This document shows positions 1-62,218 of a stretch of 62,218 bases of DNA, piece after piece; the first letter of the stretch is position 1; each line of letters starts with the position of its first letter. Below the pieces are notes generated by a model. The model was not told where the DNA came from and did no database searches. It saw only the letters and a list, made by a program, of their open reading frames with translations. The DNA comes from Solirubrobacteraceae bacterium (GTDB taxonomy: Bacteria > Actinomycetota > Thermoleophilia > Solirubrobacterales > Solirubrobacteraceae): contig DATAAR010000058.1 in assembly GCA_036259975.1 (NCBI GenBank), positions 1-62,218 of the forward strand. Direction: 5' to 3'. The position numbers and the translations under genes are program-made.

Positions 1-108
1 GGGCGGCGGGTCGACGATCGCCACGATCGCGCGCCACGGCCGGAGCGGCGCGAGCACCACCGGCACCGCCGCCGCGCACGCGCCGGCGAGGAGCCGCCGC
101 CGGCTCAT
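1..108 (-). CDS. partial CDS (N-terminus only, continues past the left edge) with a twin-arginine-type signal peptide
   Basis: The minus-strand ATG at 108 gives MSRRRLLAGACAAAVPVVLAPL..., an SRRxLL motif followed by a hydrophobic stretch. It lies 14 nt downstream of the GMC oxidoreductase stop on the same strand. Confidence 0.35.
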   Translation of the reverse strand, partial: MSRRRLLAGACAAAVPVVLAPLRPWRAIVAIVDPPP

Positions 109-122
109 CCGCACCGGCGAGC

Positions 123-1814
123 TCACGCGATCTCCCGATCGAGGTGGTGCCCGAGGCGCAGAGCGAGGGCGACCAGCGTCATCGTCGGCGTCCCGGCGCC
201 CGGCGTGGGGAACACGCTGCTGCCGGCGACATAGAGGTTGGCGACGCCGTGCACGCGGCAGTTGCGGTCGACGACCCCGTCGCGGGGATCGGCGCTCATG
301 CGGGTGGTGCCCATGTGGTGGTAGGCGCCTTGGAGGTCGTCCGGCCACGAGCGGTCGTCCTCGCCGACGAGCAGGCGCAGCCGCCCGAGCCCGGCGGCCC
401 CGACGGCGGCGCCGAGGAGCTCGAGACTGCGCACCACGCTGCGCCGGTCGATGGGGCTCAGCTTCCAGGTGAGCTTCGCGCGGCGCAGGCCGAGCGCGTC
501 GCGGTCGCCGGCCAGCGTCACCCGGCTGTCGGGCTCGGGCGCCGAGGCGATCCGCGTGATGACGTCGAGCCGCTGCACCGGGGCCGAGCCGACGAGCTTC
601 GTGTAGGCGAAGGCGGCGATGTCGCCGAGCACGCGCGGGACGAGCGCCTTGCGATCGTCCGGCGAGCCGAGCAGCTTGCCGGCGACTTCCGGATAGGGCA
701 CGGGCAGCGGCGCACCCGGGATCGTGAACGCGTGCCAGGTGCCGAGGTCGCCGGCGACCTTGCGGACGTCCTCCGCCAGGTCGCCGCTGGAGGGCTCGCC
801 CCCCAGCGCCTTGAGCGCGACTACGTCGGGGGCGTTCTTGACGTCCTGGAAGCCGCCCTCGAAGACCGGCCGGATGCCGATCTGGACGTCGACAAGCCGC
901 TCCTGCACCTGGCGGCGTTCGGCGACCGCGAGGTACCCCTCGATGTCGGCGCCCGCCGCGCCGTGGGTCGTGTAGAAACGGCTCTCGATGCTGCTGCGCG
1001 CCGGCACCACGACGGCGCCGCGGAAGCGCGGGTGCTCGAGGAAGCAGCGGCCGACCATGTCGTGGTCGTTGCCCAGGCCGCGCGGATGGCGGCGGTCGGA
1101 CAGCAGCAGCAGGCGCGCGTTCTCGATGCCCCCCGCGGCCAGGACGAACCACCGGGCGCGGACCGTGAACCGGTTGCCGCCGAGCGTGGCGGCGCGCGCG
1201 CGCGTGACCCGGCGACCGGTCTCGTCGGTCTCGAGCTCGGTGACGTTCGCGTAGAGGTAGCTCGTGACGTCGGGCGCACGCCGGACGTCCTCGCGGTACA
1301 GCTCCCCCCACCGCCGGTTCTTGGCCCGCACCAGCCTGCCGACGCGCGTCTGCACCCGGTCGCCGAGGTCGAAGGGCTCGAAGCGGCTGCGCCGCGCCCA
1401 CGATGCGAGATCCCACTCCATGTCGCGGATGCCGACGAGCTCTGCGGCGGCGCCGTAGTAGGGGTCGAGGTCGGCGCGGCCGATGGGCCAGCCCGAGCGC
1501 GGGACGCCGGGGCGCGCCCCGAAGTCCTCCGGCTCCATCGGCCGGCAGGTGCCGCCCCAGTGGCCGGTCGTGCCGCCGAAGTAGCGCAGCCGCGACGCCA
1601 GCAGCGCGAAGTACGGCAGGCCCGCGTTCGGGCCGTCGCAGAGCTGCTGGGTCTCGGCGTCGAGCTCGAAGCCGCCGCTCTCGAGCAGGACGACCCGCGT
1701 GCGCCGCCCGCTGAAGTGCTTGGCGAGCGTGATGCCCGCCGCGCCCGCGCCGACGACGCAAACGTCCGTTTGGATCTCCGTGCGCTCGGGGACGCGGCGC
1801 GCGTCAGCGAACAC
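123..1814 (-). CDS. GMC-family FAD-dependent oxidoreductase (choline/glucose dehydrogenase-like)
   Basis: 563 aa ORF. The N-terminus has the dinucleotide-binding motif VCVVGAGAAGITLA...LLESGG. The C-terminus has the GMC signature region HHMGTTRM...VDRNCRVHGVANLYVAGSSVFPT. Confidence 0.85.
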   Translation of the reverse strand: MFADARRVPERTEIQTDVCVVGAGAAGITLAKHFSGRRTRVVLLESGGFELDAETQQLCDGPNAGLPYFALLASRLRYFGGTTGHWGGTCRPMEPEDFGARPGVPRSGWPIGRADLDPYYGAAAELVGIRDMEWDLASWARRSRFEPFDLGDRVQTRVGRLVRAKNRRWGELYREDVRRAPDVTSYLYANVTELETDETGRRVTRARAATLGGNRFTVRARWFVLAAGGIENARLLLLSDRRHPRGLGNDHDMVGRCFLEHPRFRGAVVVPARSSIESRFYTTHGAAGADIEGYLAVAERRQVQERLVDVQIGIRPVFEGGFQDVKNAPDVVALKALGGEPSSGDLAEDVRKVAGDLGTWHAFTIPGAPLPVPYPEVAGKLLGSPDDRKALVPRVLGDIAAFAYTKLVGSAPVQRLDVITRIASAPEPDSRVTLAGDRDALGLRRAKLTWKLSPIDRRSVVRSLELLGAAVGAAGLGRLRLLVGEDDRSWPDDLQGAYHHMGTTRMSADPRDGVVDRNCRVHGVANLYVAGSSVFPTPGAGTPTMTLVALALRLGHHLDREIA

Positions 1815-2446
1815 CCTCGGCGTCCTCGTGAAGCGCCGGCCACGCCGCCGCCACCTTGCCGACGGCCGTTCCGGCGATGCGGTCGTGCAGGCCTCGGCCG
1901 GCGCGGTCCAGCGACGCGCTGATGAGCAGCGCGACGTACCACACGCCGGCGAGGAGCAGCGCCACCGCGGCCAGGCCGGGGACCGCGGCGCCGGCGAGCG
2001 CCGCGAGCGAGAACGGCGCCACCAGCGACGCCCAGCGGATCACGGCCTGGCGCGTACTGAGCCGCCCGCCATCCTGCGTGGCGACGCGGAGCGCGAGCAG
2101 GCGCTGGCCGGGCGTGCGGCCCGACCGCCGCCACGAGCCGGCGAAGTAGGCCAGTCCGAGCGCGCCCACGAGGAGCGCATCCACGACCGCCACCGCGCCG
2201 TCGACCTCCACCACGTCGCGGGTGCTCTCGGCGCTGGGATCGAGATCGACCGCGGGCCCGAGGACGATCGAGACCGCCAGCGCGACCACGAACGCGAGCG
2301 CGCTCAGCGCGACGGCGTCGGCAAGCAGCGCGGCGAGGCGGTCGGGCACGCCGGCGTAGCAGGGCGCCGCGCGCGGGCGCGCCGGCGAGCCGTCCAGCGT
2401 CGTCGTATCCGCCGTCGGAGTGCGGTCCGTCGTGGCGATGGGCAAC
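1804..2446 (-). CDS. RDD-family membrane protein
   Basis: This is the C-terminal part of the 471 aa track ORF. It has hydrophobic segments plus the RDD-type core GRTPGQRLLALRVATQDGGRLSTRQAVIRW. I chose the TTG at 2446 (LPIATTDRT...) as start. The upstream Arg/Pro-rich part of the ORF looks non-coding. The 3' end overlaps the GMC start by 11 nt. Confidence 0.65.
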
Positions 2447-2513
2447 GCTAGCGCGCCAGCGCCGCGCGCGTGAAGTCGACGACCGGAACAGACGTGGAGT
2501 GGGCCGTGCGCGG

Positions 2514-3292
2514 TCAGCCCGCGGCGTGGTGGCGCAGGAACGGCAGCAGAACGTCGGCCACCTCGGCCGGGCGCTCGAGCGCCGGCAGGTGCGCCGCGCC
2601 GGGGATCACGACGACCGGCCCCGCCTCGGGCAGCTCGTCCGCCAGCCGCGCCGCGAGGCGGTGGAAGTCCTCGACGTCGTCCTCCCCCACGACCACCAGG
2701 GCGGGGCAGCGGATCTCGCCCAGGCGGCGCGCGACCGGCGGGTCGAGCTCCTCGAAGGCCGCGTCGACGCCGTCCTGCGCCTCGAACGCCCGGCGGGTCA
2801 TCGCGGCCACGAGGTCTCGCGCCTGCGGGTCGACGCCGGTGCGGCCAGGCCGGTCGAGCCACATGCGGACGTTGATCGCGGTCGCCTCGTCGAGGTCGCC
2901 CGCCTCGGCGGCCGCGGTCTCGGCCTCGTCGAACGCCTCGAGCTCGACGGAGGGGTCGAACTCGTCGAGGACGGAGTCGAGCAGGGCGATCGCGCTCACG
3001 CGCCCGGGCGCGCGCAGCGCGAGCTCGAGCGTGACCCGGCCGCCGAACGAGGCGCCGACGACGGGCGCACGCTCGATGCCGAGGTCGTCGAGCAGCTCGA
3101 GGAGGTCGGCGGCGGGCGAGAACGTCTCGGGCGGCAGCGGCGAGCGGCCGAAGCCGCGCAGGTCGGGCGCGACCACGCGCCGGCCCGCGGCGACGAGGCG
3201 CTCGGCCAGCGGCTCCCACATCCGCGAGTCGGCGATCCCGGCGTGCACGAGCAGGACCGGCGGCCCGTCGCCGCGGATCTCGTGGTGCAGCC

Positions 3293-3296
<4 letters not shown>
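2514..3296 (-). CDS. alpha/beta-fold hydrolase
   Basis: 260 aa: PPVLLVHAGIADSRMWEPL...DLRGFGRS...VVGASFGGRV (nucleophile elbow GxSxG)...GAAHLPALERP. The GTG start at 3296 overlaps the rlmN stop (GTGA), which suggests translational coupling. Confidence 0.8.
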
Positions 3297-4270
<974 letters not shown>

Positions 4271-4295
4271 CCTCGTACACGGTAGCTTCGCCGTC

Positions 4296-5042
4296 GTGGA
4301 CCGGCCGACGATGCGCCTGGCCAAGCACCTCGCGCACGCGGGGGTGGCGTCGCGGCGCGCCGCGGAGGGGATCGTCGCCGCGGGTCGGGTGACTGTCGAC
4401 GGCGAGACGGTGACCGACCCCGCGCGGGGCGTGACGGGCGACGAGGAGATCGCGGTCGACGGCGAGGCGCTCGCGCGCGCCGCGCCGCAGCGGCTCGTGT
4501 ACGCCGTGCACAAGCCGGCCGGGGTCGTGTCGACCGCGCACGACCCGCACGGCCGGCCGACCGTGGTCGACCTCGTCCCCGAGGTGAGCACCCGCCTGTA
4601 CCCCGTCGGGCGGCTGGACGCCGACACGACGGGCCTGATCCTGCTCACGAACGACGGCGAGCTCGCCAACCGGCTCACCCATCCGCGTTACGAGGTGCCC
4701 AAGACGTACCGCGCCCGCGTGGCGCACGGGCCGGTCGGCGAGCGCGCGCTGCGCGTGCTTCGCGAGGGCGTCGACCTCGACGACGGGCGCACCGCGCCCG
4801 CGGCCGTGCACGCGCTCGGGCCGGGCGAGCTCGAGCTCACGATCCGCGAGGGCCGCAAGCGCCAGGTGCGCCGGATGCTCGACGCGGTGGGCCACCCGGT
4901 CCTGTCGCTGCGGCGGGTCGCGTTCGGGCCGCTGCGGCTCGGCGACCTCGCGCCCGGCGCGCACCGGCGGCTCACCGCGGCCGAGGTCGAGCGCCTGCGC
5001 GGAGCGCCGCGGTCGCGCGGCGGTCGGCCGCGCCGCGCGTGA
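4296..5042 (+). CDS. rluB: pseudouridine synthase, RsuA/RluB family, with N-terminal S4 domain
   Basis: MRLAKHLAHAGVASRRAAEGIV (S4 domain), HKPAGVVST, and the catalytic motif YPVGRLDADTTGLILLTNDGEL. The start is either GTG 4296 (7 nt after a TAGCTT box, leaderless-style) or ATG 4311. Confidence 0.85.
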   Translation: MDRPTMRLAKHLAHAGVASRRAAEGIVAAGRVTVDGETVTDPARGVTGDEEIAVDGEALARAAPQRLVYAVHKPAGVVSTAHDPHGRPTVVDLVPEVSTRLYPVGRLDADTTGLILLTNDGELANRLTHPRYEVPKTYRARVAHGPVGERALRVLREGVDLDDGRTAPAAVHALGPGELELTIREGRKRQVRRMLDAVGHPVLSLRRVAFGPLRLGDLAPGAHRRLTAAEVERLRGAPRSRGGRPRRA

Positions 5043-5057
5043 CATGATCCCGCGCCG

Positions 5058-5423
5058 ATGCGCCTCTTCGCCCTGCGCGGTGCCACCTCGGTCGACCGCA
5101 ACGAGCCCGACGCGATCCTCACCGCCACCGAGGCGCTCATGAAGGAGATCATGGAGCGCAACGCGCTCGGGCCCGACGCCGTCGTGAGCTGCATCTTCAC
5201 GCTGACCGACGACCTCGACGCCGAGTTCCCGGCCGTCGCCGCGCGCCGGCTCGGCTTCGACCGCGTGCCGTTGCTGTGCGCCCGCGAGGTCCCCGTGCCG
5301 GGCTCGCTGCCGAAGGTGATCCGCGTGCTGATCCACTACTACGCGGACCCCGAGCACCGCGCGCGCCACGTGTACCTCGGGGAGGCGCGGCGCCTGCGCT
5401 CGGATCTCGAGGCCGCGCAGTAG
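5058..5423 (+). CDS. aroH: chorismate mutase, AroH (monofunctional Bacillus-type) class
   Basis: 121 aa: MRLFALRGATSVDRNEPDAI...VSCIFTLTDDLDAEFPAVAAR...PLLCAREVPVPGSLPKVIRVLIHY. This is the typical AroH-fold sequence and length. Confidence 0.85.
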   Translation: MRLFALRGATSVDRNEPDAILTATEALMKEIMERNALGPDAVVSCIFTLTDDLDAEFPAVAARRLGFDRVPLLCAREVPVPGSLPKVIRVLIHYYADPEHRARHVYLGEARRLRSDLEAAQ

Positions 5424-5447
5424 CCGCCCGGCCGCCACAATAGGGCC

Positions 5448-6545
5448 ATGGCGATCGAGTTCTCCGAGCGCGTCCGGCGTATCCCCGCCTACCCCGCGGC
5501 CGACGCGTACGCGGTGCCCGACGACGTGGCGATGATGGCCTCCAACGAGTCACCCGACCCGCCGCTGCCGCAGGTCATCGACGCGATCACGCGCGTCCTC
5601 GGTGGCCTCAACCGCTATCCGGACCCGTCGAACTCGCGGCTGCGCCAGGCGCTGAGCGCGCGCTACGGCGTGCCGTCGCAGCGCATCGCGATCGGCAACG
5701 GCTCGGTCGAGATCCTCATGGCCGCCGGCGAGGCGCTGCTCGAGCCCGGCGCCGAGCTCGTCTACGCGTGGCCGTCGTTCTCGGTCTACCCGCACCTCGC
5801 GGCCGCGTCGGGCGCGACGGAGATCCGGGTGCCCCTCGACGGGGACGAGCGCCACGACCTCGAGGCGATGGCCCGCGAGATCACCGTCGCCACGCGGCTC
5901 GTCATCGTCTGCAATCCGAACAACCCGACGTCGACGGCGCTGCCGCACGACGAGATCGCGGCGTTCGTCGCCGACGTGCCCCGCCACGTCGCCGTGATCC
6001 TCGACGAGGCGTACTGCGAGTTCTCGACCCTCGACGATCCCGATGCGTCGCTGGACCTGCTCGCCAGGCACCCGAACCTCGTCCTGCTGCGCACGTTCTC
6101 GAAGGTGTACGGGCTGTGCGGGCTGCGCGTCGGGTTCGGGCTGTGCGGCTCGGAGGACTTCGTCCGCGCGGTCAACCAGGTCCGCCAGCCGTTCTTCTGC
6201 AACAGCGCCGCCCAGGCGGCGGCGATCGAGGCGCTGCGCCACCAGGACGCCGTCGCCGAGCGCGTCGAGCGGGCGGTCATCGCGCGTGTCGAGCTCGAGG
6301 AGGAGCTGCGCGCGATGGGCATCGAGCCCGCCGAGTCGCAGGCCAACTTCGCGTGGTTCGATCTGCCGGTCGCGGACGGCGAGGACGCCGCCGAGGTGGA
6401 GGCCGCAGTCGTGCGCGGGCTCGCCGAGCGTGGCGTGATCGTCCGCGCGGGCGGGGCGCTCGGCAAGCCCGGGGCGCTGCGGGTGACGTACGGGACCCCG
6501 GCCGAGAACCGGCGCTTCCTTGACGCGCTGCGCGACCTGATCTGA
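5448..6545 (+). CDS. hisC: histidinol-phosphate/aromatic aminotransferase (class II PLP aminotransferase)
   Basis: 365 aa: NESPDPPLPQV...RYPDP...NPNNPT...LRTFSKVYGLCGLRVGF (PLP lysine in SK). It sits next to aroH, so an aromatic aminotransferase role is plausible. Confidence 0.8.
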   Translation: MAIEFSERVRRIPAYPAADAYAVPDDVAMMASNESPDPPLPQVIDAITRVLGGLNRYPDPSNSRLRQALSARYGVPSQRIAIGNGSVEILMAAGEALLEPGAELVYAWPSFSVYPHLAAASGATEIRVPLDGDERHDLEAMAREITVATRLVIVCNPNNPTSTALPHDEIAAFVADVPRHVAVILDEAYCEFSTLDDPDASLDLLARHPNLVLLRTFSKVYGLCGLRVGFGLCGSEDFVRAVNQVRQPFFCNSAAQAAAIEALRHQDAVAERVERAVIARVELEEELRAMGIEPAESQANFAWFDLPVADGEDAAEVEAAVVRGLAERGVIVRAGGALGKPGALRVTYGTPAENRRFLDALRDLI

Positions 6546-6559
6546 GCGGCCGCCACTAC

Positions 6560-7570
6560 TCACTCCGTGAACAGCGCGGCGTATGCGCTCAGCGCCGGCT
6601 GCCCGCCGAGGTGCGCGTAGAGGACGTTCGCGTCGCGGTCGATCTCGCCCCGCGAGACGAGGTCGATGAGCCCGGCCATCGATTTCCCCTCGTAGACGGG
6701 ATCGGTGAGCATCCCCTCGAGGCGCCCGGCGAGGCGGATCGCCTCGAGCGTCTGCTCGTCGGGGATCCCGTACGTGCCCGCGTGGTAGCGGTCGTCGAGG
6801 AGGATCTCGTCGTCGCGCAGGTCGCGCCCAACCTCGATCAGCTGCGCCGTGCGGCGCGCGATCCGGGCGACCTGCTCCCACGTCTCGCGGGGCGTGGCCG
6901 AGCCGTCGATCCCGATGACGCGGCGCTCGCGCTCCTGCGCCGCGAAGCCCGCGATCATCCCGGCCTGCGTGCTGCCCGTGACCGAGCACACGATGATCGT
7001 GTCGAAGAAGACCCCGAGGTCGCGCTCTTGGGCCTCGACCTCGGCGGCCCAGCTGGCGAATCCAAGGCCGCCGAGCGGGTGATCGGAGGCGCCGGCCGGG
7101 ATCGCGTAGGGCTTGCCGCCGGTGGCCTCGACGTCGGCGAGCGCCTGCTCCCAGCTCTCCTTGAAGCCGATCCCGAACCCGGCCTTCACGAGCCGGACGT
7201 CGGCGCCCATGATGCGGCTGAGCTGGATGTTGCCGACGCGGTCGTAGACGACGTCGGGCCAGTCGACCCAGCTCTCCTGCACGAGCACGCACCCGAGGCC
7301 GAGCCGCGCCGCGACGGCGGCGACCTGGCGCGTGTGGTTGGACTGGACGCCGCCGATTGACACCAGCGTGTCGCAGCGGTTCTCGAGCGCGTCGGCGACG
7401 AGGTACTCGAGCTTGCGGGTCTTGTTGCCGCCGAACGCGAGGCCGCTGTTGCAGTCGTCGCGCTTGGCCCACACCGCCGCGCCTCCGAGGTGGGCCGTCA
7501 GCCGGTTGAGCCGGTGGACGGGGGAGGGGCCGAAGAGGAGCGGGTGGCGATCGAACGCGTCGAGGGTCAT
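6560..7570 (-). CDS. acdS: 1-aminocyclopropane-1-carboxylate (ACC) deaminase
   Basis: 336 aa from [17 protein letters not shown]. It is collinear with Pseudomonas AcdS as I recall it. Signature residues are retained: GGNKTRK (Lys51 equivalent), GGVQSN (Ser78), DPVYEGKS (Tyr294-Glu295), YAHLGG (Leu322). The 22 N-terminal codons of the track ORF are rejected. Confidence 0.85.
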
Positions 7571-7705
7571 GGCGTGGATTCTCATCGACCCGTCGCGCGC
7601 CGGACGGGGACTCGCGCCCGGACCCGGCCCACCCACCCGCCAGCCGCGTCGGCGGCCTACGCCTCGGCGGGCATGAGCACGCAGAGCGCGACGTAGACGA
7701 GCGGC

Positions 7706-8662
7706 TCAGCCGGCGGCGGCCGGCAGGCCGCCCATCGGCGTCGCGTGGCGCACCGCGTTGAGCGTCGCGCGCTCGACCGCGTCGACGGCGAAGACGGCGA
7801 GCACCGTCAGCGCGTCGGCCGCGGGCGGCTCGCCGCCCCTGGTCGCGAGCGCGAACGCCGTGTCGCCGTCGAACATCGTGTGGGCGGGGCGGATGACGCG
7901 GGCCAGGCCGTCGTGGGCGACCGCGGCGACGTGGTTGGCCTGCTCGACCGTGAGCGCCGCGTCGGTCGCCACCACGGCGAGCGTCGTCTGCGCGCCGGGC
8001 GCCGGCGGTTCCACACCGCCGCGGATGAGCGCGACGCTGTCGGCGAACGCGCCGGTCTCCGGCTGGCGCGCACCGGCCACGATCGCGCCGGTGACCGGGT
8101 CGACGACGTCGCCGCCGGCGTTGACGACCACGAGCGCGCCGACCGTGCTGTCGCCGGCGCGCACGCTCGCGGTCCCGATGCCGCCCTTCGTGGCGTTGAC
8201 GGGCCCCAGCATCTTGCCCACGGTCGCGCCGGTGCCGGCGCCGACGCAGCCCTGCTCCGGCGGCGCCACGCTCGCGGCGGCGGCGGCGCGGCGGCCCGCC
8301 TCCAGGTCGGGCCACGCCGGCTTGCCGAGCCCGAGATCGAAGATGACGGCCGCGGGCACGATCGGCACGCGGGCGACCCAGGCGTCGAACCCGACGCCCT
8401 CGGCGGCGAGGTGGCGAGTGACGCCCGACGCCGCCTCGAGCCCGAACGCGCTGCCGCCGCAGAGGACGACCGCGTGCGCGCGCTCCACGAGCGTGCCGGG
8501 GCGGCACAGGTCGGTCTCGCGGGTGCCGGGCGCCGGGCCGCGCACGTCGACGCCCACGACGGCGCCCGCGCGGCACAGCACCGCGGTGCAGCCCGTGAGC
8601 GCCTCCGCGTCGGTGGCGTGCCCGACGTCGATGCCGGCGACGTCGGTGATCGCGTCGTGCAT
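7706..8662 (-). CDS. P1-family peptidase (DmpA/L-aminopeptidase, MEROPS S58-like)
   Basis: 318 aa: ITDVAGIDVGHATD...TGCTAVL...VDVRGPAPGTRETDL...LCGGSAFGLEAA...GAGTGATVGK...TTLAVVATDA. Confidence 0.8.
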   Translation of the reverse strand: MHDAITDVAGIDVGHATDAEALTGCTAVLCRAGAVVGVDVRGPAPGTRETDLCRPGTLVERAHAVVLCGGSAFGLEAASGVTRHLAAEGVGFDAWVARVPIVPAAVIFDLGLGKPAWPDLEAGRRAAAAASVAPPEQGCVGAGTGATVGKMLGPVNATKGGIGTASVRAGDSTVGALVVVNAGGDVVDPVTGAIVAGARQPETGAFADSVALIRGGVEPPAPGAQTTLAVVATDAALTVEQANHVAAVAHDGLARVIRPAHTMFDGDTAFALATRGGEPPAADALTVLAVFAVDAVERATLNAVRHATPMGGLPAAAG

Positions 8663-8825
8663 GCGGGGATGATCGCGGGCGGTCGCGTGCTGGTGACGTC
8701 CCGCGCAGGGCGCTGCGGTTGTCGCGCCCCCGCTCGGTGCCCGGGGCGGCGCTCTCGTGCACCGTGGCGCTCTGGGGCAACACGCCTAGCCAGGCGAGCC
8801 GCGGTCTGCCACAATGCCCCGCTCA

Positions 8826-8924
8826 ATGGGCCGAGAGCTCGACAGCGCCCCCACCGCAGCCAGCGCCGCGCTGTCCCGCTTCGCCTACGCCTACGCCTAT
8901 CCCTTCGCCTGGCGATTTAGCTAG
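8826..8924 (+). promoter_or_regulatory. candidate leader-peptide ORF (aromatic-codon run) of an attenuator upstream of aroF-tyrA-aroA
   Basis: Read directly: ATG 8826 ... TAG 8922-8924 encodes MGRELDSAPTAASAALSRFAYAYAYPFAWRFS. Seven aromatic codons sit at every second position (TTC TAC TAC TAT TTC TGG TTT). An 11-nt perfect complement, 8924-8934 with 8978-8988, begins at the stop codon. The leader region ends at the aroF ATG (9059). Confidence 0.5.
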
Positions 8925-9058
8925 GCGCTCGGCCGGCTCCGCACGTCCAGAAGCGAGCCGCCGCGACAGGGCCCTCGGGCCGAGCGCCGTCGTTCGGGCG
9001 ATGAACGCCCCCGCAGCTCACTCGTATCGTTCAAGGCGTAACCAGGAAGGCACTTCAG

Positions 9059-10096
9059 ATGATGATCGTGATGAAGCAGACGGCGACGGAGGACGAGGTC
9101 CGCGCCGTCATCGAGCGGATCGAATCCGCCGGCGCCCGCGCCCACCGCTCGAGCGGCGAGGAGGTGACGGTGATCGGCGCGATCGGCGACCGCGAGCACA
9201 TCGCGCGGCTGGAGCTCGAGGGCAACCCCGGCGTCGACCGCGTCGTCCCGATCCTCAAGCCGTACAAGCTCGCCTCGAGCCAGATCCGCCATGACCAGCC
9301 GAGCGTGCTCGAGATCGCGGGGCGCAAGATCGGCGGCGAGCACTTCGCGCTGATCGCCGGGCCGTGCACGGTCGAGTCGCGCGACCAGCTCCTGACCACG
9401 GCCCGCACCGTCCACGCCGCCGGCGTGACGATGCTGCGCGGCGGCGCGTACAAGCCCCGCACCAGCCCCTACGCCTTCCAGGGGCTCGGCACCGAGGGCC
9501 TGCGCCTGCTCGCCGAGGCCAAGGCCGAGACCGGACTGCCGATCGTCACCGAGCTCATGGACGCCCGCGACCTCGAGCCGGTCCTCGACGTCGCCGACGT
9601 CGTCCAGATCGGCGCGCGCAACATGCAGAACTACGCGCTGCTGTCCGAGGTGGGGCGCTCGAACACGCCGGTGCTCATCAAGCGCGGCCTGTCGAGCACG
9701 CTGGAGGAGCTGCTCATGGCCGCCGAGTACGTGCTCAAGGAGGGCAATCCGAACGTGATGCTCTGCGAGCGCGGCATCCGCACCTTCGAGACCGCGTACC
9801 GCTTCACGCTCGACCTCACCGCCGTGCCGGTGCTCAAGGAGCTCTCGCACCTGCCGGTCGTCGTCGATCCCAGCCACGCGCCGGGCCGGCGCTCGCTCGT
9901 CGAGCCGCTCAGCCTCGCCGCCGCGGCGGCGGGCGCCGACGGCATCATCGTCGAGGTGCACCCGCAGCCCGAGGAGGCGATCTGTGACGGGCCGCAGCAG
10001 CTGCGCACCGAGGGCTTCGCCGAGTACGCCCGCAAGGTCGAGGCGGCCGCCGCCGTCGCGGGCAAGACCGCGTTCCTCGCCGCGGCCGCGGCTTGA
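9059..10096 (+). CDS. aroF: 3-deoxy-7-phosphoheptulonate (DAHP) synthase, type I-beta with N-terminal regulatory ACT-like domain
   Basis: 345 aa. N-terminal [24 protein letters not shown]...VIGAIGD, then the KDO8P/DAHP I-beta core: GPCTVES...[20 protein letters not shown]...IGARNMQNY...KRG...VDPSHA. The SD AGGAAGG lies 8 nt upstream. Confidence 0.9.
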
Positions 10097-11142
10097 TCCT
10101 CGCGGTCGTCGGCGTCGGCGTGATCGGCGGGTCGGTCGGGCTGGCCGCCCGCCGGCGGCTCGGCGCGACGGTCCGCGGGGTGGACCCGCGCGCCGCCGAG
10201 GCGCTCGAGGCGGGGGCGATCGACGAGGCCCACGACGACCTCGCCGCCGCGCTCGACGGCGCCGACGCCGCGTTCGTCGCGGTGCCCGTCGCCGCGCTGC
10301 CCGAGACGGTCGGCGCGGCGCTCGCCGCGGCGCCGCCGGGCTGCGTCGTCACCGACGTCGGCTCGACCAAGCGCGCCGTCGTGGCCGCCAACGCCGACGA
10401 GCGTTTCGTCGGCGGCCATCCGCTGGCCGGCTCGGAGGCCGCCGGCGTCGCGCACGCGCGCGAGGACCTCTTCGACGGCGCCGTCTGGTACCTCACGCCG
10501 ACCTCGACGACCTCCGGCCTGATGCTCGAGCGCCTGCACCGGCTGATCACCGGCCTCGGCGCTCGGCCCGTCGCGACCGACGCCGATACCCACGACCGGA
10601 TGATGGCCGCCGTCTCGCATCTGCCGCACGTCGTGGCCAACGTCCTCGTCGGCCTCGCCGGCCGCGCGCTCGACGGCGAGCGCCTCCCGCCCACCGGCCC
10701 GAGCTTCCGCGACGCCACGCGCGTCGCCGGCGCCAACCCGGCGCTGTGGCCCGACATCTACCTCTCCAACCGGGACGCGCTGCTGCCCGCGATCGACGAC
10801 ACGCTCGCGCGCCTCAGCGCCGCACGCGACGCGCTCGCGGCCGGCGACCGCGACCGCCTCGCCGAGTGGCAGCGCGCGGCCGCGGCGGAGCGCGAGGCGC
10901 TGCTCGAGGCCGGCCTGGTCGGCGGCGCCGTCCGCGAGCTGCGCGCCGTCGTCCCCAACCGGCCGGGCGTCATCGCCGACATCGCGCTCACCCTGGGTCG
11001 CGCGGGCATCAACATCTCCGACATGGCGCTCACGCCGTCGCCGGACAACACCCGCGGCGAGATCGCGCTGTGGGTGGCGGAGGGCGACGCGCAGCGCGCC
11101 CAGGAGCTGCTCGAGGGCCTCGGCTTCCCGGTGACCGCCTGA
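10093..11142 (+). CDS. tyrA: prephenate dehydrogenase with C-terminal ACT domain
   Basis: 349 aa: [14 protein letters not shown] (NAD-binding fold), [25 protein letters not shown], and a C-terminal ACT-like region [23 protein letters not shown]. The TTG start overlaps the aroF stop by 4 nt. Confidence 0.85.
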
Positions 11143-11147
11143 TCGAC

Positions 11148-12446
11148 ATGGCCACGACGCGCTTCGACCCCGCGACCCGGCTGCAGGGCGAGCTGCGCCC
11201 GCCCGCCGACAAGTCGATCTCCCACCGCAGCGCGATCCTCGGGGCGATGGCGAGCACGCCGGTCCGTGTGCGCAACTACCTCGGCGCCGAGGACACGATC
11301 TCGACGCTGAACGCGGTGCGGGCGCTGGGCGCCCGAGTCGAGCAGACGGCGGAGGGGCTCACCATCCACGGGGTCGGCCGCGCCGGCGCCCGCGAGCCCG
11401 ACGGGCACATCGACGTCGGCAACGCCGGCACGCTCATGCGCCTGCTGCCCGGCTGGCTCGCCGCCCAGGAGGGCCGGACCTTCACGCTCGACGGCGACGC
11501 CTCCATCCGCCGCCGGCCCGTCGACCGCATCGCCGCGCCGCTCGGCCTCATGGGCGCGGACGTCGAGGCCCGCGACGGGCGCCTCCCGCCGTTCACCGTG
11601 CGCGGCGCGCGCCTGCACCCGATCGCCTACGACCTGCCGGTCGCGAGCGCCCAGATCAAGTCCGCGGTCGCGCTGGCCGCGCTGTCCGCCGAGGGCGCGA
11701 CCACGATCGCCGAGCCCGCGCCCAGCCGCGACCACACCGAGCGCATGCTCGCTGCGGCCGGCGTCCGCGTGCACCGCAACGGCCGCCGCCTGACGATCGA
11801 GAGCACGCCGGACCTCGGGCTCGACGAGCTGACCGTCCCCGGCGATCCGTCCTCGGCGGCGTTCGCGATCGCCGCCGCGCTGGTCGTCCCCGGCGCCCGG
11901 GTGACCGTCCGCGGCGTGGGGACCAACCACAGCCGCAGCGGCTTCGTGCGCATCGCGCAGCGCATGGGCGGCCGGATCGAGGGCGACATCGAGGCCGACC
12001 CCGGGGACGCGATCCCGGGCTCGGAGCCGGTGAGCGACCTCCACGTCACGGCCGGCCCGCTGCAGGCCACGACGGTGGAGGCCGCCGAGGTGCCGCCGGC
12101 GATCGACGAGCTTCCGCTCGTGGCGCTGCTCGGCTGCTTCGCCGAGGGCGAGACGGTCGTGCGCGGCGCGCAGGAGCTGCGCGTCAAGGAATCCGATCGC
12201 ATCGCCACGGTCGTCGACGGGCTGCGCGGCCTGGGCGCCGACATCGAGGCCACCGAGGACGGCTTCGCCGTGCGCGGCACCGGCGTCCTGCGCGGGGGCG
12301 CGATCGCGTCGCACGGCGACCACCGGCTCGCGATGCTGGGGGCCGTCGCGGGCCTCGCCTCGCGCGACGGCGTCGTGGTCCAGGGCATGGAGGCGGCGGC
12401 CGTCAGCTACCCGGACTTCGAAGCCGACCTCGCGCGCCTGTTGTAA
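11148..12446 (+). CDS. aroA: 3-phosphoshikimate 1-carboxyvinyltransferase (EPSP synthase)
   Basis: 432 aa from [35 protein letters not shown]. Also [19 protein letters not shown] and HGDHRLAM. It is the C-terminal part of an 820 aa track ORF whose upstream part is an artefact. Confidence 0.9.
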
Positions 12447-12454
12447 TTAGGGCC

Positions 12455-14461
12455 ATGCCCGACCCGGGTCCCGCCAGCTCGCCGACCGCCCCCGCGCCCC
12501 CGCCCGACGAGGACCGCCGCGGCTGGCGGGTCGAGCCGGCGCCGGACGGGCGCGGCGCGCCGCCCGCGCCGCGGCCGCCGATGTTCCCGCGCAGCCGCCG
12601 GTTCTTCGCGATCCTCGCGGGGCTCCTCGCCCTGAATTTCGCGCTCGCGTTCTTCACCGGCGGCCCGCCCGACCGCACGCAGGTGCCGTACTCGCCGTTC
12701 TTCCTGCAGCAGGTGGAGGCCGGCAACGTCATCGAGATCTCCGCGCGCGGGGAGACGATCCAGGGCGACCTCCGCAACCCGACGAACTACACGCCGCCAG
12801 GCGAGAAGGCGACGCGGGTTGACCTGTTCAAGACCGAGGTCCCGTCGTTCGTCAACACCGAGAACCTCACCCAGGACCTCGAGAGCAAGGGCGTGGTGCT
12901 CAACGCCGAGCCGCCCGACAGCGGCCGCTCGTTCCTGGCCACGCTGTTCCTCGGCTTCGGCCCGACGATCCTGCTCGTCGCGCTGTTCATCTGGCTCATG
13001 CGCCGACAGATGAGCGGCGGCCCGGGCGGCGTGCTCGGCGGCTTCGGGCGCTCGACCGCGCGCCGCGTCACCGGCGAGGAGAACCGCGTCACGTTCGCGG
13101 ACGTGGCCGGCATCGACGAGGCCGAGAGCGAGCTCGTCGAGATCGTCGACTTCCTCAAGAACCCGCAGAAGTACCAGCGCCTCGGCGCGCGGATCCCGCG
13201 CGGCGTGCTGCTCTACGGGCCGCCGGGCACGGGCAAGACGCTGCTCGCGCGCGCCGTCGCCGGCGAGGCCGAGGCGGCGTTCTTCTCCGCCTCGGCGTCG
13301 GAGTTCGTCGAGGCGATCGTCGGCGTGGGGGCCTCGCGCGTGCGTGACCTGTTCAAGCAGGCCAAGGAGGCGGCGCCGGCGATCATCTTCATCGACGAGC
13401 TCGACGCGATCGGCCGGTCGCGGTCGGGCAACGTCGGCGGCCTGAGCGGCGGCAACGACGAGCGCGAGCAGACGCTCAACCAGATCCTCACCGAGATGGA
13501 CGGCTTCTCGCCGCAGGACAACGTCATCGTCCTCGGCGCGACGAACCGCCCCGAGGTGCTCGACCCGGCGCTCCTGCGCCCGGGCCGCTTCGACCGGCGC
13601 ATCGCCGTGCAGCCGCCCGACAAGCCGGGGCGCGTGAAGATCCTCGAGATCCACACCCGCTCGGTGCCGCTGCACGAGGACGTCGACCTCGAGCAGATCG
13701 CCGCCTCGACGCCGGGCATGACCGGCGCCGACCTCGCGCTCCTCGTCAACGAGTCGGCGCTGTTCGCCGCCCGTCACGGCGAGGACGCCGTCCACCAGCA
13801 CGACTTCACCGAGGCGATCGAGAAGATCATCCTCGGCACCGAGCGCCAGGTCGTCATGACCGACGCCGACCGCGAGCGCACGGCGTACCACGAGTCCGGT
13901 CACGCGCTCGTCGGGATGCTCACGCCCGGGACCGACCCGGTCCGCAAGATCTCGATCATCCCGCGCGGCCAGGCCCTCGGCGTGACGCTGTCCACGCCCG
14001 AGTCGGACCGCTACGGCTACGAGCGCGAGGAGCTGATCGCGAAGATCAAGGTCGCGCTCGGCGGCCGCGCGGCCGAGCGCGTCGTGTACGGCGAGACGAC
14101 CACGGGCGCGGAGTCCGACATCCAGCAGCTCACCCAGATCGCCCGCGGGATCGTCGGCCGCTGGGGCATGAGCGACGTCATCGGCCCCGTCGCCGTCATC
14201 GACGGCCGCCAGGGCGGGCCGCTGCTTCCCGGCACGTCGGATGTCTCCGAGCACACGCAGCGGCTGATCGACGAGGAGGTCCGCCGCGTCATCGAGATCG
14301 CCGAGCAGGAGACGATCGCACTGCTCGAGCGCGAGCGCGCGCGCCTCGAGGCCCTCGCCCGCGCGCTGCTCGAGCGCGAGACGCTCGACCAGCCCGACGC
14401 CTACGAGATCGCGGGCGTCGAGGCGCCGGTGGCCGAGGAGCCGGAGACCGCGCCCGCGTAG
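12455..14461 (+). CDS. ftsH: ATP-dependent zinc metalloprotease FtsH
   Basis: 668 aa: TM segments, AAA+ Walker [17 protein letters not shown], Walker [33 protein letters not shown], and zinc motif HESGHAL. It starts only 8 nt after aroA. The proline-rich N-terminal 40 aa make the exact start uncertain. Confidence 0.9.
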
Positions 14462-15669
14462 CGCTCCTCGTCGCGGCGCAGGCCGGCGGCCACGTACAGC
14501 ACGACGCAGATCGCGGCCGGCACGAGCGCGGCCGCCCACATCGTCGCGTCGATCCCGACCCACTTCGACACCGGCCCCGTGAGCGCGAAGCTCACCGGCG
14601 TGAGCGCGATCGACACGAACCAGTCGAGGCTGTGGACGCGCCCGCGCAGCTCGGGCGGCACGCGCGTCGACATGAGCGTGCCCCACACGACCATGCCGGC
14701 CGTCATGCAGGTGCCGTAGACGAGCGAGAGCAGCCCGAGCTGCCACAGCGCGGTCCCGTACGCGTAGCCGATCAGCGGCAGCGTCCCGACCGTCCACGCG
14801 CCGTACATGAAGGTCAGGTAGCGCCGCGGCACGCCGCGCTGGCTGAGCCACAGCGAGACGAGGATCGAGCCGACGCCGGCGCAGGCGAGGACCGCGCCAT
14901 AGCCGCCCGCGCCGCCGCCGACGTCGTTGCGCACGATGAACGGCAGCAGCACCTCGAGCGGCCCGAGGAAGAACAGCAGGCCGGTGCTCGCCGCGACGAG
15001 CGTCGCCCACAGCCACGGCTGCCCGCGCACGAAGCGCAGGCCCTCGCGCAGCTCGCGCCGTGCGGAGCGGGCGCGGGCCTGCGGCAGCGAGCGGACCTGC
15101 AGCGCGGCGATGCACGCCGCGCTGAGCAGGAACGTCGCGGCGTCGATGAGGAACGCGGTGCCCGGCCCGACGAGCGCCACGACGGCGCCGCCGAGCGCCG
15201 GGCCGAGCAGCCGCGCGGCGGCCTGGCGCACGAGCTGGTCCAGCGCGTTGGCCTGCACCAGGTGCTCGGTGGCGACGACGTCGGGCACGAGCGCGCCGAA
15301 CGCGGGCCCGAAGAACGCCTCGCCCGCGCCGATCAGCAGCGACAGGGCGACGAGGTGCCAGATCTCGACCCCGCCGGTCAACGACAGCACGCCCATGGCG
15401 ACCAGCGCCGCGCAGCGCAGCAGGTCGGCCGCGATCAGCACCTTCCGGCGCTCGGCGCGGTCGGACACGATGCCGCCGGTGAGCAGGAACGCGACCATGC
15501 CGACCGTCCACGCCGTGCCCACCAGCGACAGGGCGACCGGGTCGTTGTCGAGGTCGTAGACCTGCCACGCCTGCGCCACGAGGAAGATGCCGTCGCCGAG
15601 CAGCGAGATCGTCATCCCGAGCCAGAGCAGCGCGAAGTCGCGCTCGCGCAGCGGGCGCAGCAGCTTCAT
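14401..15669 (-). CDS. MFS transporter (EntS/DHA3-like)
   Basis: 422 aa with about 12 hydrophobic segments: [20 protein letters not shown]...[14 protein letters not shown]. Its 3' end overlaps the ftsH 3' end by 61 nt (convergent). Confidence 0.8.
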
Positions 15670-15689
15670 GGCTCTATCGTGGCAGGCCC

Positions 15690-16253
15690 ATGCTCGTCGC
15701 CATCGACGGTCCCGCGGGGGCCGGCAAGTCGACCGTCGCCCGCGCCGCCGCGGATGCGCTCGGCTTCACGTACCTCAACAGCGGAGCGATGTACCGCGCC
15801 GTCGCGCTGGCCGGCGACCGCGAGCCGGCCAGCCTGCACATCGCCTTCGATGGCGACCGCGTCCTGCTCGACGGCGAGGACGTGACGGAGAGGATCCGCG
15901 CCGCGGAGATCTCCGATCTCGCGTCCAAGCGCGCCGCGGACCCATCGGTCCGCGAGGCGCTCGTGGCCAAGCAGCGCGAGCTGCTCGCCTCGGGCGACTG
16001 GGTGGCCGAGGGCCGCGACATCGGCACGGTCGTCGCCCCCGGCGCCGACCTCAAGGTGTGGCTGACGGCCGACCCCGAGGAGCGCGCCCGCCGCCGCGGC
16101 GAGCCGCCCGACGACGTCCGCGCGCGCGACGAGCGCGACGCCTCGCGCGAGCACAGCCCGATGGTCGCCGCCGCCGACGCCGTGGAGGTCGACACGACCG
16201 GCCTCTCGATCGACGAGGTGGTCGCCCGCGTCGTCGCCCTGGTGCGCGGATGA
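15690..16253 (+). CDS. cmk: (d)CMP kinase
   Basis: 187 aa: [37 protein letters not shown]. Somewhat short for the family. Confidence 0.85.
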
Positions 16254-17626
16254 AGGTCGCGGTCGTCGGCTATCCGAACGTCGGCAAGTCGTCGCTCGTC
16301 AACCGCCTGAGCGGCTCCCGCCAGGCGGTCGTCCACGAGCGCTCGGGGGTCACGCGCGACCGCAACGAGATCGCGGCCGAGTGGAACGGCCGGCGCTTCA
16401 CGCTCATCGACACCGGCGGCATGGACTTCCTCGACCCCGATCCGATCTCGGGGTCGATCCGCGAGCAGGCCCAGGCGGCGCTCGCCGATGCGCAGGTCGC
16501 CGTGCTCACGGTCGACGCGCGCGCCGGCCTGCGCCCGGGCGACGAGGAGCTCGCCGACCTGCTGCGGCGCTGGGACCGCCCGGTCGTCGTGGCCGCGAAC
16601 AAGATCGACTCGGTGGGCGACATGCCGCTGGCGGCCGAGTTCTACGCGCTCGGCCTGGGCGACCCGGTCGCGGTCTCGGCGGCGCAGGGCCTCGGCACCG
16701 GCGACCTGCTCGACCGCGTCGTCGAGCTGCTGCCCGAGGGGGACGACGCGGAGGAGCGCGAGGACGTCGTCCGCCTCGCCGTGGTCGGCCGCCCGAACGT
16801 CGGCAAGTCGACCCTCGTCAACCGCTTCCTCGGCACCGAGCGCGTCATCGTCTCCGAGGTCGCGGGCACGACGCGCGATGCCATCGACCTGCCGCTCGAG
16901 GTCGACGGGCGACGCGTGATACTGGTCGACACCGCCGGCCTGCGCCGTCAGGCCAAGGTGCAGGACTCCGTCGAGTACTACACCGCGCTGCGCTCGCAGC
17001 GCGCGGTCGAGCGCGCCGACGTCGCGCTCGTCGTGTGCGACGCGACCGACGGCATCACGAGCCAGGACCTGCGCATCGCCGAGCTCGCGATGCAGGAGTC
17101 GTGCGCGACCGCGCTCGTGCTCAACAAGTGGGACGCGACCGGCATGGACGAGGACGACCTCGACCACGAGCGCGCCCGCGTCGCGCAGAAGCTCCGGCTG
17201 CGCCCGAAGGTCCTGACCGCGAGCGCGCAGACCGGCCGCCACGTCGGGCGCGTGCTCGCCGAGGCGCTCGCGCTCGGCGACAGGATGCACAACCGCATCC
17301 CGACGCCGCAGCTCAACCGGTTCCTGTCCGAGCTCGTCCAGGAGCGCCAGCCGCCGGCCAAGCAGGGCCACCGCCTGAAGCTCCTCTACATGGCGCAGAT
17401 CGGCACGTCGCCGCCGCGGTTCGCCGTCCAGGTGAACTCGCGCAGCCGCGTGACGCGCGACTACGCCTACTTCCTCGAGAACCGCCTGCGCGCGCGGTTC
17501 GGGATGGACGGCGTGCCGCTCGTGATCGACTTCAACGAGCGCGGATCGGGGCGTCGCGCCCCGGCCGCCGAGCGCGCCGGCAGAAGGCCCGGCCGGTCCG
17601 GGCGGGCGGGCAGCCAGTACCCTTAA
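16250..17626 (+). CDS. der: ribosome-biogenesis GTPase Der (EngA), two tandem GTPase domains plus KH-like domain
   Basis: 458 aa from [20 protein letters not shown]. The second G domain has [14 protein letters not shown], plus DTAG and NKWD. ATGA overlap with the cmk stop. Confidence 0.9.
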
Positions 17627-17650
17627 CCGCCTCTAGTGCCAGCTCCTGCC

Positions 17651-17666
17651 CCGGGCGCGCGCCCGG
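17651..17666 (+). terminator. GC palindrome (CCGGGCGCGCGCCCGG) 25 nt after the der stop, possible terminator stem
   Basis: A perfect 16-nt palindrome seen in the sequence. There is no U-tract, so function is uncertain. Confidence 0.3.
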
Positions 17667-17724
17667 AGCGGCCCGTGTCGCGCGCCGCAGGAGACGACCC
17701 GACCGGAGCGTTCCGCCTGATCCC

Positions 17725-18963
17725 ATGACCCAGCTGTCTGACAACGAGTACCTGTTCACGTCCGAGTCCGTGACCGAGGGCCACCCGGACAAGATCGCCG
17801 ACCAGATCTCCGACGGCGTCCTCGACGCGGTGCTGCGCGACGACCCCTACGGGCGCGTGGCGTGCGAGACGCTCGTGAACACCGGGCTCGTCGTCGTGTC
17901 GGGCGAGATCACCACCGAGACGTACGTCGACATCCAGGACGTGGCGCGCTCGACGATCCGCAAGATCGGCTACACCGACGCCGACCTGGGCTTCAGCGCC
18001 GACTCCTGCGCGGTCATCAACGCCATCGACAAGCAGTCCCCCGACATTGCCCAGGGCGTCGACTCCGCCTACGAGGCGCGCCACGACCCGGCCGACGACG
18101 ATGCACTGGACGTCGCCGGCGCCGGCGACCAGGGGATGATGTTCGGCTACGCGACGCGCGAGACCGACGAGCTCATGCCGCTGCCGATCTGGCTGGCGCA
18201 CCGGCTCGCGCACCGCCTGGCGGACGTGCGCAAGGCGGAGGTGCTGCCCTACCTGCGTCCGGACGGCAAGACGCAGGTCACGGTCCGCTACCTGGACGGC
18301 AGGCCGGTCGAGATCGAGAAGGTGCTGATCTCGACGCAGCACCGCGATGGGGTCGACTCCGATTCGCTGATCAAGCCCGACCTGTTCGAGCACGTGCTGC
18401 TGCCGATCCTGCCGCACGACATGTTCGACGAGAAGAAGCTCATGAAGAACTTCCTCGTCAACCCGACCGGCCGGTTCGTGATCGGCGGGCCGGTGGGCGA
18501 CTGCGGCCTCACCGGCCGCAAGATCATCGTCGACACGTATGGCGGCATGGCGCGCCACGGCGGCGGCGCGTTCAGCGGCAAGGACCCGTCGAAGGTGGAT
18601 CGGTCGGCGGCGTACGCGGCGCGCTACGTGGCCAAGAACGTGGTCGCGGCGGGCCTGGCCGACCGCGCCGAGGTGCAGGTGGCCTACGCGATCGGCGTGG
18701 CGCACCCGGTGTCGGTGATGGTGGAGACGTTCGGGACCGAGAAGGTCAGCCGGGCCCGAATCCACGCGCTCGTGGAAGAGCACTTCGACCTGCGCCCGGG
18801 CGCGTTCCGCGAGTCCCTGAAGCTTCACCGCCCGATCTACCAGAAGACCGCCGCCTACGGGCACTTCGGGCGCGAGGACCACGACTTCACGTGGGAGAAG
18901 ACCGACAAGGCGGAGGCGCTGCGCCAGGCCGCCGGCCTGGGCGCCGCCGAGGCGGCCGTCTAG
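17725..18963 (+). CDS. metK: S-adenosylmethionine synthetase (methionine adenosyltransferase)
   Basis: 412 aa: [73 protein letters not shown]. Confidence 0.95.
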
Positions 18964-18976
18964 CGGCGTCGCCGCT

Positions 18977-19561
18977 TCAGGCTCCGGGAGCCCGGCCGCC
19001 GGTCGGGCTCCCGCCCCGCTCGCGCAGGGGGCACCCGGCGAGATGGTCGTTCACGACGCCGCAGGCCTGCATGAGCGCGTAGAGCGTCGTCGGGCCGACG
19101 AAGCGAAAGCCGCGCCGCTTGAGCTCCTTGGCGAGCGCGACCGTCTCGGGCGTCTGGGACGGGATGTCGGCGAGCGTGCGCGGCGGCGCGGCGCGCGGCG
19201 GCGGCCGGTAGCGCTCCCAGATCAGCTCGGGGAGCGGCGGCCCGTCCTCGCGCAGCGCCACCGTCGCGCGCGCGTTCGCGATCGTCGCCTCGATCTTGGC
19301 CCGGTTGCGCACGATGCCGGCGTCGGCGAGCAGGCGCGCGACGTCCGCGTCCCCGAACCGCGCGACCGCGTCGGGGTCGAAGCCGGCGAACGCCGCCCGG
19401 AACGCCTCGCGCTTGCGCAGGATCGTCAGCCACGACAGGCCCGACTGGAACGCCTCGAGGCTCATGCGCTCGAAGAGGCCGCGCTCGTCGGGGACCGGGC
19501 GGCCCCACTCCTCGTCGTGGTAGCGCTCGTAGAGCGGATCGCCGTCGCCGAAGCACCGCAT
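18977..19561 (-). CDS. tag: DNA-3-methyladenine glycosylase I
   Basis: 194 aa: MRCFGDGDPLYERYHDEEWGRPV...LEAFQSGLSWLTILRKREAFR...GIVRNRAKI. Confidence 0.9.
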   Translation of the reverse strand: MRCFGDGDPLYERYHDEEWGRPVPDERGLFERMSLEAFQSGLSWLTILRKREAFRAAFAGFDPDAVARFGDADVARLLADAGIVRNRAKIEATIANARATVALREDGPPLPELIWERYRPPPRAAPPRTLADIPSQTPETVALAKELKRRGFRFVGPTTLYALMQACGVVNDHLAGCPLRERGGSPTGGRAPGA

Positions 19562-19804
19562 GGGCGAGTCCTTTTACCGGCGCCGGCGGACGCTGCGCCG
19601 GCCGGCCGGATCGGCGCGTCGAGCGGACGCGGCTCGCGGAATCCTGCGCAAAATCCGGGCGCTGCTCTTGATCCGCGGCGTGGTTGGCTGCCAACGTGCC
19701 AGCTCTTCGGTCCAGAGGCGGGTGCGGAGCCGGGGTCGCCCCGGGCGGCTCGCCGCCCGTTCGCCTCGGCCGAGCGGCGAACGAGAGAGGGGAGAGGGGA
19801 AGGA

Positions 19805-20053
19805 ATGCCGCTCGAAGCGATGCAGATCGAGGTGGAGCGCCGGATGCGCCGCGGGGAGCGGTTCGCCGACGTGGAGGACATCATCAACGAGAGCAACCTC
19901 ACGACCGACGAGAAGTCGGCGCTGTGGCTGCTCGCCTGGACGTACCTCGACCGCCACGCCCAGCGCCGGGAGGCGCGCGCGCACCTGCGCCATCTCAGGG
20001 CGCGCGGGCAGCGGATCTCGGTCAAGCGCCGCTGGCGCCTGAACGCGGTGTAG
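19805..20053 (+). CDS. hypothetical protein (82 aa)
   Basis: The ATG is preceded by a purine-rich SD (GGGGAAGGA). GC3 is high throughout: MPLEAMQIEVERRMRRGERFADVEDIINESNLTTDEKSALWLLAWTYLDR.... I recognise no family. Confidence 0.5.
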   Translation: MPLEAMQIEVERRMRRGERFADVEDIINESNLTTDEKSALWLLAWTYLDRHAQRREARAHLRHLRARGQRISVKRRWRLNAV

Positions 20054-20518
20054 TCAGAGCCGCCCGGCGGCCGCGCGCTGCGCGCGGTCGACCGCCGCGA
20101 CGACGCCGGCCGGGTCGGCGATGCCGCGGAACGTGAAGTCGCTGTCGTCGGTGCCGGCGGTGTCGAAGTCGACGGTGCCGATGCGCAGCACGCGCTCGCC
20201 GAGGCTCTGGGCGGTGTTGACGTTCTGCACGCGGTCGATATGGGTCTGCTGCACGTGCTTGGAGAGGATCCCGCGGCGGATGCGCAGCCGCTGCGTCGTG
20301 ACGACGTAGTGCGTGGCCATCCGCTGCAGGAGGCCTCCGAGCAGCACGAGCAGCAGGGCGGCGATCACAACCGCCACGCCCACGCCGGTCCCCGCGGCGA
20401 CGCCCGCGACGACCCCGGCGGCGACGGCGGCGAGGAAGCCTAGAACGTAGAAGCGCAGCGTCGCGCGCCACGACGGGTGGCCCTCGAAGACGATCTCCTC
20501 GCCGGGGTGCAGGTCCAT
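20054..20518 (-). CDS. bacterial PH-domain (bPH_2/YdbS-YdbT-like) membrane protein
   Basis: 154 aa: GEEIVFEGHPSW, two TM segments, then HYVVTTQRLRIRRGILSKHVQQTHIDRVQNV...GTVDFDTAG. Confidence 0.75.
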   Translation of the reverse strand: MDLHPGEEIVFEGHPSWRATLRFYVLGFLAAVAAGVVAGVAAGTGVGVAVVIAALLLVLLGGLLQRMATHYVVTTQRLRIRRGILSKHVQQTHIDRVQNVNTAQSLGERVLRIGTVDFDTAGTDDSDFTFRGIADPAGVVAAVDRAQRAAAGRL

Positions 20519-20545
20519 CGCGGCGCGAGACTATCGTGGCACGCG

Positions 20546-22588
20546 GTGCCCATCGCCCAGGTCGAGCCGCTCACCACGGCCCGTGCGCTGCGCGGGCCGT
20601 TCGACTACGAGCGCCCCGACGGGGTGCGCGTGGGCTCGGTGCTGGTCGTGCCGTTCGGGCGCCGGGAAGTGGTGGGAGTGGTCACCGGCGTGGCCGACGC
20701 GTCCGAGCACGACGTGGTCGCCCCGCGGCGGGTCCTCGACGCCGAGCTGCCCCCCGACCTGGTCGACCTCGCGCTGTGGATGGCGCGCGAGTACTGCTCG
20801 ACGCCGGCCCGCGCGCTCTCGCTGCTGCTGCCGCCGAAGGGCACGCGGCCGAAGACCGCGCTGTGGGCCGCGCCCGCGCGCCCGCCCGGCGAGGACGAGC
20901 GGCTCACCCCCCGCCAGCGCGCGTTGCTCGAGTCGCTGCCGCGCTTCACGGGGCCGGACACCGCGGCGCTGCGGCGCCTGGAGGGCCGCGGGCTGGTCGC
21001 GATCGAGTCGCGGGTCGTGCGGCGTGCGCCGCTGCACGTGCCGGTCGGCGCGCGCGGCCCGCGGCGCGCGCTGACCGGCGCCCAGCGCGAGGCGCTTCAC
21101 GCCATCCGCGCCGCGGCGCCGGGCGAGGGGCTCCTCCTGCACGGCGTCACCGGCTCGGGCAAGACCGAGGTCTACCTGCAGGCGGCGGCCGACACGCTCG
21201 ACCGCGGGCGATCGGTGATCGTGCTCGTGCCCGAGATCGCGCTGACGCCGCAGATCGTGGCGCGCTTCGTGGAGCGCTTCGGCGACACGGTGGCGGTCCT
21301 GCACTCGCGCCTGTCCGCGGGCGAGCGCCACGACGAATGGGCGCGCCTGCGCCGCGGGGAGGCGCGGGTGTGCGTTGGACCGCGCTCGGCGGTGTTCGCG
21401 CCGCTGGCGGACCTCGGGCTGGTCGTCGTCGACGAGGAGCACGACGCCTCCTACAAGAACGAGGGCGATCCGCGCTACGACGCGCGGCGGGTCGCCGAGC
21501 ACCGCGCGCGGACGGCCGGCGCCGTGCTCGTGGCGGGCAGCGCCACCCCGCGGCCGGAGAGCGTCCACGCGCTGCGGCGCCTGCGGCTGCCCGAGCGCGT
21601 GGATGGCCGGTCGCTGCCGCCCGTCGAGATCGTCGACATGCGGCAGGCGCGCCGGGCGATCCACCCGCGCACGCACGACGCGCTCGCCGCCGCGCGCAAG
21701 GCGATAGTCCTGCTCAACCGCCGGGGGTGGTCGAACTTCCTGACCTGCCGCTCGTGCGGGCGGGCATGGGAGTGCCCGTCCTGCGACGTCACGCTCGTGA
21801 TGCACCGGGCCGAGGGGCTGCTGGCGTGCCACCACTGCGGCCACCGGGAGCGGGTCCCGCCGCGCTGCGAGGCGTGCGGGTCGGTGTCCGTCGCGCGGCA
21901 CGGCACGGGGACCGAGCGCCTCGAGTCGGAGCTCGCGCTCGGGCCCGTGTTCCGCCTGGACGCCGACGTCGGGGACGCCGCGGCGGTGCTCGCGCGCTTC
22001 GAGGCGGCCGACCGCGGGATCCTGGTCGGCACGCAGATGGTGGCGAAGGGGCACGACTTCCCCGACGTGGACCTCGGCGTGGTCCTCGACGCGGACGCCA
22101 CCCTGCGGTTCCCCGACTTCCGGGCCGAGGAGCGGACCTTCGCGCTCGTCACGCAGCTCGCCGGGCGCGCGGGCCGCGGCGCCGCGGGCGGCCGGGTGCT
22201 GGTCCAGACGCTCGCGCCCGAGGCACCGTCGATCCGGCTCGCCGCGCGCCACGACGCGGACGCGTTCGTGGCCGCCGAGCTCGAGCGCCGCGCCGCGCTG
22301 CGCTACCCGCCGTTCTCGACGCTCGTGCGGATCGTGTGCTCGTCCGAGCGCGGCGGCGCTGCCCACGCGGCGGCTGCGGCGGTCCGTGCGCGGCTGGACG
22401 GCGCCGCCGGCGCGGCGCTCGGGCCTGCGCCGCTCTTCCGCCTGCGCGGCCGCGAGCGCAGTCAGGTCGTGGTCAAGGCGGCCGAGCGCGCCGCGGCCGT
22501 GGCGGCGATCGGCGCCGCGGTCGACGCCGTGGCGGCCGACCGCGCGCACCGCGCCGCGAGCTTCAGCGTGGACGTCGACCCGCAGTAG
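20546..22588 (+). CDS. priA: primosomal protein N' (replication restart helicase PriA)
   Basis: VPIAQVEPLTTARALRGPFDYERP (typical N-terminus), Walker A GVTGSGKTEVYL, DEEHD box, and a Cys-rich zinc region CRSCGRAWECPSCDVTLVMH...CHHCGH...CEACGS. GTG 20546 is preferred to the track start 20477, which would be antisense to the PH-domain gene. Confidence 0.85.
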   Translation: MPIAQVEPLTTARALRGPFDYERPDGVRVGSVLVVPFGRREVVGVVTGVADASEHDVVAPRRVLDAELPPDLVDLALWMAREYCSTPARALSLLLPPKGTRPKTALWAAPARPPGEDERLTPRQRALLESLPRFTGPDTAALRRLEGRGLVAIESRVVRRAPLHVPVGARGPRRALTGAQREALHAIRAAAPGEGLLLHGVTGSGKTEVYLQAAADTLDRGRSVIVLVPEIALTPQIVARFVERFGDTVAVLHSRLSAGERHDEWARLRRGEARVCVGPRSAVFAPLADLGLVVVDEEHDASYKNEGDPRYDARRVAEHRARTAGAVLVAGSATPRPESVHALRRLRLPERVDGRSLPPVEIVDMRQARRAIHPRTHDALAAARKAIVLLNRRGWSNFLTCRSCGRAWECPSCDVTLVMHRAEGLLACHHCGHRERVPPRCEACGSVSVARHGTGTERLESELALGPVFRLDADVGDAAAVLARFEAADRGILVGTQMVAKGHDFPDVDLGVVLDADATLRFPDFRAEERTFALVTQLAGRAGRGAAGGRVLVQTLAPEAPSIRLAARHDADAFVAAELERRAALRYPPFSTLVRIVCSSERGGAAHAAAAAVRARLDGAAGAALGPAPLFRLRGRERSQVVVKAAERAAAVAAIGAAVDAVAADRAHRAASFSVDVDPQ

Positions 22589-22696
22589 GGCTCCTGCGTG
22601 GGCGGCGTTCCGCTCCGGCCGCCGCGGCGCGCGAAGCGTGAGCGGACGGCGCACCGAGGGTGGACGGGACGGCAGGTGCGTGGTCGCTTGGTCGGG

Positions 22697-22741
22697 CCTG
22701 GGACGAGTTGACGACGAATGGCGTCGTCAGTTCGTCCCAGG
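22697..22741 (+). other. 20-bp uninterrupted RNA hairpin (5-nt loop) in the priA-def spacer
   Basis: CCTGGGACGAGTTGACGACG-aatgg-CGTCGTCAGTTCGTCCCAGG. All 20 positions pair on the plus-strand RNA, 18 as Watson-Crick pairs and 2 as G-U. On the minus strand those two positions become A-C mismatches. Confidence 0.6.
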
Positions 22742-22951
22742 GGATGCCGGCGCGGGCCGAGCCGCTGCGCAGCGCCGCAAACGCGCCCGCCGCGCGCGCC
22801 CCATGACTGTGGCGCACGCGGCCGCGCGACGTGTCCCCCCCGGGTTGGCGTCGATCCCGACCCCGCACCTCCGCGACCGTAGTCGGAACGCCCGCGTTCA
22901 TGCACTCGGACATCCGTCCAGCGTCCGCGGACGGGTACCCTGACCAGAGCC

Positions 22952-23542
22952 ATGGCCGAAGAGCAGCCCGACGCCGAAGTCCTCGACGACGCGCCCGAGG
23001 AGGACCGCCTCGACCCCGAGCTCGCCGCCCGTCGGGCGGTGGCGCTCGCCCACATCCGCAAGTACGGCGATCCGGTGCTGCGCGCGTCGGCGCGCCCGGT
23101 GGAGGTCTTCGACGACGCGCTGCGCGACGAGATCGCGCGGATGGGCCGGCTGATGCACGACTCGATGGGCATCGGCCTGGCCGCGACCCAGGTCGGGACG
23201 CTGCACCGCGTCCTGGTGTACCGCGTGGAGCACGACAGCCCGATCAACGCGCTGGTCAACCCGCAGCTCGAGTGGTCGGGCTCGGAGAAGGAGTGGATGG
23301 AGGAGGGCTGCCTCAGCCTGCCCGGCGTCCACGTCGACGTCGAGCGCCCCGTCCGCGTCCGCGTCCGCGCCCGCGACGCGCAGGGCGACGACATCCTGGT
23401 CGAGGCCTCGGGGCTCGAGGCGCGCGTGATCCAGCACGAGATGGACCACCTCGACGGCGTCCTGATCCTCGACCGCACGCCACGCGACCAGCGCAAGGAC
23501 GCCATGCGCATCCTGCGCGAGCAGTCCGAGGCCGCCGCGTAG
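22952..23542 (+). CDS. def: peptide deformylase
   Basis: 196 aa: GIGLAATQVG, EGCLSLPG, QHEMDHLDG (the three PDF motifs). Confidence 0.9.
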   Translation: MAEEQPDAEVLDDAPEEDRLDPELAARRAVALAHIRKYGDPVLRASARPVEVFDDALRDEIARMGRLMHDSMGIGLAATQVGTLHRVLVYRVEHDSPINALVNPQLEWSGSEKEWMEEGCLSLPGVHVDVERPVRVRVRARDAQGDDILVEASGLEARVIQHEMDHLDGVLILDRTPRDQRKDAMRILREQSEAAA

Positions 23543-23560
23543 CCCTCCCGGCGCGGCGCC

Positions 23561-24388
23561 GTGCGCACCGTCTACCTGGGCACCTCGCCGTTCGCGGCCC
23601 ACGTGCTCGAGCGCCTGGCCGAGGGCCCCCACCGCCCGGCACTCGTCGTCACCCGGCCCGACCGGCCGGCCGGCCGGGGGCGGAAGCTCACGCCGCCGCC
23701 GGTCGCCGACACGGCCCGCGCGCTCGGGCTCGATCTCGACCAGCCCGAGGACGTCAACGCGCCTGAGGCGCGCGCCCGCATCGCCGCGGCCGAGCCCGAC
23801 GTGGTCGCCGTGTGCGCGTTCGGCGCGCTCCTCGGCGAGCCGCTCTTGAGCGACTTCGAGATGCTCAACATCCACCCCTCGCTGCTGCCCCGCTGGCGCG
23901 GCGCCGCGCCGATCGAGCGCGCGATCATGGCCGGCGACGAGCGGACCGGCGTGTCGATCATGCGCGTCACCGCCGGCCTCGACAGCGGGCCGGTGTGCCT
24001 GGCCGCGACCGAGCCGATCCGGCCCGACGACACGTACGGCAGCCTGACCCCGCGCCTGGAGGCGCTCGGCGCCGAGCTGCTGCAGCGCGCGCTGGACGAG
24101 CGCCCGGACTGCACCGAGCAGGACGAGGCGCTGGTCACGTACGCCGAGAAGATCGGCGCGGCCGACCGCACCCTGGACCCGGCCGCGCCCGCCGAGCACC
24201 AGGCGCGGGTCGTGCGCGCCCTGCACCCGCACATCGGCGCGCGGCTCGCGCTCGACGACGGCAGCTACCTCGGCGTGCACCGCGCCCGGGTCGGGCCCGA
24301 CGGGAGCCTGGAGCTGCTCGAGGTGCAGCCACCGGGCGGGCGGCCGATGCCGTACGCCGACTACGTCCGCGGGCACGCGGCGCGATGA
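23561..24388 (+). CDS. fmt: methionyl-tRNA formyltransferase
   Basis: 275 aa: RTVYLGTSPFA...VVTRPDRPAGRGRKLTPPPV...LNIHPSLLPRWRGAAPIERAI. Confidence 0.9.
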   Translation: MRTVYLGTSPFAAHVLERLAEGPHRPALVVTRPDRPAGRGRKLTPPPVADTARALGLDLDQPEDVNAPEARARIAAAEPDVVAVCAFGALLGEPLLSDFEMLNIHPSLLPRWRGAAPIERAIMAGDERTGVSIMRVTAGLDSGPVCLAATEPIRPDDTYGSLTPRLEALGAELLQRALDERPDCTEQDEALVTYAEKIGAADRTLDPAAPAEHQARVVRALHPHIGARLALDDGSYLGVHRARVGPDGSLELLEVQPPGGRPMPYADYVRGHAAR

Positions 24389-25137
24389 CCGGCGACGACG
24401 TCGAGCTCGCCGTGCGCGCGGTCCGGGCGGGCGCCGCCGCCGCGCGCGCCGAGGCCGACGGAGGGCTGGACGTGCGCGCCAAGGGCTCGCCGGCGGACCT
24501 CGTCAGCCGCGCCGACACGGCCTCGGAGGCGGCGATCGTCGGGCTCCTGCGCGCGGAGCGCCCGGCCGACGCGATCGTCGGGGAAGAGGGCGCGCTCGTC
24601 GCGGGCGGCGCCCGGCGCTGGCTCGTGGACGGCATCGACGGCACGTTCAACTTCGTCTCCGGGATCCCGCACTGGTGCGTCGCGGTGGGCTTGGAGGAGG
24701 ACGGCGTGCCGGTGGCCGGCGCCGTCTACGACCCGAACGCCGACGAGCTCTTCGCCGCCGGTCCGGGCCGGCCCACGACGCGCGACGGCGAGCGCGTGGC
24801 GGTGCGCGACGGGCGCGCGCTCGAGCAGGCCGCCGTCGCCACGTACCTGCGCGCCGACAAGGGCGCCGATCGCGGCGCGACGCTCGCGCGCCTGGAGGAG
24901 CGCGTCGGCATCCTGCGCACCGGCGGCGCCGGCAGCCTCGAGCTCGCCTGGGTCGCGGCCGGCCGGGTCGACGCGTGGGCGCAGCCGAACGTCAGCCCGT
25001 GGGACTGGGTGCCGGGGGCGGCGCTGGTCGCGCACGCGGGCGGGCGGACCGCGGTGCTCGCCGGCGATCCCGCCTGGCACCTGGCCGGGCCGCCTGCGCT
25101 GGTCGACGAGCTCGCCGCGCTCGTGCCGCGGCGCTGA
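24385..25137 (+). CDS. inositol monophosphatase-family phosphatase (SuhB/ImpA/HisN-like)
   Basis: 250 aa: KGSPADLVSRADTASE...IVGEEG...WLVDGIDGTFNF (metal motif)...GAGSLELAWVAAGRVDA...WDWVPGA. ATGA overlap with fmt. Confidence 0.8.
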   Translation: MTGDDVELAVRAVRAGAAAARAEADGGLDVRAKGSPADLVSRADTASEAAIVGLLRAERPADAIVGEEGALVAGGARRWLVDGIDGTFNFVSGIPHWCVAVGLEEDGVPVAGAVYDPNADELFAAGPGRPTTRDGERVAVRDGRALEQAAVATYLRADKGADRGATLARLEERVGILRTGGAGSLELAWVAAGRVDAWAQPNVSPWDWVPGAALVAHAGGRTAVLAGDPAWHLAGPPALVDELAALVPRR

Positions 25138-25161
25138 TGCGCGCGTCGGGCCGGCGCGGCG

Positions 25162-27156
25162 TCAGGCCAGCGCGACGGCCGGGCGCTGCGGCCGGGCCTC
25201 GAACACGGCCATGAATGCGTCGACGACAGCCGGGTCGAACTGGCTGCCCGCGCAGCGCTGCAGCTCGGCGAGCGCCTCATCGACGGGCCCCGCGCCGCGG
25301 TAGGCGCGCATCGTGGTCATCGCGTCGAACGTGTCGCAGACGGAGACGATCCGTGCGCCTAGGGGGATTTCCGCCCCGGCGAGGCCATCGGGGTAGCCGC
25401 CGCCGTCCCAGCGCTCGTGGCTGGAGCGGACCATCTCGGCCACGCGCGCCATCTCCGGCGCCGCGCCGATGATGCGCGCGCCGATGATGGTGTGCTGGCG
25501 CATGTACTCCCACTCGTCCTCGGTGAGCGCGCGCGGTGCGTGGAGGATCGCGTCGGGGATCGCGACCTTGCCGATGTCGTGCAGCGCCGCGGCCCGGCGG
25601 ACGTCGGCCACGTCGCGGTCGTCGAGCCCGAGCCGGCGGGCGACCCGCTCGGCCAGCTGCGCGACGTCGTCGACATGGTCGCGCAGTGCGCCGTCGTGCT
25701 CGCCGAGGACGCGCAGGAGCACCTGGTGGACCATCTCCTCGCGCGTCTGGCGCCCGCCGTGCTTGTTCGCGTACATGCGCTGGTCGGCGAGGCGCAGGGC
25801 CTCGGCCGGATCGCCGACCCGCTCGAGGACCACGGTGCCATGCGAGCAGCCGACGTTGAAGCGCTCGCCGCGCTCGGTCAGCGCGGCGCTCGCGTCGGCG
25901 ATCACCGTGTCGCTGTCGCCGTCGGCCACGAGCACGAGCACGCAGAACTCGTCGCCGCCCATGCGATAGGCGCCGCCGCGGCCGTTCAGCGTGGCAGCGA
26001 GGTTGCGACCGAGGCGCTCGAGCAGCGCGTCGCCCGCCGGGTGGCCGAACGCGTCGTTGTAGGACTTGAAGCCGTCGAGGTCGAACAGCACGAGCACGTG
26101 GCTGTGGCCCGGGACGTCGACGCCCGCGGCCGCCTGCAGGTCGCGCAGCAGCGCGCGGCGGTTGCCGAGCCCGGTGAGCGCGTCCGTGGTCGCCTCGAAC
26201 TCGCTCTCGCGCAGCATGCGCACGTTCTCGCGGAAGGTGAGCGCGAAGCGCGCGACGACCACGAGCCCGGTGGCGGCGGCCAGCCACAGCGCCAGCTGGT
26301 TGATCCGGGAGTAGTGGTCGAGGACCAGCATGCCGAGCGGGACGACGGCCAGCACCCCGGGCACGACGAGCATGCCCCAGCCGCGCAGGTGGCCGGCGTC
26401 GAGGCGCTTCGGCGGCTGCCAGGCCGCGAACGCGAGGATCATGAAGGAGGCCGGCCAGCCGGTGTCGAGCAGGGTGTTCTCCTCGTAGGTGCCAACGGCG
26501 GACTGGTACAGGTAGATCGTGTCGGCGACCGCGAAGACGGCGAAGCCGAGCGCGATCAGCGCCCACGTGCGGCCCGCGCGCCAGCCGGTGACGGTCATGA
26601 CCGCGAAGACGAACGCCAGCATCGCGAGGTCGCCGAGCGGATAGCCGAGGTTCGTCGCGACCGCCGCGAACGAGCCGTCGATGCTCGCCACGACGCCGAA
26701 GACGAGCGCGGCGCCGAGCGCGGCGACCGACAGCGCGGCGATCAGCCCGTCCAGCCACAGCGTCGAGGACACGCGGCCGGCGCGAGCGCGCAGCAGCAGC
26801 ACGAGCGCGACGTACGCGCCGGGGTAGATCGCGAGGTAGCCGGCGTCCGCGGGCGACGGGTACGGCGGCTCGTCGAGGCCCGCTAGCACGAGCGTCCAGT
26901 ACAGGTCGCCGGCGGCGAAGCCGGCCAGGCCGAGCGTCAGCGCGATCCAGGATGCGCGCTCCGACCCGCGCGTGGTGGCCGCGCGCAGGCCGACGGTCGC
27001 GACGGCGAGCAGCTCGACGAGGTTGTAGACCTTGTCCCAGCCCCACGACCAGACCGGGGACTCGACGCCGAGGTCGCGCACGAGCACGGCGACGAAGCTG
27101 ATCACCGTCGCGGCGAGCAGCAGCCGAGCCGACCGAGGGGTAGAGGGCGAAGACAC
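25162..27156 (-). CDS. membrane sensor with GGDEF (diguanylate cyclase) and HD-GYP (c-di-GMP phosphodiesterase) domains
   Basis: 664 aa from GTG 27156. About 8 N-terminal hydrophobic segments come first. The GGDEF domain follows (TDALTGLGNRRAL...FDLDGFKSYNDAFGHPAGD...YRMGGDEF). The HD-GYP domain is last (AALHDIGKVAIPD...SSHERWDGGGYPDG...IVSVCDTFDAMT). Confidence 0.85.
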   Translation of the reverse strand: MSSPSTPRSARLLLAATVISFVAVLVRDLGVESPVWSWGWDKVYNLVELLAVATVGLRAATTRGSERASWIALTLGLAGFAAGDLYWTLVLAGLDEPPYPSPADAGYLAIYPGAYVALVLLLRARAGRVSSTLWLDGLIAALSVAALGAALVFGVVASIDGSFAAVATNLGYPLGDLAMLAFVFAVMTVTGWRAGRTWALIALGFAVFAVADTIYLYQSAVGTYEENTLLDTGWPASFMILAFAAWQPPKRLDAGHLRGWGMLVVPGVLAVVPLGMLVLDHYSRINQLALWLAAATGLVVVARFALTFRENVRMLRESEFEATTDALTGLGNRRALLRDLQAAAGVDVPGHSHVLVLFDLDGFKSYNDAFGHPAGDALLERLGRNLAATLNGRGGAYRMGGDEFCVLVLVADGDSDTVIADASAALTERGERFNVGCSHGTVVLERVGDPAEALRLADQRMYANKHGGRQTREEMVHQVLLRVLGEHDGALRDHVDDVAQLAERVARRLGLDDRDVADVRRAAALHDIGKVAIPDAILHAPRALTEDEWEYMRQHTIIGARIIGAAPEMARVAEMVRSSHERWDGGGYPDGLAGAEIPLGARIVSVCDTFDAMTTMRAYRGAGPVDEALAELQRCAGSQFDPAVVDAFMAVFEARPQRPAVALA

Positions 27157-27245
27157 CTTCGCGTGATCGGCAGGTACGCGGGCGCTTTGAGCGGCGCCCG
27201 GAGTGCGATGCCATGCGGGGCCGGCCGGTGCGGGGACCGCCCCGC

Positions 27246-27481
27246 TCAGCGCGGCGCGCCCCGCCGGCGGCTGCGCTCCCGGTCGCTGAAGCCGCCCTCG
27301 TCGGCGGAGACCTCGCCGTCGCGGACCTCGACGATGCGGTCCGCGATGCGGTCGAGGAAGTACCGGTCGTGGCTCACCGCGATGACCGTGCCGTCGTAGC
27401 CCTCGAGCGCGGCCTCGAGCGCCGCGACGCCGGGATATCGAGGTGCTTCGTGGGCTCGTCGAGCACCACGCGGTGCGGTAG
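27246..27481 (-). pseudogene. 5'-truncated, frameshifted remnant of an ABC-F/ABC ATPase (Walker B to C-terminus only)
   Basis: One frame reads LPHRVVLDEPTKHLDI (27434-27481). The adjacent frame continues GVAALEAALEGYDGTVIAVSHDRYFLDRIADRIVEVRDGEV...* (27246-27431). The shift is at about 27432. No Walker A or signature motif lies upstream, because the TPP-enzyme gene starts head-to-head 12 nt away. Confidence 0.7.
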
Positions 27482-27493
27482 CGTCGCGCCGCG

Positions 27494-29131
27494 ATGAGGG
27501 TCGTCGAAGTCGTCGCGCGCTGCCTGACCGAAGCCGGGGCCGACACCGTGTTCGGCGTCGTGGGCAGCGGCAACTTCACCGCGACGGTGAGCCTGCAGGC
27601 CGCGGGCGCGCGGTTCGTCGCCGCCCGCCACGAGAACGGCGCCCTGTGCATGGCCGACGCCTACGCGCGCGTGAGCGGCCGGCTCGGCGTCGCCACGGTC
27701 CACCAGGGTCCGGGGCTCACGAACGCGATGACCGGCCTGACCGAGGCGGCCAAGGCGCGGACGCCGCTCGTGCTCGTCGCCGCCGACACGCCCGCCGGCG
27801 ACGTGCGCTCGAACTTCTACGTCGAGCAGGCCAAGATGGCCGAGGCGGTGGGCGCCGTCCCCGTGCGGGTGAACGGGCCGGCGCGGGCTCACATGGACAC
27901 CATGCGCGCGCTGCGCATCGCGCTCGGGCAGCGCCGCGCGGTGTTGCTGAACCTGCCGCTCGACGTCGCCAACGCGGAGGCCGAGTGGCCCTCGCAGGAC
28001 GGCGCGCTCGCGCTCCCCGCGCCGCCGGCGCCATCGGCCGACGCGGTGGGCGCCGTCGCGGACGCGGTGCAGGCGGCGCAGCGGCCGGTGATCGTCGCCG
28101 GGCGCGGCGCGGTGCTCGCGCACGCCGGGCCCGCGCTCGAGACGCTCGCCGCGGACATCGGGGCGCTGCTCGCGACCTCGGCGATGGGCCACGGGCTGTT
28201 CCGCGGGAACCCGTTCGCGCTGGGCATCAGCGGCGGGTTCGCCTCGCCGCTCGCCGCCGAGCTCATCCGCTCGGCGGACCTGATCCTCGCCTTCGGGGCC
28301 CGGCTCACCCGCTGGACCACTGCCAACGGGGCTCTGATCGCGCCCGCGGCGAAGGTGGTCCAGGTCGATCTCGACGACGGGGCGCTCAGCGACCGCGCCG
28401 ACGTGCCCGTGACCGGCGACGCCGCCGCCATGGCGCGCCTGCTCACCGAGGAGCTGCACCGGCGGAGCCACCGCGCCGGCGGCTTTCGGAGCGACGAGCT
28501 GCGCGAGCGCATCGCCGCCCGGCGCTGGCGCGACGAGCCGTTCGACGACGCCTCGAGCCCACGCCACATCGACCCCCGCGCGCTGAGCATCGCGCTCGAC
28601 GACCTGCTCCCCGAGGAGCGCACGGTGGTCGTCGACTCCGGGCACTTCATGGGCTTCCCGGCGATGTACCTCGCCGTGCCCGACCCCGAGGGGTTCGTCT
28701 TCACCCAGTCGTTCCAGTCGATCGGCCTCGGCCTCGCCAACGCGGTGGGCGCGGCACTCGCGCGCCCCGACCGGCTCACCGTCGCCGCGCTCGGCGACGG
28801 CGGCGCGATGATGGGCCTGCCCGAGCTCGAGACCGCCGCCCGCCTGCGCCTGCCGATCGCGTTCGTGATCTACGACGACAGCGCCTACGGCGCCGAGGTG
28901 CACCACTTCCGCCCGATGGGCCACCCGGTCGAGACCGTCCAGTTCCCCGACACCGACTTCGCCGCGATCGCGCGCGGCATGGGCGCGCACGGCCACACCG
29001 TCCGCACGCTCGAGGATCTGCGGGCGGTCGACGACTGGCTCGCGGGCCCCGACGGCCCCCTGCTGATCGACGCAAAGGTCGACCCCGACGTCTGCGCGGA
29101 ATGGCTCGAGGAGGCCTTCCGCGCGCCCTGA
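27494..29131 (+). CDS. thiamine-pyrophosphate-dependent enzyme (acetolactate synthase/benzoylformate decarboxylase superfamily)
   Basis: 545 aa. N-terminal PYR domain: VVARCLTEAGADTVFGVVGSGNF...RHENGALCMADAYARVSG...GPGLTNAMTGL. C-terminal TPP motif: GDGGAMMGLPELETAARLRLPIAFVIYDDSAYG. Confidence 0.8.
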   Translation: MRVVEVVARCLTEAGADTVFGVVGSGNFTATVSLQAAGARFVAARHENGALCMADAYARVSGRLGVATVHQGPGLTNAMTGLTEAAKARTPLVLVAADTPAGDVRSNFYVEQAKMAEAVGAVPVRVNGPARAHMDTMRALRIALGQRRAVLLNLPLDVANAEAEWPSQDGALALPAPPAPSADAVGAVADAVQAAQRPVIVAGRGAVLAHAGPALETLAADIGALLATSAMGHGLFRGNPFALGISGGFASPLAAELIRSADLILAFGARLTRWTTANGALIAPAAKVVQVDLDDGALSDRADVPVTGDAAAMARLLTEELHRRSHRAGGFRSDELRERIAARRWRDEPFDDASSPRHIDPRALSIALDDLLPEERTVVVDSGHFMGFPAMYLAVPDPEGFVFTQSFQSIGLGLANAVGAALARPDRLTVAALGDGGAMMGLPELETAARLRLPIAFVIYDDSAYGAEVHHFRPMGHPVETVQFPDTDFAAIARGMGAHGHTVRTLEDLRAVDDWLAGPDGPLLIDAKVDPDVCAEWLEEAFRAP

Positions 29132-29155
29132 CACCCAACGCGAGGAGCGCCCCGC

Positions 29156-29926
29156 ATGCCCACCCCGGTCCATTCCCTGCTCGAGGCGCTGGCCTCCGGC
29201 GCCGTGCAGGTGATCGACCTCACCCAGCCGCTGCACGAGCGCACGCCGGTGCTGAAGCTGCCCGAGCCGTTCGCCAACACGCCGGGCCTGACGCGCCACG
29301 AGATCAGCCGCTACGACGATCGCGGCCCGGCCTGGGCCTGGAGCTGGCTGGAGATCGGCGAGCACGTCGGCACGCACTTCGACGCCCCGATCCACTGGAT
29401 CACCGGCCGCGACGGCGAGGACGTCTCGAGCGTGCCGCCCGAGCGCCTCGTGGGGCCCGCGGTCGTCATCGACAAGTCGGCCGAGGCCGCGGCCGACCCC
29501 GACTACGTGCTGACCGTCGAGGACGTGAGGGCGTTCGAGTCCGAGCACGGCGCGCTGCCCGAGCGCGGCTGGCTGCTGCTGCGCACCGGCTGGGACGCGC
29601 GCGCCCACGACGAGGAGGCCTTCCTCAACGCGTCGTCGGGCGTGCCGCGCACGCCCGGCGTCGACGCGGAGTGCGCGCGCTGGCTCGCGCAGGAGACGCC
29701 GATCGCGGGCATCGGCGTCGAGACGGTCGGCACGGACGCCGGCGGCGCGGGCGGCTTCGACCCGCCGTTCCCTGTCCACAGCTACTTCCTCGGCGCGGGG
29801 AAGTACGGGCTCACCCAGCTCGCCAACCTCGCCCGCCTCCCGCCGACCGGCGCGCTCATCGTCGTCGCCCCGCTGAAGCTCGTCGACGGCACGGGCAGCC
29901 CGAGCCGGGTCCTGGCGCTCGTCTGA
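29156..29926 (+). CDS. cyclase-family protein (kynurenine formamidase-like metal hydrolase)
   Basis: 256 aa with the family motif GEHVGTHFDAPIHW, plus LLLRTGW and GIGVETVGTDAG. Confidence 0.8.
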   Translation: MPTPVHSLLEALASGAVQVIDLTQPLHERTPVLKLPEPFANTPGLTRHEISRYDDRGPAWAWSWLEIGEHVGTHFDAPIHWITGRDGEDVSSVPPERLVGPAVVIDKSAEAAADPDYVLTVEDVRAFESEHGALPERGWLLLRTGWDARAHDEEAFLNASSGVPRTPGVDAECARWLAQETPIAGIGVETVGTDAGGAGGFDPPFPVHSYFLGAGKYGLTQLANLARLPPTGALIVVAPLKLVDGTGSPSRVLALV

Positions 29927-29935
29927 GCCACGTCG

Positions 29936-31135
29936 ATGCGGCCCGCCGTCGTCGAGGTCACCCCCGCGCGCCGCGCCGCGTACGCGGTCGTGCGGCGCGT
30001 GCTCGCCGAGGGCGCGTGGGCCGACCGGGCGCTGCACGGCGAGGCGCGCGAGCTCAGCGCGCGCGACCGCGCGCTGGCCAAGCAGCTCGCGTTCGGCACC
30101 GTCCAGCGCCGGCTGACGCTCGACCACGTCATCGACGAGCGCACGAAGGGCCGGCTCGAGCCGGGCGTGCGCGCCGCCCTCCAGCTCGGGCTGTTCCAGC
30201 TCCTGTTCCTCGACCGCGTCGCCGAGCACGCCGCGATCGCGGAGGCGGTCGAGCTCGCCAAGCCGAGTCCCGGCCACCGCGTCGTCAACGCCGTCCTGCG
30301 GCGCGTGCAGCGCGAGGGCGCCCAGCTGCCGGCCGACACGACGCTGCGGGGCGCGGCGATCCGCCACTCGCACCCCGAGTGGCTCGTCGCCATGTGGACG
30401 AAGGCGCTGGGGCCCGAGCAGGCGCGCGCACTGCTGGCCGCCAACAACGACCCGTCCGAGCTCGCGCTGCGGGTCAATCCCCTGGTCGACTTCGATCTGT
30501 CGGACATCCCGGGCCGGCGCGAGGGCGACACGATCGTGGTCGAAGGCCCGTTCGACGCGCTCGCGCATCCCGGCTATGCCGCCGGGGCGTTCACGCCCCA
30601 GTCGCGCGCGTCGCAGCTCGTCGCGCCGATCCTCGGCCCGCGACCGGGCGAGCGCGTGCTCGACCTGTGCGCCGCCCCCGGCGGCAAGACGACGCATCTC
30701 GCCGCGCTCATGGAGGGCACCGGCGAGGTCGTCGCCGTCGAGCGCCACCCCGGCCGCGCCCGCGCCCTGCGAGCGACGGTCGCGCGGATGCGCGCGGCGA
30801 ACGTGCGCGTCGTGTGCGCCGACGCCAAGGAGCTCGCCGGCGAGGGAGGCTTCGACCGCGTCCTGCTCGACCCGCCGTGCAGCGGGCTGGGGACGCTGCA
30901 GTCGCACCCCGACCTACGCTGGCGGGTCACCCCGCAGGCGGTGCGGAAGCTCGCCGCCGAGCAGGACGCGCTCCTCGCCGCCGCACGGCGGGCGCTGCGG
31001 CCGGGCGGCACGCTCGTGTACTCGGTGTGCACGATCTCCCCGCCGGAGGAACGGCTCGAGGCGGACGATCCGGTGCGCACCTATCCCCACCGAGACAGGA
31101 CGGACGGCTTCTATATTGCCCGGCATGGAGGGTGA
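29936..31135 (+). CDS. rsmB: 16S rRNA (cytosine967-C5)-methyltransferase RsmB/Sun (NusB-like N-terminal domain)
   Basis: 399 aa: VLDLCAAPGGKTTHLAALM, FDRVLLDPPCSGLGTLQSHPDLRWR, LVYSVCTISPPE. Confidence 0.85.
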   Translation: MRPAVVEVTPARRAAYAVVRRVLAEGAWADRALHGEARELSARDRALAKQLAFGTVQRRLTLDHVIDERTKGRLEPGVRAALQLGLFQLLFLDRVAEHAAIAEAVELAKPSPGHRVVNAVLRRVQREGAQLPADTTLRGAAIRHSHPEWLVAMWTKALGPEQARALLAANNDPSELALRVNPLVDFDLSDIPGRREGDTIVVEGPFDALAHPGYAAGAFTPQSRASQLVAPILGPRPGERVLDLCAAPGGKTTHLAALMEGTGEVVAVERHPGRARALRATVARMRAANVRVVCADAKELAGEGGFDRVLLDPPCSGLGTLQSHPDLRWRVTPQAVRKLAAEQDALLAAARRALRPGGTLVYSVCTISPPEERLEADDPVRTYPHRDRTDGFYIARHGG

Positions 31136-31343
31136 CCTCGGGCTGGCATGCCCGTCCTGTCACGAGCCGTGGCTGCGCCCGTCGAACCTCCCGGGCCGCT
31201 ATCGCTGCGTGTACTGCCTGCACCGCTTCGAGGTGCGTTCAGCCTGCCCCGACTGCGGGGAGCATTCGACGATCGTTCGCATGACCAGCACCGCGACCCT
31301 CACCTGCAGCCACTGCGGCGGCTCGATGCTCGTCGAGGTATGA
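31125..31343 (+). CDS. small double zinc-ribbon protein (72 aa, four CxxC pairs)
   Basis: MEGDLGLACPSCHEPW...RCVYCLHRF...ACPDCGEHS...LTCSHCGGSMLVEV. GC3 is high. The ATG lies 8 nt before the rsmB stop, and the ORF's stop overlaps the rpe start (ATGA). Confidence 0.6.
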   Translation: MEGDLGLACPSCHEPWLRPSNLPGRYRCVYCLHRFEVRSACPDCGEHSTIVRMTSTATLTCSHCGGSMLVEV

Positions 31344-31984
31344 CGCGCCGGATCGCCCCCTCGATCCTGGCCGCCGACTTCGGCCGGCTGCGCGAGCAGG
31401 TCCGCGAGGTCCTCGACGCGGGCGCGTCGGTGATCCACGTCGACGTGATGGACGGCCACTTCGTCCCGCCGATCACGATGGGCCCCAACGCGGTTCAGGC
31501 GCTGCGCGAGCTCGGCGCGCACCTGGACGTGCATCTCATGATCGAGCGCCCGGAGCGCCAGGTGGCGGACTTCGCCGCCGCGGGGGCGAACACGATCAGC
31601 ATCCACGCCGAGGCGACGCCACACCTCGACTACACGCTCGAGCACGTCCGCGAGGCCGGCTGCCGCGCCGGGCTCGCCGTCTGCCCCGCCACGCCGCTCG
31701 GCGTGTACGCCGAGGTCGAGCCCGACCAGGCGCTCTGCATGACGGTGAACCCGGGCTGGGGCGGGCAGCCGTTCATCCCCCGCTCGCTCGACCGGATCCG
31801 CCGCCTGCGCGCGATGATCGGCGAGGAGGCCGACCTCGAGGTCGACGGCGGGATCGACGCGACGACGGCGCGTTGCTGCGCCGAGGCGGGGGCCACGCTG
31901 TTCGTGGCGGGGACGGCGATATTCGGGGCGCCCGATCCGGCGTCCGCCTACGCCGAGTTGACCAACGAGATCGGGTGTAGCTAG
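31340..31984 (+). CDS. rpe: ribulose-phosphate 3-epimerase
   Basis: 214 aa: IAPSILAADFGRL...IHVDVMDGHFVPPITMGP...DVHLMI...MTVNPGWGGQPFIP...EVDGGI. Confidence 0.9.
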   Translation: MTRRIAPSILAADFGRLREQVREVLDAGASVIHVDVMDGHFVPPITMGPNAVQALRELGAHLDVHLMIERPERQVADFAAAGANTISIHAEATPHLDYTLEHVREAGCRAGLAVCPATPLGVYAEVEPDQALCMTVNPGWGGQPFIPRSLDRIRRLRAMIGEEADLEVDGGIDATTARCCAEAGATLFVAGTAIFGAPDPASAYAELTNEIGCS

Positions 31985-32025
31985 CCGTATACGGGCACGT
32001 CTCCGGTTGACCGAGTATTGACTTA

Positions 32026-32376
32026 GTGATGACGACCGTCCTCATCGTCGACGACCACCCGACGTTCCGCGCGACCGCCAGAATGCTGCTCGAGGCGGAG
32101 GGCTACGACGTCGTCGGCGAGGCCCCGGACGGGACCAGCGCGATCGAGGCGGCGTGGGAGCTGCACCCCGACCTCGTGCTCCTCGACGTCAACCTGCCGG
32201 ACCTCGACGGGTTCTCCGTCGCCCAGCGAATCACCGCCAACCAGGGCGCGCCCGCGGTGGTCCTGACCTCCAGCCGCGACTCGTCGGATTTCGGCCCGCT
32301 CGTCGCGGGCAGCGGCGCGCGGGGGTTCATCTCGAAGGGCGAGCTCTCCGGCGCGGCGATCGCCGAGCTGCTGTAG
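32026..32376 (+). CDS. single-domain response regulator (receiver only)
   Basis: 116 aa: VLIVDDHP, the phospho-acceptor context LVLLDVNLPDLDG, VVLTSS, FISKG. Confidence 0.8.
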   Translation: MMTTVLIVDDHPTFRATARMLLEAEGYDVVGEAPDGTSAIEAAWELHPDLVLLDVNLPDLDGFSVAQRITANQGAPAVVLTSSRDSSDFGPLVAGSGARGFISKGELSGAAIAELL

Positions 32377-32500
32377 GCCCGCCGGGGCGTTCGGCTCGCG
32401 GCGCGGTGGCGGTCGGGGCATTCTCGGACGGCGCGAGCGCTCGGGCGGAACGCCGGCCCGCCGGCGGCACCACCCCGCCGCGTCGCTCTAGAGTCGTTCC

Positions 32501-34258
32501 ATGGTCGGCCTGCGCCGCGCGCTGCTCGCGCTGTTCGCCGTCGGCGTCCTCTTCGCCGGCCTCGCCGTGGCGCTGACGCTCACGAGCGACCACGACGACC
32601 AGAAGGCCGTCACCGCGATCCTCGGCCCGGTCATCGGGCTCAGCTTCATCGGCACCGGGGTGTTCGCGTGGTGGCGGCGGCCGCTGAACCGCTTCGGGCT
32701 GCTGATGTGCGCCGTCGGCTTCGCATGGTTCCTCGCCAGCCTGGCCGAGAGCAACGACCCGACGTTCTTCACGATCGGCGCCTACCTCAGTCCGCTGTAC
32801 GTGGTGCTGGTGATCCACATGGTGCTCGCGTTCCCGACCGGGCGCCTGGAGACGCCCGCGGCGCGGGCGATCGCGATCGCCGGATATGTCGTCGGCCTGC
32901 TCGTCACGCTGCCGTTCTTCCTGCTCGGGGGCGAGATCGACGCCGGCGAGAACGCGCCGGACAACGCCTTCGAGGTCCTGCACGAGCCCGGCATCGCGCA
33001 GGTGTTCCTGACCCTGACCTTGCTCGGGGCGGTCGCGGTCGCCGCCGCGACCGTCGCGGTGCTGCTGCGCAAGCGGCGGGTCGCGACCCCGCCGCAGCGC
33101 CGCGCGCAGGCGCCGATGCTGTGGATCGGCCTGACGGTCATGACCGCGCTCGGGCTGTCGTTCCTCGCGGACGCGGCCGGCCTGCCGGAGGTCGTGGTGT
33201 TGATCTTCAGCTACACGGCGTTCGTGGCGTTCGCGATCCTGCCGTTCGCGTTCCTCACCGGCCTCGTCCGCACGCGCTACTCGCGCGCGGGCGCGGTGGG
33301 CGGGCTGGTCGAGCGGCTGAACGAGCCGGACACCCGTGTGAGCCTGCGCGAGGCGCTGGCGGACGCGCTGGGCGACCCGACGCTGCAGCTCGTCTACTGG
33401 CGGCCGTCCGCCGGCCACTACGTCACGTACGAGGGCCACCGCGCCGCGCCGCCCGGACCGGATTCGGGGCGCGCCGTCGCCCAGGTCGAGCGCGACGGCA
33501 AGCGCGTCGGCGCCATCGTCCACGACGCCGCACTGCGGGACGATCCCACCCTGCTCCGCGCCGCGGCGGCTGCGGCCGCGCTCCAGCTCGAGAACGAGCG
33601 CCTCGAGGCCGAGCTGCGCGCCCGCGTCGAGGAGCTGCAGAGCTCGCGCGCCCGGCTGGTCGAGGTGTCGATGTTCGAGCGCCGCCGGCTCGAGCGCGAC
33701 CTCCACGACGGCGCCCAGCAGCGGCTCGTCGCGCTCTCGCTCCAGCTCGGGCTGGCGCGGCGCAAGGTCGAGCAGGATCCGTTCACCGGCGCCCGCCTCC
33801 TGGACGAGGCGCGGGTCGAGCTCGAGCGCGCGCTCGAGGAGCTGCGCGAGCTCGCCCGCGGGATCCACCCGGCCGTCCTGACCGACCGGGGCCTCGAGCC
33901 GGCGGTGCAGGCACTCGCCGCGAGGGCCCCGGTTCCTGTAGACGTAGAGGCGATGCCTACGGATCGACTTCCGGCGGCCGTGGAGGCCGCGGCCTATTTC
34001 GTCGTCGCCGAGTCGCTGACGAACGTCGCCAAGTACGCCCAGGCCGAGCGCGCGAGCGTCCGCGTGGGGCGCGAGGACGGGTTTGCCGTCGTCGAGGTGA
34101 GCGATGATGGGGTCGGCGGCGCCGATCCCGCCGGGGGCAGCGGTCTCCGCGGGCTCACCGACCGCCTGGCTGCACTGGACGGCCGTCTCGAGGTCCATTC
34201 CCCACCCGGAGGAGGCACCGTGGTCCGCGCGAACATCCCCTGCTCGACATGCGCGTAG
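32501..34258 (+). CDS. membrane sensor histidine kinase, NarL-partner type (HisKA_3 + HATPase_c)
   Basis: 585 aa: a multi-TM N-terminal half, the H-box ERRRLERDLHDGAQQRL, GIHPAVLTDRGL, the N-box ESLTNVAKYA, and the G-box DDGVGGA...GSGLRGLTDR. Confidence 0.85.
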   Translation: MVGLRRALLALFAVGVLFAGLAVALTLTSDHDDQKAVTAILGPVIGLSFIGTGVFAWWRRPLNRFGLLMCAVGFAWFLASLAESNDPTFFTIGAYLSPLYVVLVIHMVLAFPTGRLETPAARAIAIAGYVVGLLVTLPFFLLGGEIDAGENAPDNAFEVLHEPGIAQVFLTLTLLGAVAVAAATVAVLLRKRRVATPPQRRAQAPMLWIGLTVMTALGLSFLADAAGLPEVVVLIFSYTAFVAFAILPFAFLTGLVRTRYSRAGAVGGLVERLNEPDTRVSLREALADALGDPTLQLVYWRPSAGHYVTYEGHRAAPPGPDSGRAVAQVERDGKRVGAIVHDAALRDDPTLLRAAAAAAALQLENERLEAELRARVEELQSSRARLVEVSMFERRRLERDLHDGAQQRLVALSLQLGLARRKVEQDPFTGARLLDEARVELERALEELRELARGIHPAVLTDRGLEPAVQALAARAPVPVDVEAMPTDRLPAAVEAAAYFVVAESLTNVAKYAQAERASVRVGREDGFAVVEVSDDGVGGADPAGGSGLRGLTDRLAALDGRLEVHSPPGGGTVVRANIPCSTCA

Positions 34259-34893
34259 TCCTGGCCGACGACAGCATGCTGCTGCGCGAGGGCGTCGCGC
34301 GCCTGCTCGAGGACGCCGGGCTCGAGGTGGTCGCGCAGGCCGGCGACGCCGAGGACCTGATGCGCAAGGTCGGGGCTCACAAGCCCGACGTCGCCATCGT
34401 CGACGTGCGCATGCCGCCCACGCACACCGACGAGGGGCTGCGCGCCGCGGCGGAGATCCGCGACCGCCACCCCGGGGTCGGCGTGCTCGTCCTCAGCCAG
34501 TACATCGAGGAGGGCTACGCCATGGAGCTGCTGTCCTCGAACGCCGAGGGCGTCGGGTACCTGCTCAAGGATCGCGTCGCCGACCTCGAGCGGTTCGTCG
34601 ACGCGGTCCGCCGCGTGGGCGAGGGCGGCAGCGCGCTCGATCCCGAGGTCGTCTCGCGGCTGCTCGGCCGCCGGCGCCGCGAGGACCCGCTGAGCGAGCT
34701 CAGCCCGCGCGAGAAGGAGGTGCTCGGACTCATGGCGGAGGGCCGCTCCAACCACGCGATCGCCTCGCAGCTCGTCGTCACCGAGCGCGCGGTGGAGAAG
34801 CACGTCACGAGCATCTTCAACAAGCTCAGCCTGCCGCCGGCGCAGGAGGACCACCGCCGCGTGCTGGCGGTCCTCACCTACCTCAAGGCCTAG
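34249..34893 (+). CDS. NarL/LuxR-family DNA-binding response regulator
   Basis: 214 aa. Receiver: VVLADDSMLLREG...IVDVRMPP. C-terminal LuxR HTH: LSPREKEVLGLMAEGRSNHAIASQLVVTERAVEKHVTSIFNKL. It overlaps the kinase gene by 10 nt. Confidence 0.9.
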   Translation: MRVVLADDSMLLREGVARLLEDAGLEVVAQAGDAEDLMRKVGAHKPDVAIVDVRMPPTHTDEGLRAAAEIRDRHPGVGVLVLSQYIEEGYAMELLSSNAEGVGYLLKDRVADLERFVDAVRRVGEGGSALDPEVVSRLLGRRRREDPLSELSPREKEVLGLMAEGRSNHAIASQLVVTERAVEKHVTSIFNKLSLPPAQEDHRRVLAVLTYLKA

Positions 34894-35606
34894 TGCCGCC
34901 GGGCGAGCTCGTCGCGCCGCCCGCGGGCGGGCGGGTGTTCCGGCACCCGGCCGCCGCGCGCCTCGCCGACGTGACGCCGTCCGGGCGCGCGCGGCTCGAC
35001 GCGATCGCGCGCTGGCTCCAGGACGCGGCGCTGGCCGACGTGGTCGACTCCGGCCTCGACGGCGGCGGCGTGTGGGTCCTGCGGCGGCTGCGCCTGTGCG
35101 TCGAGCGCTTCCCGCGCTTCGGCGACGCGGTCGAGGTCGAGACGTTCTGCAGCGGCACCGGCCCGCTCGTCGCCGAGCGGCGCAGCACCGTGCGCGACGG
35201 CGCCGGCGCGGCCGTGCAGGCGCTCGCGCTCTGGGTCCACCTCGACCCGGACGGCGCGCACCCGCGGCCGCTGCCGGACGGCTTCGAGACGGTCTACGGC
35301 GCCGCCGCCGCGGGGCGCCGCGTGCGCGCGCGCCTGCGCCACCCGGCCGCACCGCCCGCGAACGCGCCGGTCCGCCCGTGGCGCTTCCGAGCCGCCGATC
35401 TGGACCTCGCCGGCCACGTCAACAACGCCGTCTACTGGCAGGTGCTCGAGGAGGAGCTCGTCGCCGACGCCCCGGCCGCGCTCGACGCCGAGATCGAGCA
35501 CCGCGCCGCCGCGGACGCCGGCGACGCCGTGGTCGCCGCGGCGGATGGCATGCGCTGGGTCAGCGCGGGCGAGCAGGTGGTGGCGACGATCCGGCTTGCG
35601 AACTAG
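34893..35606 (+). CDS. acyl-ACP thioesterase-family (hotdog fold) protein
   Basis: About 237 aa: ...ADVTPSGRARLDAIARWLQDAA...VWVLRRL...FRAADLDLAGHVNNAVYWQVLEEEL. The GTG start shares 1 nt with the regulator's TAG. Confidence 0.65.
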   Translation: MPPGELVAPPAGGRVFRHPAAARLADVTPSGRARLDAIARWLQDAALADVVDSGLDGGGVWVLRRLRLCVERFPRFGDAVEVETFCSGTGPLVAERRSTVRDGAGAAVQALALWVHLDPDGAHPRPLPDGFETVYGAAAAGRRVRARLRHPAAPPANAPVRPWRFRAADLDLAGHVNNAVYWQVLEEELVADAPAALDAEIEHRAAADAGDAVVAAADGMRWVSAGEQVVATIRLAN

Positions 35607-35616
35607 GCTCGGCGGC

Positions 35617-36030
35617 ATGTCCACGCCTCTCACCGGCGGCTGTGGCTGCGGCGCCGTGCGCTTCGAGCTGACCGAGCCGCCCGTCAGAGCCCTGTACTGC
35701 CACTGCACCCGCTGCCAGCGGCGCAGCGGCACCGCTGCGGCGGCCACGGCCCGCGTCAAGGAGGGCACGGTCCGCGTCACGCAAGGCGAGGACCGCATCC
35801 GGCGCTGGACGCCCGAAGGGGGCCTGGCGAAGTCGTTCTGCGCCGACTGTGGCAGCGCGCTGTTCGCCGAGCACCCGGAGAGCGGGGAGGTCGCGGGCGT
35901 GCGCATGGCGGCGTTCGACACCGATCCGGGCGTGCGTCCGAGCGCGCGTCAGTTCACCGCGTACGCGGCTCCGTGGGAGCCGATCCCCGACGACGGGCTC
36001 CCGCGCCACCCCGAGCGGATGCCCGCCTGA
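35617..36030 (+). CDS. GFA-family (glutathione-dependent formaldehyde-activating/CENP-V-like) zinc protein
   Basis: 137 aa: GGCGCGAVRFEL...YCHCTRCQRRSG...FCADCGSALF, the family's Cys pattern. Confidence 0.8.
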   Translation: MSTPLTGGCGCGAVRFELTEPPVRALYCHCTRCQRRSGTAAAATARVKEGTVRVTQGEDRIRRWTPEGGLAKSFCADCGSALFAEHPESGEVAGVRMAAFDTDPGVRPSARQFTAYAAPWEPIPDDGLPRHPERMPA

Positions 36031-36041
36031 GCGGGCCCTTT

Positions 36042-36069
36042 CGTCGTGTGACGCGTGTCACACAAGACG
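36042..36069 (+). promoter_or_regulatory. inverted repeat CGTC-GTGTGAC-gcgt-GTCACAC-aa-GACG (operator- or terminator-like)
   Basis: The repeat was read directly from the sequence. It lies 12 nt after the GFA stop and 26 nt before the ATG of the 20-codon ORF. Confidence 0.35.
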
Positions 36070-36095
36070 CGCGAAGACCTGCCGATTGAAGGAGC

Positions 36096-36158
36096 ATGAT
36101 CAAGACCCTCGCCTCCATCGCGCAGGTCGCCCGCGACCAGCGCCGCCGCTGCCGCTAG
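36096..36158 (+). CDS. candidate micro-ORF (20 aa) MIKTLASIAQVARDQRRRCR
   Basis: The SD GAAGGAG ends 2 nt before the ATG, a tight spacing. All 20 codons end in G or C, the genome-typical pattern. The ORF is flanked by the 36042-36069 repeat and the 36233-36280 hairpin. Confidence 0.35.
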   Translation: MIKTLASIAQVARDQRRRCR

Positions 36159-36232
36159 CCGGCAGCTCCGCCAAGCCGGGCCGATCCGCGCCCGCCGCTC
36201 GCGCCGCCGCGCGGCACCGAGCGCACCGACTG

Positions 36233-36280
36233 CAGCCGCCCGCCGCGCCTCGCCCCCGCGAGGGACGCGGCGGCGGGCTG
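36233..36280. terminator. long GC hairpin between two convergent small ORFs (bidirectional terminator candidate)
   Basis: The outer arms CAGCCGCCCGCCGCG / CGCGGCGGCGGGCTG pair at 13 of 15 positions. They enclose a perfect inner stem CCTCGC-cccc-GCGAGG, offset from the 3' outer arm by two unpaired bases. No U-tract. Confidence 0.35.
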
Positions 36281-36328
36281 CGCCGGCTCGTCCGCCCAGA
36301 CCACCGCTCGAGCCGGCCCGCGCTCGCG

Positions 36329-36469
36329 CTAGCCGCGACTCAGCAGCCGCGCAACGCCACGGGCGATCTGCTGCTCGCGCGTCTCGGACTCCGCGAGCTT
36401 CGCCCTGACCGCCTCGAGGAGGCGCAGGATTCGCTCGTTCGTCGCGGGCTGCGCCTTCTGCCCGGCCAT
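36329..36469 (-). CDS. small helical hypothetical protein (46 aa)
   Basis: There is a near-consensus SD, AAGGAGGTGAAG, directly before the ATG. MAGQKAQPATNERILRLLEAVRAKLAESETREQQIARGVARLLSRG. It starts 32 nt downstream of the amidohydrolase stop on the same strand. Confidence 0.55.
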   Translation of the reverse strand: MAGQKAQPATNERILRLLEAVRAKLAESETREQQIARGVARLLSRG

Positions 36470-36501
36470 CTTCACCTCCTTTCGGGTGGCCCGGCGCGCG
36501 T

Positions 36502-37662
36502 CTACGCCGGCGACTCGACGCCGACCGGCTCCGTCGCGGCGAAGACCATCGTGGAGTGCACCAAGCCGATCCCGAGCGCCGCCTGGCGCCCGCCGGCGAG
36601 GATCAGCCGCTCCGCCGCGTCGAGCGTCGTGTCGATGCGCGCGAGCGCCTCGCCGGCCGGGCCCGGGTCCGGGTCGCGGCTCACGGTGCGTGCCATGGCG
36701 ATCCAGGGGAGGGCGCGCGCGGGGTCGCGCCGGCCGTCGCCCGAGACGAGGGCGGCGAAGCCCATGTGCAGGTAGGTCGCGGCGCGCAGCAGGCGCCCGT
36801 TCACCGGGCGCACCTGCGGCACGCGCGGCGGCCGCGGCTCCGGGAGCGGCCGGCCGTCGAGCACCGCGGCCATCGTGCCGCCCGCGAGCATCCGCAGCTC
36901 CGCGTCGTCGAGCCCGGCCACGAGCGCGCCGATGCGCAGCGCCTGGTACAGGGAGAAGGCGGGCCGGCCGTACGGGGCGTCGGAGGCGAACACGACCCGC
37001 TCGGCGGGCACGCGCGCGAACAGCTCGATGACGTCGAACGGCGACAGGCACGACGTGTCGTACAGCGCCGTGGGGTGGTCCGCCAGCCGCGTGGCGAACA
37101 TCCCCTGGCCGGCGATGGCGGCGTGCGCCAGCACGAGCGAGACGTCGGGATGGCGCAACGCCACGTCGGCCAGCGCATCCATCGGTCCCATCCCGCGCCC
37201 GGCGTGCACGAGCAGTGGGACGCCGGCCTCGGCCGCGACCGCGAAGATCCCGTCCGCGGCCTCGATCCCGAACTCGAACGCCTGCGCGCGGGGGTGCAGC
37301 TTGATCCCGCGCGCACCGCGCTCCAGGCAGCGGTGGGCCTCGCCGACCGGGTCCTCGGCCGGGTCCAGGCGACAGTACGGCAACACCCGGCCGCCGCTCT
37401 GCCCGGCCCACTCGAGCACGCGGTCGTTCGGGCGCCGGTAGCCCGGGTGGCGGTCGGGGTCGTGCAGAGGGAACGTGCACGCCCGCGCGTCGGGCGACAC
37501 CTCGTCGAGCGCGGCGATCAGCGCGTCGAGCTCGAGCGACTGCCCGTCCTCGTCGACGCCGAGGTGCGTGTGCGCGTCGAGGACCGCGGTGTCCGCCGGC
37601 AGCAGTACGCGCGCCTCCTCGCGGAACGGCGCGTAGGCCGTCCGTCCGACCGAGTCCCCCAC
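36502..37662 (-). CDS. amidohydrolase-2-family metal hydrolase with an uncharacterised C-terminal extension of about 110 aa
   Basis: 386 aa: VLDAHTHLG, GIKLHPRAQ, PLLVHAG, VVFASDAPYG. The last 110 aa or so (RPPRVPQVRPVNGRLLRAATYLHMGF...) match nothing I recognise. Confidence 0.75.
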   Translation of the reverse strand: MGDSVGRTAYAPFREEARVLLPADTAVLDAHTHLGVDEDGQSLELDALIAALDEVSPDARACTFPLHDPDRHPGYRRPNDRVLEWAGQSGGRVLPYCRLDPAEDPVGEAHRCLERGARGIKLHPRAQAFEFGIEAADGIFAVAAEAGVPLLVHAGRGMGPMDALADVALRHPDVSLVLAHAAIAGQGMFATRLADHPTALYDTSCLSPFDVIELFARVPAERVVFASDAPYGRPAFSLYQALRIGALVAGLDDAELRMLAGGTMAAVLDGRPLPEPRPPRVPQVRPVNGRLLRAATYLHMGFAALVSGDGRRDPARALPWIAMARTVSRDPDPGPAGEALARIDTTLDAAERLILAGGRQAALGIGLVHSTMVFAATEPVGVESPA

Positions 37663-37665
37663 GGA

Positions 37666-38718
37666 CTACCTCCCCACCAGTGCGTCGAGTGCGGCGGCCA
37701 CGTCAGCCTCGGTGTTGTACACGTGCCACGAGGCGCGCATGCGCCCGCCCCTCTCGGCGGCGACGATGCCCGCCGCCTCGAGCCGCTCGCGCGCGCCGGG
37801 CACCTCGGCCGACACGATGGCCGAGTCGCTCGGCTCGAGCCCGAGCCCGGCGCGGAACCGGTTCGCCAGCCCGACGTCGTGGGCGTGGATGGCCTCGACG
37901 CCGATCCGGTTGACGAGCTCGAGCGCGGGCTGCGTGCCGACCCAGGAGAACCACGCCGGCGAGCTGTCCAGCCGGCGCGCGCTCGCGGCCAGGCGCAGCG
38001 GCGGGCCGAAGTACGAGGCGTGCACGTCCTCGCCGGCGTACCAGCCCGCGGCCCCGGGGACGATCCGGTCCAGGTGCCCGGGGCGGACCGTCATGAACGC
38101 GGTGCCGCGCGGCGACATGAGCCACTTGTAGGCGTGGCACGCGACGACGTCGAAGCGCGAGGCGTCGAGCGGCAGCCACCCGCAGGCCTGCGTGGCGTCG
38201 ACGACGGTCAGCGCGCCGTGGGCGGCCGCGGCCGCCGCGATCGCCTCGAGGTCGGCGACCTCGCCGGTGGCCATCTGCACCGCGCTGAACGCGACGACGT
38301 CGGTCGACGCGTCGATCTCCCCGGCGAGGTCCGCGGCCTCCACGAGCCGCAGCCGCACGCCGCGGCGCTCCTGGACCATGAACGGGAACAGCAGCGACGC
38401 GAAGTCGACCTCCGGGGCGACGACGCGCGCGCCGTCCGCGATCGACGCCGCCACCAGGCCGATCAGCTCGGAGACGGTCGCGCCGATCGCGACCGTCTCC
38501 GGCGCCACGCCGACGAGCGCCGCGAACGCCACCCGCGCGCCCTCCGCGCTGTCGCCCCAGTGCTCCCAGCTCGTCCGCCCGCCGCGCCAGTCCTCGAGCG
38601 CGGCCTGCAGCGCGTCCCACGCACTGTCGGGCGGGAGCCCGTAGCTCGCGGTGTTCAGGTAGGCGCCGTGCGGTCGCCATTGGGCTCGGGCGTCGGCGAT
38701 CTCGAGGCGCTCGGGCAT
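37666..38718 (-). CDS. class V aminotransferase-fold PLP enzyme (cysteine desulfurase/selenocysteine lyase-like)
   Basis: 350 aa from MPERLEIADARAQW...YLNTASYGLPP...DATQACGWLPLD...VVACHAYKWLMSPRG (PLP lysine). It is the C-terminal part of the 1689 aa track ORF. Confidence 0.8.
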   Translation of the reverse strand: MPERLEIADARAQWRPHGAYLNTASYGLPPDSAWDALQAALEDWRGGRTSWEHWGDSAEGARVAFAALVGVAPETVAIGATVSELIGLVAASIADGARVVAPEVDFASLLFPFMVQERRGVRLRLVEAADLAGEIDASTDVVAFSAVQMATGEVADLEAIAAAAAAHGALTVVDATQACGWLPLDASRFDVVACHAYKWLMSPRGTAFMTVRPGHLDRIVPGAAGWYAGEDVHASYFGPPLRLAASARRLDSSPAWFSWVGTQPALELVNRIGVEAIHAHDVGLANRFRAGLGLEPSDSAIVSAEVPGARERLEAAGIVAAERGGRMRASWHVYNTEADVAAALDALVGR

Positions 38719-38829
38719 CGGCGGGACGGTAGACGACCGGTGAATGCGCGCGGTTCTGCCGCCCGCCCCAGTGGCGACGTGCGGGTAGCCGTACCTAAGG
38801 CCGCGCCGTCCGTTCCTACTCTCGGTGCC

Positions 38830-39564
38830 ATGAACCTTCCCGGCCCTCTGCTCGTCTCGGCCGCAGACATCACCCGCATCTACGGCGAGGGCGAAGCCGC
38901 CGTCCGGGCGCTGGACGGCGTGACCGTCGGCTTCCCGAAGGGTCGCTTCACGGCGATCATGGGCCCCTCCGGCTCCGGCAAGTCGACCCTCATGCACATC
39001 CTGGCCGGCCTGGACCGGCCGACCTCGGGCTCCGTCGTCCTCGACGACGTCGAGATCACCAAGCTCGACGACCGCAGGCTCACGGAGCTGCGGCGCGAGC
39101 GCGTCGGCTTCGTGTTCCAGTCGTTCAACCTCCTGCCGGTCCTCGACGCCCGCGAGAACATCGTGCTGCCGCTGTCGATCGCGGGCAAGCGCCCCGACGC
39201 GGAGTGGCTCGACAAGCTCATCGCCACCGTCGGCCTCGGCGACCGCCTCGACCACCGCCCGTCCGAGCTGTCCGGCGGCCAGCAGCAGCGCGTCGCCGTG
39301 GCGCGCGCGCTGGCGTCCAAGCCGGCCGTCGTGTTCGCCGACGAGCCGACCGGCAACCTCGACTCGAAGTCGTCCGCCGAGCTGCTCGAGCTGCTGCGCC
39401 GCTCGGTCGACGAGTTCGGCCAGACGGTCATCATGGTCACGCACGACCCGACCGCCGCGTCGTACGCGGACCGGCTGCTCGTCCTCGCCGACGGGCGCAT
39501 CGTCCACGACGGCGAGGCGAACACCGCCGAGGACGTCCTGGACCTCATGAAGGCGGTCGGCTGA
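38830..39564 (+). CDS. ABC transporter ATP-binding protein (MacB/LolD-type)
   Basis: 244 aa: Walker A GPSGSGKSTL, Q-loop FQSFNLLP, signature LSGGQQQRVAVARAL, Walker B VVFADEPTGNLD, H-loop VTHD. Confidence 0.9.
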   Translation: MNLPGPLLVSAADITRIYGEGEAAVRALDGVTVGFPKGRFTAIMGPSGSGKSTLMHILAGLDRPTSGSVVLDDVEITKLDDRRLTELRRERVGFVFQSFNLLPVLDARENIVLPLSIAGKRPDAEWLDKLIATVGLGDRLDHRPSELSGGQQQRVAVARALASKPAVVFADEPTGNLDSKSSAELLELLRRSVDEFGQTVIMVTHDPTAASYADRLLVLADGRIVHDGEANTAEDVLDLMKAVG

Positions 39565-39567
39565 CGC

Positions 39568-42114
39568 ATGCGCAAGGTCGCGCTCCGCGGGCTGTTCGCC
39601 CGGAAGCTCCGGCTCGTGCTCACGGCGCTGGCCGTCGCGCTCGGCGTGACGCTCATCGCCGGCACGTACGTCTTCACGGACACGATCAACCGCTCGTTCG
39701 ACAGGATCTTCGCCGAGTCGGCGAAGGGCACCGACGCATCGGTCACGCCGGCCAAGGCGATCGACACCAGCGACAACGGCGGCACGCAGCCGACGATCCC
39801 GGTCTCCGTGCTGCGCCAGGTCCGCGCGCAGGACGACGTCCAGAGCGCCGACGGCTCGGTCTTCGACGTCGGCACCGTCCTCGGCAAGGACGGCAAGCGC
39901 ATCGGCCAGGGCGGCGCGCCGAACTTCATCGCGTCCGTGGCCGACCAGCCGCGATTCGACGCCTTCACGGTCAAGCAGGGCCGCAAGCCGCGCACCCCCG
40001 ATGAGGTGACGATCGACGCGTCGACCGCGCGCAAGCAGAAGTTCGAGCTCGGCGACAAGATCGCCGTCGTCGCGACCGCGCCGCGCAAGGACTACACGAT
40101 CGTCGGCTTCACGCAGATCGCCGGCGTCGACTCGTTCGGCGGCGCGACCGTCGTGGACATGCAGCTGCCCGAGGCCCAGCGCATGCTGGGCAAGACGGGC
40201 TTCGACCAGATCCAGGTCGCGGCCAAGCCCGGCGTTACGCCCGAGGAGCTGCGGGACGAGCTGCGCTCCGAGCTCTCGCGTTCGGTCGAGGTGCGCACGG
40301 GCCAGGAGGAGGCGCGCAAGCAGTCCTCGGACATCCGCGACAACCTCGGCTTCCTCACGACCGCGCTGCTCGTGTTTGCCGGCATCTCGCTGTTCGTGGG
40401 CGCGTTCATCATCTTCAACACGTTCTCGATCACGGTGACGCAGCGCATGCGCGAGTTCGCGCTGCTGCGCACGCTCGGCGCCTCGCGCAGTCAGGTGATG
40501 CGCTCGGTCATCACCGAGGGTCTCACGATCGGCGCGTTCGGCTCGATCGTCGGGCTCGCGCTCGGGGTCCTCGTCGCAGGCGGCCTGCGCGCGCTGTTCA
40601 AGGCGGTCGGCGTCGACCTGCCCTCCGAGGGCAACGTCATCGCCTCGCGCACGATCATCGTCTCGCTGGTCGTCGGCACCGTCGTGACGCTGCTGTCGTC
40701 GCTCGCGCCGGCGCTGCGCGCCACGCGCGTGCCGCCGGTCGAGGCGCTGCGCGAGGGCGCGGTGCCGTCGGCCCACGGGCCGTCGCGCAAGGTCACCGTG
40801 GCCGGCGTCCTGCTCGGGGCGGTCGGGATCGGCCTGATGTGCATCGGCCTGTTCGGGTCGCTGTCGGACAACGCCGCGCTCAGCCTCATGGGCGGCGGCG
40901 CGCTGGCGACGTTCCTCGGCGTGGCGCTCACGAGCCCGTACCTCGTGCGGCCGCTGGCCTCGCTGGTCGGCCGGCCGTTCGAGCGCACGCGCGGCATCAC
41001 CGGCCGCCTGGCCCGCGAGAACACCATCCGCCTGCCCGGCCGCACGGCGGTGACGGCGGCCGCGCTGATGGTCGGCGTCACGCTCGTCACGTTCGTGTCC
41101 ATCTTCGCGTCGGGGATCCGCGAGACGATCGCCAAGGCGGTCGACGACAACCTCACCGCGGCGTTCGTCGTCCAGAACACCGACGGCTTCTCGCCGTTCT
41201 CCGCCCGCGTCCTGCCGACGATCGCCCGGGTCGATGGCGTGAGCGAGGTCAGCGCCGTGCGCTTCAGCCAGGCCCGCGTGCAGGGCGTCGAGGGCGAGAC
41301 GCCGGTGTCCGGCATCGAGCCCGCCACGTTCACGCGCCTGTACCGGGTCAGCGAGGGCGCGGCCGCCATGCGCGCCCTGCGCGACGGCCAGACGGTGATC
41401 AGCAAGGACTTCGCCGACAAGGAGAAGATCGAGGCCGGCCAGACGCTGCAGGTCACGACCCCCGTCGGCCGCCGCCTGTCGCTGCGCGTGGCCGGGATCG
41501 CCGACGACAAGGGCGACATGACGACGTCGCTGACCGTCACGAACGACCAGATGCTCTCGGCGTTCGGCGAGCCGAAGGACGCGTTCGGCATGGTCCGGCT
41601 CGAGCCGGGCGCGAACGAGCCGCAGGTCCAGGCGCAGATGTCGCGCGTGCTCGAGCGCCAGTTTCCCGAGGCGGAGGTCCTGACCGCCGACGAGTTCAAG
41701 GACAACATCGCGGGCCAGGTCAACCAGCTGCTCTACCTGATCTACGCCCTGCTCGCGCTGGCGATCATCGTGTCGCTGTTCGGGATCGTGAACACCCTCG
41801 TGCTGTCGATCAGCGAGCGCACCCGCGAGCTCGGGCTGTTGCGCGCCGTCGGCACGACCCGGCGGCAGGTCAAGCGGGTCGTGCGCTACGAGGCGGTGAT
41901 CACGTCGCTGATCGGCGGCGTGCTCGGGATCGTGCTCGGCATCGTGCTGGCGGTGCTGTTCACGCGGCCGCTGGACGACTTCACGCTCAGCATCCCGGTG
42001 CCGTCGCTCGTGGTCGTGCTCGTCCTCGCCGGGCTCGCCGGCGTCGGCGCGGCGATCCTTCCCGCCCGCCGCGCGGCGAGGCTCGACGTGCTGGACGCGC
42101 TCGCCTACGAGTAG
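39568..42114 (+). CDS. ABC transporter permease with two FtsX-type modules (MacB-like, large periplasmic domains)
   Basis: 848 aa. It has two repeats, each a TM segment plus a large extracytoplasmic domain plus 3 TM segments. Each repeat has an FtsX-type motif (REFALLRTLGASRSQV and RELGLLRAVGTTRRQV). It begins 3 nt after the ATPase gene. Confidence 0.85.
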   Translation: MRKVALRGLFARKLRLVLTALAVALGVTLIAGTYVFTDTINRSFDRIFAESAKGTDASVTPAKAIDTSDNGGTQPTIPVSVLRQVRAQDDVQSADGSVFDVGTVLGKDGKRIGQGGAPNFIASVADQPRFDAFTVKQGRKPRTPDEVTIDASTARKQKFELGDKIAVVATAPRKDYTIVGFTQIAGVDSFGGATVVDMQLPEAQRMLGKTGFDQIQVAAKPGVTPEELRDELRSELSRSVEVRTGQEEARKQSSDIRDNLGFLTTALLVFAGISLFVGAFIIFNTFSITVTQRMREFALLRTLGASRSQVMRSVITEGLTIGAFGSIVGLALGVLVAGGLRALFKAVGVDLPSEGNVIASRTIIVSLVVGTVVTLLSSLAPALRATRVPPVEALREGAVPSAHGPSRKVTVAGVLLGAVGIGLMCIGLFGSLSDNAALSLMGGGALATFLGVALTSPYLVRPLASLVGRPFERTRGITGRLARENTIRLPGRTAVTAAALMVGVTLVTFVSIFASGIRETIAKAVDDNLTAAFVVQNTDGFSPFSARVLPTIARVDGVSEVSAVRFSQARVQGVEGETPVSGIEPATFTRLYRVSEGAAAMRALRDGQTVISKDFADKEKIEAGQTLQVTTPVGRRLSLRVAGIADDKGDMTTSLTVTNDQMLSAFGEPKDAFGMVRLEPGANEPQVQAQMSRVLERQFPEAEVLTADEFKDNIAGQVNQLLYLIYALLALAIIVSLFGIVNTLVLSISERTRELGLLRAVGTTRRQVKRVVRYEAVITSLIGGVLGIVLGIVLAVLFTRPLDDFTLSIPVPSLVVVLVLAGLAGVGAAILPARRAARLDVLDALAYE

Positions 42115-42409
42115 GTCGCAGGCGAGCGCCCCCGGCGTGGGCGTGTGCCTAGGACGCGCGCCGGCAGCATCACGAAGTAGGTGGAAGTGCGCATTGATCG
42201 CGCCGCCCGTCGTGTGGACCAGGACGACCCAGGCGGTCACCAGGCCGAGCGCCGCGAAGATCGAGCGCTGCACTCGCTGGCCTGGCGGCGGGCGGCGAGC
42301 GCCAAAAGCAGCGCGCTCGGGACCACGTCGACCGCGACGCGGAAGGGCGCTGCGCGCGCCCTCGCGGGGGACACTCGGGGCGGGGGCGCGCGCGTGCGAT
42401 GCTGTCGCC

Positions 42410-43225
42410 ATGGGGCTGCTGCCACTCGACGAGATCCGGCGCCGCCTGCAGATCACCGGGCAGTCGTATGCGGGCCTGCGCGAGGTGCCGCTCGACCGGA
42501 TCGTGGGGTCCGTGGACCGGAGCGCGGACTTCGGGCGCGACTTCGGCACGCGCCGCCTGCTCTCCGGGCCCCGGATGGCGGCGCTGCGCGCCGCATTCCC
42601 GGACGGCGACATGCCGCCGGTGGAGCTGTACGAGGTCGGCGGCCTGTTCTTCGTGTCGGACGGCCACCACCGGGTGGCGCTGGCGCGCGAGCGTGGAGCC
42701 GAGTTCGTCGATGCCGACGTCACGCTGCTGCACACGAACTACGAGCTGCCGCCGGAGGTCGACGTCGCCCAGCTCGTCCACACCGAGCAACAGCGGGTGC
42801 TGATGCAGGAGAGCGGCCTGGCCCGCGCCCGCCCCGAGGCGGCGATCGAGTTCGCGCGGCCGCGCGGGTACCCGGAGCTGCTCGAGGTGATCAAGGCGCA
42901 CGGGTTCGATCTGGCGCAGGACCGCGGCGGCGCGTTGCCGCCTGCCGAGGAGATCGCGGCCGACTGGTACGACCGCGTGTACCTGCCCGGCCTCGCCGCC
43001 GTCCGCCGCGCCGGGCTCGTCGAGGCACACCCGTACAAGACGGAGGCCGACCTGTTCCTGTGGATCTACGAGCGCCGGCGCGACCTGCGGGTGTTCGACC
43101 CGTCGGCGGACTGGGACGCCGCAGCGGCGTATGCGGCCCGCGAGGGCGTCGGCCGCCGCGACCGGCGCGTGATCGTGTCCGAGGCCGCGAAGCCCCTGCA
43201 CCGCCGTCCGCAGCGCAGACCATGA
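42410..43225 (+). CDS. ParB/Srx-fold N-terminal domain protein with uncharacterised helical C-terminal domain
   Basis: 271 aa from MGLLPLDEIRRRL. ParB-like core: VELYEVGGLFFVSDGHHRVALARERG. The upstream 91 codons of the track ORF are rejected. Confidence 0.65.
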   Translation: MGLLPLDEIRRRLQITGQSYAGLREVPLDRIVGSVDRSADFGRDFGTRRLLSGPRMAALRAAFPDGDMPPVELYEVGGLFFVSDGHHRVALARERGAEFVDADVTLLHTNYELPPEVDVAQLVHTEQQRVLMQESGLARARPEAAIEFARPRGYPELLEVIKAHGFDLAQDRGGALPPAEEIAADWYDRVYLPGLAAVRRAGLVEAHPYKTEADLFLWIYERRRDLRVFDPSADWDAAAAYAAREGVGRRDRRVIVSEAAKPLHRRPQRRP

Positions 43226-43641
43226 GCGAGTACGCGATCGTCGACCCGGATGACGTTCGTGACCAGTACGCCGGTACTGACGTGCCGGGCGAGTTCCGCC
43301 GCCTGACCGACGCGCTCGAGGCCGAGCAGCTCTCGGCCACGCTGATCCGCGTGCCGCCGCACTCCGACTTCGAGCAGGGCACCGGTCACTACCACGACGA
43401 GGTCGAGGAGCTGTACCTCGTCACCCGGGGCACCCTGACGATGCGCTTCGGCGACGACATCACGAAGGTCGGGCCCGGGGCCGCCGTCCGCGTCGCGCCC
43501 AAGACGCCCCGCTCGCACCGCAACGAAGGCGACGAGCCGGTCGAGATCTGGGCGATCTCGCGCAAGATCGACCGTTCCGACGCGACGAAGATCGATGACT
43601 TCTGGGAGGCGTCGCCGGACGCGCGGCAGCGCGCGGGGTAG
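43222..43641 (+). CDS. cupin-domain protein
   Basis: 139 aa: ...HSDFEQGTGHYHDEVEELYLVTRGTLTMRFGDD...GPGAAVRVAP...H (two-motif cupin pattern). ATGA overlap with the ParB-like gene. Confidence 0.75.
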   Translation: MSEYAIVDPDDVRDQYAGTDVPGEFRRLTDALEAEQLSATLIRVPPHSDFEQGTGHYHDEVEELYLVTRGTLTMRFGDDITKVGPGAAVRVAPKTPRSHRNEGDEPVEIWAISRKIDRSDATKIDDFWEASPDARQRAG

Positions 43642-43745
43642 CGGGGCGCGGCGCGCCCGGATCCACGGTCGCCGCCGCCGCGTGAACCCATCCGCCCGGG
43701 CCACTAGAGTCGCGCCGTCGGCTCATCGACCGGAGGAGAATCGAC

Positions 43746-43973
43746 ATGCCCGACGGTGTTGTGTTCGCGCTTCCGACGTTGACGTCGGGCGACATGAACC
43801 GAGACGACCAGGCGGCGCTGGTCGTCAACCAGGCGACGGCGGTGATCGTCGCCGCCTTCCTGGAGCACGCCTCGGCGAAGGTCGCTGCGAGTGGGAGCAC
43901 CACCGCTGGGACGAGCCACGCCGAGCTCATGTCCCTCATCAACGACGTGCAGGACGCGCTGAGGAGCTTCTGA
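43746..43973 (+). CDS. hypothetical protein (75 aa)
   Basis: The SD GGAGGAG lies 7 nt upstream and GC3 is high: MPDGVVFALPTLTSGDMNRDDQAALVVNQATAVIVAAFLEHAS.... No family recognised. Confidence 0.45.
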   Translation: MPDGVVFALPTLTSGDMNRDDQAALVVNQATAVIVAAFLEHASAKVAASGSTTAGTSHAELMSLINDVQDALRSF

Positions 43974-43984
43974 GCTCCGCCGCG

Positions 43985-44317
43985 ATGCTCGCCGCGAGCT
44001 TCGCGTGGCTTCCGACGTCGCCGGGCCCGCGGCTCGGCGCGCGCGCGGACGCTCGGGCGGAGTCGAGCGCGACAGCGGGCGCGTCGTCGTCGGCGGCGGC
44101 GTCGGCAAGCTCTAGCCTGGGAGCCGCCGCGGGCTCCACGGCGACGAGCGCCTCGACGGCCACGCATGAGGCCGAGCACTCGGCGCGCCTCGGCGGGCCG
44201 CGGCTGCTCATCGGCATCCCCGCCGGGATCGCCGCGCTGCTCGCGGTCCTGATCGCCGCGCTCCGCCGCCGCCGCCGTCGCCGCCGTCGTCGGATGCGGT
44301 GGCCGTGGTCGCGGTGA
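43985..44317 (+). CDS. hypothetical Ser/Ala-rich protein with C-terminal TM helix and deca-arginine tail (110 aa)
   Basis: GC3 is high: ...SSATAGASSSAAASASSSLGAAAGSTATSASTAT...LLIGIPAGIAALLAVLIAAL-RRRRRRRRRR-MRWPWSR. There is no clear SD or signal peptide, so the start is uncertain. Confidence 0.4.
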   Translation: MLAASFAWLPTSPGPRLGARADARAESSATAGASSSAAASASSSLGAAAGSTATSASTATHEAEHSARLGGPRLLIGIPAGIAALLAVLIAALRRRRRRRRRRMRWPWSR

Positions 44318-44407
44318 TCGCCGCGGCGCGACGCCCCACCTCGCGCCACGGGGCGCGGATCCTTTCCCCGAGCGATGAGTTCCGTGCCGTGCGAGAGTCC
44401 GTAGGCC

Positions 44408-44815
44408 ATGAGCGATTCCACACAGACCCCCACGACGGTCTCGGACATCGGCGTCGCGATGTTCACCGTCGCCGATCAGGACGCCGCGCTCGCGTTCTAC
44501 ACCGAGAAGCTCGGTTACGAGGTGCGTTCCGACGTCCGCTTCGGCGAGAGCGGCGAGATGCGCTGGCTCGAGGTGGCCCCGCCGGGCTCCCGCGCCCGCC
44601 TGGCGCTCAACCCGCCGATGCAGGGCCAGCCCGGCGGTGGCTCCATCGGCGTCGAGACGCCCGACGTCGTCGGCGAGCACGCACGGCTGAAGGCGATCGG
44701 CGGCATCGACGTCGACCCCGAGCTGATGCGCTCGCCCGGGGCGCCGGTGATGTTCGGCCTGCGCGATCCCGACGGCAACAACATCTGGGTCGTCGAGGCA
44801 TCGCCCGCCGCGTAG
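44408..44815 (+). CDS. VOC-family (glyoxalase/bleomycin-resistance fold) protein
   Basis: 135 aa: IGVAMFTVADQDAALAFYTEKLGYEVRSD...RWLEVAPPG...FGLRDPDGNNIWVVE. Confidence 0.8.
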   Translation: MSDSTQTPTTVSDIGVAMFTVADQDAALAFYTEKLGYEVRSDVRFGESGEMRWLEVAPPGSRARLALNPPMQGQPGGGSIGVETPDVVGEHARLKAIGGIDVDPELMRSPGAPVMFGLRDPDGNNIWVVEASPAA

Positions 44816-44957
44816 GCGGCGTCTCGCGCTGAACGGCCGCGCGGCCCGCGCTCGTCGCCCTCGAGGTGACCAGGCGGCCGCGCGCCGGGCGGCGCCGGGA
44901 CCTCGTCTCGCCCAACCGACGCGGGGCGCTGAACCGCGCGGCCGATCGAAGCCTCGC

Positions 44958-46271
44958 TCAGCGCGCCGCGGGCGCGCTGCGCGCGTACAGCGCGGCGAGC
45001 AGCGCGCACAGCAGCGCTGTCGCGCCGGCGTAGCCGGCCTCGGCGCGCAGCAGCTCGTCGTCGATCACCGGCGCGAGCATCCAGGCGACGAAGCCCGCCG
45101 CCGCGACCAGCCATGCGCCCGCGGCGGCGCGGTCCCGGCCGCGCGCCAGTGCGGCCTGGTTCAGCGTTCCGGCGGCCAGGTGGAAGCCCATGCCGAGCGC
45201 GATGACCGCGAGGCCCCAGCGGTCGTAGTCGAAGGACGCGCCGAACACGAGGTCCATGACGAGCGGCCCGATGAGGAGCAGACCGACCGCGACCGCTCCG
45301 GCGAAGCCGGCGATCGCGAGCACGGTGACTCGGATCGCCCGGGCGAATGCGGCCCGGCCTTCGGTCGCCTCCAGCCCGCTCAGGTGCGGAAGCAGCGACG
45401 TCTGCACGCTCTGGAACAGCTGCAGCGGCGCGCGCGTGATCAGGAGCGCGTTGAAGACGACACCGGCGAGCGCGGTGCTCGCCGTCGCGCCGACCGTCAG
45501 GACGGCCGCGTTCAACAGCGCCTGCTCGGCGAGCTGGATCGCCGCCACGGACAGGGCGAAGCCGGCGCCCGCCCGGAGCGTCAGGTCCCCGGACGCCCGG
45601 GCGGCGTCGGCGCGGCCGGCCGCCGCGTGCCGGCGTAGCGCCCATGGCACGACCAGCAGCGAGGCGAGCGGCGCGGCCAGGATGCCGAGCGCGACCGCCG
45701 ACTGCCCGCTCGCCAGGCCGACCGCCACCGCGACCGGGAAGCAGAACCGCGACACCGACTCGAACAGCACGAGGCCGCCGTAGAGGCCGAACCACTGGTG
45801 GCCGGCGAGATACCCCCGGGCGAAGTAGCTCGCGGCGTACGCCAGGGTCGCCCCGACGAAGACCCAGTACAGCGTCGAGGCGCCGTCGAACGCGTCCTCG
45901 ATCGGGCCGCGAAGAAGCAGCGCGACGACGAGGAACGCAAGCGCGAAGCCTGCCTGCACCGTGAGCGGCACGCGGAGCGGGTGGCCGCCGCTCAGGCCCC
46001 GCGCGCGCCGGTCGGCAATCGTCCGGGAGAGCAGCTGCTCGACCGGCCGGTAGATGATCGAGATGACCACGAACAGCACCGACCACAGCAGCGAGATCGC
46101 CCCGTACGCCGCGCTCGGCAGGACGTGGCTGGCCACGGCGAAGTAGGCGAACGTGAACAGCCCGGTCGACGCGATGCCGACCGACAGGATGCGCGCCCCG
46201 CGCGCGTAGCCGTCCGAACCCGAAGCGGCCGGCGTGGTCGCGGCGGCCCCGGAGACGGCCGTGCTAGCCAC
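44958..46271 (-). CDS. polysaccharide/oligosaccharide flippase-like membrane protein (MOP/Wzx-type)
   Basis: 437 aa with about 12-14 hydrophobic segments and a layout typical of polysaccharide biosynthesis/export proteins. It sits in an operon with the methyltransferase and GT2 genes (8-nt overlap). Confidence 0.65.
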   Translation of the reverse strand: MASTAVSGAAATTPAASGSDGYARGARILSVGIASTGLFTFAYFAVASHVLPSAAYGAISLLWSVLFVVISIIYRPVEQLLSRTIADRRARGLSGGHPLRVPLTVQAGFALAFLVVALLLRGPIEDAFDGASTLYWVFVGATLAYAASYFARGYLAGHQWFGLYGGLVLFESVSRFCFPVAVAVGLASGQSAVALGILAAPLASLLVVPWALRRHAAAGRADAARASGDLTLRAGAGFALSVAAIQLAEQALLNAAVLTVGATASTALAGVVFNALLITRAPLQLFQSVQTSLLPHLSGLEATEGRAAFARAIRVTVLAIAGFAGAVAVGLLLIGPLVMDLVFGASFDYDRWGLAVIALGMGFHLAAGTLNQAALARGRDRAAAGAWLVAAAGFVAWMLAPVIDDELLRAEAGYAGATALLCALLAALYARSAPAAR

Positions 46272-46899
46272 CCAGCCGGACCAGCAGCATGGTCCAGGGG
46301 AACGGCGAGCGCGCTTCGACGACCTCTCCGTGCCGCGACAGCAGCGACACGAACGACCGCTTGGACCAGTGGTTCAGGTGACCGGGCGTGTTGCCGAGGT
46401 CGCGCAGATACGCGCCCCGCGCCATGTTCAGCGCCCGCCACAGCGGCTCGCGCGGCACCGACACCAGCAGCCACCGCGACGCGACGCGCGCCATCTCGGC
46501 CACGGTGTGCTCGGGATCCGGGACGTGCTCGAGCACCTCGATCGCCGTCGCGACATCGAACTCGTCGTCGGCGAACGGCAGATTCTCCGCCTTCATCACC
46601 CGGTACTCGAGGTTGGGCGCCGTGCGCTTCTCCCACTCCAAGTGCAGCGCCGGGTCGTCGAGGTCGATGCCGACCACGCGCTTGTCGCCGAGCCGCTTCG
46701 CCCACTTCTCGACCAGGACGCCCTCGCCGCAGCCGACGTCCAGCAGCGACTGGGGATCGGCCTGCACGAACAGCTCGTCGAGCGTCCGCTCGAACGTCGC
46801 CATCAGGCGCCGCACGACCGGGTTGGTCGAGCCGTACTTGTCGTACGTGTTGCCGGTGACCGTGCCCTCGCGGTCGACGGTGACGGACGGACTGCTCAT
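46264..46899 (-). CDS. class I SAM-dependent methyltransferase
   Basis: 211 aa: motif I LLDVGCGEGVL, VVGIDLD, and the post-I/II region FDVATAIEVLEHVPDP. ATGA overlap with the GT2 gene. Confidence 0.85.
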   Translation of the reverse strand: MSSPSVTVDREGTVTGNTYDKYGSTNPVVRRLMATFERTLDELFVQADPQSLLDVGCGEGVLVEKWAKRLGDKRVVGIDLDDPALHLEWEKRTAPNLEYRVMKAENLPFADDEFDVATAIEVLEHVPDPEHTVAEMARVASRWLLVSVPREPLWRALNMARGAYLRDLGNTPGHLNHWSKRSFVSLLSRHGEVVEARSPFPWTMLLVRLGG

Positions 46900-47966
46900 A
46901 CCTCCAGGGCCTCCCGGTCGTCGGTCTTCTGGGCGCCGTCGCGGGCCTGGGCGCCGGCGTGCGCGCCGGTCGTGGCCGGCTGGCCGGTCGGCTGCGCGCC
47001 GGGCTCGTAGTGCGACGGCGGCACGTCGAGCTGCAGCTCGATGCGCCGCACGCGCTCGAAGATGCGCTGGACCATGATGCGCTGGCCGTACATGAGGTCG
47101 CCGATGATCCCGAGCGCGGCGAGCACGACGGCGGCGTTGAACAGCACCGCGCCGAAGATCAGCGACTGCACGTGGCCGGCGCCGTCGCCGCCGAGATAGG
47201 CGACGAGGAAGCGGACCCACGGGATCAGCGCGGCCAAGGCCAGCAGCGCCGCGAGCGTCATGAAGACCTTGAGCGGCTCGTACTGCGCGTAGATCCGCGC
47301 GATCGACACCGCGTTGCGGCGGACGTACGACGAGACCGACGGGAAGAGGCGCGACTCGCGCGTCTTCGGGTTGGTCGCGATCGGCACGTGGTCGGTGGCG
47401 ATCAGCAGCTTGCCCGCCTGGATGATCGTCTCGAGCGTGTACGTGTACTTCGACACGACGGCGACCTGGATCGCGGCCTCGCGGTTGTAGGCGCGAAAGC
47501 CCGAGGTCGTGTCGGGCACGGTCGTGTCCGACGCCTGCCGCACGACCCACGAGCCCGCCTTCTGCAGGCGCTTCTTGAGCGGCGAGAAGTGCTCGATCGT
47601 GTCGGTCTCGCGGTCGCCGACGACGAGGTCGGCGCGGCCCTCGACGATCGGCGCGACGAGCTTCGGGATGTCGGCGGCCGAGTACTGGTTGTCGGCGTCG
47701 GTGTTGACGATCACGTCGGCGCCGAGCTTCAGGCACGCGTCGAGCCCGGCCTGGAAGCCGGCCGCGAGGCCCTTGTTGTTCGTCAGCCGGACGATGTGGT
47801 CGACGCCGTGCTCGCGCGCGACCTCGATGGTGCGGTCGGTCGAGCCGTCGTCGATGACGAGCCACTCGACGACGTCGACGCCGGGGACCTCTCGGGGAAG
47901 GTCGGCCAGCGTCGCCGGCAGCGTCTCTTCCTCGTTGAGGCAGGGGATCTGGATGATGAGCTTCAT
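46896..47966 (-). CDS. family 2 glycosyltransferase with C-terminal TM helices (polyprenyl-phosphate sugar synthase, GtrB/DPM1-like)
   Basis: 356 aa: KLIIQIPCLNEEETL...VIDDGSTDRT...NKGLAAG...NTDADNQY...TSGFRAYNRE, followed by two hydrophobic helices. Confidence 0.85.
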   Translation of the reverse strand: MKLIIQIPCLNEEETLPATLADLPREVPGVDVVEWLVIDDGSTDRTIEVAREHGVDHIVRLTNNKGLAAGFQAGLDACLKLGADVIVNTDADNQYSAADIPKLVAPIVEGRADLVVGDRETDTIEHFSPLKKRLQKAGSWVVRQASDTTVPDTTSGFRAYNREAAIQVAVVSKYTYTLETIIQAGKLLIATDHVPIATNPKTRESRLFPSVSSYVRRNAVSIARIYAQYEPLKVFMTLAALLALAALIPWVRFLVAYLGGDGAGHVQSLIFGAVLFNAAVVLAALGIIGDLMYGQRIMVQRIFERVRRIELQLDVPPSHYEPGAQPTGQPATTGAHAGAQARDGAQKTDDREALEV

Positions 47967-48081
47967 CGGATTCGGGGCAGGGGCCGGGCCCGGGCGGACG
48001 TCCGCCCAGGGACAGGGTACGGCGTGCGCAGGCGGACCCTGTCGTGTGACCGACGTACACTGGCAAGCTCCGCCCGTTTCC

Positions 48082-49572
48082 ATGGCCAGCGCGACGCTCA
48101 CCCGGCCGCGACCGGGCCACGAAGAGGCCCCCGTGCGCCGTCGCCGGGCGGTCCCGTGGCCGGCCCTCGCCCTCGCCGGGCTCATCCTCTGCACCCTGGT
48201 CGGGTTCGTCGTCTACCCGACCTTCCCGAACTACGACTCGTACTACTCGCTGCTGTGGGGGCGGGAGGTCCTGCACGGGACCCTGCCGAGCTTCGACGCC
48301 TATCGCGCGCCGACCGAGCATCCGCTCGCGATCGGGTTCGGCGCGCTCCTCGCGCTCGCGGGCGACGACGCCGATCGCATGATGGTCGCCGCCACGCTCG
48401 CGTCGTTCGTCGTGCTCGCCGCCGGCCTGTACCGCCTCACCCGAGCGTCGTTCACGACGTTCACGGGGCTGCTTGCCGCCGGGCTGCTGTGCACGCGCTT
48501 CGACTTCCCGTTCCTCGCCGCGCGCGCGTACATCGACATCCCGTACCTCGCGTTCGTCGTGTGGGCCGCCGCGCTCGAGTCCGAGCGCCGGCGCCGCGGG
48601 ACGCCCGTCTTCATGCTCCTCGCCGGCGCCGGCCTCCTGCGCCCCGAGGCGTGGCTGCTGAGCGGCCTGTACTTCCTGTGGTGCTTCCCGCCCGCGAGCT
48701 GGCCCCGGCGCGTGCGCTACGCGCTGTTCACGGCGATCGGCCCCGTGGTCTGGACGCTCGTCGACTTCATCGCCACGGGCGACCCGCTGTTCTCGCTCAC
48801 GCACACGAGCGGCCTGGCCGAGGAGCTCGGCCGCCAGCGCGGCCTGTCCGAGATCCCGACCGCGACCGTCGAGTTCCTGAAGAACCTCGACAAGGTGCCG
48901 GTGTTCTACGCGGGCGTGCTCGGCGTTCTCCTCGGCGTCGTGCTCGTGCCGCGCCGGATCGGGATGCCCGTGGCGATGTTCGTCATCGGCATGGGCACCT
49001 TCGTGCTCGTCGGCCTCGCCGGGCTGTCGGTGATCGACCGCTACCTGCTCGTCCCCTCGTTGATGGTCATGGTCTTCGCGGCGGTCACGCTCGGCGGCTG
49101 GACGATGCTCCGGGCCGGGTCGAAGGTCCGAACGGCGTGGGCGGTCGGCGCGTCGCTCGTCGTCGCCTACGGCGTGTTCTTCACCGCGACGAAGGTCAAC
49201 TTCCACACGTTCGACCTCGAGCTGACGTTCCGCGGCGACTCGCACGCCGCGCTCGAGAAGCTGCTGCGCGACCCGAAGGTCCGCGCCGGCCGCGAGTGCG
49301 GGCCGGTGTCGGTGCCGAACCACAAGCTCGTCCCCGACACCCGCTGGATCCTGAACGCGGGCGAGGACGAGGTCGTCGCGCGCAGCGACCCGGAGGCGAA
49401 GGCGCGCCTCGGCCGCGGCGTCGCGATCTACGCCACGAGCCGCCAGTCGCTGTTGCGCCAGGGCTTCACGCCCGACGTCTCGGACGTCGAGGACATCCGC
49501 AACTCGCTGCCGCTGCCCGGCTACACGTGGGTGGCGGCCACCGGGCACTACGGGGCCTATGTCCGTTGCTGA
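48082..49572 (+). CDS. polytopic membrane protein, probable GT-C-type glycosyltransferase
   Basis: 496 aa with about 10 TM segments in the first 370 aa. The first loop is acidic/aromatic (PNYDSYYSLLWG). A soluble C-terminal domain follows. It is divergent from the GT2 operon and overlaps the next GT-C gene by 14 nt. Confidence 0.55.
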   Translation: MASATLTRPRPGHEEAPVRRRRAVPWPALALAGLILCTLVGFVVYPTFPNYDSYYSLLWGREVLHGTLPSFDAYRAPTEHPLAIGFGALLALAGDDADRMMVAATLASFVVLAAGLYRLTRASFTTFTGLLAAGLLCTRFDFPFLAARAYIDIPYLAFVVWAAALESERRRRGTPVFMLLAGAGLLRPEAWLLSGLYFLWCFPPASWPRRVRYALFTAIGPVVWTLVDFIATGDPLFSLTHTSGLAEELGRQRGLSEIPTATVEFLKNLDKVPVFYAGVLGVLLGVVLVPRRIGMPVAMFVIGMGTFVLVGLAGLSVIDRYLLVPSLMVMVFAAVTLGGWTMLRAGSKVRTAWAVGASLVVAYGVFFTATKVNFHTFDLELTFRGDSHAALEKLLRDPKVRAGRECGPVSVPNHKLVPDTRWILNAGEDEVVARSDPEAKARLGRGVAIYATSRQSLLRQGFTPDVSDVEDIRNSLPLPGYTWVAATGHYGAYVRC

Positions 49573-51373
49573 GACGGCCGCGGGCGGGCCGCCCGGCGCA
49601 CGGCGGGACGCGGCGCCGGGAGACGACCCCGAGGCGCCGCCGCGCCTCGGCGCGCCGCGCCGGCCGTTCTGGCTCGGCCTGGCCGTGGTGCTCGCCGCGG
49701 CGCTCGCGCTGCGGCTGTGGGGCATCGGGCACGGGCTGCCGTACGCCTACAACGCCGACGAGAACGCCCACTTCGTGCCCGGCGCGATCGGCCTCTTCGG
49801 GCACGGCTACAACCCGCACTACTTCGTCAACCCGCCCGCGTACACGTACCTGCTGCACGCCGTGTTCGCGGCGTGGTTCGGCGGGCGCGAGGGGGTCTCG
49901 AGCGCGTACGCGACCCACCCGACCGAGGTGTTCGTCGTCGCGCGCGTCACCGCCGCCGTGGTCGGCACGCTCGCCGTCTGGCTGCTCTACTGCGCGGGCG
50001 CGAAGCTCGCCGGGCGCCGGGTCGGCCTGCTCGCCGCCGCGCTGCTCGCGCTCGGGTTCCTGCCGGTCTTCTACTCGCATCTCGCGCTCAACGACGTCCC
50101 GACCCTCGCGCCGATCGCGCTGTCGCTGTGGGGCACGGCGGGCGTGCTGCACGACGGGCGCCTGCGCTGGTACGCGCTGGCGGGAGTGGGCCTCGGGCTC
50201 GCGTGCGCGACGAAGTACACCGGCGGCATCGTGCTCGCGCCGCTGCTCGCCGCCGCGGCGCTGCAGTTCGCGCGCCCCCAGGCCGGCGCCCGCCCCGCGA
50301 CCGCGCTCGGCGGGCTCGCGCTCGCGGGCGTCCTCTCGCTCGGCGCGTTCGTCGCCGCCAACCCGTTCGCCGTCCTCGACTTCCAGGCGTTCCGCGACGG
50401 CCTGAGCCACCAGCAGTCGGCGGCCGAGGACGAGCTCGGCAAGCTCGGGCTCACCCAGGAGTCCGGCCACCTCTACTACGTGTGGACGTTCACGTGGGGC
50501 CTCGGCTACGTGCCGTTCGGGGCCGCCGTCCTGGGCGCGCTCGGGATGCTCCTGCGCGACCGCCGCCTCGCGCTCGTGCTCATCCCGGCGCCGCTTCTGT
50601 ACGTGCTGTTCATGGGAGCGCAGGAGCGCTTCTTCGGGCGCTGGCTGCTGCCCGCGTTCCCGATCGTGTGCCTCATCGCCGCCTGGGCGATCGTGCGCGC
50701 CGCCGAGCTCGCCGGGCGCCGGGCGCCCGCCCTGCGGCCCGCGCTCCACGCGCTCGGCGCCGTGCTGCTGCTCGGCCAGGGCTTCGTGTACTCGCTGCAC
50801 GACGGGCTCGTGCTCTCGAAGCCCGACACGCGCAACCTCGCGCGCGCGTGGATGGTCGCCAACGTCCCGCCCGAGACCAAGATCGTCGTAGAGCCGGTCG
50901 TGCCCGACGCGTGGGCCAGCGACATCGGCCGCCCGTATCCGGGAACGTCGAACGGCGCGCGCTGGATCAAGTTCCCGACGAGCCGCTCGAACATCGCCAA
51001 CGACGGCTCGGTGGTGCCGGGGGAGGGGCGGATCGTCAACATCGAGGACTTCGAGCGCACCCTCGTGCCGGCGCTCGTCGAGCGTTACGAGCGCGAGGGG
51101 TGGTGCTACGTGGTCAGCGGGTCGACCCAGCGCGGGCGGGCCGAGGCGGACCCCGCGGAGGTGCCGCGCGCGCTGGCCTACTACCGCGAGCTCGAGCGCC
51201 GCAGCGACCTCGTCTTCCGCGCCTCGCCCTACCTTCCCGGCGCCGCCCCGGTCGAGTTCAACTTCGACTGGTCGTTCGACTACTACCCGCTCTCGTACGC
51301 GCGCCCCGGGCCCGACATGCGGATCTACCGGCTCAAGGGCGGGGTTTGCAGCGGGAAGCCCTCCGGCGCCTAG
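49559..51373 (+). CDS. family 39-like (ArnT/PMT-type) phospholipid-carrier-dependent glycosyltransferase
   Basis: 604 aa: RLWGIGHGLPYAYNADENAHFVPGA...NPPAYTYLL, multiple TM segments, and a C-terminal extracytoplasmic domain. Confidence 0.7.
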   Translation: MSVAETAAGGPPGARRDAAPGDDPEAPPRLGAPRRPFWLGLAVVLAAALALRLWGIGHGLPYAYNADENAHFVPGAIGLFGHGYNPHYFVNPPAYTYLLHAVFAAWFGGREGVSSAYATHPTEVFVVARVTAAVVGTLAVWLLYCAGAKLAGRRVGLLAAALLALGFLPVFYSHLALNDVPTLAPIALSLWGTAGVLHDGRLRWYALAGVGLGLACATKYTGGIVLAPLLAAAALQFARPQAGARPATALGGLALAGVLSLGAFVAANPFAVLDFQAFRDGLSHQQSAAEDELGKLGLTQESGHLYYVWTFTWGLGYVPFGAAVLGALGMLLRDRRLALVLIPAPLLYVLFMGAQERFFGRWLLPAFPIVCLIAAWAIVRAAELAGRRAPALRPALHALGAVLLLGQGFVYSLHDGLVLSKPDTRNLARAWMVANVPPETKIVVEPVVPDAWASDIGRPYPGTSNGARWIKFPTSRSNIANDGSVVPGEGRIVNIEDFERTLVPALVERYEREGWCYVVSGSTQRGRAEADPAEVPRALAYYRELERRSDLVFRASPYLPGAAPVEFNFDWSFDYYPLSYARPGPDMRIYRLKGGVCSGKPSGA

Positions 51374-51383
51374 ACTCTCGTCC

Positions 51384-52508
51384 GTGCAGCGCACGGAGAC
51401 CGACCACGACCACCTCGCGCGAGCGATCGAGCTCGCCGAGCGGGGAGTCGGCCGCGTGAGCCCCAACCCCGTGGTCGGGGCGGTGATCGTCCGCGACGGC
51501 GAGGTCCTGGGGGAGGGCTGGCACGAGGAGTTCGGCGGCCCGCACGCCGAGGTCAACGCGATCCGCGCCTGCGCCGGCGCGGACCTCAACGGCGCCACGC
51601 TGTACGTCTCGCTCGAGCCCTGCTGCCACCACGGGCGCCAGCCGCCGTGCACCGACGCGATCGTCGCCGCCGGGCTCCGGCGCGTCGTCGTGGCCGGCGA
51701 CGATCCGAGCTCGAAGGCGGCCGGCCGGGGCCTCGGCATCCTCCGCGACGAGGGCATCGACGTCGACGTCGCGGGCGGCGAGCTCGCCACGCGCGCGCGC
51801 CTCCAGAACCAGGCCTTTCGCAAGCACGCGCGCACCCGCCGGCCGCTGGTCGTCTTCAAGTCGGCGATGAGCCTCGACGGCAAGGTCGCCACCCACGGCG
51901 GCGACTCGAAGTGGATCTCGAGCGAGGGCAGCCGCGCCGTCTCGCACCGCTGGCGGGCCTCGATGGACGCGGTCGCCGTCGGCATCGGCACGGCGCTGGC
52001 GGACGACCCACAGCTCACCGCGCGGATCGACGGCGTGCACCACCAGCCGCGCCGCGTCGTGTTCGACTCCACCGCGCGCCTGCCGCTCGACTCCAAGCTC
52101 GTCGCCGAGGCGCCCGACGTGCCCCTGATCGTCGTCGTCTCGCGCGCCGCGCCGCGCGGCTCGACCGACGCGCTCGAGACCGCCGGCGCCCACGTCATCG
52201 TCGCCACCGGCCAGAACGAGCCCGCCCGGATCGGCTCGGCGCTCGACCAGCTCGGCGCGCTCGACCCGCCGGTGACAAGCATCCTGCTCGAGGGCGGCCC
52301 GCACGTGGCCGGATCGTTCATGGACGCCGGCGAGATCGACGAGGTGCGGCTGTTCGTCGCCCCGCTCGTGCTCGGCGGGCGCACCGCGCGCGACCCGATG
52401 GAGGGCGAGGGCGTCGAGCGCGTCGCCGACGCCATCCGGGCCCTCACGCTGAAGTGCGAGCAGGTCGCCGGCGACGTCCTGATCACCGCGCGCCTGAAGG
52501 AATGGTGA
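51384..52508 (+). CDS. ribD: bifunctional diaminohydroxyphosphoribosylaminopyrimidine deaminase / 5-amino-6-(5-phosphoribosylamino)uracil reductase
   Basis: 374 aa: SPNPVVGAVIV, the deaminase zinc motifs HAEVNA and LEPCCHHGRQPPC, and the reductase region KSAMSLDGKVA...LLEGGP. Confidence 0.9.
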   Translation: MQRTETDHDHLARAIELAERGVGRVSPNPVVGAVIVRDGEVLGEGWHEEFGGPHAEVNAIRACAGADLNGATLYVSLEPCCHHGRQPPCTDAIVAAGLRRVVVAGDDPSSKAAGRGLGILRDEGIDVDVAGGELATRARLQNQAFRKHARTRRPLVVFKSAMSLDGKVATHGGDSKWISSEGSRAVSHRWRASMDAVAVGIGTALADDPQLTARIDGVHHQPRRVVFDSTARLPLDSKLVAEAPDVPLIVVVSRAAPRGSTDALETAGAHVIVATGQNEPARIGSALDQLGALDPPVTSILLEGGPHVAGSFMDAGEIDEVRLFVAPLVLGGRTARDPMEGEGVERVADAIRALTLKCEQVAGDVLITARLKEW

Positions 52509-52511
52509 GCC

Positions 52512-53120
52512 GTGTTCACCGGGCTCGTCGCCGACCTCGGGACCGTGGCCTCCGTGGACGCGACATCCGATGGCGTGCGGCTGCGGGTCCGCACCGCGCT
52601 GGCGGCGGAGCTGTCCGACGGTGACTCCGTCGCCGTCAACGGCGTCTGCCTGACCGCGGTCGACCCGGACGCCCAGAGCTTCGGCGCCGACGTCATGCAT
52701 GAGACGCTGCGCCGCTCGTCGCTGGCCGGCGTCAGCCCGGGCACGCGCGTGAACCTCGAACTGCCGCTGCGCGCCGGCGCGCGCCTCGGCGGCCACGTCG
52801 TCCAGGGCCATGTCGACGGCGTCGGCGCGGTGCGCGACGTGCGCGCGGACGGCTTCGCGCGGATCGTGAGCATCGAGGCCGACGCGGCGCTGCTGCGCTA
52901 TGTCGTCGAGAAGGGCTCGATCGCGGTCGACGGCGTGTCGCTGACGGTCGCGGCCATCGACGACTCCGGATTCGACGTGTCGCTGATCCCCGAGACCCTC
53001 GAGCGCACCAACCTGGGCGCCGCCGCGCCGGGCGCGGCGGTCAACCTCGAGGTCGACATACTCGCCAAGTACGTCGAGAAGCTGCTGTCGCCCCAGGCCA
53101 CCGGAGCCGCCCGCCCATGA
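52512..53120 (+). CDS. ribE: riboflavin synthase
   Basis: 202 aa: MFTGLV...GDSVAVNGVCLT, plus the second repeat GSIAVDGVSLTV. Confidence 0.9.
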   Translation: MFTGLVADLGTVASVDATSDGVRLRVRTALAAELSDGDSVAVNGVCLTAVDPDAQSFGADVMHETLRRSSLAGVSPGTRVNLELPLRAGARLGGHVVQGHVDGVGAVRDVRADGFARIVSIEADAALLRYVVEKGSIAVDGVSLTVAAIDDSGFDVSLIPETLERTNLGAAAPGAAVNLEVDILAKYVEKLLSPQATGAARP

Positions 53121-54409
53121 CCCGCGCCCACGCGAGCTTCGCCACCATCGATGAGGCCATCGCGGACATCCGCGCCGGCAAGATGATCGTGGTGGTCGAC
53201 GACGAGGACCGCGAGAACGAGGGCGACCTCACGATCGCGGCCCAGTTCGTCACGCCCGACGCGATCAACTTCATGGCCAAGCACGCGCGCGGCCTCATCT
53301 GCCTGGCGCTGACCCCGGAGCGGTGCGACGAAATGGGGCTCGACCTCATGGCGGCCAAGAACGAGTCGCCGTTCGAGACCGCCTTCACCGTGTCGGTGGA
53401 GGCGCGCGAGGGCGTGACGACCGGGATCTCGGCGGCGGACCGCGCCCACACCATCCAGGTCGCGATCGATCCCGAGAGCTCGCCGCGCGACCTCGTCCAG
53501 CCGGGGCACGTGTTCCCGCTCAAGGCCAAGCCCGGCGGCGTCCTCGAGCGCACGGGGCAGACCGAGGCGGCGGTCGACCTCGCCCGGCTGGCCGGCCTGA
53601 ACCCGTCGGGCGTGATCTGCGAGGTGATGAACGACGACGGCACCATGGCGCGCGTCGACGACCTCGCGCCGTTCTGCGAGCAGCACGGGCTCAAGATGGT
53701 GACGGTCGCCGACCTGATCGCCTACCGGCGGCTGCACGACCGGCTCGTCGAGCGCGTCGTGGCCACGCGGCTGCCAACCGCGTTCGGCGACTTCGCCGCG
53801 GTCGGCTACCGATCGCTCGTGGACGACAAGCACCATGTGGCGCTCGTGAAGGGCCAGGTCGACGGCGCCGCGGACGTGCTCGTCCGCGTGCACTCCGAGT
53901 GCCTCACCGGCGACGTGTTCCACTCGCTGCGCTGCGACTGCGGCGAGCAGCTCGAGTCCGCGCTGGCCATGATCGAGACCGAGGGCCGCGGCGTGCTGCT
54001 CTACCTCTCGCAGGAGGGGCGCGGTATCGGCCTGCTCAACAAGCTGCGCGCGTACAAGCTGCAGGAGGAGGGCCTCGACACCGTCGACGCGAACCTGCGC
54101 CTGGGGCTGCCCGCCGACCTGCGCGATTACGGCATCGGCGCGCAGATCCTCGTCGACCTCGGCCTGACGAGCATCCGGATCCTCACGAACAACCCGAAGA
54201 AGATCCGCGGCCTCGAGGGCTACGGCCTCAGCGTGACCGCGCAGCTGCCGATCACGCACACCCCGAACCCGCACAACGAGGCCTACCTGCGCGCGAAGGC
54301 GGAGCGCATGGGCCACACGCTGCACCACCAAGGCCTCAACCTGGACGAACAGCTCATCCACGAGGAGCACGAGCGCGACGCCGAGCGCGGGGGGCGCGAG
54401 CTGCCGTGA
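53117..54409 (+). CDS. ribBA: bifunctional 3,4-dihydroxy-2-butanone-4-phosphate synthase / GTP cyclohydrolase II
   Basis: 430 aa: VVDDEDRENEGDL, GQTEAAVDLARLAG (DHBP synthase half), then VHSECLTGDVFHSLRCDCG...EGRGIGL (GCHII half). Confidence 0.9.
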   Translation: MTRAHASFATIDEAIADIRAGKMIVVVDDEDRENEGDLTIAAQFVTPDAINFMAKHARGLICLALTPERCDEMGLDLMAAKNESPFETAFTVSVEAREGVTTGISAADRAHTIQVAIDPESSPRDLVQPGHVFPLKAKPGGVLERTGQTEAAVDLARLAGLNPSGVICEVMNDDGTMARVDDLAPFCEQHGLKMVTVADLIAYRRLHDRLVERVVATRLPTAFGDFAAVGYRSLVDDKHHVALVKGQVDGAADVLVRVHSECLTGDVFHSLRCDCGEQLESALAMIETEGRGVLLYLSQEGRGIGLLNKLRAYKLQEEGLDTVDANLRLGLPADLRDYGIGAQILVDLGLTSIRILTNNPKKIRGLEGYGLSVTAQLPITHTPNPHNEAYLRAKAERMGHTLHHQGLNLDEQLIHEEHERDAERGGRELP

Positions 54410-54828
54410 CGTTCGCGATCGCGGTCGGGCGCTTCTACGAGGAGCTCGCCGACCGGCTCGTGGCCGGCGCGCAGGCGGCGTTCGCCGAGGCGGGGGCGGG
54501 CGAGGCGGACGTGTTCGACGTGCCCGGCGCGTTTGAGCTGCCGCTCGCGGCCAAGCTCTGCGCCGACACCGGGCGCTACGACGGCGTCGCGTGCCTCGGC
54601 GCGGTGATCCGCGGCGAGACCGACCACTACGACTACGTGTGCGCCGAGGCGGCTCGCGGCATCCAGGAGGTCCAGCTGCGCACGGGCGTGCCGTGCGCGT
54701 TCGGGGTTCTCACCGTCGACACGATGGAGCAGGCGATCGCGCGCAGCGGCGGCGGCAAGCGCGACTCCGGCCGCCACGCCGCCGAGGCGGTGCTGGCGCT
54801 CGCGCGGATCCGCGCGCGGCTGCGCTGA
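54406..54828 (+). CDS. ribH: 6,7-dimethyl-8-ribityllumazine synthase
   Basis: 140 aa: VPGAFELPLAAK...ACLGAVIRGETDHYDYV...GVLTVDT. GTGA overlap with ribBA. Confidence 0.9.
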   Translation: MTFAIAVGRFYEELADRLVAGAQAAFAEAGAGEADVFDVPGAFELPLAAKLCADTGRYDGVACLGAVIRGETDHYDYVCAEAARGIQEVQLRTGVPCAFGVLTVDTMEQAIARSGGGKRDSGRHAAEAVLALARIRARLR

Positions 54829-54889
54829 GGGCGTTCGCGCTCTGGCGCCGGAGTGGGACCGGCGCGCGGCCGGCGGTACGCTTCGGGGC

Positions 54890-55216
54890 GTGTCGAAGGA
54901 AGTCCTGGCGATCGGCCTGACGCTGCTCGTGCACATCGTCGGGCTCATTGCGCTGATCTGGGCGCTCGTGCTCGATCCGGAGGACCGGCCGGACTGGCGC
55001 GACTGGTGGCCCGGCGACGACGACGACCGCCCGATCGATCCGGCCCCCAAGCCGCGCGGCGGCGAGCTGCCGCTGGCGGACGCCGTGCCGAGCGCTCTGC
55101 GGCTGCGCGAGCGCACGCGCCTGAGCGACGGCTACCCGCGGCCGGCGCGGCGGCCGGTGCATGCGCCGGAGCCCGCGCCCGAGCGGGTGCCCGAGCCGGC
55201 TGAGCGGCGTTCCTAG
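54890..55216 (+). CDS. small single-pass membrane protein (108 aa), hypothetical
   Basis: GTG start. One TM segment (LAIGLTLLVHIVGLIALIWALVL), then an acidic/proline-rich tail. GC3 is high. Confidence 0.5.
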   Translation: MSKEVLAIGLTLLVHIVGLIALIWALVLDPEDRPDWRDWWPGDDDDRPIDPAPKPRGGELPLADAVPSALRLRERTRLSDGYPRPARRPVHAPEPAPERVPEPAERRS

Positions 55217-55238
55217 CGAGCGCGCTGCGAGCTCGCGG

Positions 55239-55258
55239 GGGCGGCAGCCTTGCCGCCC
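55239..55258 (+). terminator. GC hairpin GGGCGGCA-gcct-TGCCGCCC, 22 nt after the stop at 55216
   Basis: A perfect 8-bp stem with a tetraloop, read directly from the sequence. No U-tract. Confidence 0.4.
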
Positions 55259-55436
55259 GTCGTCCCGCCGTGGGCGGAACCGCGCTTCTGCTCTGTGACC
55301 GTTGGCGTGAGCATCTTTACCTCCCTGTTAGGGAGATCATCGACCGCTCCGCCGGCAGCTTGAACCGTCAAACGCGCACAGTTGCGGGCGAGGTCGCCTC
55401 ATCCGATCGGAGGACTCGGCGGATTCTCGCGGGGTA

Positions 55437-55456
55437 GGGCGGCCGCGCGGCTGCCC
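55437..55456 (-). terminator. GC hairpin immediately downstream of the kinase stop
   Basis: GGGCGGCCgcgcGGCTGCCC forms an 8-bp stem with one imperfect position. It lies 5 nt beyond the stop at 55462-55464. Confidence 0.35.
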
Positions 55457-55461
55457 GCGGG

Positions 55462-57126
55462 TCAGTCGTCGCCCTTGTCTTCGCTCGCGTTGCCGCGGCC
55501 GTTGCCGTTGCCCTTGCCGCGATCGGCCTCACCCGGCTTCGGTGCGTTGCCGGGCGTCGCGGACGGACCGGCGGCCGCGCCCTGGCCCGCTTGCTCTCGC
55601 GCTCGCTCGAGCTCCTGCTTCACGACGCCGCGCTTGTAGTCGCTCACCTCGAGGCGCTCCTCGAGGAACGGGATCGCGTCGCCGGGGCGGCCGCTCTGGC
55701 GCAGCGCGCTGCCGAGGTTGAACAGGGCGAACGCGTAGTCGATCTCGCGAGTGCGGCCCTGCTCGCGGAAGCCCTGGACCGACTGCTGCAGCGGTGCGAC
55801 GGCCCCCGCGGCGTTGCCCTGCTGGAGCATCGCAAAGCCGCGGTCGTTGAGCTCCTTCGGGTCGGCAGACGCCGGCGCGGCCGGCGTGCTGGGCTGTGTC
55901 GGGGCGGTCGGCGTGCTCTGCGTCGGGGCGGCCGGGGCCGACTGCGTCGACTGCGTCCGGCGACGCTCGGACGTCGCCGTCCCCGCGCCGCCGGTCGCCG
56001 GCTGCGCGGCGCGTTCGCGCTCGCCCGAGCCGCTCGAGGTGCCGCCGCTCGTCATCGCGATCGCGGCGACCGCGCCGGCGGCCAGCAACAGCGCGGCCAC
56101 GGCGACGAGCCAGGCCCAGCGCCGGCGGGGCGGCGGAACCGGGGCGGAGCCGGCGCTGGTCCGCGGCCTGCCGGGCGGAGGCGTCGCCGGGTGCTGGGAG
56201 CGCGGCTCGCGCGGCTCGCGCCGGCGCGGAGGGGGCGCCGCCACGGGGACGAACGCCTGCGTCGCGGCGGTGGGCGGCTCGACGGCCTCGGCGTCCCCGC
56301 CCAGCGCGTCCTGCAGGCGGTCGACGAGCTCGCCCGCGGTGGCCGGCCGCTCGGATGGGTCCTTCGCCAGGCCGGCCCGCAGGACGTCGTCGACGGCGAC
56401 CGGCAGCCCGCTCGCCGCCGCGCTGGCCGCCGGCACGGTCGCCTCGACGTGGGCGCGGGCCTGGGCGGCGGGATGCTCGGCCGTGAACGGCCGCCGGCCC
56501 GTGAGCAGCTCGTACGCCACGACGGCGAGGGCGTAGCGGTCGCTCGCGGCGGTTGCGGGGTTGCCGCGCGCCTGCTCGGGCGAGATGTAGGCGGCGGTGC
56601 CGAGGACCTGGCCGGTCACCGTGACCGGCGCCTCGCTCGCGACGGTCGCGATGCCGAAGTCGCCGACGGCCAGCCGTCCGCGCCCGTCCAGCAGCAGGTT
56701 GGCCGGCTTGACGTCGCGGTGCACGACGTCGTGGTCGTGGGCGCAGTCGAGCGCGGTCGCGGTCTCGCGCAGCCAGCGCAGCGCGAGCGGCCGCGGGATC
56801 GGCGTGCCGGCGCGCAGACGGTCGGCGACCGTGCCGCCCGCGAAGTGCTCCATGACCATGAACGCGCGGTCGTCGTGCTCGCCGATGTCGTACACGGTCA
56901 CGACGTGGCGACAGTCGCCGAGCTTCGCCGCGGCCCGCGCCTCGCGCAGGAAGCGCTTGCGCGCACGCTCGTCGCCATCGTAGGCGCGCGACAGCAGCTT
57001 GACCGCGACGAGCCGCCCGAGGAGCTCATCCTCGGCCGCCCAGACGGAAGCCATGCCTCCGTTGGCGATGTGGCGAACGACGCGATACCGGGGCGGGAGC
57101 GAGACCCGCTGCTCGGTTGCCGGCAT
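55462..57126 (-). CDS. Hanks-type Ser/Thr protein kinase with one TM segment and an extracytoplasmic TPR-like domain
   Basis: 554 aa: GGMASVW...VAVKLL (ATP-binding Lys), [20 protein letters not shown]. The TM segment is [23 protein letters not shown] low-complexity linker follows, then helical repeats ([17 protein letters not shown]...[17 protein letters not shown]). Confidence 0.85.
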
Positions 57127-57170
57127 CGTCCAGACGCTACCCGACGGTCGGGCAGTACACTCCTCGCCCC

Positions 57171-57362
57171 ATGGCCAAGGTCTGCATCAGCTGCGGGAAG
57201 GGTCCCGCCTTCGGACACAGCCGGAGCCACTCGATGGTGGCCACGAAGCGGCGCTTCGACCCGAACCTGCAGAAGGTCCGGATCCTCGTCGGCAAGGCGC
57301 CTCGCCGCGTGTACGTCTGCACCCGCTGCCTCAAGGCCGGCAAGGTCACCAAGGCCGTTTAG
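57171..57362 (+). CDS. rpmB: 50S ribosomal protein L28 (zinc-binding C+ form)
   Basis: 63 aa: [36 protein letters not shown]...[11 protein letters not shown]. Two CxxC pairs are present. The 18-codon upstream extension in the track ORF is rejected. Confidence 0.9.
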
Positions 57363-57398
57363 ATCCAGCCCCGGCGCGCCCCGCCGCGCCGCCCCGCC

Positions 57399-59057
57399 GT
57401 GCTCTCCTCGCCGGAGCCCAGCCTCGTCCGCTTCCGCGCCGCCGTCGAGGGCGCGCTCGCGCACCTCGAGTCGCGCCGCGCGGAGATCAACGACCTCAAC
57501 GTGTTCCCCGTCGCCGACGGGGACACCGGCGACAACATGGCCCTCACGCTGCGCGCCTGCCTGGACGAGGTCGACCGCCTCGCGCGCGCGGAGGGCGAGC
57601 ACACGATCGACGAGCTCGGCCGCGACCAGATCGTCGACTCCGTCGCCCGCGCCGCGCTGCTCGGCGCGCGCGGCAACAGCGGCGTCATCCTCTCGCAGCT
57701 CATCCGCGGCGCCGCCGAGGAGCTCATCTCGCGACCCGGCGAGCTCGTCGACCCGGTGCTCATCGGCGCCGCGATGGCGCGCTCGGCCCAGCGCGCCTAC
57801 GACTCGGTCCGCGCGCCCGCCGAGGGCACCATGCTCACGGTCATGCGCGACATGGCAACGGAGGTTGCCGCCGGTCTGGCGCACATGCCAGATCCGCGGC
57901 TCGTGCCCGGCGCCGACCCCGAGGTGCAGAACCGCCGCATCGCCGACGTGCTCGAGCGCGCGGTCGAGGCAGGCGAGGCGTCGCTGCGCCGCGGCCCGGA
58001 CCTGCTGCCCGCGCTGCGCGACGCGGGCGTCGTGGACGCCGGCGGCTACGGCGTCATCGTGATCCTGGCCGGGGTCGTGGCGGCCCTGCGCGGGGCGCCG
58101 GCGCCCGCGCTCGAGCACCACGCCCCGGCGCGCGTCACCCACCCGGAGCACTCGTCCTCGACGTTCCGCTGGTGCACGAACTTCGCCGTGACCGGCCACG
58201 AGCTCGCGCCGCAGGCGTTCGTGGCGCCGCTCGAGGCGCTGGGCGACTCGGTCCTCGTCGTCGGCGACCGCGCCACGCTCAAGGTGCACGTGCACACCGA
58301 CGACCCGGAGCGGGCCATCGCGGTGTTCGCCGGCGCGGGCGAGGTCTCGCACGTCGACGTCGCCGACATGCGCGCGCAGGTGTCCGAGCGCGGCGAGCGG
58401 CTCTCGAGTGACGGCGGAGCGGCGCCGGCGCGCTCAGGGGCGCTCGCGGTCGTGTCCGGCGCCGGGCTGCGCGCGCTGTTCGAGTCGCTCGGCGCGCACG
58501 TGCTCGATGGCGGCGCGACGCTGAACCCGTCCACCCACGAGCTGCTCGCCGGCATCCACGCGGTCGACGCGGAGCAGGTGGTCGTGCTGCCCAACAGCCC
58601 GAACGTGCGCCTGGCGGCCGAGCGCGCGGCGGAGCTGGCCGAGAAGGACGTCGTCGTGGTGCCGACCCGCTCCCAGCAGGCCGGCCTGGCCGCGGCGGTC
58701 GCGCTGCAGCCCCGGCGCGCCGCCGCCGAGAACGCCGCCGCGATGGAGGCAGTGATCGCCGGCCTGCGCACCGGCGCGGTCGCGCCCGCGGCCCGCGGCG
58801 ACGCGCAGGGCCGGTTCGCGGTCGGCGACGCCGTCGGCTTCGTCGAGGAGGAGATCGTCGCGTGGGGCGAGGCCGAGCCGACGCTCGCCGCCGTGCTCGC
58901 CGCGCTCGGCGACGGCGCCGAGCTCGTTACATGCCTGTCGGGCGCCGGCGCGCCGCTCGCCGAGGCGCGCATCGCCGCGCTCGTCCCCGACGGGGTCGAG
59001 CTCGAGTACTCCGACGGCGGCCAGCCCGGCTACTGGTGGCTGTTGTCCGCTGAGTGA
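57399..59057 (+). CDS. DAK2-domain fusion protein (YloV family)
   Basis: 552 aa: INDLNVFPVADGDTGDNMALT...ARGNSGVILSQL (DhaL-like domain), then a DegV-like C-terminal half. It occupies the conserved position between rpmB and recG. Confidence 0.85.
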   Translation: MLSSPEPSLVRFRAAVEGALAHLESRRAEINDLNVFPVADGDTGDNMALTLRACLDEVDRLARAEGEHTIDELGRDQIVDSVARAALLGARGNSGVILSQLIRGAAEELISRPGELVDPVLIGAAMARSAQRAYDSVRAPAEGTMLTVMRDMATEVAAGLAHMPDPRLVPGADPEVQNRRIADVLERAVEAGEASLRRGPDLLPALRDAGVVDAGGYGVIVILAGVVAALRGAPAPALEHHAPARVTHPEHSSSTFRWCTNFAVTGHELAPQAFVAPLEALGDSVLVVGDRATLKVHVHTDDPERAIAVFAGAGEVSHVDVADMRAQVSERGERLSSDGGAAPARSGALAVVSGAGLRALFESLGAHVLDGGATLNPSTHELLAGIHAVDAEQVVVLPNSPNVRLAAERAAELAEKDVVVVPTRSQQAGLAAAVALQPRRAAAENAAAMEAVIAGLRTGAVAPAARGDAQGRFAVGDAVGFVEEEIVAWGEAEPTLAAVLAALGDGAELVTCLSGAGAPLAEARIAALVPDGVELEYSDGGQPGYWWLLSAE

Positions 59058-61165
59058 CGGACGATCTCCGCGTGCCGCCGCGCGCCTTCGCCGCCACCGA
59101 CGAGCTCGACCGGGCGACGCTCGAGGCCGCCCCCGTGCGCTGGCCGCGGGCGGAGGCGCTCGCGCGGCCGGTCGCGTGGAAGCCCGCGCCCGCGGCCGAC
59201 GCGGCCGAGGCGCTCGGGATCACCACCGTCGGCGCGCTGCTCGAGCACTTGCCGCGCGACACCGGCGAGGCGCGCACCGTCGGCGAGCTGCAGCTCGAGG
59301 AGACCGCCACCGTGCTCGTCGAGGTGCGCAGCGTGCGCAGCCGGCCGGTGCGCCGGCGCGGGATGCGCCCGCTCGTCGAGGCCGTGGTGGGCGACGGCAC
59401 CGGGGTCATGACCGCGACGTTCTTCAACCAGCCGTGGCTCGCGAGCCAGTACAGGCCGGGCACCCGGCTGATGCTGGCCGGCAAGTACCAGGGCCGCAAC
59501 CGCTTCCGGGTCAGCCACCACGCGCGCACCGAAGAGGTCGCCGCGGTGGGCGACTCGGTGGCCGAGTACCCCGCCACGAAGGGGATCACCTCCACCCAGA
59601 TCCTGGCCAAGGTGCGCGAGCACCGCGCCGCGGTCGACGACGTCGTCGAGCCGCTGCCCGCGGCGATGCGGGTCGCCGAGCGGCTGCCGCCGCGGCGCGA
59701 CGCCGTCGCGGCCGCGCACTTCGGCGACCGCGAGGCCGGCCGCCGCCGGCTCGCCTTCGACGAGCTGCTCCTCGACCAGATCGTGCAGCTGCGCCTGCGC
59801 CAGGAGCGCCGCGCGTCGCAGGTCGCCGCGCCCCTGCGCGACGAGCCGACGCTGAGCCGCCGCTGGGTCGAGGAGCTGCTGCCGTTCGCGCCGACCGGCG
59901 ACCAGTGCGCCGCGATGGCCGAGATCGACGCGGACCTCGCCGCGGAGCGGCCGATGTCGCGGCTGCTGATGGGCGAGGTCGGCTCCGGCAAGACGGTCGT
60001 GGCGCTGCACGCGATGCTGCGCGCGGTCGAGCACGGCATGCAGGCGGCGCTCATGGCGCCGACCGAGACGCTGGCCGAGCAGCACTTCGCGACGCTCCAG
60101 ACGCTGATGCCGGGCACGATGGTGCCGGTGGCGTTGCTCACCGGCTCGACCCCGGGCGGGCGGCGGCGCGACATCCTGGCCAAGCTCTCGAGCGGCGAGC
60201 TCGGCCTCGTGGTCGGCACGCACGCGCTGATCGAGGACACCGTCGCCTTCGACCGCCTGGCCGTGGCGGTCGTCGACGAGCAGCATCGCTTCGGCGTGCG
60301 CCAGCGCGCCGCGCTCGACGGGAAGGGGCCCGCCGGGCTGGCGCCGCACGTGCTGCACATGACCGCGACTCCGATCCCGCGCACGCTGCGCCTCGCATCG
60401 TTCGGCGCGCTCGACGTGACGGCGCTGCGCGAGCTGCCGAAGGGCCGCCGGCCGATCGCCACGTTCGTCGCGCCGGGCGAGCGCGAGCGCGAGCGCGCGT
60501 ACGAGCGCATGCGCGAGGAGCTGCGCGCCGGGCGCCAGGCGTTCGTCGTCTGCCCGCTCGTGTCCGAGTCCGAGGCGCTCCAGGCGCGGGCGGCCACGGC
60601 CGAGTACGAGCGGCTGAAGGCCACCGAGCTCGCCGACTTCCGCGTTGTGCTGCTGCACGGCCAGATGCGCCCGCGCGAGAAGGCCGAGGCGATGGAGGCG
60701 TTCGCGTCGGGGGCGGCCGACGTGCTGGTGGCGACGACCGTGATCGAGGTCGGCATCGACGTGCCCAACGCGACCGTGATGCTCGTCGAGGACGCCGACC
60801 GCTACGGGATCTCGCAGCTCCACCAGCTGCGCGGCCGCGTCGGACGCGGCGAGCACGAGTCGCTGTGCCTGCTCTTCGGTCCGCGCGAGTCGCCGCGGCT
60901 GCGAGCGCTGTCCGAGCACAGCGACGGCTTCGCGCTCGCCGAGATCGACCTCGAGCTGCGCGGCGAGGGCGAGCTCTACGGCACCCGCCAGTCCGGCCTC
61001 GCGCGGTTTCGCTTCGCGCGGCTCCCGGACGACGCCGAGGTGCTCGAGCGCGCGCACGCGCGCGCGGCGCTGCTGCTGCGCGAGGACCCGCTGCTCGAGG
61101 CGCCCGAGCACGCGCTGCTGGCCGACGCGCTGGCCGCGGTCGAGCCGGAGGCCGTGGCGGCATGA
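59054..61165 (+). CDS. recG: ATP-dependent DNA helicase RecG
   Basis: 703 aa: a wedge/OB N-terminal domain, the helicase motifs LLMGEVGSGKTVVA and VVDEQHRFGV, MTATPIPRTL, VATTVIEVGIDVPNAT, and QLHQLRGRVGRG. GTGA overlap with the yloV-like gene. Confidence 0.9.
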   Translation: MTDDLRVPPRAFAATDELDRATLEAAPVRWPRAEALARPVAWKPAPAADAAEALGITTVGALLEHLPRDTGEARTVGELQLEETATVLVEVRSVRSRPVRRRGMRPLVEAVVGDGTGVMTATFFNQPWLASQYRPGTRLMLAGKYQGRNRFRVSHHARTEEVAAVGDSVAEYPATKGITSTQILAKVREHRAAVDDVVEPLPAAMRVAERLPPRRDAVAAAHFGDREAGRRRLAFDELLLDQIVQLRLRQERRASQVAAPLRDEPTLSRRWVEELLPFAPTGDQCAAMAEIDADLAAERPMSRLLMGEVGSGKTVVALHAMLRAVEHGMQAALMAPTETLAEQHFATLQTLMPGTMVPVALLTGSTPGGRRRDILAKLSSGELGLVVGTHALIEDTVAFDRLAVAVVDEQHRFGVRQRAALDGKGPAGLAPHVLHMTATPIPRTLRLASFGALDVTALRELPKGRRPIATFVAPGERERERAYERMREELRAGRQAFVVCPLVSESEALQARAATAEYERLKATELADFRVVLLHGQMRPREKAEAMEAFASGAADVLVATTVIEVGIDVPNATVMLVEDADRYGISQLHQLRGRVGRGEHESLCLLFGPRESPRLRALSEHSDGFALAEIDLELRGEGELYGTRQSGLARFRFARLPDDAEVLERAHARAALLLREDPLLEAPEHALLADALAAVEPEAVAA

Positions 61166-61169
61166 GGGC

Positions 61170-61715
61170 GTGCGCGTCGTAGCCGGGCGCTTCGGCGGGC
61201 GCCGGCTCGCCGCGCCGCCGGGCCGCGGCACGCGCCCGACGTCCGATCGCGTGCGCGAGGCGCTGTTCGCGACGCTCGGCCCGCTGGACGGCGAGCGCGT
61301 CCTCGACCTCTACGCGGGGTCGGGCGCGGTGGCCATCGAGGCGCTCTCGCGCGGAGCGGCGAGCGCGCTGCTCGTCGAGCGCGACCCGCGCGCCGTCGCC
61401 GTCATCCGGGCCAACCTGGACGCGCTCGGGCTGGCCGAGCCGGAGGCGCGGATCCACGCCGGGCCGGCGCGCAGCGCACTGAAAAACGCATCACAGCGCG
61501 GAGACACATACGATCTGGTCTTCCTCGATCCCCCGTACCGGAGCGCACCGGAGCTGGGGCGGGAGCTCTCGGCGGCGCTCGGACCGCTGCTGGCGGCCGG
61601 CGGCCGCGTGGTGACGGAGAGCGACCGCCGCGCCCCGCTCGCGCTCGACCTGCCCCTCACGCACGAACGCCGCTACGGCGACACGCTCATCCGCATCCAC
61701 AGCCATGACGCCTGA
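61170..61715 (+). CDS. rsmD: 16S rRNA (guanine966-N2)-methyltransferase RsmD
   Basis: 181 aa: RVVAGRFGGRRL...RPTSDRVREALF...LDLYAGSGAVAIEALSRGA...VFLDPPY. Confidence 0.85.
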   Translation: MRVVAGRFGGRRLAAPPGRGTRPTSDRVREALFATLGPLDGERVLDLYAGSGAVAIEALSRGAASALLVERDPRAVAVIRANLDALGLAEPEARIHAGPARSALKNASQRGDTYDLVFLDPPYRSAPELGRELSAALGPLLAAGGRVVTESDRRAPLALDLPLTHERRYGDTLIRIHSHDA

Positions 61716-62202
61716 TCCCCGCATCGCGGTCTGCCCCGGCTCCTACGACCCGATCACGAACGGGCACCTCGACGTCATCAAGCGCGCCGCCGCGATGTTC
61801 GACGAGGTCGTCGTCGCCATTGTCAACCACCCCGTGCGCAAGGGCGGGACGCTGTTCTCGACCGAGGAGCGGCTCAGCTTCATCGACGAGGCGATCAAGC
61901 CGATCGGCAACGCGCGGTCGGCATCGTTCGACGTCCTGATCGTCGAGTTCGCCCAGAAGGTGGGCGCGCGCGCGATCGTCAAGGGGCTGCGCGCGATCTC
62001 GGACTTCGAGTACGAGATGGAGATGAACCAGCTCAACCGCATGCAGGCGCCTGACATCGACACGCTCTACCTCATGGCGAGCCCGCAGTACAGTTTCCTC
62101 AGCTCGAGCGGTGTCAAGGAGCTGGCGATGTTCGACGGCCAGATCGACGATCTCGTCCCCGAGCGCGTGGCTCGCCGCTTGAAGGAAGAGCTCGCGCGGT
62201 AA
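61705..62202 (+). CDS. coaD: pantetheine-phosphate adenylyltransferase
   Basis: 165 aa: IAVCPGSYDPITNGHLDVIKRA...KGLRAISDFEYEMEMNQLN...SSSGVKE. It overlaps rsmD by 11 nt. Confidence 0.9.
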   Translation: MTPDPRIAVCPGSYDPITNGHLDVIKRAAAMFDEVVVAIVNHPVRKGGTLFSTEERLSFIDEAIKPIGNARSASFDVLIVEFAQKVGARAIVKGLRAISDFEYEMEMNQLNRMQAPDIDTLYLMASPQYSFLSSSGVKELAMFDGQIDDLVPERVARRLKEELAR

Positions 62203-62218
62203 CGAACAGAACGGGTGC

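Follow-up and report, generated by a model that had tools for sequence, protein, structure and literature searches.

In Corynebacterium glutamicum, the aroF (DAHP synthase) operon is preceded by the leader peptide aroR (Neshat et al. 2014, as summarised in PMC11802643 and PMC7356990); in these summaries, its codons include Phe-Tyr-Phe and expression rises upon ribosome stalling under aromatic limitation. The polycysteine, leaderless small open reading frame (sORF) Ms5788A of Mycobacterium smegmatis is a translational attenuator (Canestrari et al., bioRxiv 10.1101/834739). In actinobacteria, such leaders are frequently leaderless and have no typical terminator. The uORFC-13-1 motif of Acholeplasma, a candidate upstream ORF (uORF) with Phe codons, has been found exclusively 5′ of the DAHP synthase gene aroF (Brewer et al. 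2021, PMC8632094). The trpL, pheL and hisL leaders (Rfam Trp_leader and Phe_leader) possess a short ORF rich in codons for the end product, at whose stop codon the terminating ribosome blocks the next hairpin arm. Other leader peptides, TnaC and SpeFL, are arrest peptides that stall the ribosome at their own stop codon.

We analysed a leader ORF located in a 62,218-nt stretch of Solirubrobacteraceae DNA (the window) together with its counterparts in related loci. The sequence-only reading of this DNA had cited aroR as a precedent and, compared by description, it is a valid functional one: both leaders are actinobacterial, place a short ORF directly 5′ of a DAHP synthase gene and contain Phe and Tyr codons, and by analogy the present leader may likewise raise expression when ribosomes stall. 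It comes, however, from another class of the Actinomycetota and, as far as the summaries of aroR go, is unlike it in mixing all three aromatic residues over about 12 codons, in its 18-nt nucleotide-invariant end, after which a hairpin adjoins the stop codon, and in preceding class I-alpha and class I-beta enzymes alike. Like Ms5788A, it has regulatory codons at the 3′ end of its ORF and a highly structured leader, and no terminator was found; the ORF is probably leaderless or nearly so, and its codon tract may, as in Ms5788A, pair around the Shine-Dalgarno sequence of the following gene, which a stalled ribosome would unmask. Ms5788A, however, senses Cys rather than Phe, Tyr and Trp, its pairing is obvious and was tested by mutation, whereas ours is statistical and weak in some loci, including the window, and its description includes neither an invariant terminal motif nor a stop-abutting hairpin. 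[quoted passage not shown]

The present leader has in common with trpL, pheL and hisL the codon-rich ORF and the position of the terminating ribosome, but searches revealed neither a U-tract hairpin nor a segment 4 able to pair with the 3′ arm, and its amino-acid specificity is mixed. A scan of positions 8400–9400 against Rfam returned chance-level matches only: the five listed had E = 1.3–9.1 and scores of about 15–17 bits, against gathering scores of 40–95, and no family (Phe_leader, Trp_leader, riboswitches, T-box) was matched. With TnaC and SpeFL it shares a conserved C-terminal peptide and a fixed stop, at which the ribosome would control the downstream RNA; conservation here, in contrast, reaches synonymous sites, and the upstream codon cluster points to the sensing of tRNA charging rather than of a ligand.

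The leader ORF and its link to DAHP synthase

The operon presumably regulated (9059–12446, + strand) encodes, according to Pfam and NCBIfam matches, a class I-beta DAHP synthase with a ferredoxin-like domain (9059–10096), a prephenate dehydrogenase with an ACT domain (10093–11142) and the EPSP synthase AroA (about 11139–12446), all on the + strand and in the aroF-tyrA-aroA order originally proposed. The leader ORF, on the same strand, runs from ATG 8826 to TAG 8922–8924 (8826–8924; 32 codons plus stop), as first read, encodes MGRELDSAPTAASAALSRFAYAYAYPFAWRFS and ends, again in agreement with that reading, 134 nt before the DAHP synthase ATG at 9059. A second in-frame ATG at 8814 would give a 36-codon ORF; since it sits within the −10 box, translation is more likely to begin at 8826. 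The leader ORF ATG has no Shine-Dalgarno sequence in front of it, a caveat raised from the outset. The region 8787–8815 (+ strand) is a predicted promoter, by consensus only: the TAGCCA (8787–8792, −35-like), 17-nt spacer and CACAAT (8810–8815) read earlier are all present, and TG at 8807–8808 makes the latter an extended −10 (TGC-CACAAT, 8807–8815). Canonical promoters were found neither in the leader nor, above chance, in the whole window, so that their absence from the leader carries no information. In relatives, a TTGCCG-like −35, a spacer of 17–18 nt and cTGcTACAAn are placed 7–15 nt 5′ of the uORF ATG. This conserved placement fits the very short or absent 5′ leader that had been suggested, approx. 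0–4 nt being predicted here.

Comparison of the regions upstream of DAHP synthase in related Thermoleophilia, a check of the kind that the sequence-only reading had proposed, showed the aromatic-rich uORF to recur at 56 of 80 genome loci; a further 120 loci with it came from metagenomes. The ORF varies in length from 14 to 46 codons, and across loci the peptide is conserved nowhere but in its last four residues. Where both the ATG after the −10 box and the TAG could be located, they were in frame with one another in 41 of 43 genome loci (one third expected), and this in-frame conservation, together with codon-level selection, lends indirect support to translation of the ORF. Of the loci with the motif, 160 extend 400 nt or more beyond it, and in every one of these the next gene on the same strand encodes a DAHP synthase (122 of class I-beta and 38 of class I-alpha), with the uORF 64–273 nt upstream of it; sequence identities between the enzymes are 60–98% among the 170 or so loci. 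One leader precedes two DAHP synthase classes and no other gene. As would be expected of a leader-peptide attenuator, a short same-strand ORF is found directly 5′ of a biosynthetic gene for the amino acids it presumably senses. The leader-bearing class I-alpha genes start with MMIGM-like sequences resembling the MMIVM of class I-beta, which suggests that the module travels with the initiation region.

The aromatic regulatory codon tract (8880–8918, + strand) occupies every second codon with F (8880), Y (8886), Y (8892), Y (8898), F (8904), W (8910) and F (8916), precisely the seven codons noted at first. Across loci, aromatic codons amount to 13–14% in frame 0 and to 2–4% in the other frames; the cluster spans codons −2 to −13, with a share of 20–58% at codons −5 to −13 as compared with about 0–3% at −16 to −30. 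Phe, Tyr and Trp together make up 22% of the leader tract vs 3.9% of coding sequence, and the rare codons are favoured 10–15-fold: TAT represents 44% of Tyr codons in the tract and 3% in adjacent coding sequence, TTT 23% and 2% of Phe codons, respectively. This in-frame excess has the character of the codon enrichment by which leader-peptide attenuators are recognised.

Hairpin P1, possible termination and a possible proximal promoter

The ORF is followed by the hairpin domain P1 (8924–8988, + strand), with an 11-bp stem formed by the 5′ arm 8924–8934 (GGCGCTCGGCC) and the 3′ arm 8978–8988 (GGCCGAGCGCC), the perfect complement claimed previously; within its variable insert, which ranges from a tetraloop (L161) to about 100 nt, an inner stem pairs 8935–8939 with 8955–8959 (+ strand). 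P1 begins at the last base (G) of UAG in essentially every locus and is mostly 9–11 bp long. The outer part of the helix, 7 bp, is conserved: it is unbroken in 160 of 173 loci, and C:G, U:G and U:A replace one another at two of its positions. For 51 genome loci, RNAalifold together with counts of base pairs showed 99.2% of P1 cells to be paired, and the covariation called for by the sequence-only reading was found: 29 double-change cells as compared with 11.5 ± 3.1 in shuffles, none of 500 shuffles reaching 29. As in classical attenuators, the stop is placed so that a terminating ribosome would occlude the P1 5′ arm.

These comparative data contradict the reading of the locus as a functionless ORF that arose by chance in GC-rich DNA and contains a slippage repeat, (GCCTAC)x3, to which we attach a negligible probability. 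It is true that GC-rich DNA often holds open frames, that the triple repeat is specific to the window and that the single-sequence fold of the window leader is no more stable than its shuffles (z = −0.88). Nonetheless, the ORF, its frame, the aromatic cluster and the promoter are conserved and P1 covaries across the 170 or so loci, and the aromatic clusters of relatives contain no repeat at all. Judging from these sequence comparisons, the aromatic uORF and the pairing upstream of DAHP synthase are real, far beyond chance.

Whether P1 takes part in termination is a different matter. P1 as the terminator itself was rejected on logic: ribosomes stalled at the main aromatic codons −6/−7 leave P1 intact, so that a terminator role would predict repression under starvation. 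Another possible explanation, clearly less likely than the one we prefer, is transcriptional attenuation, in which P1 would be an antiterminator blocked by the ribosome at the stop, and under replete conditions transcription would not reach DAHP synthase, stopped by a hairpin that lacks a U tract or by Rho, loaded onto a C-rich leader free of ribosomes. The P1 5′ arm comprises the 11 or so nt under the terminating ribosome, which is the classical geometry of segment 2; the leader is C-rich relative to G (C/G ratio 1.1–1.3), unlike coding sequence (0.77); and the ilvB1 gene of M. tuberculosis uses such a uORF attenuator. No intrinsic terminator (GC hairpin with U tract) was found between the leader ORF and DAHP synthase in the window, and P1 is not followed by a U tract, as had been cautioned. 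Across the window, however, four canonical terminators were found vs about 7.6 expected from shuffles, none above chance; the missing leader terminator therefore says little and does not exclude transcriptional attenuation, and termination here would have to be non-canonical or Rho-dependent.

The comparative evidence weighs against it nevertheless. The classical terminator/antiterminator pair was not seen, the P1 3′ arm having no excess complementarity to anything downstream over shuffles (z = −0.13), and in cross-locus tests the invariant motif at the end of the ORF showed no excess pairing to the downstream leader (z = −0.22) and no partner within the P1 insert. T-rich 8-mers occur in only 21 of 156 leaders, mostly within a −10-like box, and the shortest leaders leave only about 40–50 nt from P1 to the start codon. 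Two further elements pointed out in the sequence-only reading are present but specific to the window: the three CGCCTA copies inside the tract (8882–8899), whose pairing with TAGGCG at the stop is not conserved, and the hairpin GGGCG-atgaa-CGCCC (8996–9010), not conserved as a terminator-like element.

A proximal −10-like box, TATCGT, lies at 9025–9030 (+ strand), one position downstream of the 9024–9029 given before, and may represent a second promoter. The caveat attached to it was justified, as TAnnnT is kept close to the start of DAHP synthase at roughly two out of three loci. Among class I-alpha loci it was found 26–40 nt 5′ of the start in 29 of 37, among class I-beta loci in 75 of 117, and elsewhere in leaders (13,448 nt) only five times. 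The shortest leaders do not have it, nor does about one in three of the class I-beta loci. Transcripts from this box would not contain the uORF, and the box may thus bypass the leader. Conserved as it is, it could leave most DAHP synthase mRNA leader-independent, which counts against an attenuator model.

The same box speaks for the idea, improbable in our opinion, that uORF and P1 form a separate small transcript ending at P1, a gene for a dual-function small RNA or small protein whose RNA or peptide would act in trans, with DAHP synthase transcribed from the proximal promoter and ribosome occupancy of the tract tuning the trans pairing with its mRNA. The conserved TAnnnT between P1 and the Shine-Dalgarno sequence implies a uORF-free transcript, the stable hairpin right after the stop resembles a 3′-terminal stem, complementarity between the tract and the ribosome-binding site of its own locus would serve in trans as well, and both an attenuator RNA and a leader peptide that act in trans (rnTrpL and peTrpL) are known from Sinorhizobium. 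However, the strict same-strand adjacency (64–273 nt in 160 of 160 loci) is needed by a cis element and not by a trans factor. The absence of TAnnnT from about a third of class I-beta loci and from the shortest leaders, the missing U tract of P1 and the unconserved peptide beyond its last four residues are further arguments against a small RNA.

Proposed masking of the ribosome-binding region

The translation initiation region of DAHP synthase (9034–9061, + strand) comprises AGGCGT (9034–9039), the Shine-Dalgarno sequence AGGAAGG (9044–9050) and the ATG (9059–9061). In the fold of the window leader, tract positions 8889–8892 pair with 9048–9051 and 8893–8898 with 9034–9039, i.e. just 5′ of, and overlapping, the Shine-Dalgarno sequence, whose core is only partly covered. 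Over all loci, the 3′ part of the uORF pairs with its own ribosome-binding region at −23.9 kcal/mol, compared with −22.0 ± 0.23 for cross-locus pairings; for genomes only, the values are −23.6 and −22.0 ± 0.38, with none of 50 permutations reaching the own-locus value. Watson-Crick runs of 7 bp or more were seen in 20% of own vs 6.6% of cross pairings; for 8 bp or more, the shares were 11% and 2%. One example is GCUUCUCCUA with UAGGAGAAGC in L047, and others occur in L003, L090 and L161. Simulated ribosome masks raised Shine-Dalgarno accessibility only when the A site lay between about codon −10 and codon −4 (at codon −6, the mean rose from 0.39 to 0.47, p = 7e-8), and a mask at the stop or at early codons produced no change in this accessibility. 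In the window, simulated masking of the aromatic tract increased the probability of an unpaired Shine-Dalgarno sequence from 0.29 to 0.58.

The masking signal is statistical and modest (about 1–2 kcal/mol; mean accessibility change 0.04–0.08), and an obvious contiguous anti-Shine-Dalgarno segment is present in only about 20–40% of loci. RNAalifold on the class I-alpha group recovered P1, the inner hairpin and a 4-bp local stem only, and no basal helix. Two other schemes were rejected. Sequestration of the Shine-Dalgarno sequence switched by P1 opening alone made virtually no difference to MFE accessibility (9.2 vs 9.1 unpaired nt), and a GCCUGG/CCAGGC box beside the Shine-Dalgarno sequence was not general, being present in only about 47 of about 153 loci, with weak covariation at codon −5 (G-C 25, A-U 2, U-A 1 and at least 9 mismatches).

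Of the Phe/Tyr/Trp attenuator put forward in the sequence-only reading, the aromatic leader ORF, the tie to DAHP synthase and P1 have held: across the compared sequences the ORF, its codon bias, P1 with its covariation and the exclusive DAHP synthase link are all conserved. Premature termination is not supported, and the evidence favours masking of the ribosome-binding site. The leader is probably a ribosome-stalling attenuator by which DAHP synthase responds to the supply of aromatic amino acids, mainly at the level of translation; that the ORF is translated, the stalling, the masking and the role of P1 as a clamp we infer from the patterns above. The extended −10 promoter would give a leaderless or near-leaderless mRNA with the 14–46-codon ORF as its first cistron, whose last dozen or so codons carry Phe, Tyr and Trp, with a preference for the rare, wobble-read TAT and TTT. 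With charged aromatic tRNAs plentiful, ribosomes would reach the UAG stop and leave. As P1 begins at the last base of the stop, it would be unwound only with a ribosome on the last codons and would close upon release. The vacated aromatic tract would then pair around the DAHP synthase Shine-Dalgarno sequence, keeping translation low, and Rho-dependent polarity or mRNA decay may follow. Should Phe-, Tyr- or Trp-tRNA become limiting, the ribosome would stall on the tract and cover it, leaving the ribosome-binding site free, DAHP synthase would be translated, and tyrA and aroA would follow by coupling. The conserved −10 box near the Shine-Dalgarno sequence probably yields an unattenuated basal transcript.

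The invariant end of the ORF

Across loci, the ORF ends in TGG CGA TTT A(G/T)C TAG GCG, a nucleotide-invariant element (TGGCGATTTAGCTAGGCG in the window; 8910–8927, + strand) that covers the final four sense codons together with TAG and the initial three bases of the hairpin. Among 54 genome loci, CGA, TTT, TAG and GCG are each present in all 54, and TGG in 53. The core CGATTTAGCTAGGCG, which occurs once within the 62-kb window, is kept in L048, L050 and L051 together with the rest of the element, in spite of the replacement of Trp by Ser or Ala. That the WRFS end is conserved at the nucleotide level, rare codons included, had been overlooked in the earlier reading.

The fixed end might suggest an arrest-peptide sensor of the TnaC/SpeFL type, in which a free aromatic amino acid would block release at UAG and the parked ribosome would hold P1 open. 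Conservation of the peptide is indeed confined to W-R-F-(S/I)-stop, no locus uses a stop other than UAG, which is RF1-specific, and the hairpin adjoins it. We nevertheless consider this very improbable: CGA is fixed in 54 of 54 loci despite six possible Arg codons, as is TTT, which is not expected of peptide-level selection; Trp is replaceable in the three loci above with the rest kept; and the variable upstream cluster of rare aromatic codons would be left unaccounted for. The peptide is not known to resemble any described arrest peptide in sequence.

Several other roles for the element were considered and set aside. The similarity of GCGAUUUAGCU to a tRNA 5′ end raised the idea of tRNA mimicry, which was dropped because an ARAGORN search for tRNA and tmRNA gave nothing in the leader, the window or 40 loci. 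A local CCUGGC/GCUAGG hairpin is possible but built of invariant bases, and the variant sequence of L050, as we read it, disrupts it. Read as a DNA operator, the motif is non-palindromic, and its distance to both promoters varies whereas that to the stop codon is fixed; on reading the sequence for a frameshift site, we saw no X XXY YYZ heptamer.

The masking model accounts neither for the nucleotide-level invariance of CGAUUUAGCUAGGCG nor for the need of P1 to abut the stop codon, and an invariant 15–18-nt block of rare codons at the end of an ORF is not covered by current attenuator models. As a speculative reading, which we hold to be rather improbable, UGG-CGA-UUU-A(G/U)C-UAG with the hairpin beginning inside the stop might form a new programmed module for slow decoding or for termination. 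It would combine rare codons read by wobble, a stop recognised by RF1 alone and a helix that would meet the ribosome helicase exactly during the decoding of Trp, Arg and Phe. If this were true, the module could determine how long the ribosome dwells on the last codons of the sensor ORF; alternatively, it could be a docking site for a trans factor or ligand, and either way would add a second input to a leader-peptide attenuator. It also appears to be portable, and seems to have been transferred, first five codons included, between DAHP synthases of two unrelated classes.

Thermoleophilia are abundant, mostly uncultured soil Actinomycetota, in which the regulation of the entry step of the shikimate pathway is essentially unknown. 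The leader is a probable clade-wide regulatory element with a clear sequence signature, of use for annotating DAHP synthase control in hundreds of metagenome-assembled genomes and as a natural sensor that would respond jointly to Phe, Tyr and Trp. It also offers about 170 natural variants for the study of uORF attenuators where canonical terminators are absent.

The leader ORF and its relatives

The leader ORF runs on the forward strand from the ATG at 8826 to the TAG at 8922–8924, and its 32 codons, which had been read accurately from the sequence alone, encode MGRELDSAPTAASAALSRFAYAYAYPFAWRFS. A second in-frame ATG at 8814 is a less likely start because it lies inside the putative −10 box. 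Downstream on the same strand, domain matches identify a DAHP synthase of class I-beta whose N-domain is ferredoxin-like (9059–10096), an ACT-domain prephenate dehydrogenase (10093–11142) and EPSP synthase (aroA, approx. 11139–12446), which bears out the order aroF-tyrA-aroA; an FtsH gene (12455–14461) follows. Two 4-nt overlaps, between the end of the DAHP synthase gene and the start of tyrA (10093–10096) and between the end of tyrA and the likely start of aroA (11139–11142), suggest that translation is coupled from gene to gene. Upstream are genes for a class I/II aminotransferase (5448–6545, forward strand), a PLP-dependent enzyme (6560–7636, reverse strand) and a Peptidase_S58/DmpA-like protein (7706–8662, reverse strand); as the last is transcribed divergently, the leader needs a promoter of its own. 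An Rfam scan around the leader gave no family match, and the single-sequence fold of the leader was not more stable than shuffles (z = −0.88), so that the window by itself decides nothing. An 8-bp GC-rich hairpin in the non-aromatic 5' half of the ORF (8841–8848 with 8868–8875; GACAGCGC/GCGCUGUC), also present in some relatives, e.g. loci L042 and L118, might serve in pausing or folding.

Eighty genome loci were retrieved with the DAHP synthase protein, almost all from metagenome-assembled genomes of Solirubrobacterales and other Thermoleophilia (Actinomycetota). The aromatic-rich micro-ORF proposed for the window proved to be conserved among them: in 53 of the 80, plus three variants, the best aromatic-rich upstream frame was an ORF ending in WRF(S/I), 83–231 nt before the DAHP synthase start codon. 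These relatives share a putative promoter with a TTGCCG-like −35 element, a spacer of 17–18 nt and an extended −10 element, cTGcTACAAn, followed after 7–15 nt by an ATG that is not preceded by a Shine-Dalgarno sequence. In 43 genome loci both the box and this ATG were identifiable, and in 41 of them the ATG shares the reading frame of the stop. The promoter suspected in the window (TAGCCA, 17-nt spacer, CACAAT, here as TGC-CACAAT) fits this pattern. Thermoleophilia-like DAHP synthase loci were also found in records labelled Chlamydiae bacterium (L019, with a complete leader) and Bifidobacterium breve (L056), and both contigs are probably mis-binned in those assemblies.

Metagenomes were scanned for exact matches to an 18-mer, which yielded at least 120 contigs. 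Among the genome and metagenome matches listed, 160 loci extend 400 nt or more downstream, and in every one of them DAHP synthase was the next gene on the same strand. The enzyme was of class I-beta, as in the window, in 122 of these 160 and of the AroF/G/H-type class I-alpha (TIGR00034) in 38. The latter loci (L081, L085, L089–L091, L093–L095, L097, L101, L103 and others) carry the ORF, the invariant motif and the hairpin before the class I-alpha gene. Approximately 28 of 37 class I-alpha genes among the matches listed begin with M(M/F/I)IGM, resembling the native class I-beta MMIVMK, and the leader appears, from sequence comparison, to have moved into class I-alpha genes together with the initiation region or first codons.

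Aromatic tract, invariant block and P1 hairpin

With the invariant end of the ORF excluded, aromatic codons make up 13–14% of frame 0 across loci, against 2–4% of the other two frames. Counted back from the stop, they are concentrated at −5 to −13 (20–58% per position) and nearly absent from −16 to −30, and their positions and identities vary among loci. Adjacent DAHP synthase genes have a GC3 of 0.93 and only 3.9% Phe, Tyr and Trp codons, compared with 22% in the leader tract; the share of TAT among Tyr codons is 44% in the tract and 3% in these genes, and that of TTT among Phe codons 23% and 2%. RNA pairing alone does not account for such frame specificity. Single-frame selection for rare, wobble-read aromatic codons would be the expected look of a tRNA-charging sensor, and we consider it highly probable that the leader ORF senses aromatic amino acids and regulates DAHP synthase.

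The last four sense codons, the stop and the following GCG (8910–8927) are conserved at the nucleotide level in the genome loci (TGG 53/54, CGA 54/54, TTT 54/54, A(G/T)C 49/54, TAG 54/54, GCG 54/54); CGA provides only 5% of Arg codons in neighbouring genes. Three loci have TCG or GCC in place of TGG and retain CGATTTAGCTAGGCG. This block is fixed in position relative to the stop codon and not to either promoter. It is not palindromic, and a conserved pairing partner sought across loci was not found; a local stem within it, made up of invariant bases, is possible. In the divergent leader of L046, located approximately 150 nt upstream of a DAHP synthase start, CCCCGG replaces AGCTAG, and the ORF, a natural stop-loss variant, extends across the 5' strand of a P1-like helix to end in WRFPRVLGTAATR.

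Only a single structural feature recurs in every locus, the pairing of 8924–8934 with 8978–8988 noted in the sequence-only reading. This helix, here designated P1, invariably has the G of UAG as its first base. Among the matches listed, 160 of 173 loci keep the seven outer pairs uninterrupted; position 5 is C:G in 97, U:G in 44 and U:A in 25 loci, and position 6 is U:A in 74, U:G in 19 and C:G in 73. RNAalifold on 51 genome loci recovered exactly P1, with 99.2% of cells paired; in the covariation check 29 double-change cells were counted against 11.5 ± 3.1 in shuffles (0 of 500 as high), and sliding the partner strand lowered pairing to 27–58%. What P1 encloses varies in size: in L161 it is a tetraloop, and the longest inserts reach approximately 100 nt and contain extra stems. 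A sub-clade of 30 loci (including L004, L015, L017, L018, L022, L024–L029, L032, L034, L037, L043, L059 and L061) has CG(U/C)GAGCGG in a hairpin inside P1 and YUC(A/G)CG 30–60 nt after it; GUGAG occurs with CUCAC in 22 of 25 and GCGAG with CUCGC in 3–4 of 5, a covariation indicating a long-range contact or pseudoknot. No contact of this type is present in the window leader.

Terminators, possible ribosome-binding-site masking and a probable proximal promoter

A classical attenuator requires a terminator that competes with the hairpin. The window leader contains no hairpin followed by a U tract, in line with the initial caveat, and of 156 leaders among the matches listed only 21 have a T-rich 8-mer. 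Neither the 3' arm of P1 (z = −0.13) nor the invariant block shows excess complementarity to the downstream leader, and opening P1 alone left the predicted accessibility of the Shine-Dalgarno sequence unchanged. Positions 1–60000 of the window hold 4 canonical hairpin and U-tract terminators, against approx. 7.6 expected from shuffles, and the source organism seems not to use them. The lack of one in the leader therefore tells little. Termination in these organisms evidently works otherwise, and Rho-dependent attenuation of the leader, which is C-rich relative to G (C/G 1.1–1.3, versus 0.77 in coding sequence), is a possible but less likely alternative.

Another possible output is masking of the ribosome-binding site by the ORF itself. 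Among all loci in the matches listed, the 3' part of the ORF pairs with its own ribosome-binding region at −23.9 kcal/mol, compared with −22.0 ± 0.23 for cross-locus pairings; in the genome set the values are −23.6 and −22.0 ± 0.38 kcal/mol, and no permutation was as strong. Restricting the comparison to the aromatic tract and the Shine-Dalgarno region gives −14.0 and −13.0 ± 0.2. Of the own pairings, 20% contain a Watson-Crick run of 7 bp or longer and 11% one of 8 bp or longer; the corresponding shares of cross pairings are 6.6% and 2%. Clear examples are loci L047 (GCUUCUCCUA with UAGGAGAAGC), L003, L090 and L161. RNAalifold recovered no consensus basal helix. When a 28-nt mask stood in for the ribosome in partition-function folds, the Shine-Dalgarno core became more likely to be unpaired only for A-site positions at codons approx. 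−10 to −4: across loci the probability rose from 0.39 to 0.47 at codon −6 (p = 7e-8), and was 0.40 with the mask at the stop and 0.37 at early codons. The window gave 0.58 when stalled and 0.29 when free, at the stop or early. In its minimum-free-energy fold, Tyr codons at 8893–8898 pair with 9034–9039, and 8889–8892 with 9048–9051, which flank and partly cover the Shine-Dalgarno AGGAAGG (9044–9050). The masking signal is specific but modest, and on these folding models unmasking as the main output is close to an even call; an aromatic-sensing leader ORF combined with such unmasking seems somewhat favoured.

The concern that a promoter at TATCGT (9025–9030, forward strand), just upstream of the Shine-Dalgarno sequence, might bypass the leader was justified. 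Among the matches listed, 104 of 154 loci, approximately two thirds, carry a TAnnnT box of variable interior 26–40 nt before the DAHP synthase start codon (class I-alpha, 29 of 37; class I-beta, 75 of 117); the remainder of the leaders, 13,448 nt, contains it 5 times. By sequence it looks like an actinobacterial −10 element, probably of a second promoter. Since its transcripts would have the Shine-Dalgarno sequence and lack the ORF, part of expression is probably unattenuated.

Proposed mechanism and known leaders

We propose that the leader is translated and that, while charged Phe-, Tyr- and Trp-tRNA are present, ribosomes would reach the UAG and depart. P1 would be open only while a ribosome occupies the last codons and would then re-form, and the freed aromatic tract would pair with the ribosome-binding region; scarcity of any aromatic tRNA would stall the ribosome on the tract and open the ribosome-binding site. 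Speculatively, P1 might be a fast-nucleating clamp for re-closure, or a roadblock slowing the decoding of UGG-CGA-UUU. The response may be strengthened further by Rho-dependent polarity.

In function and genomic setting, aroR of C. glutamicum, a Phe-Tyr-Phe leader upstream of aroF (Neshat et al. 2014, via PMC11802643, PMC7356990), is the nearest known system, as far as its description in secondary sources allows comparison. Mechanistically the nearest is the leaderless polycysteine sORF Ms5788A of M. smegmatis; there the codon tract base-pairs with the downstream gene's Shine-Dalgarno sequence, and no terminator is present (bioRxiv 10.1101/834739). Actinobacterial leaders are commonly leaderless and often have no typical terminators; ilvB1 of M. 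tuberculosis represents the classical variant. A candidate ORF before aroF in Acholeplasma (PMC8632094) is unrelated. From all of these the present leader differs in its mixed Phe/Tyr/Trp tract, its nucleotide-invariant terminal block and its occurrence before two enzyme classes, and our literature search found no description of such an element in Thermoleophilia. On the comparative sequence evidence, it is a real, clade-wide regulatory leader of the leader-peptide attenuator type with an invariant module, and its main uses are in annotation and as a naturally occurring system in which to study attenuation without terminators.
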